Source of the DNA: Octopus vulgaris
Taxonomy: Eukaryota
DNA: 64,000 bases
Direction: 5' to 3'
Assembly: GCA_951406725.2 (NCBI GenBank)
Contig: OX597823.1
Location: 70,990,001 to 71,054,000 of the forward strand
This document shows positions 1 to 64,000 of this stretch, one piece after another; positions within the stretch are counted from its first letter, which is position 1, and each line of letters starts with the position of its first letter. The notes under the pieces are model-generated. The model saw only the letters and a program-made list of their open reading frames with translations, did not search any database and had not been told where the DNA came from. The translations under genes were made by a program, and so were the position numbers.

Positions 1-610
1 TTTCATAGAGTCAAATGTCTGCTCTAACAAATGCAATATACAATATTCTCATTAGTGCCATGGTATGCGCAACATCGATCACTGGAAGATTGCGGAGATA
101 TACAGGCTATGGAAATTATATTCGTCGTGTGGTTGACAAACTTTCTTGAGTCATTGCCAAATATGAGCATATTTGTATGTATTTTCGTATATATTTATGT
201 ATATATTTATGTATGTTTTTGTAAGTATAACTGTTGCTATAAGTGATAATGATGATGATGATGACAGTGGTAGTAAAAAGGATATTGAAAGAGAGTATGA
301 AAAATGAAAGTGCAAATAATGTGATGGTAGTGATGTCAATGAAGCTAATAATGATGATGGCAATGGTGATGATTGCAGTTGTTCCAGTCCGCTCTGGCGG
401 CAAAGAAAAAAATTATAGTTGCAGGATTTTAATGTTTGGGTGAATCGAGATGACTGAAGTGTTTATAGGTTCGCACATGTTTTATGAATACAAGAAATTC
501 ATAAAATACATAGTATTAATAATATTGATAGTAATAATAATAATATACAAGCCTCATATTTGAATATAAAAAAGCAAAAAATACCCAGAAACTCACACAT
601 AAACACATGC

Positions 611-647
<37 letters not shown>

Positions 648-650
<3 letters not shown>

Positions 651-1022
651 TCTTTACTCTTTTCTCTTTTACTTGTTTCAGTCATTTGACTGCGGCCATG
701 CTGGAGCACCACCTTTTAGTACTTATTCTATCGGTCTCTTTTTGCCGAACCGCTAAGTGACGGGGACCTAAACACACCAGCATCGGTTGTCAAGCAATGT
801 TAGGGGGACAAACACAGACACACAAACACACACACATATACATATATATACATATATACGACAGGCTTCTTTCAGTTTCCGTCTACCAAATCCAGTCACA
901 AGGCATTGGTCGGCCCGGGGCTATAGCAGAAGACACTTGCCCAAGATGCCACGCAGTGGGACTGAACCCGCAACCGTGTGGTTGGTTAGCAAGCTACTTA
1001 CCACACAGCCACTCCTGCGCCT
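648..1022 (-). mobile_element. tRNA-derived SINE family A
   Basis: On the minus strand: ggcgcaggagtggctgtgtggtaag head with A/B-box-like motifs, cttgggcaagtgtctt CORE-like segment, internal (TA/TG)n tract and ccagcatggccgcagtcaaatgactgaaacaag tail. Many copies occur in this window. Confidence 0.85.
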
Positions 1023-1439
1023 ATTAAATATATATACATATTTGTGCATGTATAATCTATCAACGCACATATATATTCACATATAGATAATATAGTTAAT
1101 ATTGGTATAGATAGATACATGCATTCACTCGCTATACAGTGATTTATAAATACAGCAATACATAAGTTGGTATACCATCACTTATGCATAGTTAGCAGGT
1201 ATAGGTGACATATAGATACGGTACTAGAGTGGATTATCGACAGGTAAACTAGTGAATGGTTAAGGATTGAATTATCAAATAAATAAGATGCATGAATACA
1301 AGAATGAATGAATATATAAGTGAAAGATGGGAAAAATTTACGCAAGTAGAAGAATCAAAAAGAAGCCTGCAGATAATTGAAGAAATAAAATTACAAAAGA
1401 GGAAGTCAAACCGTTTGGGGAAATCGTAAAGATTGAAGT

Positions 1440-2230
1440 GTTTATAGCTCCATGTAGTCTTCTGAACTGAAGATGTGATTCTGTTAGGAAGGTTATGTTT
1501 GGTGAATGCAAAGGCTACGCAGTTGGAAGTTTCCGTTGTTAGATTTTAGTGTGGATAAGATTTTCAGTCAGGGGGCGTATGATGTCTTTAAACTGCGTCT
1601 GCGGATTATTTAACGAAGTATCTAAATAAGAATGGGAATAATGATGTGATTTAACAGGGTTGAATGTCATGCCTATATAAAATTCATAAAAGGTGTTGAC
1701 AATACATTTGCTGACAATAAGCTTAGATAAGTGGTTGTTATCGAAAGGACATTTATTGATACTCGTGCAATAACCGATTTTGGCTTTGTGAAGGTTAAAT
1801 GTAACTGAATTCATGTCAATTTTACGTGTGCTAAAAAATATGATTTTGATCGTATTTTTCTTGAGAAACCTATAGTAATTATGGTTTGTAAGGAAATGTT
1901 TTCTAAGTGAAACAAAGAAGTTTTAGTATTGCGGATGTCTACTTCAATATGGTATCGAAGTATGAACTGTCTAATGTCCTCATTTCTGTTGCCGTTTCGG
2001 CGTCTTTGTGGTGTTAGCATGAGATTTACGTCAGAGATATTTCTTCATAGCTAATGCTAAATAATATAACAATTTAGTAAGTTACTGCTTCGGTCGATAT
2101 TCGTTCATTGGCAGAATGATAAGATAGTCTAAGGGAGATACTGGATGCAAAGTGGCGGTGTAGATTCCTATGGTTTTCTTTCTTTCTTTTATTTTTGGAG
2201 TAATTGTTAACGTAGTTCAGTAATTCAGAA
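1440..2230 (-). pseudogene. Decayed Penelope-like element ORF (RT C-terminus plus GIY-YIG endonuclease)
   Basis: ORF fragments LNYVNNYS...SISLRLSYHSANERISTEAVTY and CPFDNNHLSKLIVSKCIV...FYIGMTFNPVKSHHYSH resemble the PLE RT thumb and the CPLxxxCL..IVY.C....YIG.T...FK.R...H GIY-YIG signature. The sequence is frameshifted. Confidence 0.6.
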
Positions 2231-2301
2231 ATTCTGTCAGCACTTTGTACAGAAATATACATGTACTTGACTATCAGTGCATATATGTACTTGAATGCCA
2301 A

Positions 2302-2740
<439 letters not shown>

Positions 2741-2856
2741 AAGCATATATCATGGATATGTACTTTCATAGCAAGTGCCTTGACCTGTGTTTTCAAATGG
2801 CTTATAAACACCTTCTACGCTGCAATTGTATATACATATACATACACACACACTCA

Positions 2857-2910
<54 letters not shown>

Positions 2911-3262
2911 CACATGTACTTGTATACATAAAAGAAAGGGCGTCTGAGCTGATTCATCCAATTTCTGTAGCACTTCCCTCTCGGACACGCTTGTGATATG
3001 ACTTTTTTAATTTTCTATCTAGAAAACATTCTATCTCTTTATCATCATTATAATCATTAACCACCACAATCATAACCTTCATTATTATATCTATAACAAC
3101 TACTATCATTACCATCATAATCATAATAATCATCAGAGACATTACTATCAATAGCAGTAGTAGTACCCCCTACTACCATGACCATTGCTGCCCTACCACC
3201 CCAACCACTGCGAATCTCTGTCGCTATCATTAAAATTATCATCATCATTATTATTATGACCG

Positions 3263-3663
3263 TAAGGCGGTGAGCTAGCAGAAACGTTAGCACACCGGGT
3301 GAAATGCTTAGTGGTATTTCGTCTGCCGCTAAGTTCTGAGTTCAAATTCCGCCGAGGTCGACTTTGCCTTTCATCCTTTCGGGGTCGATTAAATAAGTAC
3401 CAGTTACGCACTGGGGTCGATATAGTCGACTTCATCTGTTTGTCTGTCCTCGTTTGTCCTCTCTGTGTTTAACCCCTTGTGGGTAGTAAAGAAATAGGTA
3501 TTTCGTCTGCTGTTACGTTCTGAGTTCAAATTCCGCCGAAGTCGACTTTGCCTTTCATCCTTTCGGGATTGATAAATTAAGTATCAATTGTGTACTGGGG
3601 TCGATCTAAACGACTGACTCCCTCCCCCCAAATTTTGGGCCTTGTGTCTAGAGTAGAAAAGTT
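3263..3663 (+). mobile_element. tRNA-derived SINE family B, two-unit form
   Basis: Head aaggcggtgagctagcagaa, B-box-like gagttcaaattcc and central gtcgactttgcctttcatcctttcggggtcgat domain. The body restarts at 3497, giving a 184-bp period. Confidence 0.85.
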
Positions 3664-4087
3664 TATTGGTATAATCGTCGTCTTCCTTGCAATCTTCATC
3701 GTTTTCCTCGTAGTTGTCATCATCAAAATCATTACCATTGTTGTTATCGACTTCTTCATCATCATCATTATCATCGTTTCACATATATATATTTTCCCTT
3801 GTGCATATATCGTTCCATCTATTTCTTTTTTGTCATACCTTTTTTCTTATTCCGCCACTGTCACCATCAATACTGTTAATACTAACATAATTTTCCCTAC
3901 TTAACTCTACGAGTACGATGACTATTGTTCGTAGGTCTGGAAGGAAATAATAGCTTTTTCTGGACGCATACATTTATTGAAGTATTGATATTTAGTATTG
4001 ATACTGTCACAACTCTAGCCTAAGTGGTTTTACCTCTATGTGTGTGAGTATGAAAATATATATGTATATATACATACATATATGTAG

Positions 4088-4189
<102 letters not shown>

Positions 4190-4197
4190 ATCTAAAT

Positions 4198-4573
4198 GTA
4201 GGATAAAATTTTTTTCGAAAAAAATTGTCCAAAAAAATTTTATCAATGGCCAGCATATTAAAAAATACCTTTAAAGGTTAAAATTATAAACAATTCATAG
4301 ATAAGGGCAAACGAAAAAATGTCTAATGCCAACTATGCCGAAAAGTTGGACATATTGTCCATTAACCATATAATTTTTTCACAATACGCACGCTACACGA
4401 AAAAAGGTGGACAGAAATTTCTAAAATTCCATTATTACCATATCGGACCGATTTCAGGGTTAGCTTATAACAGCCCTCCCTTCGTCAGTGATACATGTGG
4501 CAAAAGAAATAAATGAGATACTTACTCATACCCATGGAAGAAGCAAAACACTTTCGTTTGCCCTTATTTATGA

Positions 4574-4578
<5 letters not shown>
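4198..4578 (-). mobile_element. Short non-coding PLE-type element (pLTR-like) between (TA)n tracts, carrying a hammerhead
   Basis: Flanked by (TA)n on both sides. Related copies lie at ~5197-5549, 15217-15470 and 17016-17240. It contains the HHR at 4436-4493. Confidence 0.65.
4436..4493 (-). ncRNA. Type I hammerhead ribozyme (canonical core)
   Basis: The minus strand reads tatca CTGACGA aggg-agggctgttataagctaa-ccct GAAA tcgg-t-ccga TA tggta. Stem I is tatca/tggta, stem II is aggg/ccct, stem III is atcgg/ccgat, and the cleavage triplet is AUA. Confidence 0.8.
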
Positions 4579-4628
<50 letters not shown>

Positions 4629-4691
4629 CCACGTGTTTTCACACACCAACTTTTTCACCTATATATATATATGTATGTATATATATTGTTT

Positions 4692-4731
4692 CTACAATTG
4701 TTTCTTGTCTTGATCGACAATCTTCAGGTGG
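4692..4731 (-). ncRNA. Type I hammerhead ribozyme core (3' arm of stem I lost)
   Basis: The minus strand reads ccac CTGAAGA ttgtc-gatcaa-gacaa GAAA caattg TA g, with a perfect 5-bp stem II and palindromic stem III acaattgt. The inverted partial copy at 4928-4963 keeps the gtgg arm of stem I. Confidence 0.75.
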
Positions 4732-5138
4732 ACTTCCAATCTAAAATATCAATATTTTAAAATATAAAAATAATAATTTTAAAATAATTAAAGTATGAAT
4801 GAAAAAATATAAATATATAATCCATATATAACCTATATATAATCCATATATAATCAATATATAAACAATATATAAACTAAAATAAACCTATCAACAATTA
4901 AATATAAAATATAAAATATAAAATATAAAGATTGTCGATCAAGACAAGAAACAATTGTAGTGGCGGTTTTTTTGACTATTTATTAAAATTTTATGTATTG
5001 ATTAAGTCTTTCCTTGTTTGTTTTGCAAAATAGTGGTTTTGTCTCTAATAATATTTTATAATATTTTACTATAAAATTGGATTTAATCCTAAATCTGATT
5101 TTTTCCCTGTAAATTTGGATTTATTCCCTAATATTTAT

Positions 5139-5201
<63 letters not shown>

Positions 5202-5574
5202 TTTAAATTCTTTTCAGAAGAAAATTTCATCAAAAGTGGCAGCGTATTAAAATACCTTTAAAGGGTAAAATTATAAACAACTTATAAACAAGGGCAAAAG
5301 AAAAATCTATTTTTATGCTGATATGCTGATAACATACTTTCACGTCGTGCTGAAATCGAGGAAAGTTAGCTATCTTCTTTATTTCTATATTGAATCAATT
5401 TCAATATAGAAATAACGAACTTTAAAAAAAAATTCTGTTAGCTACCTTTCCTCGATTTCCGCACGACGTGAATTAATATTGAATGTATAATGAAATGTGG
5501 AAATTGCCAGCATATTGGTATGAAAATAAAATTTCCTTTTGCCCTTGTATATATATATATATATATATATACAT

Positions 5575-5661
<87 letters not shown>

Positions 5662-5662
5662 A

Positions 5663-5757
<95 letters not shown>

Positions 5758-5770
5758 CATATATACATGT

Positions 5771-5870
5771 AGGACAGCTGTGTGGCTGTGTGGTAAGTAG
5801 CTTACTTACCAACCACATGGTTCCGGGTTCAGTCCTACTGCGTGGCACCTTGGACTTGTGTCTTCTAGCA
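5771..5870 (+). mobile_element. SINE family A, 5' fragment
   Basis: tggctgtgtggtaagtagctt...ccgggttcagtcctactgcgtggcacctt head only. Confidence 0.75.
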
Positions 5871-6683
5871 TAGCATATTTATGGCTATGTAAGGTGTGAA
5901 GGGAGTTAAATTCGAGGTGGTAACTCTGAACGCATACTCACACACACACACGCACACACAGACACACACTCGCACACATACACACACACACACAGAGTCT
6001 CTCCAACGAAGTATAGCTTAATAGTGTCCATCTGTCATCAGCCAAGTCTTTAGAGAAAATAGAATTCACCCTCGCACGATAGAGAAAAATTCATTAAATT
6101 AACTTTTCGCATCGTTTATAACACTCGCGCACACATAATATGCATCGGTACATAGCTGATATTTATAAACAATTTAACAATTGAGACAGCGTATCGTTAG
6201 TAACGGTAGAATGAGTAATGACACTGACGGGAAATATTGCAATATCATTTACTGGCAAGAGTGCAGAATTAGTGATGGCTGACAACGCAGTGTCGCGAGC
6301 GAAGGAGAATACTGCATCGTTGACAAGAGACTCTAAAGTATTAGTAATAAGAGACACCATTAATTCGTTGAAGCTCTAATACACATTGAATATGGGTTCA
6401 GGTAAGAAGGAAACGCAGCAGCATTTAATTCCTGTTATGACCGGGCTGTCTCATCCCGTTTTTTGAGAGGAGAATGTAATCTTATTTCAAGTAGGATAAC
6501 GTGTGATACAAAATGGTGCTTGTGAAAGGTACACTTCACTCCGTCGCAAATTCAAAAAGGTCTAACTGGTAACTGTGGATAGTCTCTCTAAGCAAATGCA
6601 ATTTCAATTATAGTTACAAATATATTAAGACACTATGCAAACAATATATTTGAAGATATACATACATGCATACGTACATGTGT

Positions 6684-6722
<39 letters not shown>

Positions 6723-6802
6723 AATAGATTTAAAAAGAAACAAACTAGACTTTAGAAATATGTAAAAATGCTGAACAGGGCCATCAAACTTTCTTAACAT
6801 GT

Positions 6803-6954
6803 AGGCGTAGGAGTAGTTTGCTTTACGAACCATATGGTTCCGGGTTCAGTCCCACTGCGTGGCACCTTGGACAAGTGTCTTCTACTATAGCCTCGGGCCG
6901 ACAAAAGCCTTGTGAGTGGATTTGGTAGACGGAAACTGAAAGAAGCCCGTCGTA

Positions 6955-6999
<45 letters not shown>

Positions 7000-7170
7000 C
7001 TGTGTGTGTGTGTATGTTTGTGTGTCTGTGTTTGTCTCCCAACATCACTTGACAACCGATGCGGTTCGGGAAAAGGGACCGATAGAATAAGTACTAGGCT
7101 TACAAAGAATAAGTCCGATTTCTTCGACTAAAGACGGTGCTCCAGCATGGCCATAGTCAAATGACTGAAA
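6803..7170 (+). mobile_element. SINE family A
   Basis: Same head, CORE-like segment, (TA)n and ccagcatggccatagtcaaatgactgaaac tail as 648-1022. Confidence 0.85.
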
Positions 7171-7187
7171 CACGTAAAAGAGTAAAA

Positions 7188-7259
<72 letters not shown>

Positions 7260-7360
7260 TATATATGTTGCTTTGATGAAAAATATTGTGAGAATCTAAA
7301 GAAAAGAGAAAAATTATCTAGAGAGAAAAACTAATATTATAAACATATTTTGTATTTCAG

Positions 7361-7455
7361 AAAACGCAACACGAAAGTGCAGTGAAAATGGCACGTGGGC
7401 AGCAAAAGCAGATTACAACGGATGCCTGGACGCTCCACATCAAGTACATGAGGAT
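7361..7455 (+). CDS. Exon of a class B1 (secretin-family) GPCR, CRF/DH44/ELH-receptor-like: end of the extracellular hormone-binding domain
   Basis: Acceptor tgtatttcag| and donor |gtaagt flank a 95-nt exon. It translates to xNATRKCSENGTWAAKADYNGCLDAPHQVHED, matching the NATRxCxxNGTW...Y..C motif of CRF/DH44 receptor ectodomains. It ends in phase 0. Confidence 0.9.
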
Positions 7456-7881
7456 GTAAGTAGAAATTAGTTTTATTTGTATAATACTTCTCATACTAAT
7501 GTTAAATTATATTTAACAACCGAACATAGAATAATTATTCACCCAAATTAAAATCTTTGTGCCAATGGCCTCGTATTCTTCTCTCTACAAGGCCAAGGAA
7601 GGTCGAAACTACATTATCTGTCAACACCAGTGGTCATAGCTGATATAAACCCGAGCGCTTATATGCACCGCAAGTCCAGGAGCGGTTCTTTCATGTTCGA
7701 ACACAACATCCTCTTTAAGTGGGAGATAAATATTACCTTTGAAATTAGTACAGCTTCTGCGCTCTTGTATATATATATATACACACCGGAGTAAACACAT
7801 AAATGTGAAACAAGGTGGAAAAAAGTGTACTCAAATACCAGGGGTTGAGTAATATGCTTTATTTAAAAGCAGCAGAAATTC

Positions 7882-7935
7882 AACAAAACCTGTTACTCGG
7901 AGTTTCACGTTTCCGTTCGTCGGACAGTTTTTGTT
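7882..7935 (-). ncRNA. Type I hammerhead-fold motif with variant CCGA core
   Basis: The minus strand reads aacaaaaactgt CCGACGA acg-gaaa-cgt GAAA ctc-c-gag TA acaggttttgtt. Confidence 0.7.
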
Positions 7936-8055
7936 AAAATCGGACAGTTTTGTTTATATATATACCGGAGTAAACACATACATGTGAAAAAGGTGGAAAA
8001 AAGAGTATTCAAATACCAGCGGTAGAGTAATATGCTTTATTAAAAAAAACTGTTT

Positions 8056-8108
8056 AACAAAACTGTCCGACGAACGGGAACGTGAAACTCCGAGTAACAG
8101 GTTTTGTT
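8056..8108 (+). ncRNA. Type I hammerhead-fold motif with variant CCGA core
   Basis: aacaaaactgt CCGACGA acg-ggaa-cgt GAAA ctc-c-gag TA acaggttttgtt. Stem I is 11 bp with one bulge, stem II is capped by a GNRA loop, and the cleavage triplet is GUA. Confidence 0.72.
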
Positions 8109-8134
8109 GAATTTCTTCTGCTTTTTTAAATAAA

Positions 8135-8202
<68 letters not shown>

Positions 8203-9344
8203 TGATACGGAAGACGGAGTTTAACTAGAAGCTTTATTAGCACACCAATCGTTTCGGATCTGTTCTGCACTAATCCCTAGTGGGAGTGGGATGTTGTAAT
8301 GACATTAGCTGCAACACATGGTGCAGAGAGCCTCATCAACTGACGTAATAGGCTTCAAATGTTATAAGGTTTACATCTCGTTTTCGCTTCAAGACTATAT
8401 GCTGGTGGTGAGTTACTAGCCGTTCAGACACATTTTGGTGAAGTGAAGAAGTTGTAGCCAGGAAGTGGTTGATAAAAATATTAAAGAAGATTAAAAATAC
8501 GCTGAAGTGAACGAGGGTGGTCAAGTTGTGGTCAAGAAGTGGCTGCTAAAATCATGATAAAAACTAAAAAGAATGTAATGCAAATGGGGTGCTTATAGCA
8601 GTGGATTGAACCTCTATAGCGTGTGGAGACCTTTGTTGGCTGGATATAGCAGTCAAACGCGACGGTATGGTCAAGAATTTTTGTGAGAATATGATTACTA
8701 TATCTTTAGACTTAGTGGTTGCCTACATCGACACACACACAGACAGACATTCACACATATATGCATAACTGTGCGTGTGTGCATGCTCTCACTCGCACAC
8801 ACACATATATATATATATACATATATACACACATCCCTCATCCTGTTACTCATAGCCCCGCATATGTAGGCACATAAAAATACTCATTCACATACACCCG
8901 GACATACACTCACTTATATAGGCACTCGTGGCATTCGGCGTATATACATCGCAGCTATGCATATTTACACTTACACCGCAACCCACACACACATACGTAC
9001 AGATACAACCTTATGCATGTAGATACCTGTTTATTTGTGTGTATATGTGCATGTATATGTGTGCTTGGGATTATATCTATATTTATGTACATGCGTCTTT
9101 AGACTTATATTTTCATGTGTATGTGTGTCAGCATGTGTCTAAATAAATGTTTCCATGGCATCGGCCATGTCTCTTTCCCCTATATCTCAATTTATTCGCT
9201 ATTTTATAAAATAAATTGTTTATACTCGTTAATCTTTTTACGATCCTTCTTCTTATAATCTTCATTCAACTCTTTCGTTATGAATGCATTATATGCGTGT
9301 TTGTCCATACTATTTATAACGTCAGATTCATCGGAGAAATTATA

Positions 9345-9376
<32 letters not shown>

Positions 9377-11318
9377 CATACCATGCGCTTTTGACATATT
9401 GTATTTTATTGCAAAATTGCTTTTCTAATACGTATTCGTATTTCTTGAATGTAAGCTTTTCTACATTCAAATCAAATCCCTTTCGAAATCTTCCAGGAGA
9501 GGGATGTATGGAGTGTTCCTGTATGTCGTAAACACGTACATATCTTCACTGTTCATATAGTTGTCTTATACAGTTTATTTTATCGGAAATGTTTACCCTC
9601 AATCTAATTTTTCCAATAAATTGTTGTTTGATGAGTAATTCCATGCATTTCTTTTACCGTGGAACCGGTTTATTCTTCAGTGACATTTTATTTCTCCATG
9701 TGTACCAGGATAATGTAGTCAGGGTTCTAATCAGGGTAAGTAAAAATAGTTTAATACAAAGTATCTAATAACCAAAAGATTCGTATAGGAAGAGAGCTCA
9801 TGCTACATACACGTAATCCTAAGGCTTAGTTTATTTGTTTATTTATTGCAATATCTATAGAATATAAATACAGATTATGTAATAGGATAAATTATGTAGA
9901 AAAACACTTACATAAAGCAGGAAGCTAAAACCCCCAAACAATTCTAAATCCAGAAAATCTCGAATCTACAGCCACAAAATATAAAAATTTGCAGACAACA
10001 TGCACATTAAACGTAAATGTCCATCATCAGCTTCCTGACTGATGTCATGGTTTCGACACCTGTGCAGTCCCATTCAGTCCGGTGATATGAACAGCGTTAA
10101 AATCATAATTGCTGTCTGGAAATTAATAGAAACAGAGGCGAAATGTTAGAGCAACATACCTATTGCATCTTCACCTGCTTATTGTTACAAATAAAAATCA
10201 TCAAATCTCAAATATAAATAGTTATACTCATGTCATTGAGACAGAGAGACATGATCAAAATGAATACAGTCACCCTCAAATGAATAAAGCTAGAAGACCA
10301 CAGACAATGAAACGAACAAGCGAACCAAAAATATATTTACTGGAAATAGCTTATTCTACAACTGTTTCCGTAGCGATAATAAGTGACAATCACAATAGAG
10401 GATTAAATTTTCAAATAACTGTTAGAATGTATCTGTCAAAAAATGTCACTGAAGAATAGTTATGCAATAAGTGAACTGTAGAAAAGAAAATGACAGAAAA
10501 AGAACCAGAAACATGAGTTATCAACAGCCAATATGTTAGTACATCTGATATTTTGAGTCAGCAGCAGCAGAACCGAAACATTCGTTGGCTCATGATGGGT
10601 TAAATATACACACATTCCTATGTGTGCATGTATGTGTGTGTTTGTGTGTGTGTTAAAATTTTCTAAATTGGCACAAAGTTTTTAATTCCCAAATCATAAA
10701 GGTTAGCTACTAATGCTCAAATAATATTGTTCCAAGAACTGCATACGACAACAGAAGCAACGAATCAACTGCACTGGCTTTATCCCCCCCCACCACCACC
10801 ACCTCGTACATTTCAGTCTGAAACCGCTAATATACTATCAGATCCATACTGGTAGGAGTCTGTATCTCAAGGATGTCGTTTATGAAGACATGACATTTTC
10901 ACAACATCATATGACATCACGACATACTAAACGGGCATAAATGTCAATTATTCGAAGGGAAATGTCTTTATTACAGATGTGTCACTCCAGTTCTAGAGAC
11001 AGAAAATTCAACTTTTCGATCTCTCTTAACCTGGAGTGTGGAAATAACTTTACCGACATACAGGATACTTGACAGGGCCTGTCGTTTCTCATCTGCAGGT
11101 CATAATTGCGAACACTATTTCTGTGACAAACAGCAAAATACTCCTGTTATTAGCAGTAACGATCAAAGGAAAACTATCTTATCGTATTGTTGTCCTGTCA
11201 CTGAGCTTCCAACCATTGGTTTCTCATTACCAGGAATTACCAAATAAACTGTGTTGAGTGCAGACAGAGGGAGAGACAGAGAGAGGTAAAAAAAGAAAAA
11301 GAGAGACAGACAAAGACG

Positions 11319-11356
<38 letters not shown>

Positions 11357-11380
11357 CAGGTACACACACATACATACTTA

Positions 11381-11442
<62 letters not shown>

Positions 11443-11585
11443 TACATATATATATATAGATAAATAGATAGACAGATAGATAGATACACAGACAGAGAGA
11501 TAGATAGATAGAAAGATAAATAGATAGATGTATAAACATATATAAATAGACTCACATGAGACATGTATATGTATGTATATATGTA

Positions 11586-11660
<75 letters not shown>

Positions 11661-12039
11661 CAGATTAATTTATTTGCTCATTAATAGGGAAACTCGCGTA
11701 TGGGATTAACTAATGATGATCGTTTTCATTCCAGTGTGCCATTATTGGCGTGCCATTAGAATTATTGTTTTCATGGTTTGAGTTTAACTGCCCTTTTTAG
11801 CATGTAAGAAGTCCCGTAAAGAGTCTTCTCTTTGTATATAATTCTTTGTACACTCTTATATATTAAATATATGAAAATATATTGTCTTATGACTTTTATT
11901 GCGCATACGAATCCTTATAAGTTACACAGTATATATATGTGTGTGTGTGTGTCTGTGTGCGTGTGTGTGTGTGCGCGCGTGAGCTGAATGCGACTAGAGA
12001 GGCACAGTAGAGAATACGTACACAAAAAATATATAGACA

Positions 12040-12194
12040 TTGGCTGAGCGGTAAAAAATTTTACTTCTCAGCTACATGATCACAGGATCAGTTCCAGTGC
12101 GTGGAATGTTGGGTGAGTATCTTCTACTATAGCTTCGGGTCGACCAAAGACCTGTGAGTGGATTTGGTAGACAGAAACCCAGGGAAGCTCGTCG

Positions 12195-12231
<37 letters not shown>

Positions 12232-12582
12232 CAAATGAAGAAAATGCTGACAAAATAATTTAAGTAATTTAATTAGGTGAAAGTTCTTTTTACCGGTTGC
12301 GGATTTGTTATGCTTATCAAAATTTTTTAAGAGAGAAAGAGTTCCTTTCTGATAGATTTTTTCCTCTTATCTGATAAGAGGAAAAAATCAGATAAGAGGA
12401 AAAAATCTATCAGAAAGGATCTCTTTCTCTCTTAAAAAAAATTTTGATAAGCATAGCAAATGCGCAACCGGTAAAAAGAACTTTCACCTAATTAAATTAC
12501 TTAAATTACTTAAATTATTTTGTCAGCATTTTCTTCATTTGCTTTTTTATATATCACAATTCGTGTTCCACATCTCCTTTTT

Positions 12583-12653
<71 letters not shown>

Positions 12654-12830
12654 CTTTGTGTTGGTGGATTTACGTCTCCGTAAATTAGCCCTTCGACAAA
12701 AGAGACCGATAGAATATGTACTAGATATAAATAGTAGGGTCAATTCGTTCGACTAATTTTCTTCAAGGCAGTACCCCAGTATGGCCACAGTCTAATGACT
12801 GAATCATATAAAAAATAAAGGATTAAAAGC
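12040..12830 (+). mobile_element. Diverged SINE family A copy interrupted in its (TA)n tract by a ~330-bp palindrome
   Basis: Head at ~12040-12195 and tail ccccagtatggccacagtctaatgactgaatc at ~12775-12805. Confidence 0.75.
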
Positions 12831-12897
12831 TATTTATACGCCTAGTTATATGTTGTTTTATCTGTTATTCCTCCTGTGTCTCTCTACGCCCAAGCGC

Positions 12898-12928
<31 letters not shown>

Positions 12929-12939
12929 ATTGCGTGTAA

Positions 12940-13150
12940 TCTTTACTCGTTTATACTTTTGTTTCAGTCATTTGATTGTGGCCATGCTGGGGCACCGCCT
13001 TTAGTCGAGTACGACCCCAGGACTTATTCTTTGTAAGCCTAGTACTTATTCTATCCGTCTCTTTTGCCGAACCGTTACGGGGACATAATCACACCAACAT
13101 TGGTTGTCAAGTGATGTTGGGGGGGGGGGGACAAACACAGACACACAAAT

Positions 13151-13188
<38 letters not shown>

Positions 13189-13378
13189 TTATATATATAT
13201 ATATATACATATATACAACAGGCTTGTTTCAGTTTCCGTCTACCAAATCCACTCACAAGGATTTGGTCAGCCCGAGGTTATACTAGAAGACACTTGCCCA
13301 AGGTGCCACACAGTGGGACTGAACCCGGAACCGTGTGGTTCGTAAGCAAGATACTTACCACACAGCCACTCCTACGCG
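12940..13378 (-). mobile_element. SINE family A
   Basis: Full-length match to the other family A copies, in reverse orientation. Confidence 0.85.
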
Positions 13379-14761
13379 TGTGTGTATGATATTTATGTAA
13401 TGCACAGCATGTATTAGAGAACTCAAGATAAATTTCTATCATACAACAGTTTTGAAGTTTTAAGCTGTGGAACTTGAAACAGATGCGAACACATCTTATT
13501 ATCTCTTCGTAAACACAAAAAAAATATAAGAAGATTAATCTGACACTTTACACAGCCTTCACGAGAAAACAGATACCGCTTCATTCATGTTGTTCACAAG
13601 AAGAGCTCATAGTAAATAACTATTGATATGAAACACAAACTAGAACTTAGCTGTAACGACTAGACTTATTTGACGAAGCACGTGTTTGTTTATTCATGCA
13701 CTTGCTGTTTGGAATCTCATTTTATTATACATTTCTTCAATGCTGCTGATTATATATTTAAAATAACCTTTGCCTTTTACTTTTCCACATACAGAACAGC
13801 TATATTTATGAAGTGTTATGTCTATTTTGATTATTATTATTCTACTCTTTTAATAAATAATAGAATATCACCAGTCATTCCTAGTTTACCATCTATTCTT
13901 TATTATATGGCTTTTCTATGCCTTCTTCTCAAAGTAAATATTCTCCGTCGTTTCGTATTTCCGTATGTTAGTTTTGTTTGTATTCTGTTTGTTTTAGCAA
14001 GTGTAAATCTTTAACGGTTTCACCTTTTAGCTATTTGATTTCAATTTCAATTAAATCTGTATTATGGTCTGAATTAATATCTGTCCACGAATATGATTTT
14101 GGAAGTTTCACTGAGTATTCAGCTTGTTGATTTACCAACGTTAGGCTATCTAATATCTTTTTATATCATCTAAACACTACCACACTTTTAATTTTCATTG
14201 TGTTTACCGGAATAAAATGTTTCTAAATTGTCTTACGGTTTTGAGGTTGGGAAATTTGCTGCGCAATCACACGAAATTGGTTTCAGTCACGCTGGACATC
14301 ACATTGGGCAAGTTTGTGCTACTAGAGACCCAGACAAAACAACTCTTTGAGAGTGAATTTTGGTAGACGCAGACTTTTGGAAGCATGTCGTATATATATA
14401 TATACAATAATATGTTACATTACATTACTCGAAGGTGCGGTCTATGCGACATAGAGAGATGGCTTATCTGGAAAAGCAGCTTAGACCCTACTACATGTCT
14501 AAACACAAGGACAGAACTTTTCGGATCATGCCCAAATATGACTAAATTTCTGTTACGTTTTTGGTCCCCTAAAGAAAACAGATAGAACATGCTTTCTATG
14601 TTATGTCCCAAGAAGATTTTATATATTTTTATATATTTTTTATGTATTTTTATATAATTTTTATGACGAAAAATGCGAGCGATGTATAAGTACGCAGGCA
14701 ACCAGAGTTATAACACAGTAATTTCCCTTTATATAACGGTATTTTTTCATAGCGTTTTCAA

Positions 14762-14837
14762 ATAGCCAGATAACCGAAGAGATGGTGTTGTGGATTTCCA
14801 CTTCGGCATCTGAAACTCAGAGTTTTATCTTGACTAT
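14762..14837 (+). ncRNA. Type I hammerhead-fold motif with variant CCGA core
   Basis: atagccagataa CCGAAGA gatg-(gtgttgtggatttccacttcgg)-catc t GAAA ctcagag TT ttatcttgactat. Stem I is agataa/ttatct and can be extended; stem II is gatg/catc; stem III is actc/gagt. Confidence 0.6.
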
Positions 14838-15016
14838 CGAGTAATGTAACATATTATTGTATAGATAAATTTCCTCTATTTACATAATATTGAGGTCTCT
14901 TTCTTTCTTTTGTTATCTTACCGTTTTACCAATATATATATATTTCAAAATATAACCACATATGAATGTTTGGCGATTTTCTTCCTCCGTCTCTCCTTCT
15001 ATTGGAGATTTCCATA

Positions 15017-15052
15017 GTTTCCGAAGAAGAGCGTCTGCCCGAAACGTTAAAC
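15017..15052 (+). ncRNA. Minimal hammerhead-fold motif with CCGA core (same family as 60444-60488)
   Basis: gttt CCGAAGA a gagc-gtct-gccc GAAA cgt TA aac. The downstream ctttc...ctgagcatctgctaata is shared with the 60.4 kb copy. Confidence 0.55.
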
Positions 15053-15159
15053 CATCTTTCTTTCGTTTTCTGAGCATCTGCTAATACATTAAATGCAGCA
15101 CGTTCTAGCGTTGTTGCTCTTTGTGTTTGTTCTTTTTGGGATTTACTATATATATATAT

Positions 15160-15213
<54 letters not shown>

Positions 15214-15470
15214 AACGTAGGTTAAAATTCTATCAATGGCCAGCATATTTAAAAATACCATTAAAGGTTAAATTTATAAACAATTTATATGTAAGGGCAA
15301 AAGAAAAAAATTTTAATGCCAAAATATGCCGAAAATAGACACAACGTCAATAACAATGTAATTTATCACTACAAGCACGCGTTTTGAAGAAAGCCGATAG
15401 AAATTTCTAAAAAATCCCGTTATTACCATATCGGACCCGATTTCAGAGTTAGTTCATAAGAACCTTCCCT

Positions 15471-17017
15471 GCAACTGGCAAACTTCCAAGAAAACTGAAG
15501 GAAGGTAAAATATGCCCTATTCATAAAGGAGGTAGCAGAGCGGAGGCCAAGAACTACATACCTATCTCTCTGACCTCACACATCAGCAAGATCATAGAAC
15601 GAATAGTCAGAAGGAAACTGATCACCTTCCTTGAAGAAAATGACTTGCTGCCTGACACCCAACATGGTTTCCGACCAGGAAGAAGCTGCTTAACTCAGTT
15701 CCTACAACACTATGACTGGGAGCTGAAACGACTGCTCAACTACTCAAATGTGGAAGTGATATATCTCGACTTTGCAAAGGCCTTTGATAAAGTCGATCAT
15801 GGAATGATATGTCACAAACTGCGTGATCTTAGCATAGTTGGAAAACTGGGAGAATGGCTACATGACTTTCTGAAAGATAGAAGTCAGGTGGTAGTAGCCA
15901 TTAAGACGCAAATAGTGAGCGGTGTTCCGCAGGGCACTGTTTTGGGACCACTATTGTTCATAATGGCCCTCTCAGACATGCCCTCAGCCACGCAGAGAGC
16001 CACGATCACAAGTTATGCAGATGATACAAAAGTTTCACAGGCAATACAGAACCCTGAAGACACTAAACGCCTGCAATGTGAGCTGGACAAAATATACAAG
16101 TGGGCTGAAAAGAATAGCATGCAGTTCAATGCTGAAAAGTTTCAAGCTTTATGCTATCAGCATGCAAAACTAAATGCAATACCCAATGAATACACTGGAC
16201 CCGGAGGAATTGCAATCCCAGAGGCACAATCAGTGCGTGACCTGGGTATTTACATGAGTGATGACGCAACCTTTCGTGTACATGTTGCTAAATTGGTAAT
16301 GAAATGTAGACGACTGGCCGGATGGATTCTTAGAACCTTTAGAACAAGAGACCAGGAAACCATGATGGTCCTCTGGAGAACACTTGTCCTAAGCCACTTT
16401 GACTATTGCTCTCAGCTATAGTCACCATCCAGTGTCAAGTTGATCAGAGAACTTGAGGCGATCCAACGTAGCTACGCGAAGAAGATAGTCTCTGTGCAGA
16501 ATATAAGCTACTGGGAAAGACTCAAGAGATTAAAACTCTATTCCTTGGAGCGTAGGCGAGAAAGATATGCCATAATATACATCTGAAAGATCCTGGAAGG
16601 ACTTGTCCCAAACTTTGGTATCGAGAGTTACACAAATGCCAGAACTGGGCGCCACTGCGTGGTGCCAAGGACTCCAAATTTGCCATCAAGATGTAGGACA
16701 AGATACTGTGATAGCCTGGGCTTCCTAGGTCCACAGCTCTTCAATATCCTCCCGAAGAACCTAAGAGACCTGCATGGGGTAGATGCAGATGTCTTTAAAA
16801 TGAAACTGGATCTCTTCTTGTCAGGTATCCCAGATGAACCAACTTCACGGCAGGAGGTGCAGATGAGGGCAGTTGCATCGAACTCTCTCATGCACCAAAT
16901 GGCAGCTGCTAAAAAGCATTCGTGAAGTAAAACGATGTAGCAACACCAAATGGCGGTGCCCCAGCATGGCCACAGCTCGTGAGCTGAAACTAGAATCAAT
17001 CAATAAATCAATCAATC
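15471..17017 (+). mobile_element. 5'-truncated CR1/L2-group LINE (RT pseudogene)
   Basis: RT motifs QHGFRPGRSCLTQ, YLDFAKAFDKVDH, SGVPQGTVLGPLLF and YADDTK (ORF 15645-16421). In-frame stops follow downstream, then a 3' stem-loop and an (AATC)n tail. Confidence 0.92.
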
Positions 17018-17060
17018 ATCAGTGATAAATGCGGCAAAGAAATAATTTCTTTGCCACATT

Positions 17061-17108
17061 TATCACTGATGAAGGGAAGGTTCTTATGAAATCGGGTCCA
17101 ATATGGTA
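17061..17108 (+). ncRNA. Damaged hammerhead (3' strand of stem II deleted), family of 4436-4493
   Basis: tatca CTGATGA agggaaggttcttat GAAA tcgggtccaa TA tggta. The mirror copy at 15424-15470 shows the missing segment. Confidence 0.55.
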
Positions 17109-18419
17109 ATAACGGGATTTTATAGAAATTTCTATCGGCTTTCTTCGAAACACGAGCTTGTAGTGATAAATAACATATTTATTGACGTTGGCATATTTTG
17201 GCATTAGAAATTTTTTCTTTTGCCCTTACTTATAAATTATATATATATAATAACGCATGGACAAAAGCACACGCATATGTAAACATTGAAATTCCACGAG
17301 TTTACAAAGGAAAACAATGCCAAACGTTTACAATCCTTGTTGACATTGTATAGGTCGCACAAAACCTGCGAAATTAAATTCCCTTGAAAAACAGGCAAAT
17401 GTTGGCCTGATGAAAACTATACGACATAAAACCCTACGTCAACTACGTTCCCGTCGAAACTATACTAACATGGAAAATGGATGATACACAAAGAAATCGA
17501 CTAACAGGTACATACACGCACACACATTTAGATATGTATATGTATATACATGTATGTGTGTATGTATACAGAATCGCAGGCAGTCCTAATGGCTCAGCTA
17601 GATATGCTCTGATGGTACGTGTATCTTCGTCTTATACAGCCAAGAATTCTTTCAACATTAAGGAAAGGAATCATCTGTGTGTTTTTTGTGTTATTACATG
17701 GAACAACTGTCAAGCAACCAGGTCCAATGGCCTGGCCTATGGGAAACACAACAATATCCGACCTGTCACGTGTATCATAAACGTGAACACGTCATACATT
17801 CCACTAGATGATTTCCGGTCACAAATGATTCAATTCGCATTCCAAATGAATTATTGACTGTCTCAAGTGTCTTCATCCAACAAGATTCCGTACAGAAACC
17901 ACTGCTAACTACTTATTTTGGCTCTTATAAAATAATTCATTCGAGAACCGAATATTTCATTACTTAAGTCAACAGATGTAATGAATCTTTTAGCATGGAT
18001 CGATTTTGGCAATCGTATTGGGATGACAAACAAATAACTCAAGAGAGAAGATTTATCACATGAATATATATCATGTTTCGTATACGCGTGATTTAGCAAG
18101 AACTATGAAAAAGATATTTTTTATGAACAGGCAACACTATTCACTTCTATCAAACAAGGTCCTCGGTAAAAATCACAAAACCAGGAAGAAAGACTATGCC
18201 TTTAGCCCAGAATTTGTGCAGTTTCTAAGTTGCAATCGCTGGTAACGTTAAATTTCTATTAATTCTTATTATAATTGCAAACCATCTAAAAAGTTATTAT
18301 CCTACTTTTATGATTCTTTCCTATTAGCTTCCATCGTGCACACTGCCATCCTGCATAGAGACACATAATTATGTTCAGAACCATTTCTCGCACGCGTGTG
18401 CACGCGCACACACATACTC

Positions 18420-18590
18420 ACTAGTCGCTTATATCGACCCCAGTTTTCAACTGGTACTGAATTTATCGACCCCGAAACGATGAAAGGCAAAGTTGACCTC
18501 AGCGGAATTTGAACCTAGAACGTAGCGAAGGGCGAAATACCACTAAGCATTTCGTCCAGCGAACTAACGATTCTCCAAGCTCGACGTCTT
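18420..18590 (-). mobile_element. SINE family B
   Basis: Reverse-strand match to the family B head and central domain, adjacent to (CTA)n/(AAT)n. Confidence 0.75.
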
Positions 18591-18592
18591 AA

Positions 18593-18658
<66 letters not shown>

Positions 18659-18678
18659 CACTACTACTACTACTAATG

Positions 18679-18735
<57 letters not shown>

Positions 18736-19339
18736 GTAATAACACATGCACACACATATTCACACGAACGCACACCCATACGAACGCACACTCACACACA
18801 TACACGAACACGCATTAAGCAATTCAACGACTATACGTGTTAGATGCTTTTTTTAAGGGATAGAAACGAAATTGAGTGCAAAAAGAAACTGACAACCTAA
18901 AATAAATTTTTGTCGGTTGTCCATTTTCTGACAGGTACTATGAATTTAATATAAGAAAGCACTATATTTTAAATCACACGATTGGTTCCAGCTGACAAAA
19001 TGAAAATATTGTTACTACTTTTTTCGGCTTGAAATTCAAGAATTCTACTGTACGATTTGTCTGTTTTAAACAATAAACTAAGCAAGAAATTCGGTCAATA
19101 TTGATCTTCGAGGAGAAAAAATGCCATCGGCTTTCACAGCAACGTTGGCACATATTTTTGATGACATTTTGCACACATACTCAAACTTGCCAAGATTTCT
19201 GTCGAGATAAAAGAATAAAATTAGTTACTTAGTTCGTTGTAAATACAGACAGATGTTATTACATATTAAATACCTAAATGTTAATATATATATATATATA
19301 TTTATATTTCATTTATTTATTGCTATTATTATTATCATT

Positions 19340-19416
<77 letters not shown>

Positions 19417-19429
19417 CATTATTATTATT

Positions 19430-19642
19430 AAGGCGCCGTGCTTGGAGAATCGTTAGTTCGCTGGACAAAATGCTTAGTGTATTTCGCCATTCGCTACGTT
19501 CTACATTCAAATTCCGCTGACGTCGATTTTGCCTTTCATCGTTTCGGGGTTGATAAATTAAGTACCAGTTGAAGACTGGGGTTGATGTAATCGACTAGTG
19601 CCCTCCCACCAAATTTGAGGCCCTGTGCCTTCAGTAGAAAGG
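19430..19642 (+). mobile_element. SINE family B, monomer, within (ATT)n
   Basis: aaggcgccgtgcttggagaatcgttag head and ccttcagtagaaagg end, with (ATT)n on both sides. Confidence 0.8.
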
Positions 19643-19719
19643 ATTATTATTATTATTATTATTAGTCATTGTTGTTATTATTATAATTATTATTATTATT
19701 ATTACAATATTATTATTAC

Positions 19720-19764
<45 letters not shown>

Positions 19765-19869
19765 GGAGTGAGAGAGCAGTGCATGCCATCAAAGTGACAC
19801 TGGGGTAAAATATACGAAGCCCAATATACCCATCATGACTACCCGTCTGATAAGGGTACACCAGGCACA

Positions 19870-19930
<61 letters not shown>

Positions 19931-19932
<2 letters not shown>

Positions 19933-21980
19933 ATAGTTTTATTTTTATAGCGTGCTTTCACTTGACTACGGAGCGCAGCTCTGTGTGCCTTGGGTATGTG
20001 CTGTGATTTGTTGTGATGCTCTGATGGTTATTGTATGGAAAGTGTTCTGCGTAGGATGTGTGCAGTGCCTTGTAGTGCAATTTTCTGTATGTTATATGTG
20101 TTTGTAAGTCCTGGTGTTTTTGTTATGTATTTGTTTGAATATTTTTATCATGCCTAATGCACCTACTATGATAGGAATTGTTTCTGTTTTTAGATTCCAC
20201 ATTCTGGTTACCTCTATTTCCAGATCTTTGTATTTTGAGAGTTTCTCCATTTCTTTTAGAGACACGTTGTCATCTGCCGGTATTGATACATCAATTAGAA
20301 AGAATTTTTTTCTTCATGATCTCTGACAACTATATCTGGTCTGTTGGCCTTAATTTCTCTATCTGTGTGTATCGGCATATCCCAGAGTATGGTTGCTTTC
20401 TCGTTTTCTGTGACCTTTTCTGGTGTGTACCTATACCATCTTTTTTCTGTTGCTATTCCATAATGTTGGCATAGCTTCCAGTGTATGTAGGTTCCAACTC
20501 TGTCATGTCTGTGAATATATTCCTTCTAAGCCAGGATTGGGCAGCCAGAGATAATATGATTTATTGTTTCTTGTCCATCTCTACATATTCTGCAGTTGTT
20601 ATATTTCTTTTCATTACATGTTTTTGGTGATTTCTGGTGGGGAGGCTTTGGTCTTGTGCTGCAATTAAAAATCCCTCTGTCTCTGCTTTGAGTCCTAAGC
20701 TTCTCAACCATTGCTGGGATTTTTCTTTGTCTATTTCTTTTGCATTTAGTTTAGTGCAGTTTTTACCATGAAGGGGCTTTTCTTGCCATCGTTTTATCAT
20801 GGTTCTTTGCTGTTCTAGTTTTAGTTTGGATTTCATTTGTTTTATAGCTTTTGTTGTTTCTTCTTCTTCTTCTTCTTCTTCTTCTTCTTCTTCTTCTTCT
20901 TCTTCTTCTTCTTCTTCTTCTTCTTCTTCTTCTTCTTCTTCTTCTTCTTCTTCTTCTTCTTCTTCTCATTTATTAGGTGGTATGATTTCTTGTTTGTATT
21001 TTTCAGCTTCCTTAAATACTGAGAACAATTTTTTGTTTTGCTCGTGTTTTGCCGCTATTTGTATCAGGTTTCCTTCCTTCTGAAGTAGATATTTTTGCAG
21101 TCCTATGGTGCTTATTTTATAGTAGTTTTCCAGCTGTATAAGGCCTCTAGCACCTTCTATACGTTGTATATATAGTCTTTCTATGTCAGATTTTGGGTGA
21201 TGCATCCTAGATCCCGTCATTATTTTTCTTGTTTTCCTATCTATTTTGGTCAGTTCATTTCGTGTCCAGTTAAGGATATTGTAGCTGTAACTTATAACTG
21301 GGACAGCTAAAGTGTAAATACCTATTATCTTGTTTTTAGCATTGAGCTCTGTTTTTAGTATTGATCTAACTCGTCTATAATATTCTTTTTTTATTTTCTC
21401 TTTCATTTGTGTGTGTTGTGTCTTATCTAGTTCATGGTTTCCTAAGCATTTGTAGGTTTGGCTTTGGTCTAATTCTTTTATTTCATTGGTTTTATCTAGT
21501 GTGATGTTGCTACTTTTAACTAGTTTTCTTCTTTTCAGGGTTACTTTGGCGCATTTTTCTAATCCAAATTTCCTATCTATTTCTTTGGTAAATCCATGAA
21601 CTGTCTTTAATAGTGTTTCCAGCTGTTTGTCATTTGCAGCGTATAGTTTTAGGTCATCCATATATAAAAGGTGGCTGATCGTTTTGCCGTAACATTTATA
21701 TCCGCATCCAGTTCTATTTAGCAAATCAGATAGAGGTGACAGTGCCAAGCAGAAAAGGAGCGGAGAGAGCGTGTCTCCCTGGAATATACCTCTTCTAATG
21801 GGGATGGCTTTGGTTTTCATGAGTCCCTCTTTTGTTTGGAGCTGTAGCATTGTTTGAGTGTCCTATGAATTTTATAATTGTTGGTGCTACTTTGTTAATG
21901 GCTAGTGTTTCGAGGATCCATGTGCGGGGGATGCTATCAAACGCCTTTTTGTAGTCGATCCAGGCCATACTGAGGCCTTA
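19931..21980 (-). mobile_element. 5'-truncated R4/Dong-like non-LTR retrotransposon (RT plus restriction-like endonuclease), copy 1
   Basis: Motifs WIDYKKAFDS, RGIFQGDTLSPLLF, LLYMDDLKLYA, HHPKSDIERLY, AQDQ, CRIC...ETINHIISGCP and the WDMPIHTDREIKANRPDIVV RLE motif. Both ends abut (TTA)n. Confidence 0.9.
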
Positions 21981-21997
21981 CTTCTCTATTATTATTC

Positions 21998-22035
<38 letters not shown>

Positions 22036-22041
22036 GTACTC

Positions 22042-22106
<65 letters not shown>

Positions 22107-22129
22107 GTAGTAGTAGTAGTAGTAGTAGT

Positions 22130-22710
22130 AAGGCATCGAGCTGGCAGAATCATTAGCGCGGTGAATGAAATGCTTAACGGTATTTCGTCTGCCGTTACGT
22201 TCTGAGTTCAAATTTCGCCGAAGTCGACTTTGCCTTTTATCTTTTCGGGGTCGACTAAATAAGTACCAGTTACGCACTGGGGTCGATATAATCGACTAAA
22301 TCCGTTTGTCTGTCCTTGTTTGTCCTCTCTGTGTTTGGCCCCTTGTGGGTAGTAAAGAAATAGGTATTTCCTCTGCCGTTACGTTATGAGTTCATATTCC
22401 GCCGAGGTCGACTTTGTTTTTTATCCTTTCAGGGTCGATAAACTAAGTACCAGTTACGCACTGGGATCGATATAATCGACTTAATCCGTGTGTCTGTCCT
22501 TGTTTGTCCTCTCTGTGTTTAGCCCTTTGTGGGTGGTAAAGAAATAGGTATTTCGCGCTTCGCTACGTTCTAGGTTCAAATTCCGTTGAAGTTGACTTTA
22601 CCGTTCATCCTTTCGGTGTCGATAAAATAAGTAGCAGTTGAACACTGAAATCGAAGTAATCGACTTATCCTCTCCCTCAAATTTGCTGCCTTTGTGGCAA
22701 AATTTGAAAC
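22130..22710 (+). mobile_element. SINE family B, three-unit form
   Basis: Body units start at 22179, 22363 and 22547 (184-bp period); (ATT)n/(AGT)n flanks. Confidence 0.85.
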
Positions 22711-22739
22711 CACTATTATTATTATTATTATTATTATTA

Positions 22740-25700
22740 TTTTTGGCATTTTGGGCATTTTGGGTCAGCTCCATTTTTCATCACATTGGCTTGGTAGTTC
22801 CGGGTTAATAAGCTTTGGTCTTGAGCAGCTAATATGAAACCTTCACTCTCTGCTTTTAGCTCTAAGCTTCGTAACCATTGGTGCGTGTGTTTCTGGTCGA
22901 CATCAGCTTGTTTGCTACGGGCCACATACTTGCCATGGAGAGGTTTCTGTTCCCATCTGCTAGCTAAATTTTCATGTGCTTTTGTCTTTGCAATTAATTT
23001 TATTTTCTTTGCACCTGCAGTTGGCGTATTTTCTTCAGCCTGATCAATCTGGTGGGTATCTAAGAGATCAGCAGCGAATTTTTTGCTCTCTTTGAGAATA
23101 GAGGGAAGTCTTTTCAGTCTTTCATGTTTTTCAACATGTTTTAGCATCCAATCGTTGGTTGCTTCAAGGTAATTGGCCAGTCCGATTGCGGTGGTTTTGT
23201 ATGTAAGTTCAAGCTGGATCAAACCTCGACCTCCCTGAGCTCTGGGAAGGTAAAGACGATCCACGTCTGCCTTTGGATGGTGCAAAGTATTACAAGTCGG
23301 TAGCTTGCGGATTTTTCTGTCAATTTTCATTATTTCACTAGTATTCCAGTTAAGCACATTGAAGCTATATAGAACAACTGGTACTGCTAAGGAATTTATG
23401 GCTAACACCTTATTATATGCATTCAGCTCAGACTTCAGAACTGCTCGAACTCTTCTATAACATTCTTTCCTAACCTCCTCTTTCATGCTTGCATGCTGGA
23501 TACCAGAGCCTTCATTTATTCCTAGGGTTTGTTCCTGCCCAAGTTCCTTTATTACTATTTCGGCATCTAATTCGATTTAGCTAGACTTTACCAATTTCCC
23601 TTTCTTAAAAGTGGCTTTGGCACACTTTTCAAGGCCAAACTCCATCCCGATATCATCACTGAATCCTTTCACAGTATGTAATAATCGTTCAAGCTTTTCA
23701 TCATCTTTGCCATATAGCTCTAAGTCATCCATATAAATTAGATGGCTTATTTTTCTGTTGTCAATTTTGTAGCCATATCCTGTTCTATTCAGTTCACTTG
23801 AGAGTGGTATTAGTGCTATGCAGAAAATTAGTGGTGAAAGTGAGTCACCTTGGAAAATTCCACAGTTTATGCTAATGTTGTTTGAGTGCAATACTCCATT
23901 AGAATGATATAATTGGAGCTTCGTGTTCCACAGTGACATATTATACTTTAAAAAATCTGAAATCACAGGAGAAATTTTGAAAATGTTCAGCGATTTCAGA
24001 ATCCACGAATGTGGTATGCTTTCAAAGGCATTTTTATAATCAATCCATGAAGAGCTGAGATTTCTGCGCTTGTTATGGCAGTTCTCAAGGATCATGCGTT
24101 TAATTAGGAGCTGATCTTTGCATCCGTATGAGCCTCGTCTGCATCCTTTTTGTTCAGTGGGGAAGATGTTATTCTCTTCCATAAACGTATATGTTTTCTT
24201 TACTAGAATAGATGTCAAAATCTTACAGGTAGTAGATAAACATGTCATAGGTCGGTAGTTTTTGGGGTCTTTCGTTTTGATATTTTGGGGAAGGAGGTAA
24301 GTAATACCATTTGCCATCCAATGTGGTGTTTTTTCCGGGTCTTTCATAACACTATTAAATAGTATTACTAACATTTTGTGTGCGGACGAGAGTGATGAGA
24401 GCCAGAAATTTGGTACTCTATCAATACCAGGGGATTTCCACTTATGAGCCTTCGCTAGTGCCCTCCTTAGGTCGGCGATTGAGATGTCTTCCCATACCTG
24501 TTTTTGTAGACTTTTGTAGTCATCTTGGGTGCGTTTGATCCACTCTGTATTTTCATTGTATGGTTTCTCATCACTCCAGATCCCCTTCCAAAAGTTTTCA
24601 ACTTCTTCCATTAGGGGTGGATTTTCAATGGTTATTTTTTCTTTCCCTATTTCCCTGTAAAATGATTTGGCATTGGATTTGAACATCTTATTTTGTTCGT
24701 AGAATTTGATTCTTTTCTCAAATCTGCGTATTCTCTGAGCTTTTGCTTTAAGTGTTTCTTTCGCTGACATTAGTTTTTCTCTTGTTGAGTGACCATATTT
24801 TCTCACAATCTTCCTGCCTTTTCTTGATCTTACATCATTTCCAGAGATTAGCTCAGTTAATATTGATATCTCCCTTCGCAATGATTCAATTTCAGTTTCA
24901 ATTCTACTCCTCCTGTTTGATTTTCTTTTCGAATTTGGTATTGTTGGCTTTTTGGGTGTTAAACAGCGTCTTTCGATTACCTTAGCGACAGAGTAAATAA
25001 TTTAATTTAATTTATTAAGATCGGGTTTTAGTTGTATGATTTCCTGTGTAACGCAGTTGCCAATTTTTATTTGTGTTTTATGTTGGTGTGCATTTGAGAG
25101 TTTATGAAGTGGTTCCCTATCATTCATAGTTGTATGGCCTACAACTGCAAGCTCATTCAGAACTTCTTGCTTCATTTCAATGATAGATTTTCTGTGTTGT
25201 TCAACAAACATGAGGTCTTCAAATTCTGTTTCGACATCATTTTCCGGGCTGTTTTTTCTAGAGTCATTATATTTTCCTTCTTCTTCAGGATCTTGAGTCG
25301 TTTCGGCAGGTGGTCGCCTTTCAGTCAATGCTTGTGGCCCAACATTCCTCTCCTCACCTTCGTTATTTCTTTCCTGACATCTGTGAGTCGAGTATTTCTG
25401 AAGATATCTCTTCTAACATTTGCTAATCTGTTTTCATCTAGGTTTGGTCTGCTAGCTGGATTCCGGCTCTTCCAAATTCTGTAGGAGTTTGCGGTGTGTT
25501 TTTCTTGGGTTGGCCTATTTAATGCAAAGTAATAAGCATATATTACTTCTTTATATTCTTCCCGGTTCCATTTAATTCTTTTACTTTTTTGATTTTCTGG
25601 TCGTTGTGGTGGTGAACTTTGGGGGTTTAATTTGGGACAAATCCTGTTTAAGTGACCTTCCAGGTTCGTATTCGGGGAAGATATTCTGCCATTTGAAAAT

Positions 25701-25800
25701 TCTTCGCCATCAGGCTGGCAGCCACCTGGCGGGCGCGCTTTCTTTATAACCATTGAACAAGCGATTCGGTGTACTGTTAGAAATTTTCTTTTCAAGTAAA
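22740..25800 (-). mobile_element. R4/Dong-like non-LTR retrotransposon, copy 2 (different subfamily, 3' end missing)
   Basis: Broken ORF (25325-25795, 25002-25328, 23577-24881, 22737-23486) with N-terminal RIKWNREEYKEVIYAYY, WKSPGIDRV, NYRPMTCL, EQKGCRRGSYGCKDQL, GIFQGDSLSP and YMDDL. It stops at the start of the CCHC finger, next to (TTA)n. Confidence 0.9.
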
Positions 25801-26048
25801 GTTAAATTATCATTAAGTTTTCATTAAAAAAATAAATAGAAATAAATAAATAAATAAATAAATAAAAAATAAATAAATAAAAGATTTAACCACTAATAAT
25901 AATAATAATAGTAGTATTAGTAGTAGTAGCAGTAGTAGTAGTCGTAGCAGTAGTAGTAGTAGTGGTAGTGGTAGTAGTAGTAGTGGTAGTGGTAGTGGTA
26001 GTAGTAGCAGTAGTAGTAGTAGTAATAGTAATAGTAATAGTAATAGTA

Positions 26049-26104
<56 letters not shown>

Positions 26105-26189
26105 TATGATGATGATGATGATAATGATGTTTAGCAGAAACAACAGAGTGACTTATCAGACTTTGTTAAGTATTTCATGCACGAAACCC

Positions 26190-26430
26190 TCAGGAATTCA
26201 GTCACTTTGCTGCTTTTGCTGTATGTTAGTTTCAAACCTTTGGCAGAAACTAGCAACTTCGGTGGGGTTGGAGCAAGTCGAATACCAGTACTCAACTGGT
26301 ACTTATCATCTCTGAAAAATGAACGGTAAAGTCGATCTCGGCGAAATCTGAACTCAGAACGTAAGGAGGGTCGAAATGCAACTAAGCATTTTGCCCGGCG
26401 TGCTAACGATTCTGCCAGCTCGCTGCCTTC
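26190..26430 (-). mobile_element. SINE family B (diverged)
   Basis: gattctgccagctcgctgcctt head and gaactcagaacgtaag on the reverse strand. Confidence 0.7.
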
Positions 26431-26830
26431 TGCTAAATGTGCTTATATATCTACACATACACACACACATACATACATACACACACTCACACACACAAAC
26501 CCACACTCACGGAGAGTCGTGTATTGAATTCTATTTTTCCTGTTTGCATCACCAAACCTGTAACTATATGTGACCGCACTTAGGAATTATTTTTCTTTGT
26601 TCCATTCACGTGGATCATGTGTATCATTTAATGAATGAGTAGTCAAAACATTTGTTTGGTAGTTTCATTCATGAGAAAGAAGTAGATTAATTTCTTGATA
26701 CATATTCATCTAATTCTGAAGAAATGTATGACTGAAATATTCTTGTCCTCTTTAACCTTCTTACGGTTGATCATACTGAAACCCAGTATACACAAATACA
26801 CACATATATGTATATATGTACATGCACAAC

Positions 26831-26914
<84 letters not shown>

Positions 26915-27050
26915 GTCTGTCTGTCTATATGTCTGTCTGTCTCTCTCTGTCTCTCTCTCTCTCACTATATATCTGTATATATGCATTCACCTAACACAGC
27001 TATATATAATATACAAATATATATGTGCATATGTGTATGTATGTATATAC

Positions 27051-27081
<31 letters not shown>

Positions 27082-27134
27082 TATATACATATATATAATA
27101 TACAAATATATATATGCGTGTGTGTGTATGTATG

Positions 27135-27204
<70 letters not shown>

Positions 27205-27744
27205 CTAAAACTGAACTTCAATCTTGCTTGCTTGCTTTGAATGTTACACAGCCAAACCGGCGCATAATGGGAAAATACTTTGAAAGTAAAATTCCCTTGA
27301 AATGTAAAAGCCAACAGATTAAAACAAGTTTCGAATAAATCGGACAACGGGTTCCCGAGATACACGTTGTTTCTGGGAGAAAGTTCCCACAAAATTCCGA
27401 GCAGACAACTGAACAGGGGTCCCTTTTAATTCTCTATTCTCTTTATTCTCTATTCTCTATTGCCCTTTTAATTCTGTATTCGTAAAACTACCACAGGTGC
27501 CGGTAACAATATAATTACGTCTTCGTGACGTATACCAACAGTTCCTGATTTCAAGATAAGATTTTCATATCTTACAACATTATTTCTTTTGCTTTTTGGG
27601 TTTTTTTTCTTTCAAAAGGCCTTTCTTTCTACAGGCGTTCTTATTTTGACTCATTACATACATTTCGTCAGTTAAGCTTACTAAAAAAAATATGGTTTTC
27701 ATTTCTTCAAAACATATTGTTGTTTTTTTTTTTCAGAAACACTG

Positions 27745-28210
<466 letters not shown>

Positions 28211-28531
28211 TTCTCCCGAATCTATCGGCCTATGGAAGATTGGCTTGATTTAATTTAATCAGGTTAGTTTACCATTAAACAATAGATGAAACGGTGCATC
28301 GTATAAGAAATTACAGGGTAAATGTTTTTTTAATTTTCTCCTGGTTTGCGGAATTGATGTTATTTTGCGGTTGAAGCTTTGGCTGTTATTTCTAGTGGGT
28401 GAATGGCCTATTATGGCCATTCCTTGATTGTGATGTTGAACTTATAAATGGTCTATGACTATTTAATTTTTTTCCCACTAGGCCGCTGGTGGCAAATAAA
28501 TTCTACGAAATTTTTTGCCACCCTATATTGA

Positions 28532-28569
<38 letters not shown>

Positions 28570-28659
28570 TAGAGGGAAACCACTATGTGGACGCCCTTAT
28601 GCTAGAAATAGATCCGCTATGGTCTTACAACTAAGAAATGTTCCCAAGAAAAATTTAGC

Positions 28660-29297
28660 TGGAGGACACTTGTCCTAAGCCACTTTGACTATTGCTCTCA
28701 GCTATGGTCACCATCCAGTGTCAAGTTAATCACAGAACTTGAGGCGATCCAACGAAGCTACACGAAGAAGATAGCCTCTGTGCAGCATATAAGCTACTGG
28801 GAAAGACTCAAGAGATTAAGACTCTATTCCTTAGAGCGTATGCGAGAAAGATATGCCATAATATACATCTGGAAGATCCTGGAAGGACTTGTCCCAAACT
28901 TTGGCATCAAGAGTTACACAAATGCCAGAACTGGGCGCCACTGCATGGTGCCAAGGACTTCAAATTTGCCATCAAGATGTAGGACAAGATACTGTGATAG
29001 CCTGGGCTTCAGAGGCTCACAGCTCTTCAATATCCTCCCGAAGAACCTAAGAGACCTGCATGGGGTGGATGCAGATGTCTTTAAAATAAAACTGGATCTC
29101 TTCCTGTCAGGTGTCCCAGATGAACCAACTTCACGGCAGGAGGTGCAGATAAGGGCAGCTGCATCGAACTCTCTCATGCACCAAATGGCTATTGCTAAAA
29201 AGCATCGTGAAGTAAAATCATGTAGCAGCACCAAATGGCGGTGCCCCAGCATGGTCACAGCTTGTGAGCTGAAACTAGATAAAATAAAAAAAAAAAA
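28660..29297 (+). mobile_element. 3' fragment of the CR1/L2-group LINE with A-rich tail
   Basis: Translates to WRTLVLSHFDYCSQLWSP...YWERLKRLRLYSLER...FKIKLDLFL; same 3' stem-loop as 16950-16993. Confidence 0.9.
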
Positions 29298-29307
29298 TAT
29301 ATATATA

Positions 29308-29719
29308 TCTTTACTCTCTTTTACTTGTTTCAGTCATTTGACTGCGTCCATGCTGGAGCACCGCCTTTAGCCGAGCAAATCGACCCCGGGACTTATTCTT
29401 TGTAAGCCCAGTACTTATTCTATCGGTCTCTTTTGCCGAACTGCTAAGTGACGAGGACGTAAACACACCAGCATCGGTTGTCAAGCAATGCTAGGGTGAC
29501 AAACACAGACACACAAACACATACACACACTACTCACATATATATATATATATATACGACAGGCTTCTTTCAGTTTCCGTCTACCAAATCCACTCACAAG
29601 GCATTGGTCGGCCCGGGGCTATAGCAGAAGACACTTGCCCAAGATGCCACGCAGTGGGACTGAACCCGGAACCATGTGGTTGGTTAGCAAGCTACTTACC
29701 ACACAGCCACTCCTGCGCC
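29308..29719 (-). mobile_element. SINE family A (tail-to-tail with the LINE fragment)
   Basis: Full-length reverse copy. Confidence 0.88.
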
Positions 29720-29803
29720 TATATACATATTTCCCTTTCTTCCTATCACTTTCTCTTTTGTTATATTATATATACATGCATGCATGCATACATACATATA
29801 TAC

Positions 29804-29863
<60 letters not shown>

Positions 29864-30579
29864 GTATATATGTATGTATGCATGCATGCATGTATATATA
29901 ATATAACAAAAGAGAAAGTGATAGGAAGAAAGGGAAATGCTTATTGATACCCAGGCAGAAACAAATACATTGATAGACAAATAACACAAATCATTTTCGC
30001 CACTAATATCTTTTGCATTCTAAATCAACAACTCTTCTTAAAAATAATATATTAGTATCGTTTTCAAATTATGTCACAAGGCTAGCAATTTTGGGAGAAG
30101 AGGTAAGTCGATTACACCAACCCAGTACTCGGCTGGTACCTTTTTTATCGACCCGGAAGGGTTGAAAGTCAAAATCGACCTCGGCGAAATAAATAATATA
30201 ATAATATTCACATAATATCCACACACATGCGTATGTGTGAATGTGTGTGAATGAATATATTTGTATGCATTTACGCATGTGTGCATGCCGGTGGGATCGG
30301 TGAAAATAAGAATATATACGTATACCGTAATCAAATATGACTTGGATACGTAAAGAGCATATTAGTCCAGGAGTATTCATAACTTACAATTATTGTTGTC
30401 ACATTATAGTCACATCATATAATTATAATCAACAGGAAATAAACAGAGCATATTTTCTTAATATTGCTGCAACAGAGACTCTCCCCATTCATTTCATTAT
30501 ACATTGGTAATACATCGTATTAATTTCTAATTCGGCATGGAGCTCACTCCACTAATTAACTAATTATTTTACACGAATG

Positions 30580-30649
<70 letters not shown>

Positions 30650-31469
30650 TGTATGTATGTATGTATGTGTGTGTAGGTGTGTATTCGTAGTAAATGTCAT
30701 AAAAGTATATGTGTGTCTAATAACTATATACAAATATATACACATATATTATATAAATACACATATATGCATAATACATACAAACATACATACATGCATG
30801 CATATATATATATATATATATATATATACGCACACACATATATGTATGTATGTATATATATGTTCGTGTGATACAAGATTTGTTTTATACTTTTAATTCG
30901 ATATACATTCATAGACTATGTATGTCTATTTACTACACACGCACACACACACACGCGCACACACACACACACACACACACAGATGATATATTTTCATTTC
31001 CCTGTTGAATGGTTTCCATTTAAAACCCCATATAGATAACAATGCCAGTCACCAAAATCTAATCCTTAACAAAATGAATGTTAATTAAGAAAACCCCACC
31101 GGAGCTGAACCTATATCAACTCACAGACGAAAGACAAATACACAGTTGAGGTTTATAATAGATGAGCAATGATAGAAAGCCTGACAAATTAACTAGTTAA
31201 CTAGTAGGGGCATCAAACATAGCAGAGAGAATAGAATACCATCGTTGGAGAAGTTATCATGTAAGAAATGAGTGGACGATCAAGTTAGATCTGTTTTGAG
31301 AAAGAGAATAAGCAAAGCCAATAACAAAATGTAGCAAGAGTACCAAGACTTGAATACTAAGACATCATTCCCCACATTCAAATACCATGTACCAAGTGAA
31401 AAATGGAAGAAGACCTGCTTATCCATAGAATTAGTAATATCAAGAAAAAGAAACCTAATAACCCTTTGT

Positions 31470-31665
31470 GCTACAGGCTCAATGCATGAAATTTTGAGGG
31501 AGAGTGAAAGTTAATTGCTTCGACTCCCAGTTCTCGACTGGTACTTATTTCATCGACCTTGAAAGGATGAAAGACAAAGTCGACCTCGGTGGAATTTGAA
31601 GTCTGAATGACAAGAGAGACTAAATACTGCTATTTTGTCCGATGTGCTAGCGATTTTGCCGGCAA
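31470..31665 (-). mobile_element. SINE family B (diverged)
   Basis: ctggtacttatttcatcgaccttgaaaggatgaaagacaaagtcgacctcgg central domain. Confidence 0.7.
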
Positions 31666-32752
31666 CCGACTGAAAGAGGACTGACAATGGGAAGAAAAAA
31701 ATGGTTCTTGAAAGATGGTCCTAATATATCAGAGAACTATAAGATAGCGCAATTGTCGTGGCCTAGAAAATGCTTAAATAATATGAACAACCACAAACCA
31801 TAAAGAAATCTGACATCTACTGAAAAAAAACGAAATACTGGAAAGCGTTTGAACCTGATAATAATGTTATGGAGATGACTATGGTACTAGAAGTTCTCAA
31901 AATTTAAACACTAAAGTATCCTCATAAGAGGTGTGTACACCTTCATGAAACATATTGACAACAGTTATGGTACTTTTAATTGAAATTTATACAAAAATAT
32001 GCTCCTTCCCTATTTTTATCATAACCTAAAAAATGGGTTATGAGAAATACAACTAGACATGTCCCAGCGAAGTAAATAACCAGTAAAATGGCAACAATCA
32101 AATAACACATTATCTTGTTATAATAAAACGATTCCACAACTGGTTCAAAAATGAAGTATAGTCAATTACAAGATCTGCAGTTTATAACGGGCGCTTATTT
32201 TATCGATCTAGAAGGAAATATAGATCCCAGCAGAATTTAGGATCATATCCTTGAGAGACAAGACTAAAGATTATTATAAGGTAATTAACTTACTACTCCA
32301 ATATTTCTCTGAATCCAACAGCGCTACATTGAAAACTAATGACGAAGCTAATTACTTGAAAATAATGTTATCGTAGTAACTGAATATACTTTAAGAATTG
32401 ATAAAGACAGCATTTTCTCTCTTTAACTTCAGGCATTTTATATCTGTAAAATATATCTTAAGAGTAGTTAAATTAAATTTTCCTCTAGCTAAATTCGTAA
32501 CTCGGTTTGCTTTAATGTTTTAAACTAACATCTCTCAAATACTATTGAGATTATTCTGAACATTAGAAAAGATTCTACTTTATTTAATATTCATTGGACG
32601 ATTAAATATGTCTTTACCTAAGTGGCATAATTCAAATATAAGCTCAAACTAAATGCAGAGGAGTCGTTTTCAATTTACTGTTACACAATGTTCACATTGT
32701 AATTTACACTATTGGGAGAGTAAAAAAAACTTGATAGCATCTTCTTTTCTAA

Positions 32753-33834
32753 TCTATAATATAAATCCTTTTCTCTGTTTGTGTGTGTGTGTGTGTGTAA
32801 AAGAGTATAACGGCTGTATTTTTTCTTATTTACCTTCTGCCCATCGTATTAAGAAATTTAATTTCTTTTACCCAGTTATTTTCATTGTTTACTATCGTCT
32901 GCATCCATGTATTTCTGCATACGTATATAATCATACCTAGAAGGAAAGGGTCAAATTTGTCTATAATATCAAGGCCAGCCATTTCTGTTCAGGGAAAGAG
33001 AGACAGCTGCAGAAAGGGAAGCATACCAAGAAACGAACAGACTGTGCACTGCAAACGCTGGAGCATCTCAAAGTGATGAACAGAGATATTCACGGCTGAT
33101 AAAGAATAAGATCTTCACTGCAGAACGAAGAGCAGTTGCAACAGCTCACACAATCAACTTCTATAAAAGAGCTTTCAATTATGCTTCAACAATTCATTAT
33201 GCAAATGGCATTAGAGTTTCTATTGGTGAAATGGCAACTGAGTGCATATATTGTAAAGCAAGGAAATGGCCTGGAGAGACACCTGCACTGTACTGCAGTG
33301 GAGGAACGGTTAAACTCCCTGCAAGCCTCCAACCTCTAGAACCATTGAATAAACAGTTGTCATCATCTGACCAAGATTCCAAGTACTTCCAAAACAAAAT
33401 TAGGCAATACAACGCTGAACTACAGATGACATCATTTGGAGTCACAAGAGATTTAACTGAACCAGGATTCATGCAAACTTTCCAGATCCAAGGTCAGATT
33501 TATTATCCGATTGGCTCTCTACTACCTCTGTAAAATGAATCACCAAAATCGGTCTTTCATTGTTTATAATCTCTACCTGTTTTTTGGTTACGAAATAAGT
33601 TACGCAAAATGTGTTTTTGAATTACGTGTATTTAATTTATATACATATATGAGTTGAAAACTTTCTTTTAATATTTCACTTAAAATCTATGTTCCATATT
33701 GGCATGGGTTGGAAAATTATTAATGTAGAAAGTTGGTATCTCAGCTACTAGCAGTTCAGACCTGTGTAATCTAGACGGCGTTTTTAAATTTCATTATTAT
33801 CTTTAACTCGGGCAACGCCGGGTATATCTGCTAG
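32753..33834 (+). mobile_element. Internally deleted Helitron with both termini
   Basis: The 5' end is A|TCTATAATATAAAT. The 3' end has an actcgg-gcaacg-ccgggt hairpin followed by CTAG|T at 33831-33835. Internal ORF 33231-33533 (CIYCKARKWPGE...CSGGTVKLP...IRQYN...MTSFG...GFMQTFQIQGQIYYPIGSLLP) matches the N-terminal region of Helitron Rep/helicase. Confidence 0.88.
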
Positions 33835-35659
33835 TACTATATAAATATGGAAATTCTTACTCTATAATAATTTCTTATGCAAATTTGTTTGAGATAATCA
33901 AATTTGATAATCGATTGATTCGATCCAGTGCGTTGCTGATTTTTTGTTTATTGCCTGTGAAGGAGTCAAAGGTAAACTCGAACAGGACGGAGTTTGAATA
34001 CTAAACCTAGATTTAAAAATAATGCAACGCGCTTTGGTCGACCTTCTGCTCACCCTGCCGTCCACTACTTTGATAACATTAATTCTATTTAGCAGTATAT
34101 AAGAAATATCTAACTCTGATTTAATATTCATCAATATCGTTATACTTATGAAATATGATGCTGATGTTCTTCGAATAGGGAAAATACATTTTTACATAAG
34201 CGGAAACTTTAGAGTATCCAAGTTAATTGAGTTTAGATATTCATATATTACTGATACTAGTGTTAACAAATATTATACCCCAACAGGATGACTGTGAGGC
34301 AAGAGAACGACTACAGAAAATCATACACTTCTTTGTCTTTCAGACAGAAATAAAGGAAACAATTTCATTTTCTCACTTACATATTAGATATATGTTTATT
34401 AGATAAGTAAATTTCAATAGCGAACAACTTCATTATGCTGGATTCTGAGTCGTGGTATATTTTTCTCAAGCACACACAACATGTTAATGATCAATGTTGA
34501 AATAACTGCATTTCAGCAAACTGTTAATGACTTTAGGGGTAACATGAATATTATTTCTTAGTGCCTATAAAAAGCATTGGATATCATTTCACTATTTTCT
34601 GTTAACAGTAGAACTGTGGGTGTGTCACGTAGAGTAAACAAACAACTAAAAGCAAGCTGTGAGTGCCAACCTGCTTAGATTTCCGATTTAATTATATCTT
34701 TTCATTTGTGTGACTAATACATTTGAGAAAAGTATGAAAGCCACAAAAGTTCAACTGTTGCTACGAATCCGAGGACTTGTTGTTATACGTGCATGAAATC
34801 AGTAAGCATTCTGGGATATGTGACACAATTCTTTTGTGTTTCTGTTATTATTTGAATAACAAATACGAAGTAGTCAATCGATAGAGCGTTCTACATGTGA
34901 CGGTAATGTTGAGAAATGGTCAGGAACATTGAAAGTAAAACTAAAATAATATGGCAACATATACATTTGCTGAAAATCGTTTGATAAAAAAAAAAGTCTA
35001 TAAATTTATACAAAACAAAAAGCATGTTGAGATGGTTGATATCGTTCTGCTATAATGTTTTCAAAGTTCTGTGGACCAATAGGTTTGTTCTACGTGGTCT
35101 AACAATAGTTACAGTAAGGCTGAGGCTATCGGAAAAATAAATTTTTATTAACTGAAATGAAAAAAGAAGAAAAACAGAGAAGCAGAATAAGTTGGCATCC
35201 AGGTTTAACATGTATAAGGTAAATAAATAAATCAAAATGTGTGCATAATACAAATTTCACATTGGGGGTGGTGGAGGACAATGTTTTTCATCGTTAGCTG
35301 GATGCGTGTGTGCTTTCGTGGACTTGTGTTTGTCTAAAGAAAAACAAAATGTAATTGATGTTTTTACAGGTTAAAATTGTTCTGAACTTTGATTGGAAAT
35401 CCGTGAGAATACAAATTTTTTTAGTTATCAGTTCCTATAAATACATAAGAATGTAAAATTTAGTGTATACCTACTGAAAATGAAGCAGTCATAAATGCGC
35501 ACATATTTATACGTAATGATATGTCAGTGTTATTCATTTGATCTTTCGGTTCTGTCAAAAACAGCGGTTATACTACGGATATAGCTATTTAATAAATTAA
35601 TCAAATGGCGCAGTATGGTCTCTATGAGTTGTGTTTGAATCACCAGGTGGCTAATAATG

Positions 35660-36226
35660 TTTTCAAATTTTGACAAAATCCCAGCAATTGTGTGGGTCGA
35701 GCTAAGTCAGTTATATCGACCCCGGAACTTCTATCGACCCGGAGGGGATGAAAGGTAAAATCGACTCCGACGGAATTTGAACTCAGAACGTGAAGATGAA
35801 CAAAATACCTATTTCTTTACTACCCACAAGGGGCTACACACAGAGACGATAAAGAAGGACAGGCAAACGGATTAAGTCGATCATATCGACCCCAGTGCGT
35901 AACTGGTACTTATTTAATCGACCCCGAAAGGATAAAAGGCAAAGTAGACCATGGCGGAATTTGAACTCAGAACGTAACGGTAGACGAAATACCTATTTGT
36001 TTACTACTCACAAGGGGCTAAACACAGAGAGGACAAACAAGGACATACAAACGGATGAAGTCGAGTATATCGACCCCAGTGCGTAACTGGTACTTAATTT
36101 ATCGACCCCGAAAGGATGAAAGACAAAGTCGACCTCGGCGGAATTTGAACTCAGAACGTAACGGCAGACGAAATACTACTAAGCATTTTGCACGGCATAT
36201 TAAACATTTTACCAGTTCATTGCCTT
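35660..36226 (-). mobile_element. SINE family B, three-unit form
   Basis: Unit junctions near 35809, 35993 and 36177 (184-bp period). Confidence 0.85.
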
Positions 36227-37989
36227 AACAACAATAAATTTTACTAAAATAGTTTCAACATCTCTTCAGTTATCCCCCTCCCCAAACGTACACGCATTTA
36301 CAAGATAGAGAGCAAGATGGAATAATGGAGAGAGACATAGAATTAGGAAGATATACTCATATACTATAAAGATCTTTAAAATAACTGTTAAGGTATAGTT
36401 AACGAACAAATGGTTTTATTTAGCGATGAATTATGGTGGATATAATGTAATTATATCGAAATAAATGTATCATATAAGTTGATATTAAATTTTCCTGTAA
36501 GATATGTCATTTCAATATTAATATTGAGCTGATTCTTTGGTTTATATATTTCTTTAAATTTATTTCATGATTAGTTTTTATTCTTAAATTTCTTACTGTT
36601 TTTACGAAATGTTTCAGCATTGCTATTATCTTATAAATCCAATTACATTCGTTATAATTATATACAAAGGACCAATTTATCGAATCTGTTGTATTTCTTG
36701 TGCTTTTCTTAGCAACACCTACGCAAGAGATGTAAGAATTCTACTAGTTTATACTTAGAAAATATAATTTGAAAAATAAAAATGTTTCAAAACTTCTAAC
36801 TAGTTTCATTCTCTCTATGCCAACTTCTTAACATCATAATTATATACTCTAAGATATAGGTAAGAGATTGTATTTACTTTGATATGCAAAATTCTAGAGT
36901 ACTCGTGCCGTCATTAATGACGATGGGCGGGCGTTTTAATAAGCTGTATGATAATTACAATATTTTGATCTGCATGAATATTCGATTTTTCCAACTGGAA
37001 ATGAAAATGATGAAAGTTGCTAATGAGAGTATGAAGAAGTAAACAAAAATACAAAAATAACCCGTAAATAAGGAAATTACATTTAACACTCCCAAATATT
37101 ATGCTGGTTTGATTACTTTTAGTAAGTACAATACATTACAATGATCCACTCGTTATTCTACGTTAAGTTACTTTCTACAGTAAATACAGTAAATTTCACA
37201 TGCGTTGTACATGCATAAGTATTCAAAACTACCAAAATATGTGCATATTTACATATGGGCACGTGACCTTACAAACAGGCTATATGCATTCTCTGAAGCA
37301 GGTTTAGTTTAGGCAAAAGTTGTGCATTTACAACATCTTTGACACGTTCGTGCAAAAGCTACAAATGTACATAAGCAGTATCATTGACATTCTCTGAAAA
37401 ATTTCCTGAAGAATAATATTTCTTGTGCAGACATTAGAACGCACCAACACACTTTGGCCTTCGAAATGTTCAAACTGCAATTTCAGATTATTTCTGTCTT
37501 TCGTTCTGCTTAAATAATGAAATACATGCTGTGTAAGAAGTAAATAGACTAAAGATGAATACATGATACTTCTCCGTAAGTTGAATACAAAAGGTAATAG
37601 TCGAATATAGTGTACTATTGAAAGTAGGATAAGTGGAATATGTGTATATACATATAAGTACATATCGTATTAAATATATATTGAGAACACATAGCGTATC
37701 ATATATATGTATATATACATAAGTACTATTCTTTTTCTAGACATATTGGTAATTCCTGTCTTATTTTAGGACTAGCTTCCTTTCACTACTCTTTACACAC
37801 CCCGGTTTTCTTTTATATTGAAATAATCCATAAATATTTCACTATATCACTGCTAGTTCACTCTTTTACCTATCGACTTCAAGTTTCACGCTGCAAGAAG
37901 GTAGGATTTTAATATACTGAGCCTTCTGTCCTCATCTCTGGGCCACGTTCTTTCCTCATTCCTTTGTTTATTTCATTTTATATATTTGC

Positions 37990-38101
37990 ATTCACTCTGA
38001 CGAAGCTCCACGAATGTGTTATGAAGATGACGAACATTATTTTCGGAATTTCTTTCGTACGCACCGACTAACATTGGAAGCAGAAACGGCCGTAAGGAAT
38101 G
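37990..38101 (+). ncRNA. Type I hammerhead with extended stem II
   Basis: attcact CTGACGA agctcca...(~65 nt)...tggaagca GAAA cggccg TA aggaatg. Stem III is the palindrome acggccgt. The element runs into (TA)n at ~38185. Confidence 0.6.
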
Positions 38102-38182
38102 ATATGTCATGTTTTTGTATTAAAAAGAATCAACCGATGTTGGTCAATTTGTTTGTTAATCATAAGTTTTCTCAATTTTCTG

Positions 38183-38220
<38 letters not shown>

Positions 38221-38651
38221 ATGACTAAATTACAACAGGTATATAGCCCATTGTTTGTATTATAGTGCATTGTTGTACCGTTTAAAACTTTTTAATTCTT
38301 TACAAGCAATACACAATGCTTTGAGCTAACTACAATACTCTCCTATATATATGTTTGTGTGGGTATGCAAGTGTGTATGTATGTGTGTGTGCGAGCGTGT
38401 GTTTGTGTGCGTGTGCGTGTACGTATGCATAATTATTTGGACTTTGGGTGTACGGTTAGTAGAATGTCCATTAAGGTACACTCACTGTTTAGGCTACCTG
38501 CTGTCATCCACAGTTTTGATACAAGTGTGTCACTGTATCTACTTCAGGAATTCCGCAGTGATCCTTGAGTTTATAATGAATGAGGGAAACGGAAAATGGA
38601 TTATTTTCTAGTTGGTCATCAGCACACAGTCTGTGTCCGTATTGTGGTTTT

Positions 38652-38696
38652 CTCACACTGAGGACGGGTAACCACTCAGAAACCTAGGTCTGTGAG
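38652..38696 (+). ncRNA. Type I minimal hammerhead ribozyme (canonical core, GUC site)
   Basis: ctcaca CTGAGGA c-gggt-aacc-actc-a GAAA cctagg TC tgtgag. Stem I is a perfect 6 bp and stem III is the palindrome acctaggt. Predicted cleavage is after C38690. Confidence 0.8.
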
Positions 38697-38876
38697 TATA
38701 ACGTGAGGCTAGAGATGGAAACGATGACTTCCCTTCCAAATGCTTTACAGACACAGACTGTGTCGATGGTCAGTTGGAAAAGATGTTTTCCTGGGACTAA
38801 AACAACAGTAGCATCGTCCTTTATAGGACTGCTACATTCTGTTCGCATATAAACTTTACTATACACACACACACAC

Positions 38877-38907
<31 letters not shown>

Positions 38908-39157
38908 ATAAAAGGGTGAAATTAATTAATTAGGGATAATTATCAATTACACCAAGTAGATTTCGGTATGTAAAAGCCCCATTCGAGGAAAATTTAAGTA
39001 ATACTAAGTAATTAAGGGTTTAGCAACGAATTGCCTCACCAACACACCGAATTTAGAAATAGCAGTCAAAGAGATATAGCTATTCCTTCTACTAAAAGGG
39101 GTATCTCAGCAAAAACACAGCACCTAAAAGGCAAACACAGACAGGCACAGACACGTA

Positions 39158-39474
39158 GGCACGTGGCTTAGTGGTTAAGGCATTCGGCTCACGATTGTAA
39201 GGTCGTGAGTTCAATTCCCGGCGACGCGTTGTGTCCTTGAGCAAGACACTTTATTTCACGTTGCTCCAGTCTCCTCAGCTGGCAAAAATGTTTATTACCT
39301 GTATTTCAAAGGGCCGGCCTTGTCACACTCTGTGTCACGCCGAATCTCCCTGAGAACTACGTTAGGGGTATACGTGTCTGTGGATTGCTCAGTCACTTGC
39401 ACGTTAATTTCACGAGCAAGCTGTTTCGTTGATCGTATCAGCTGGGACCCTCGTCGTCGTAACCGACGGAGTGC
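39158..39474 (+). mobile_element. tRNA-derived CORE-like SINE family C
   Basis: A box tggcttagtgg, B box gagttcaattcc, followed by the CORE-like gtgtccttgagcaagacactt segment. Confidence 0.8.
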
Positions 39475-40518
39475 ATATATGTGTGTGTTTGTGTGTGTGT
39501 ACGTATGTGTATGCATACAGGCAAAAGATTGAAGACACAGGCTCATAATCAAAAATTAAAAATAAAGTGTGCATAACAATAAAATAAATATATCTTTATA
39601 TGAGACAATGTATGAAAACGAAATAGTTTGCAAATGCAGAGTAGCGAGACCCTGGCTTAGACACGAACCACTGTTCTCAGATTTTTCCAGTCTAGTACTA
39701 CTAATATATTCCTATAAAAGAGACATATTCGCCCAACTAGATATTTGGAGTAGCAAAATCAATGTCAGGGACGCAAAATCGGTTGCTGCCTTCAGGCATC
39801 CTATGGTTGATTACTTGAAATCGAATCTTAGATGCAAAGGAAGACGTACGAAATCGCAATTATGTAGTTCATGAGAAAAAAACAATATTTTTTCAGGGAA
39901 AATATTTACTGACTCCCGAGTAAGCTGGCATGCAACAAAAGGTGTATCCCCTTAGCCGTTGCTGACTGTGTGAAATTTCTAGCAAAGTTTTGTTTCCCTA
40001 GTGTCAGCGTGAATTAAGAAAAATTTAATACTGGCAGAATTCATAATTAAGCGACAATAAATTAATGACGATAGTAATGAAGCTATGGCTATACATTTAT
40101 AAGAAATAATTATATAGAATGTTCAAATGAAATTATTACACTAATTAATTTTTGCCTACTTCCTTTTCTCTTTAATAAAATCAATTCCAACTTCGAACAC
40201 AGAACGTATCATTGACTTGTTTCACTCCTGAAGTTAACAATGATACCGGACAATATGTCCTCTTCCAAGTCATAGATATCCGCTGATTATGTCTCGAAAT
40301 ATTTCGATCGACCTATAGACAGAGCAATAATTACACAAATATTTCCAGGCATTTGCTAAGAAATGGTTATTTATTTTCAAGAAAGATCATGTTCTACTGT
40401 TTTTGTAACATTCAATTTTAACACTTTCTGCGTGTTGGTAAAATTTTACAGTAAATATTATTATTAATAAAGATATAAAGGATTATTTCTGAAAAAGCAT
40501 ATGTGCAGTTCAGCATCT

Positions 40519-40558
<40 letters not shown>

Positions 40559-40575
40559 ACACATACACACACACA

Positions 40576-40745
40576 AGCTGCCAGACGAGGTGGTGAAGAT
40601 GCCGACGACCGCTTTGTTCAAAGCCTCCCTTGACCTCAAGTGGCCTGAACTCTTTACATGAACACCACCCTGTACTTAACTCCATGTCCCCCTACATGGC
40701 CTTGCTATTTGCTTTTGAGCCAAATTAACTAACTAACTAACTAAC
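40576..40745 (+). mobile_element. Extreme 3' end of another CR1-like LINE
   Basis: Translates to LPDEVVKMPTTALFKASLDLKWPELFT*, a CR1-type ORF2 C-terminus, followed by a short UTR and a (CTAA)n tail. Confidence 0.7.
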
Positions 40746-40870
40746 ACACATTATAGTCATGTTTTTCTGATTTAAAGTAATGAATAAATAAACGTGGTAT
40801 ATAATATCTTCAAAATTATTTTCTTAATTTCTTATTTCACATTTATATTTTTTATTGGTTTGGTTTAGAG

Positions 40871-41064
40871 CAGCGCTTCTTAAAATGTTTTCATTCATGA
40901 CCCCATTTTTCATCACGAGATATTTCCCGACTCCAGGTATTAAATATGCGATTGTGAAATAACATAAAAAATGAAATTCAAGTATTTAAATCTAATTTTC
41001 GCGACCCCAGCTTTTCACTTTGCCACCCCAAATGGGGCCGCAACTCATAGATTAAGAAGCACTG
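40871..41064. mobile_element. hAT (Charlie-like) MITE
   Basis: TIRs cagcgcttcttaa / ttaagaagcactg, with an 8-bp TSD gtttagag / gtctagag. Confidence 0.8.
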
Positions 41065-41399
41065 GTCTAGAGAAAGAAGCAGTGCTCATGACCTTCGTAG
41101 TAGCCCCTCCAAGACTGACAAGATTCCTGCCGAGAAACCCTCCATCATGTGCAAGGATCTTAATCCGGAGCATTGAGCTTCTGGAGATATAATGTCTGAG
41201 CACAGATGTTAGTACAGCGACCGAGATGGATTAAAAAATATGGGTGGGTGACAGGAGGAGAGGCGAGCGAATCGAAAGTGAGTGAATGGAAATGGTGCGG
41301 AAACAGAAAATTCTGAGGAGTAGAGATCCCTGTTGTAGGAGTGAAAACGAAAAAGAAAAGAGACAATAGATAGTGAAACGATGTCTCTTCTTTTATTAT

Positions 41400-42460
41400 T
41401 ACCTAGTTTGGTGTGTGCTTATGAACAATTTCATTCAAGTCAGTGGAGTGGTCTTTCTCTGCGTGAATTTTAGTATGCCTGTGTGTGTAGCAGGAAGATT
41501 AGCAAAATCAAGGATAACATTCCAAATGTCGGAACAACGCCCTAGTTTTAGTTCTCATCTGAGCTCCGTAGCCGGTTTGTAGTTTAGTGGCTGAAGTATT
41601 TTTGGCTGTCATGATAATGTATCTAGTTTATATTAGCAAATGCATCCTTTTGAAGTCAATAGGGTGTGATTTAATGGAAAATGACCGGCTGTTTTGCATT
41701 CATTTAGAGATCTGCAGTGATGGTGAGGAGTAACATTTGAATCGATCATAAGGTTTATAGTTGTATATTGTTCATGTTTGTGATTAAGTCCGTAATGTAC
41801 AATAATGTGTTTTATATGTGTAGCGATTGCATACATGTATTGTTTAAGGAAACAAGATTAATTTCTTTTGTAATACAGGCACAAGGCCTGAAATTTTTGG
41901 GGAAGGTGTTAGTGACCCTGGTGCCAAACTGATACTTATTTTTTGTCTCTCGAAAGGATGAAAGGCGAAGAATTTGAGCGGGAATATGAGCTCAGAATGT
42001 AAAGACGGACGAAATGCCGCTAAGCATTTTTTTCCCGGCGTTCTAATAATTCTGCCAGCTCACCGTCTTTGGAAACAAGATTAATATGACTTCACTGGAC
42101 GATGTTTTTTAGGCTTATGTTTCATGAATCTTCCACAGATTTGGAGTGAAGTGCTTAAGTTGAATGTAGAGGACACTAGGATGTAGAAAGTTTGGAAGGA
42201 AAGAATGGTGGTATCATTTAAGCAGAAGTAGATATTGAAGAGTTTAACTGAGGATAGTGGTTAATTCTAGGAATATTGCTTGAGGTTAGTAGAAAGGATA
42301 TTGTCAGGGTGGTGGCCTAGTTGGTTTGAAGAGACTGGAAGTAATTGTTTACTTGGTAGATATATATGATGGCGAACCTATTTGAGTGTGAGTGTGTAGC
42401 TTTTGTTTAGGTTTACCAACTGCGCGTTGTATGGAATAGAGTACTAAGAAGGAAGCAAAG
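41400..42460 (-). pseudogene. Possible highly decayed Penelope-like ORF, interrupted by a SINE B copy (~41870-42070)
   Basis: Fragments such as CKTAGHFPLNHTLL, ATELR*ELK and THIKHII weakly recall PLE linker and GIY-YIG motifs. Many stops. Confidence 0.35.
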
Positions 42461-43858
42461 AAGTCTTCTTTGAGGTACTTAGTCGTTTTCAGATTTTTTT
42501 ATACTATTGTCCTTCTTTACTCATGCTTTAAAGGCACGAATTTGGATCAATTTATGTTGTTTGGCTACTTTAATCCGTGTTAGAACTAATATGTGAATGG
42601 TAAAGGAAAAGAGGATTCCACAATATTGGCAGAGATTCTTTCCGCGAGTAACTAAAATTAAAAAGATTGGGTTTAAAGAACTAAATATACTAATACACAT
42701 ACACACACATACACATATACCTACATACCTATTTCGGATGTGTTTGAAAATTGATATTTCCATTGGATTTCTTTACAAATCCAAAGGTGTTTTACTTTTT
42801 GCTTACATAACTCCATGGAAGTAGAACAGATAAAAGCCTGATATCAACCTTATCCAAAGCCAGGGAAAGATTTTAGTAATTAACTGTGAATATGTTTCAA
42901 CGATTAATAATTTCTTTCAGAAGTACAAGGCAGGAAATCTGAAGTTGATAACGAATTGGGAATCAACTTTAAATCTGTATTTGTTTCGTTAACATCCACT
43001 GTAATAATTTCCAATGAAATTACTATTTAGAAACTTATATCTAATCTACGATGATGGAACCTATTCTAAACATACCCAAAAAGTTATTTTGGAAATATCG
43101 ATATTAGTTTTATTAATCGACTTAAAATACTTGTAAGAAAACTGATTTTCTCACCTAAATTTCTCCCTTTATCATATATAAAAATCGATGTCAACATATT
43201 AAAAATAACTTGCCTTAAGAAATTTAACCAGAATAAGCAAAATCCTTTTTCGTCAATACCGTTATTAAAAAAACATTAAGATATAAAGTTCTGTCTTTTT
43301 AAATTTTATTTTTGTTTAATAATGCATGCCATTCACAGAAAAGACAAAGTTGCGCCAATTACTTTTGTTGCAAATACTTTTATCAAATGACTATAACAAT
43401 ATTCTTAGAAAATCGATTATTGCTGTCACTTTTAAATAAAAGGATGTAACTTGAAAACTACTACTGTTGGAAAAATTTCAATTGTCTGGCTGAATTAGAC
43501 GACGATTGTATTAGAAAATCTTCAAGTACTTTCCAATACATCGCTAACAGAAAATCGTACAAATAAAGTGCGATTAAATAAAATTAAAAGCACATAACAA
43601 ACCTCTAAATCTATATAATATTTTCGACTGAACAGCTAATATCGTATTCATACACTCCAGCTAAATAAATGTATACATAAAAGAAAATATCTGTCGACAT
43701 GAGCAAGGATGGATTTTAGAGAGATCGAGATGATTCTGGATGTAAAGCATCGTACTTATCCATTGGAAGAACACTCTTCATTCTAATCTTAACAAGAAAT
43801 GTAAAAGTCACCGTAAAATGTTTGAGGTTGCGCGAGCGTGTGTACATAATTACTTCCC

Positions 43859-43902
<44 letters not shown>

Positions 43903-43980
43903 TATACACGTTTTGTAAATGTGTGAGGATTGCGTAGGCTGTGTATAAGGGCGCGTACGTGTATTAATACCACAATATAT

Positions 43981-44083
<103 letters not shown>

Positions 44084-44127
44084 CATGTATATATATATAT
44101 ATATATATAGTGGTATTAATACACGTA

Positions 44128-44181
<54 letters not shown>

Positions 44182-44259
44182 AATAGATAATACATACATA
44201 CATACATACATACACACACACAGACACACACACATACACACACACATACACACACACAT

Positions 44260-44293
<34 letters not shown>

Positions 44294-44530
44294 CAATTTA
44301 TAGTATAAAATGTGGATTCAGAAAATCGTACAGCTATCACAGAAATCTCCTTTAACGAATTCGGCTCTCTGTCTACATAGTAATCAATTACATAGACGTG
44401 TATATAGAATGTCTATATAACTGAACATCCAGAAGATCCGATCTATGAAATTATTTCATGAGGAGTACATTGTATATCTAAAGAGAAAAATTCTTATGCG
44501 TGTATATTTAGAGTTAAATTGTTGATGTAA

Positions 44531-44707
44531 CCATGATGTTCCTGTGATCTGATGAGCTAACAGTCTTTATTTGCATTCATTCGTGAATATAAAATTGTAT
44601 TGTATAATGCGGAGCATACTTATTAATTCAAACAATAAGTCTTGATTTATTCTATACTGAAATTAATGCCATACAAATACGATTGCGAAACGGCCGTAAC
44701 GTTATGG
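44531..44707 (+). ncRNA. Candidate type I hammerhead with a very long stem II
   Basis: ccatgatgt..CTGATGA (44549) gctaacagtc..tatttg...(~100 nt)...caaatacgattgc GAAA cggccg TA acgttatgg. Stem I ccatgatgt/acgttatgg pairs fully with 2 G-U pairs, but 9 extra nt precede the core. Confidence 0.45.
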
Positions 44708-44769
44708 AAGTTACGTGGTTAACTTAAATATATATTCACATCTCATGTATGTATATATGTATGTATCTA

Positions 44770-45383
44770 TGTCATTATTTAGTTTATTTCAAGATTTCTT
44801 GCCAATAGAGAAATAATCGGTTTCTAACCTAGATGCAAGTCTGCTTCATTGGAATTTCAACATCAGCAGCAGGGTATTTTTGTTTGTTTGTATGTATGTA
44901 TGTATGTATGTATGTATGTATGTATGTATGTATGTATGTATGTATGTATGTATGTGCAGATTTGTATGTTCTATGTATTTATCCTCATGCATGTAGTTGC
45001 ATATCTAGACATGCTCATATATATTTAAATGATAAACTGGAAAGTTTCACAGATTTTTACAGTTCCCGTGATGGATTCGACCTGTAGTCTTCGAATTAGT
45101 TACTTTCTGGTTTTGAGTAGCCTAATTTCTCAAGATGGGTATTTACAGTGTGTTACATATCCCAGGGTCCCAATAATTACAAGTATAAATCTGAACTTGT
45201 AATCTGGATAGAGTAACTGCAGATTTCTCAATAGATCAGCATCGTTGTTCTCTTTTTCACTGATCTTCGGCTTTATGTTTACATCCCCTGGGCAGATAAT
45301 TTCTAGAACTCTGCATTGTTTCTCTTCTTCATCCCAAATCATTATACCAGGTCTGTTGTACTTACATTCTATTGAGGTCATTG
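44770..45383 (-). mobile_element. 3' remnant of an RLE-type (R4/NeSL-like) non-LTR element within (ATGT)n
   Basis: ORF 45130-45381 (CKYNRPGIMIWDEEEKQCRVLEIICPGD...KENN...IIGTLG) is a degenerate RPD..(E/D)..P...K restriction-like endonuclease. (ATGT)n lies at both ends and internally. Confidence 0.7.
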
Positions 45384-47064
45384 TGTATGTATGTATGTAT
45401 GTATGTATGTATGTATGTATGTATGTATGTATGTATGTATGTATGTATGTATGTATGTATGTATGTATATATTTATATATGTCTGTATGAAAGTATGTAT
45501 GTATGTATATCTCCTCCCCTTTCCTCTCTGTTCACTCCACATTTCGCCCATTGTATTCTCTCCATCATTTAAAACTTCGAACTTTTCATCTACACCAAAA
45601 CCTTGAAACATTAAACCTATACCTCACGTTTCCCACACCCACCCAATAAACCCCTACCATTTCTATTCCACATCAGCACGCCATCTTCGACCACTCCTCC
45701 CACAGTCTACCTCCAATACTCACTCCTCACCGTCGTCATTATACAACCTGAATTTTCACTAATTTAAGCTTATCACTAACTGTTCTCTCATATCACATTC
45801 TGACAAATTTTGAACCTTCACCGACATCAAGCAGTTCCAGCACAGCACAAGATCGTTCGCCTTCTTTCCGTGCCCACCACAAACACCAAACAATGAGAAT
45901 TGATTCTTGGTCCTCGGTCACCGTTCATCCAACTATCAGACCAGTTTAGCAGCCTAAACTTGTTTGTCAACGGTTACAACACAGCATTGAATAAACTTTC
46001 TGAATTAATCAAGTCTTACTAGTTTGATATCTGCGACACCGGAACGATATGATCATAAATCGGCTGATAAGATTGGAAATGTGGCATGATGCATCGACTT
46101 CTATAGGGTGGAGGCATCCTGATAGCTTAACAATTCCATAGTCTGTCACATCCTGCTCTCCAAAAATTTACCTATTTATGACATAGTCCGCTCCTAACTC
46201 CTCGATTGTTGCCCACTTCATTGTCCAAATATTATTCATCTCTATCATCTTTCGATCAAATCGATCCCAGTATTTATTTTAAATCTTTTATTTTTATCGC
46301 CTACTTTTTGCCAATTTCCTAATTCTGATATAAAACAAACCAACATCTTTTAGTCAAACATTTTGAGACAAACACAAGCGCAAAGACGCAAACGCACACT
46401 CACATATACATTTTAATAGGTGTTTGTGCGCGTCTCTGACTATAAATTCTGATTTGTACCTGTCAACGGAGGTGCATTAAGTTATGTACCACCAAATTTG
46501 CCAAAAAGCCTAGAATTACTTGATTTCACGGGAAACGTGAAAGGCACTGACACGGATTCCAGCGGCACAGTGAAGATTTGTAAGATATTCGAAGACTTCT
46601 CCCTGTGAGATTCTTATGTGAATAGATGCACAAACGTGGGTGTATGCATCGACATTTCAACCAACACACAAACTCGCCCTCATAATTACAAACACCGGGA
46701 ACTCTCTTAACTCAAAAAGTCTTGTTGCTTTGTTAGCAACCAGCTTGCAATATCTCAAGAGGAACTTAAATTAAACTCAAAGGAAAAACATGCATGCATA
46801 CATACACAAACATACATACATACATACATACGTACATACATACACACACATAATGTGATTCCATTCATCTAAATCCATTTTATTATTCCTCTACATATTG
46901 ACTCCCTTGTAAGGTGTACCATCACATGGAAAATCACGTGTATTTGAAAAATTCCAGCTGTGATTTCTCAAGAATCCATTTTAAATTGTCAAAAGTCAAA
47001 GAGAGTGTACTTATAGAGAGATGCCTGTTCAGTTAGATACACGACGAATTATTATTATTAATAA

Positions 47065-47250
47065 TGATTTCAAATTTTGGCACAAGGCCAGCAATTTCGG
47101 AGAAGAGGGTAAGTCGATTACATCAACTTCAATGCTCAATTGATACTTATTTTATGGGCCCTTAAAGGATTGAAGACAAAGTCGACCACGGCCTAATTTG
47201 AACTCAGAACGTAAAGACAGACGTGATCACGATTCTACCAGCTCGCCGAT
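47065..47250 (-). mobile_element. SINE family B (diverged)
   Basis: Reverse-strand tail ggcacaaggccagcaatttc and central domain. Confidence 0.7.
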
Positions 47251-47379
47251 AATAGCTTGAATCGTTCGTTCACGCTTCATAGAGTGTATGAGCAAACGGT
47301 TTGTGGAGTTTGTTTGTAGCCGAGACTGAAATTATAAGACATTTTCACTAAATAGGAGTAGGCGTAGGAGTGGCTGTGT

Positions 47380-47772
47380 GGTAAGTAGCTTGTTTGCCAA
47401 CCAAATGGTTCCGGGTTCAGTCCCAATGCGTGGCACATTGGGCAAGTGTCTTCTACTATAGCCTCGGGCCAACCAAAGCCTTGTGAATGGATTTGGTAGA
47501 CGGAAACTGAAAGAAGCCTGTTGTATATATGTATATATATATGTATGTATGTGTGTATATGTTTGTGTGTCTGTGTTTGTCCCCCAACATCGCTTGACAA
47601 CCGATGCTGGTGTGTTTACGTCGCCGTCACTTAGCGGTTCGGCAAAAGAGACCGATAGAATAAGTACTAGGCTTACAAAGAATAAGTCCTGGGGTCGATT
47701 TGCTCGACTAAAGGTGGTGTTCCAGCATGGCCACAGTCAAATGACAGAAACAAGTAAAAGAGTAAAGAGTAA
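47380..47772 (+). mobile_element. SINE family A
   Basis: Full-length copy from ggcgtaggagtggctgtgtgg to gaaacaagtaaaagagtaaagagt. Confidence 0.88.
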
Positions 47773-48391
47773 ATACAATTCCCCTCGAAAGAGCGATGAA
47801 TTTGTATGTAAACACTATCGACGTTCTTTCTTTTCTCTCGAAGTGTAAACTACTGAGATTCTATGATGAAAAATAAAAAAAAAGATTCCATGGTTTTCCA
47901 TCAGATTGTAATTATTTTAATCATTGTTAACGTATTGCCTCCCCTTGTAAAATAATATTTGATTAATAAGTCACAGGTTATTTATGATGCTGGCGATTTG
48001 TAATGGTATAGTGCTATATTTGATAACCACCAACTTGTAATTGTAAGATCTTCGTAATAAGTAAGCAATAAATGCATGTGAAAAGATGCACAGCATCTTT
48101 TTCCTTATAATTCCTTAATTTCAAATTGAAATTTCTGACGTTGCCTCATATCATGAAGAACTGAGTACTTCCCATTTAATAGCTGTCACCCCGAAGGAAA
48201 CCACGTAAACATTATTATTCTATGGAAGTAAAATAAATGCATTTTATTCGGCATACATATGGACAATATTGTAATTCTTATTTACACGCTTTACAAAACA
48301 TGAATTATGAGCAATTTTGTTTTTTTTAAAAAAACCCAATGCAGTTAATTCCTTGCTTAAATACTCATTTTTACATTCATCTCAATTCTAG

Positions 48392-48492
48392 AATCTTCGA
48401 CGTTTGACAGCAAAGACAAGTATTTTGTATGTTGGCTATTCTCTTTCAACTATATCTCTTCTTATTTCACTCTTCATCTTCAGATATTTCAG
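48392..48492 (+). CDS. Exon of the same class B GPCR: TM1
   Basis: Acceptor caattctag| and donor |gtaagt flank a 101-nt exon. It translates to NLRRLTAKTSILYVGYSLSTISLLISLFIFRYF(R), matching class B TM1 (Y.GY.lS...L......F..FR). It starts in phase 0, compatible with the 7361-7455 exon, and ends in phase 2. Confidence 0.9.
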
Positions 48493-48960
48493 GTAAGTCG
48501 GACATCTTATTTACACTTTTAAACTATTAAAAAAAAAAATCAGCATAGAAATAACATTTAGGTATTGAATACACTTTTAATATAGTATTTTTTAAATAAT
48601 CTTTAATATCTTCCACTCCATCTATTTATTTTCAATTGAGCTGTGCATAAAAAAGAAATTCATCTAATCTAATCTAATCTATAAAGATGGCATTAACCAT
48701 AGAACTGTCAAACTACAATTATATTCAGACAATCTCTATGGAAAAACTGCAGGGAAAGAAATTAATCTGTCTTTGAAAAACTCCAAAGAGCATCAAGGAA
48801 TTAATCTTTACAATATATATATATATTATTTTGTCAAGGATTTATAATCCTTTGAGGGATGTTAGCATCCTAGTTCTCCTGAATTTTATTATATGGATTC
48901 GAGTATCTTTAAATAAACTGATATCTGCATGTCAGTTTCTCCATTTTTCCTTTTCTCATT

Positions 48961-49025
<65 letters not shown>

Positions 49026-52000
49026 TTATATACATCTGTATGTACATATGTTTGTGTGTACTGATGTGTGCGCGTGTGCATTTTTACATACATGCATACA
49101 TACATACATACACACACAGGCACATAAATATAGATGCATGTATACACATATATATATATACACACAGATATATATGTATATATATACCTACATCTACACA
49201 CGCTCCACACACATACATCTTAATGACGAACTGAAAAAATGGCGCTATCAAAATTAGAAATACTACCTGATGTGTGAAATATCCGAAATATTCTCCCTTA
49301 GCAAAAGTTATTAAAATTAATAATTTAAATGCGAATGTCATTAACTTCTTAAATAATGATAGATGGTTAATTACAACCCAAACTTAGTTTCAGTATCTCG
49401 GTAAGTTTATTTCATAAATCAGTAATAACTACGTTAACCGTTCGTCTTAAAAATGATTTCCTAGCGATTGATTGTTCCGTCTAACTGGAATAAACTTTCA
49501 GTAAGAATATTAAAATTGATCTTTAAAAAGGGAGATATTCGTGCGTGAATTACAGTATGTCTGTGTTAAGAATAATAAATAATTATTTGTATCTCAATGC
49601 GTGCAATGACCTAATTAAATTATTCGGTGATATTTAATATTATGTTTATCCAAAAGAAAAGTGTCATATTTCTTAATACGGTACTACTCTATGCTATATT
49701 TTGAGCTGAAGACAACCGGTCGACGAAAATCTTCCTCCCTCTCAAAGCAAATGATATAGCTCCTTGCTTGTTGTCTTTAGAATGTAAGTGATTAAGTAGA
49801 AACAATGTTGTTAAATTGAAGTGTTTTTCATTATAGTTTACTGTTCAGCCCAACGCTTTTGTATAACGATTGAGACGAATAGAAATTAACAATAAAACCA
49901 TTATCATTGGTAGATAACATGAAAATAGAGTAATCAATATTACTAGTTGGCCCTACCATACTTCGAATTTTTCATATAGATAAGGTTTGAAGAACAACGA
50001 GACATTGTGCTAAAAATAATATCAACACTATTAACCAAGAAAGAAAAGAATAAATACGAACATTGATAATGAATATTTATCAAGATGTTTATATGAGAAC
50101 AATTATAAGAAAGGCGGCAAATAATAGGAGTGTATGATTCAGTTCTGCTATGATTAGAGCTTCTGCGAATACAATACATTAATGAATTGAATGAAAACAA
50201 TTTTTAAGGATTTCGGTTGCAAAGTATGTCAATCTCTGACTCAATTTTAGAGAAGAAGCAGAGGCAGTTATTTGTAGTGATATGATATGAGAAAATCAAT
50301 GATGCATTGTGGGTGGAAATTAATGTTGGTTAGAGTATCATTTTTCAATGATGATGTTGGAATTTTAATATGAACATTTGGATACTGTCTCACCAAAATC
50401 TGTAAACAGATTTATTGGTTGTATATTTGAATGTTACAAATAGTTATACAGTAATCTGTTTCACAAATCACGACGTGTAACAAATTAATCTTCAAAAGAT
50501 AGGATTTCAGTTCCTGAGTTGGTCTCATCCAGTTGCCGATCGCAACGCTAATAAAATCATATACTTACTTCTAAACAGACAATTAGATGAGAAACAATTA
50601 ACATTACAAATATTTACATAAAGCCATTTTACAAAGTTCACTCAAATTTCCTACTAACTTCTTGGACACTGTAATTGATCTAAGTCAATTGTTTACAAGA
50701 GTTCACACAAAATTAAAAGCAGACCAACAAATGAATAATCAATTAATGCAGTTGCTAATTTTATAAAGATTTGTATTAAAAATTATAAATGTTCTATTCT
50801 AGTTTTGAAAGTGAGCAAGAATCATGATTAGACGTGGTTATAAAATCGCCGCTTCTGTTTTTATTTAAGTTGAAATGCCAAGATTATAAGTCAACCAAAT
50901 CTGGCGCGGTTATGCTTCCTGTGTGCTGTTCATATCCCACATCTCTTCTATAGTCTGGAAGAACATGGATACTCTCATTCCGTATTTCTATAAGTTGTCT
51001 TGTATTCATATATAATTTAGATGGCAATATTTAGCAACTTACTATGTTTATTGCATTTATTCATGCAATGTAACAGCAACTAGGTTTCGATATGAATATT
51101 TTAAATATCTGCAAAATGAAATGAAATTAAAAAAAACAAATTTAAATTCATAAATATTTACGCTACTTCGTAGTTTTTTTTATGCTACTTCGTGGACATT
51201 TGTTATGTTTTTGGAAGTTGTCAATGACGACAAATTCTCAAAGGTAGACGTTATATAAAAAGGAAAGGAAAGCATATTTTTTTGATATACTATTTCCAAC
51301 ATTTTTAAAGTTGGTCCGCAGAAAATAGAATAACTGAAAGCAGAGTTTGATGAACAGAAATCATCGAATTACTTATGAATTAATTAAATATGATAGTGTA
51401 AGAAATACCTTGTTTTCTTTAAGAATTATTCCAATATACACAAGTTCTGGTCTAAAAGCATTGATCATTATGAGTAAGAGTATATAATTAAGATCATGTA
51501 AACGAGAAATGAATGAATATTTAAGCAGCATCTTAATAAACAATGAAGATTAATCAGGTTGTCAGGAACAGAAAATAAACATATTATTTGCCTTCATTAG
51601 CAATTCTGCTGTATTTAAATGCTAACAAAATAGAGGGACTGTTTAAGGTTCTTAGTAGACATGAGTAATTGGCTGGAGCGAACGACTCAAAAACTTAATT
51701 GATCTAAATTAACAGATTGCTCTAGTAATATATCTAACTTAACAAGAAGATAACTTTAAACGTCTAATTAGTCTCCTAATTTCGTCTCAAACCCGGAATC
51801 TAAATTCATCTCATATCAAGTAAAATAACAAATTTATGGAACATTTATCATATTCGAATAATTAAACTGACAGAAAATAAAGGAAATATAATATTTTCTA
51901 TAAAATCTCGAAATGAGCAATATTCGTCAAAGTTTCATAAAGTTGTCAGGGAAAAAATAGCACTTAAATTCGCTGTCACATTTCTTTAGTCGTAATTTAA

Positions 52001-52417
52001 TGAAAAATCATCATTTTCTAAAAAACAAAATAATGATTTTAACTACGCGTTGTTTCTTTCAAATAAGCGCAAGTTCTCTCACATAATGAAAAAACTTCAA
52101 AGACAGCATTCGTTTCTGGAAATTCGTATTAACTTCGAATAGTGTTACTTTCAAATTGCTAATTTGAATCTGCTAAGATTAACATAAAAATTTTAATAAA
52201 TTCGACATAGTCTTTGATATTCCAGTAGCTTTTAAGATTGTCTAAACATTCTTAATTGAATTTTAAACCTTAAGTAAAGACATAACAAAAATGATTACGT
52301 GAAATACTTATTGAATAACTGTAATCTTACAATCATTTAAAAAAATACTTGGGAATATTATTTAGCTGTGTTTTGCACATTTTTGTAGAATTCATGCAAT
52401 TTTTCCTTTATTTACAG

Positions 52418-52532
52418 GAGTCTACATTGTGTTCGAACTCTTATACACTGCAACTTGATGCTAACATTTGTCTTTAGAAATATTCTGTTCATCATCTTTA
52501 GCTGCATCTTAAGAGAAGTACACCGTCGACCA
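52418..52532 (+). CDS. Exon of the same class B GPCR: ICL1 and TM2
   Basis: Acceptor tttatttacag| and donor |gtaagt flank a 115-nt exon. It translates to (R)SLHCVRTLIHCNLMLTFVFRNILFIIFSCILREVHRRP, compared with the CRF-receptor pattern RSIRCLRNIIHWNL...FILRN. Its phase fits the previous exon. Confidence 0.92.
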
Positions 52533-53049
52533 GTAAGTGTATATTTTCGATACTTTTTCGCTTTAGGAGCTCTTTAATTTAGAGTCTGCGTTTTAATAAT
52601 ATGCTATATTCCTGTTGCATACATATTTCTCATCTTTTAATATATGTTGACCTTGTACATTTGCAACAGAAATACTTATAAAGTAGAAATGATAATGCAG
52701 CATAACTATATTCTTTGCTTGTGCTTAAGTATCCTCTGGCTCGACATCGTGCGATTGACATGTCTGAGTGTATATTAATTATATATTTATTGTGATCTAG
52801 AATACCAGAACGAGGATATATTGTGGGATATATTCGATTAACTCGATACTAGTACTTGACTGTGGCTTACTTTATCGACTCCGGAAATATGAAAAATCAG
52901 GGTCAATTCAGACGGGAGTGAATTCCTAACAAAAGGAATTTTATCTGTATTTATTACAATACATTAAATCAAACGCTCTGTAAATTCTACCAGACAGCAA
53001 TAGTATTGATTTCTAAAAAAGGAACCTATGAACAAAAGTAATATTACCA

Positions 53050-53870
53050 TACCCTAAACCAACACAAGGAATATTCAGAAGCTGGAGTAAGATGCTTTCT
53101 ACGATGCTTTCGCCAGGTGAGATCCTAGGTAATACAGGAGCTTCAGATTTGGAGAAGCCGTGTGGTATCTAGTAATCTACAGCTCCTTTTTAAGAGATGT
53201 TGGTATGATGATGTTTTTTGATATGAGAAGTGTCACTATTAAATGCTGTTGAAAGTTACAAGATATTCATGGCCTCACTTGAAGATGCTGTTGCGGTCTA
53301 CCATTGCAGCTTTGGAGTGGATTATGCGTTTTGAAGCAGGATAAGGATAAATGAAGGGTCAAATCACCTATATAAGAGTGGGGGTTGTGATAATGATAAA
53401 TGGTTCATTGATGTATTGACGGAAAAGAGTGAATGGCAAAACTGAAGCCCAGGGCACAGCAGAGTTGATAAACTGTAGGACAGAACGATCTCCGTCAATA
53501 CATGCTCCAATGTGAGTTGGATAGTGCCCATATGCGAATATTTCTCTTTGAGATTCGCAAATTAAATATGGTCAAAACTTTTGCTGATCTCGAGAATAAA
53601 CTTTCAACTTGGAAAACTTTGACTCTGAGTTTTTGTTGAGTCTCAATGTGGAAGGAAATATCGAAAAGGATAGTTTCAATCACCTATCGATCTGTCTCTT
53701 ATGGGTAAGCCGTGAATCATGGGTTTGTGGGAGATAATTCGCAAAACAATTAGTGAAGTTCTGGCCAGAAGGCTTATTTGAAGTGCCTTATAAGTCAGGT
53801 GGTAGGGCCCAGGTGTAGTATTTAGATGCGTTGGAGATGTTGTGTTGAGGCAGTGGTTGGATGATTCTAT
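53050..53870 (-). pseudogene. Decayed LINE RT fragment
   Basis: Minus strand tgtgccctgggcttcagttttgccattcactcttttccgtcaatacatcaatgaa resembles GVPQGSVLxPxLFxxYIND, with an indel. A degenerate xDIxxAF-like segment (ILFDISF) lies upstream. Confidence 0.4.
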
Positions 53871-56218
53871 TGGTAGAGAAAGTCACGGTTTGGTAGCAGT
53901 TTTGAGGTGATAAAGATTTTGGAATGTTGCAAAACATATACACACACACTCAGACATGCACACGCAAGGAAACAGAGGTGCATACATATACAAACACACA
54001 CACATACATAAAAAGCCCACAAACGTGCACACGCAAGCACATGAATATGCAGAATAATACATACTGATGCGCACACATACATATATACATATGCATACAC
54101 ACACACATATATATACACACAGGCATACATACATACATGCATGCATAGGCACACACACACACACACACACACACACTGACCCACATACATGCGCACAAAC
54201 AAACAAAAAGGAACGCAGTGGAAATAATGGACAGAGTCAAGACTATTGAAAAGGTTGCAAGACGCAACGAAAATTTTAGGAAATTATAAATAAGAAATAA
54301 GTGGAAATTTTACCGGTGAGTGTGTTACATTATAAGGCACAGAAAGAAAATGACTCTCCCCAGACACAACAGACTACAGTTAGGTCTCATAATGTTTAAA
54401 TGTATTTCAGTTCTTCTGATAAGTTGTTCAGGATATAAAATTGCTTAATGATGAATATCATTAGCACAAATATGCAAATTAGTCTACCGACCGTTGTGTT
54501 TGTATAGTATATGTCAGTTTTATATAGGAGGTGATCTGTCTTCTCTGAGGATCTGCCTGAAAAGCTCTCTATGACTTCAGATATTGTGACTGAAGAAATC
54601 ATTGTTTATAAAAACAATAGCCTATTTTCCCATTAGTTCTTTAGATACTATAAAAACACCACGTTTTGAACGTGGGCTGCTGTTTGAAACGACCTTTTTA
54701 TCGCAACGGCCAACCTACGTGGATGTTGACAAGCATGCATTACACACTTTCTTTCTCAGGCCAGAGTAACAGACGAGAGAATCTATCGTCCGCTGAAGGT
54801 TAGGATCTGTGAACAACTTAACTCTATTCGTTAATATATACGGGCAACATTAGCTACCTTAAACTGTATCACCGCAGAACTGGTATCTGGAGCTATACTT
54901 AGGTTGCCTGAACGGAAGGAGATCACCCTTAACAATCAAAACACTGAATATATGCCCCCACGATGTGACTAAATGTGTCTACTGAATGAAAAATATGCTA
55001 GATTCACGAGTCCATGTAAATAACGAAGTGTTGTGGTAGTATCTAAAAAGAAACTGAGGCGAAAATACTCTAACGTTTTTGTAAGCGATGGTTTTTAAAG
55101 TAAAGCACTTCAAATACAATGTTTGAGCTCATATAACAGCTGTTCGTCACACGCCTAAGTATTACGTCTTAGATATTATAGGCCGGCGTCAGACTGTCAG
55201 TATTATCTAATTGAAAGTTGTATTCCTTGACAAAGAACTAAAAAAAGATCAGAGAATCTACTGTTGCATCTCAACATGAGCCAAAACGGACTGCGAGATC
55301 AGGCTGTTACTTATATTGGTTCAAGCGTTTGGTACACTATGTCGAAGATTTCGAAAAACGATGAAGTTTACTTTCGGACAGTATAACCATTCTGTTATCG
55401 TTATTGAGATTTTAAAAAAGCATTCGTTCTTGATGTGGATGGAGGAGTGTGTGCTAATGTAGCGACTGGTGTAACTTATAATGTCTTTAGTTACGAAGTG
55501 AACTGTGCTGTTCTTATTAATTCGATTAACAGTCTTGTTGCTTGGAAGTTATATTATTAACCGGCTTTCTTCTTTGGTATCTCATTGGTTGTTATTCACT
55601 AATTTTAATGTATATTGGCTTTTAGCACAAAAATGTTCAAATCGAAAACTTCGATCAAACAAATTGTAATTAAGTGGGAAATTTTCTCTACTTACTGACG
55701 GAGCCATCACTCCCTAAACAACACCATGTCTCACGTTCTCTATCTTTTTCTCATTTTTATCTGACACATATACACATACACATACACCGATTAAAGACAA
55801 AACTCTTCCATATTGACTGAGATATAATGTGTTCAACATGGTATTTTAACAATGAACTTTGAATACTGTCTATGCAGACAAATTCTACGCATTTGTGTCA
55901 ATAATTTTGTCTCTAACGACAATGTCCATCTCTGTCCCAAGGGTAATGTAAATTGTTCATGTGTTTGGGAAATAGTCTGTTACGCTATTGTTCAGTGACA
56001 AGGCAGGCACTAAAAATCGAGCAGTTTCTCCGTCTGTGATGTAGAAACACTATTTTTTTTATCTGATTTAAATTCAATTTCTTAACCGGACATATCAATA
56101 TCACCGAAATGTTAGTTTCTATTTTACCCATGACCTTCGTCTAAATTCACAAAGCGCGTTGTCTTATTAATGTATTTTCGATTGAGCGTCACGACTACCA
56201 TTAAAATCTATCATTTAC

Positions 56219-56262
<44 letters not shown>

Positions 56263-56340
56263 TGGTTGCTACGTGGTAGTTTCATGGTAGAATTAAACAA
56301 ACACATCCAATTAAAAGTAAATACATCATGACTGATGATG

Positions 56341-56383
<43 letters not shown>

Positions 56384-56386
56384 TAA

Positions 56387-58258
56387 TTTCTTTTATTGGT
56401 CACAAGGCCCGAACATAGAACAAATAAGGACAATTTAACACAAGGGACAAGTGGGGTATTGAACAATGCTATGTATACAATAACATAAAACAAATAACAA
56501 AACAATTAAACAATAAAAAATCCCCCCCCCAAATGGGAGCCCCTCACAGGGACAACCGCAGAACTTCACACAAACTGGTCTATATTTAAGAGATGAGGAA
56601 TTATGTACATTATTTACATTATTTACATTATTTACATTCGACGGATATTTGTCCTCATCTTTGTTGTTAACACAAGGTTTCGTTAACAACAAACAAGATA
56701 AGGAGAAATATCCGTCGAATGTAAATAATGTAAATAATGTTCACACAAACTGGTTATCCCGACCGTCAGGTGCGCCTCAGCAGGTTCCTCTCTCCTTCTC
56801 AACTCCTCTTGTTTACAAACGAAAGTTCACACAAGCAATCCTCACCACATACACCCACATTTCAATAAACTTACTGGGAGGCAGAACTCTACCCCCACTT
56901 TCCTTTTCAAGTGTAACTTGAATATGTCGATGAGGGATTGGCTGAAGAAGAAAGTAACTGTCTTTAGTCCTTTCAGTCTCGACCCCCACATTACCTCCTT
57001 CGTCATAGCCACCAGACTTCACGGTGGATTCGGCTGATAACTGGATCCGTCCTACAGACAACAGCTGTTCGACTAATGCACGGACACTGGACGAGTGTGT
57101 GCAGGACAGTTTCGTAACCCTGTGCACACCTCAGAGAGGTCCGTCTGAGAGTACTACCGTGTCTTTAGAGCTTGTATCGAGCCGGCAGAGCAAAACCGTA
57201 GCACTGCCAGGCCATGGATTTCTGGAAGTTATCCATAGGCTCCAGCTCGAAAGTACGGAACAGATCAATTATCTGATCTCTCCTGACACCCAGAGTTTTC
57301 CCAAGGATGTCGTCACTCTTGCCCATCACTAATTCCCGATAAAACCTCCACCAACCACGTTTCCCGACTTGCAGAAAGTTGTGAGCGCTTGCTGACACTC
57401 CAGCTGCCAAGCCCTCTTTCTTGGTCTACGTTTGATCCAAGGCCGTAACTCCGTCAATGAGACGAGCTGTGAAAAATTCTGCTTGACAAACGGCCACACA
57501 CGTTCACCGTTAAGATAATGTTGGAGATGTAGCTTCAGCGCGTGTCTGCGCATCATTAGCCACGGCATTCCCAGTCCTCCACTCAGTGGCTGTTGAAAGC
57601 AGGTGGACCGTCTGACGAGCAGAATACGTCTCTACCGCAAGATGCGGAAAAGCTTGGTCAGTCATGAAGCAGAGCAAGGGACGACGGTCAGTCGGTAATA
57701 GAACACGGAAACAATGTACGCATTCTCCACTTCCTCCCGACCTTTCAGGGACAGCTTCCTATCTGCCCATTTCTGGGAGAGATTGGCTACCCTGCTCGTC
57801 ACCTTTTCCCAGTTCTTGTCCACCTGTAGGTGCGGACCAAACCAGACCACAAGCAATTTAACCGGTCCTTCCGTCCAGCGCCCTACAACGTTGTCGGTTG
57901 GCAGGAACCTGCCACTCCAGGTGCCGAGCTGCAGGCCCACCGACGTTTTCTGGTTAATTTTTACTCCTGTCACCGCTTCGTACTCCCTTAAAGTAATGCC
58001 ATTCACCTCGATTTCCGACCTGTCCGACACTGTTACAGTGATTTCGTCCGCATAAGCCGACAGGGACATTCTATATCCTAGATCACGTGGAAAGCCCCCT
58101 CGAAATATGGAACTTCCTTTGTAATGGCTCGAGGGTTAGCACGTCCAAAAGGGAACAGTGGGAAACCTTGACGGACCGAGCGAGCAATGCTAAAGGATCT
58201 CGTTAGATGGCCGTGTACTTTGACTTGACAGATGGCTAAACACTCCGGTGTTACGAAG

Positions 58259-58260
<2 letters not shown>
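56387..58260 (-). mobile_element. 5'-truncated Tx1-clade (L1 group) LINE within (AAT)n
   Basis: Motifs VKVHGHLTRSFSIARSVRQG, AYADEIT, YEAVTGVKIN and W..RKLSLKGR. The 3' end is ...ccttgtgaccaataaaagaaa(tta)n, with (AAT)n at both ends. Confidence 0.85.
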
Positions 58261-58324
<64 letters not shown>

Positions 58325-59295
58325 AGGCATTTAGTAATCAATTCTAGGAGAAAGGAACTTAATTTTGTCGATTCGATTCACCTAAGTACTTAGCTGATGC
58401 TCTATTTTAATGACATCGGTGGGATAAATGTCAAAGTTGAAACTGGAAGAAACTGAACACAGAACGTATAAGCCATAAGACATAAACCAGAAGATTTTTT
58501 CAGACACGATTCTGCCAAATAAGGATTTCTATCAATGCTAGATTGTAAGAATCATTTGAATATCACTCTTTTTTCCTTATACTTACATTTAGATCTCATT
58601 TAGGTAAACATCGCCTTTCATCCTTTCGATTTCGATAAAATTCAACGACACTTAAGAAATGCGATCGATGTAATCGAGTAGCCAGTTCCTTCAGAATTTC
58701 AGGCCTAATGCCTATATATTATAAGCAATTAAAATTTTACCTGCGTCATTATTCACATCAAATCTGTTGTTATTACAAAACAAAGTTGGACAAACGAGAA
58801 GGGACCTGGTAAATGTGCGAATAAAATATTTGTGAAACCACAAAATTCTCTCTCTCCTTTCCTCATTCTTCCTATGCATCTGTTTCTGCTGTCTATCTTT
58901 CTGTTTTCTCTCCACTTCAGTCTTCCTTCCGCCCCCTTTCTCTTTGTCTGCTTGTCTTTGTCTGTCTGTCTGTCTGTCTATGTATCTCTTTACCTCTCTC
59001 TTTCTCTCTCTGTCGAATCGCAGTGGTGTACCATGACTGGTTCTGCCTAGTCGTTATCTGTTCATCAGAAATGTTTGCTTCATCCACTTTCAATAGAGAA
59101 AGAGATAACATCATGTAACTACATGTAAAGAGTGCTGACCACTAAATTTGACGGCCAACCATATTGATTAGCTCAAGTACTGAAACAGAACGTTGATAGA
59201 TAAAATGCAAATATATTTACGAGCGTACTTTTAATGTTAACACATACATAGAGGCACGCATTTGCACACACATCTCTCACTCTCTCTCTATCTTT

Positions 59296-59340
<45 letters not shown>

Positions 59341-59376
59341 AGCACACACACGCACACACACACACACACGCACACA

Positions 59377-59434
<58 letters not shown>

Positions 59435-59442
59435 CATACATA

Positions 59443-60310
59443 TAGGGTGAGTCAAAAGTAAGTAGCAATTAAAAATTGGTAATAAAATCCATATTCCTTT
59501 TACAAATGTATTGAAACAAGTGATGCATGTTCTTTATTACATGGAAAAATGAAACTAAATCTTCATATTTCAACGTAAGCACCGGCAACCAGTTTCCTCA
59601 AACTGCCAGGGATAGAATGAACAACCTTCTGAACGTCCTGAGAACCTCCTGAATCCGTGTACCCAGGTCCTCCATTATGTGAGATTTTCTCTTCTACATC
59701 TCTTTTGTGGAGCTCCACAGACAAAATCACATAGATTGAGATCTGGACTTCTTGGAGGCCATTCATGAGGTCTACCTCGTCCCATCAGGTTTTAGTCCCT
59801 GCATGCAATGGGGTCTCCACGGATGAAAATTCAATTCGTTATGCAACATCGTACGTATTATGTGCCTTGTTATTCCACTTGCACAAGGTGCTTGACGTGT
59901 TGATTTTTGCGGGCTACTGTTAAACATTTCCTTCACTGTTGCCACGTTCTCCACTCACCGAGATGTAGTTGGACGGTCACTTCTTGCATCGTTCACAGAG
60001 CCCGTGGTAATCAGCTTCGCACGGCAACTTTTTATTTTCTCCGGACGCATGCTTACCTTCCCATGCACGACACCATCTCTGAACTAAAACAAGAGAATTC
60101 CACACTTCACAGCGTGCTTCTAGCTTAGCTAGCTCCTGAAAAGTCAAGCGACCGGCCATCTGGAAAAAAAATTTTTTTTAATAAGACAATACGAAAATAA
60201 AACATCCCTATTAGTGTCGTCTGTTTAAAAAAATATTTCAATCGTGACTTCAGTGATACTAAAAATTCTATAAGCAATTTCTAATACCTGGTTATTTTCA
60301 ACCCACCCTG
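59443..60310 (-). mobile_element. Tc1/mariner-superfamily DNA transposon remnant
   Basis: Imperfect TIRs tagggtgagtcaaaagtaa / ttattttcaacccaccctg flanked by TA. Broken transposase with SPQKSTRQA, LNFHPW and WPPRSPDLN motifs. Confidence 0.82.
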
Positions 60311-60320
60311 TATATATATG

Positions 60321-60366
<46 letters not shown>

Positions 60367-60443
60367 ATCTAAACAAATAAGAAAAAAATACGTGAGGACG
60401 TGGTACAAGTACTATATTATCAGACGCTCAGGAAAGGAAAGAA

Positions 60444-60488
60444 AGAGGATTTAAGGTTTCGAGCAAAGCTCTTCTTCAGAAATAGAGG
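60444..60488 (-). ncRNA. Minimal hammerhead (canonical core) in a TA-flanked short repeat
   Basis: The minus strand reads tattt CTGAAGA a gagc-ttt-gctc GAAA cct TA aat. It is the same family as 15017 and 62136. Confidence 0.6.
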
Positions 60489-61475
60489 AAAATCCAAACG
60501 AAGGGAAGATGATATATATCAAATACATTAACTGTATAGCTACACACGTGCTGCTGGTGATTTCTTTCCCTTCTTTGGATTTATTTATATATATATATAT
60601 ATATATAACTTGGGAGAAAGGGGTAGTTGCCCGTTAAGTCATCGAAATCACGATGAATTTATAACAAAACCACTTTGTAATGAATTACTGCAATTGCTTA
60701 GAATGTATTTTTTTTATATATGAATCAATAGGCGAGCCTTTTCGTGATTACTCGGCTAGCTAGAAATAATATACAAATTGCCTGTTAGCGATTACAAATT
60801 AGATAGATTACTTAATGTTTACCTATGTACATTATACCTTCAAAAACATTGGGACATCACTGATCATTGATCTGCTCAACCAGGACTAAACTGGGATTAA
60901 AAAAATAGCTGCAACAACATTATCCAATTAGATTATTACAATTTTATCTTCAGTTGAATAGATCCCATTTCAGTACGATCAATATTATATTTAAATGCAA
61001 GATGATTTCTTAAAGCGGGAATAGAAAACGAGACGCTCACTTACATATGGAATGTAACAGCAATTTGATGCCTTTAACTTCTACAAATAAAAATAGTCTA
61101 TCCAGTGAAGTTTATTACACGCCATCTACGTACTATTATAAGATTTACGAAATGAATCAGAGAACGGCAAATTGAATAAATTCATTATCACACAATTCGG
61201 ATTTCTACAATGAATAAATTACATTACCATTTTGAATATTAATTGATTTGGAATGAAGACTATTTCACAATTCAGAGATAACCATTCACACTAAATTATC
61301 TCTTAGTCTATCTCATTCTCTCTCTCTCTCTCTGACACACACACACACATACATACACATACACACACATATATATACATTTATAAACATATGCACATAC
61401 ATAACTATGAGTGTATGTATATCTGTATATAGGTATTTATGTATCGCTCTCTTTCTCAATCTTTCTCTCTCTCTA

Positions 61476-61517
<42 letters not shown>

Positions 61518-61565
61518 GATTATATATATTATAATATAATATATTATATATTGATTATATAATTG

Positions 61566-61616
<51 letters not shown>

Positions 61617-61787
61617 TATATTATAATAAAGGTTGCCAATCGGAAATCGCTAAGAGACAATTTGAAGGACATTTCGATACTATTTCTAGCAAACCAGAAG
61701 ACCACAAATAAGCTGATTCATCAGATGATATATAAAAATATCTTTGCAAACAACTTCACTTATTCTAATTACAAATACAACTGGACG

Positions 61788-61948
61788 TATGTGTAGCTGT
61801 GTGATTAGACGTTTGCTTCCAAACAACATGACTCAGGTCTACTTTGTGGCAGCTTGGTCAGTGTCTTTTATTATAGACTCAAGTCGACCAAAGCATTGTG
61901 ATTAATTTTTAAAACGGAAACTGAAAGAAACTCGTCGTATATATACAT

Positions 61949-61984
<36 letters not shown>

Positions 61985-62462
61985 CACACAAACAAACACA
62001 CATATATAAACACACACGCACACACAGTTAATTGAAAGGAACAATCAATTCAAATAAACGAATAATAAAATTAACAGATGACAAGAGGACGTGCACAAAG
62101 AATATATTAGTTTGAGGCTCAATAAGAAAAGAGAGTTTTTGACGTTTCGAGCATAATTCTTCGTCCGAAAGGAGAAAGTGAAAAGTTCAAAGAAGGAAAA
62201 GAAATCACCAAAAGCACTTGTATGAACACACACACACATGTATGTATGTGTGTGTGCGCACTTATGTGTGTGTATGTGTCTGTATCTATGTTTGTCCCCT
62301 AATATCGCTTGACAACTGGTGTTGGTCTGTTTACGTCCCCGTAACTTAGCAGTTAGGCTAAATCGACCGATAGACCTGACTTAAAAAGTAAGTGCTGGGG
62401 TCGATTCGTTTGAAGTGGTGCTCCAGCATGCCCACAGACTAAGGACTGAAACAAGTAAGAGA
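61788..62462 (+). mobile_element. Diverged SINE family A copy with a PLE-type fragment (~62030-62220) inserted in its microsatellite
   Basis: Head at 61788-61940 and tail ctccagcatgcccacagactaaggactgaaacaag at ~62420-62455. The inserted fragment carries a decayed HHR at 62136-62170 on the minus strand. Confidence 0.65.
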
Positions 62463-62610
62463 ATAAAAAATGCGCGTGCGCGTGTGTATGAATTATGTTG
62501 AGAAATATATATACGTAGTCATGATTACCAAGTGCAAAACCGGTCGACTATGTATATGTATATATATCTATATCTATATCTATATCTATATCTATATATT
62601 TCTTTCTATG

Positions 62611-62802
<192 letters not shown>

Positions 62803-63179
62803 GTCGACCGGTTTCGCATATGGTAATCATAACTACGTTGTAATTGATAATGTCATAATTTCATGCTATCATTAGTTTTCATGCTATGCAGGAGAACAGA
62901 TATTTTGTCAATAAAGTTAAAGAAATTTTAGCCAAGTTAGTATGTGATTGTTATAATTAGAAGCTGAAGTGGTAATTACAATTTTCGTGGGAAGTAAATT
63001 GATTATATAGTGATTAAAATGATATATATGAATAAACTAAAATATGTACATAGTCCAAAATTGGTTATATGTTCATATTAAGGCGCGGTTGATGTTTTCA
63101 ATAGACGTAGTCTTTATATAACTGTTGTTGTGCAGATTTTGTTCCATAGTATTGGTATGAAGGGAAAACTTTGAAGTTT

Positions 63180-63700
63180 GGTTGGAGAATTCTCACACGA
63201 TGCTATTATGTGTTCACTTTGCGTTATTGGTCAATAACTTGGAGAACAGATTTGTTCTGTATGCAGTTTTGTTCATCGTCTGATAAAGTTTCTTGTTTGC
63301 TCTATAGTTGTGATTTAGATCAAGTTTCGGATACTTTTGTATCTTAGTCCTTGTTGAAAATGAAATTCCGAGTATTCCAGTAGGTTGGGACATCTTCAAT
63401 AGTTAGGTCGCTCGCATTGCTTAATTCTTGATTCAGTTGTTAGGTATAATTTTGCATTTGGCAGTATTCTCATTGGTGTGTTTGGTATTTTTTTAAACTT
63501 TAAGGATTTTATGTATGCAGAGAAATTGATTTATCTTAGGGTCCCTATTGATCATAGGTAAATTTTGAATTGTAGTGTTATAGTGTTATCTGCATCGTTG
63601 TTTCTAGGGTTGTGGGTAGATATACTCTGAATGAATTGAAAGAAATTGGCTCAAATCTAGCAATACTAATTAACAAAATCGATTAATTAAATTGCTGTAC
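63180..63700 (-). pseudogene. Possible decayed Penelope-like ORF fragment
   Basis: KKLYQTMNKTAYRTNLFSKLLTNNAK weakly resembles the PLE linker (KIFNRNTVKISYRT...IISxHNxK). Confidence 0.3.
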
Positions 63701-64000
63701 ACGAGAAGCAAGAAAGTGATTGAAAGATATTCTACTGAATAGGTTCGTCAAAAATAGGGATCAGTTATGTACAGCCTCACAATCGACTTTGGTAAACAAG
63801 TTTCAGAAATGCACCCCACCCTAAAAAAAAGGCAAAGCAAAATACAAAATGAAATTATACCAACATCAACATGTTTAATTAAAAGCCATTTTAGCCATAT
63901 TTGGAACCCCAAATTTATACGCTAAAAGGTCGAAAACTATATACAATAGAGTATAATGAAAAATATTTTTTTCTGACTTCACCTACATGGAAAGATTTGA

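Follow-up and report, generated by a model that had tools for sequence, protein, structure and literature searches.

Penelope-like retrotransposons of Octopus vulgaris carry hammerhead motifs in which core position 4 reads C in place of U as the consensus of entire families or subfamilies (A1/A2, B, C and some D subfamilies), with U4 in sister subfamilies (A3 and other D subfamilies). At the family level, G5, G8, G12-A14 and U16.1 are constant. As read from sequence comparison, C4 would be an inherited subfamily letter, switched with U several times and tolerated in a slow, dimer- or protein-assisted ribozyme, a reading to which a probability of roughly 55% is assigned. The motifs lie in a 64,000-nucleotide stretch of contig OX597823.1 (positions 70,990,001 to 71,054,000; ‘the window’), for which the original prediction held that a CCGA core recurs in independent families as a tolerated or selected variant rather than through random decay, and proposed family consensus sequences as the check. 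That check gave the mixed picture above: random decay falls away, C4 being a subfamily or family consensus, and tolerance would fit the comparisons, but selection for C4 appears unsupported by them, since the U4 subfamily A3 is abundant with intact ORFs and family D has both letters.

Anatomy of the insertion at 7782-8135

The segment at 7782-8135 comes from a Hydra-clade Penelope-like retrotransposon with a small type I hammerhead: it is the element's end, comprising pseudo-LTR and tail, truncated and partly inverted. Between (TA)n tracts, 7786-8135 forms a compound insertion of three pieces: one on the minus strand carries a hammerhead and the tail, a further one is tail only, and the last is inverted and lies on the plus strand. 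The first (7786..7935, minus strand) is a 5'-truncated element end of subfamily A1 with a tail of ∼70 nt, adjoining a (TA)n tract. Its type I hammerhead (7882..7935, minus strand) has a C4 core (C3 at 7923, C4 at 7922), a GAAA loop II and a predicted cut between 7894 and 7893. The second minus-strand piece (7965..8041) holds tail only. The inverted copy (8046..8135, plus strand) terminates at 8135, the earlier of the two family 3' ends, with (TA)n after it, and contains a type I hammerhead at 8056..8108 (plus strand): stem I pairs 8056-8066 with 8097-8108, the core occupies 8067-8073 (C4 at 8068), and stem II (8074-8083) is followed by GAAA at 8084-8087, a near-palindromic stem III (8087-8095) and a predicted cut after 8096.

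Both copies thus read CCGACGA, and both keep the long stem I originally described, composed of 4 bp, one bulged G and 7 bp (11 bp in all). The loop II letters were likewise read correctly as two GNRA loops, GGAA in the plus-strand copy and GAAA in the minus-strand copy; however, GAAA belongs to a minority (5 among the first 100 of 1,507 A1 matches), and the subfamily-level GNRA change in family A is GGAA to GCAA. Alignments reveal that the two hammerheads are inverted pieces of a single insertion and are not independent; lying on opposite strands, they cannot pair as a cis dimer. Judged from the sequence, read-through RNA across 7782-8135 would make a long hairpin. Both copies are most likely inert fragments, the biology residing in master elements.

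Plus-strand T>C differences (A>G on the hammerhead strand, at 1.1, 17 and 15.1) occur at 7893, 7894 and 7903. They reach ∼8-13% depth in two runs that are presumably RNA (contigs, no matched DNA) and near 0% in the other two runs. The pattern resembles A-to-I editing of an inverted-repeat duplex. At 8068 the four runs list no change, which carries no weight here, as contigs of divergent U4 subfamilies may not have aligned at this place.

Assessed against the type I class, the A copies have three helices around the core and an open stem I, with a palindromic stem III of only 3-4 bp. Every position of the core C3 U4 G5 A6 N7 G8 A9 / G12 A13 A14 A15.1 / U16.1 H17 is matched except U4, and the motifs are a variant type I hammerhead rather than a canonical member. 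Rfam scans detected no hammerhead, either across the window (E≤1) or in 7860-8120 (E≤10), which says little because canonical-core Penelope hammerheads at 4488 and 38658 in the window were missed too. These two (minus and plus strand, respectively), together with one at 4727 (minus strand), are further canonical-core hammerheads belonging to other repeat families.

Position 4 in the Hydra-clade families A and B

By their motifs, A and B are Hydra-clade Penelope-like elements, the clade being defined by RWK, DKT and cysteine motifs (PMC8557442). Both have a single ORF with a reverse transcriptase (RT) followed by a C-terminal GIY-YIG domain, A being judged on A3 together with an A1 C-terminal fragment; (TA)n insertion, tandem and inverted copies and a tail are all present. 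Family B has intact 717-aa ORFs in tandem units of ∼2.6 kb, with RWK, DKT and a complete set of cysteine motifs (CxCX5C linker, CxxC, CxH); its GIY-YIG domain is a weak Pfam match (E 0.0098, below the cut-off). In family A, the tandem A3 units carry a 726-aa ORF with RWK and DKT, the unit measures ∼3.4 kb, and the second Cys of the CxCX5C linker is replaced by Phe, with CxxC and CxH present. The GIY-YIG-type endonuclease C-terminus was found in a longer A1 copy with the same hammerhead, which it precedes by 1,158 nt; Pfam returned no GIY-YIG match for this fragment. The A and B proteins are 44% identical. An assignment to a Neptune-type element was dropped, as the motifs match Hydra (PMC8557442), and a non-LTR retrozyme, made of short non-coding tandem monomers, is ruled out because in A and B the hammerhead comes after a protein-coding unit, of 3.4 and 2.6 kb respectively. 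Open 717-aa frames of family B are numerous (L322-L325, and many places in G000), with YKDD as the RT catalytic motif; from the many near-identical copies with open frames, the family is probably active.

The A and B hammerheads resemble those of the Hydra clade (Craig et al. 2021, PMC8557442) in being type I with a short palindromic stem III and one-letter loop, in their loose 10.1-11.1 pair and 3'-repeat position, and in the accompanying (TA)n targets and RWK and DKT motifs; family B is similar by eye to Hydra-1_Obim. Unlike the published elements in the available portion of that work, family A has a unit of ∼3.4 kb and the linker Phe. They also differ at position 4: in File S2 of the same paper, 26 of 26 Hydra-clade rows have U4, several with the same stem III, whereas the octopus has whole C4 subfamilies. 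C4 is, on the strength of these rows, likely the derived state. A1 copies end at either of two sites ∼70 nt apart, at (TA)n targets, and in A and B alike the predicted cut falls upstream of both 3' ends. Such a tail with two 3' ends is a signature described for Penelope-like elements; Poseidon of the green anole (Frangieh et al. 2024, PMC11167929) also has two adjacent 3' ends that define a tail, with the hammerhead upstream. Poseidon, however, belongs to a different clade, its cleavage was assayed and requires protein, and the accessible text mentions no core variant.

Three counts agree on C4 in subfamily A1. A core-type pattern with position 4 left free gave 90 C, 8 T and 2 A among the first 100 of 1,507 matches; anchors excluding the core gave 24 C and 2 T in the 26 scorable of 30 loci; and a hand count, again with core-free anchors, gave 64 C, 3 T and 1 A in the 68 legible copies among the first 100 of 512, the 32 incomplete or ambiguous rows being left out. 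Products of CpG decay are sporadic among the same 68 copies (CTGA 3, CCAA 11; hand count), in line with the original argument that such decay pushes CCG toward CTG and not the reverse.

A pattern for the whole A lineage, with five free positions, had 6,614 matches. Among the first 100 of these (hand counts), A3 was the commonest A haplotype with 55 copies, every one U4, and the remaining 45 comprised 43 C4 and 2 T4. The U4 copies of A3 fall within a 99%-supported clade with C4 copies of A2, in a tree of 138 columns rooted on one older, long-branch C4 copy. C4 persisted through A0, A1 and A2 although it forms a CpG, and the core series CCGACGA to CCGATGA to CTGATGA looks, from these sequences, like CpG deamination fixed in master copies. 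A1 and A3 are 70-76% identical across the 3' UTR. Their hammerheads differ only at positions 4 and 7, loop II, 11.1, the loop III center and the stem I bulge, and are identical at C3, G5, A6, G8, A9, G12-A15.1, U16.1 and A17. The 10.1-11.1 pair is A-U, A.G, A.C or A.A across the A subfamilies, and no compensatory stem changes were seen in the A lineage. The 5' ends of 100 family A copies, inspected by eye as a weak test, have no pile-up at the predicted cut site.

The window also holds a hammerhead of the young family B (14766..14830, plus strand), with a C4 core at 14774-14780, a long stem II and an extra U before the GAAA. Its best 30 matches show no difference from the window copy, the query having included the core; at four full-length loci chosen by protein, 7 of 7 hammerheads are C4. 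The relatives of B in the genome sample (71-89% identity) have U4 in 5 of 6 cases. Given the 44% protein identity between A and B and the U4 state of the nearer relatives of B, the proposed recurrence in separate families holds.

Families C, D and E and the genome sample

The genome sample, made up of the window and 140 evenly spaced 10-kb stretches (1.464 Mb in total), was searched with a structure descriptor at a score of at least 8. This returned 13 CC and 35 CT cores, whereas reversed sequence gave 0 of each; the motifs are not chance. A census allowing at most one core mismatch, and hence tilted toward conserved cores, found 34 canonical cores, 17 A6U and 14 U4C, with no other variant exceeding 2, and reversed sequence gave 2 matches in all. 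About a dozen other families in the sample have U4 in all or most copies.

Single CCGATGA hammerheads of other families occur at L128:9688 and L168:8169; the first has no relative in the 1.464-Mb sample, and the family of the second has C4 in 2 of 15 copies, the rest being mostly U4. At L242:2300-4550, a tandem array of ∼359-bp units, of which five share a strand and two are inverted, has a canonical-core type I hammerhead in every unit and appears retrozyme-like. Among the phage hammerhead matches listed (at least 131 matches at no fewer than 127 loci), C4 cases are too few to carry weight: 129 U4, 2 C4 and no A4 or G4.

Families C, D and E have hammerheads of the minimal type, with an extra letter after A9, a G10.1-C11.1 pair and no loop III. 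They share this design with the metazoan Penelope minimal hammerheads (Cervera and De la Pena 2014, PMC4209133). In the available part of that study, none of the 56 representatives has C4 (53 CUGA, 3 UUGA), the descriptor apparently having fixed the core, and the core variant described is U3-A8 rather than C4.

Two decayed members of the minimal type lie in the window. One, of the old family C (15017..15052, plus strand), has a CCGAAGA core at 15021-15027, the same letters as at 14774, both as predicted. The other (60448..60483, minus strand; C3 at 60479) belongs to a loop-TTT U4 subfamily related to C and D. The CTGAAGA reported at 60474 as a sibling of the 15021 copy was read correctly, at 60479 on the minus strand, but the copy is probably not a decayed C4, because its loop is common to a U4 subfamily (T4 in 6/6 loop-TTT matches). 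The claim of intact helices fails for this pair: one stem II pair is broken at 15021, and stem III is broken at 60479. A 302-aa open frame lies directly downstream of the family C copy (∼15450-16360) and resembles part of a LINE reverse transcriptase.

In family C, position 4 reads ∼64 C, 35 T and 1 A (first 100 of 105 matches; hand count). Its state is unclustered on the family tree, with 12 changes against 11.0 when shuffled; such scattered T is what decay would leave in an old family, or what poor resolution would produce. Family D, by contrast, separates by subfamily: one is C4 in 36 of 36 copies and another has ∼40 T4 to 5 C4 (hand count), the first letter of the count pattern leaving out a third, C4, subfamily found by the structure descriptor. 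Here the position-4 state clusters on the tree, requiring 5 changes where shuffling averages 12.8, and 0 of 300 shuffles gave so low a number.

Family E, a sister to C and D (L234:462, L253, L181 and other random stretches), carries a different substitution, A6U, which gives the core CUGUNGA in 27 of the 29 sampled copies. The rest of its core is kept, with G8 in 28 of 29 and N7 free (A 11, T 7, G 6, C 5), and in the 1.464-Mb sample A6U is about as common as U4C. Between C/D and E, a G-C pair of stem I is swapped to C-G. Hammerhead stems are wholly different between families and still paired.

No intact ORF was found in C, D or E. One degenerate C copy has a CX4CxxC linker ∼800 nt upstream of the hammerhead, with a possible likeness to the RT thumb; on account of this linker, C, D and E probably belong to another clade than A and B. 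Neptune-type elements, marked by a CX2-5CxxC linker behind the RT, are the candidate. In the copy at L279:350-750, the family C frame seems to end soon past the zinc-finger linker, followed by a CA-rich stretch common to other copies. This copy is possibly an endonuclease-less derivative.

Competing readings and significance

Published work suggests what a C4 core may cost. According to the literature, U4 makes contact with the phosphate linking A6 and N7. U4C reduces activity in vitro and still permits viroid infectivity (PMC3088659), and a deep-mutational study reports every CUGA single mutant as low in activity (PMC9901934). By analogy, C4 is expected to attenuate cutting. In Penelope hammerheads, a short palindromic stem III goes with weak cutting, carried out as dimers (PMC4209133; review PMC6765202), and the dimer dependence that the original prediction proposed for C4 is, on this analogy, a known trait of Penelope hammerheads generally and not C4-specific. 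The hammerhead of the anole element depends on protein, and insertion in vitro can proceed without that hammerhead (PMC11167929).

The preferred reading, tolerance of either letter, would work as follows. Tandem copies would be transcribed, two hammerheads would pair through the palindromic stem III or be folded by an element protein, and cleavage would trim the element RNA. If this step is slow or only partly needed, loss of the U4 contact would be cheap and master copies could replicate with either letter; C4 also creates a CpG that may revert by deamination, A3 being the likely case. Both common variants, U4C and A6U, hit the U-turn and spare G8 and G12, which fits a slow catalyst under selection, and a non-cutting structural role too. 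Several observations weigh on the other side: with every CUGA single mutant low in activity (PMC9901934), U4C in an already weak hammerhead could mean none; the A6U fixed in a sister family (27/29), as a second U-turn change, points equally to a loss of catalysis; and the 5' ends without pile-up, the rooting of A on a single long-branch copy and the unclustered state in family C all count against it.

Possible, though doubtful, is that the motif no longer cuts and is kept as a folded RNA, for protein binding, template positioning or RNA pairing, with letters 4 and 6 drifting. Fixation of two different U-turn changes in abundant families would follow naturally, and the loose 10.1-11.1 pair across A subfamilies and the missing 5' pile-up at the cut site are in keeping with it, as are the anole hammerhead mutants, which insert normally in vitro with no RNA reads ending at the cut site (PMC11167929). 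What speaks for continued catalysis is the persistence of G8, G12, G5, A9, A13, A14, U16.1 and a non-G at 17 while N7 varies freely; moreover, of the CpG-type changes open to CCGACGA, A3 fixed only those at 4 and 7, not those at G5/G8. A further, unlikely reading is that U-turn-defective hammerheads evolved repeatedly (U4C at least three times, A6U once) because the protein of the element itself rescues or gates them; they would then be protein-switched ribozymes, their rate tuned against keeping the RT start attached.

Positive selection for C4 as a brake is more doubtful still. Because a cut in the downstream hammerhead would remove the tail at which RT starts, slower cores would replicate better, and the placement of both family 3' ends downstream of the predicted cut is as this requires. 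U4C appears in three lineages or more, while the majority of other core changes do not reach the family level, and C4 lasted through A0, A1 and A2 despite its CpG and is found in 7/7 hammerheads of the young, intact-ORF family B. Against a brake stand the U4 subfamily A3, the commonest A haplotype with intact ORFs, and the dozen or so other families that are mostly or all U4; a circular template, as in the model of PMC4209133, would in any case retain the tail despite cutting.

It is very improbable that C4 serves to block mispairing of the core with the near-palindromic loop III. In silico, a U4 placed in B pairs the core with loop III at -20.4 kcal/mol, versus -13.3 kcal/mol for the hammerhead fold, and the U4 sisters of B mostly have a different loop III; yet A3 joins U4 to the same loop III, which largely refutes the idea, C and D carry C4 without any loop III, and U-G wobble would still permit the pairing in the sisters of B. 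Random decay of dead copies, for which only the individually decayed copies at 15021 and 60479 speak, is refuted by C4 being the consensus across thousands of copies, and likewise among young copies that are nearly identical.

U4C itself has been described in a viroid (Ambros and Flores 1998, via Perreault et al. 2011, PMC3088659), where the same substitution is a single variant in a full hammerhead; in the octopus, retroelement families whose stem III is of the dimer type have it as their consensus. The literature search found U4C only in that viroid, in the accessible text, and no report of it as a Penelope-family consensus, which is new as far as the search reaches. Figures and Lunse et al. 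2017 (PMC5785218) lay outside its scope; the latter, on Penelope hammerhead variants, may already describe C4. The available portions of bioRxiv 10.64898/2026.07.22.740005, PMC7229834 and PMC11014351 do not mention C4. Searches with CUGANGA fixed miss much of this diversity: the evenly spaced sample holds 31 U4C or A6U cores versus 34 canonical ones.

The octopus genome offers natural sister pairs that differ at position 4 (A2 versus A3, the D subfamilies, and B versus its sisters), some with intact ORFs, and these provide ready matched pairs for asking whether cutting matters to transposition.
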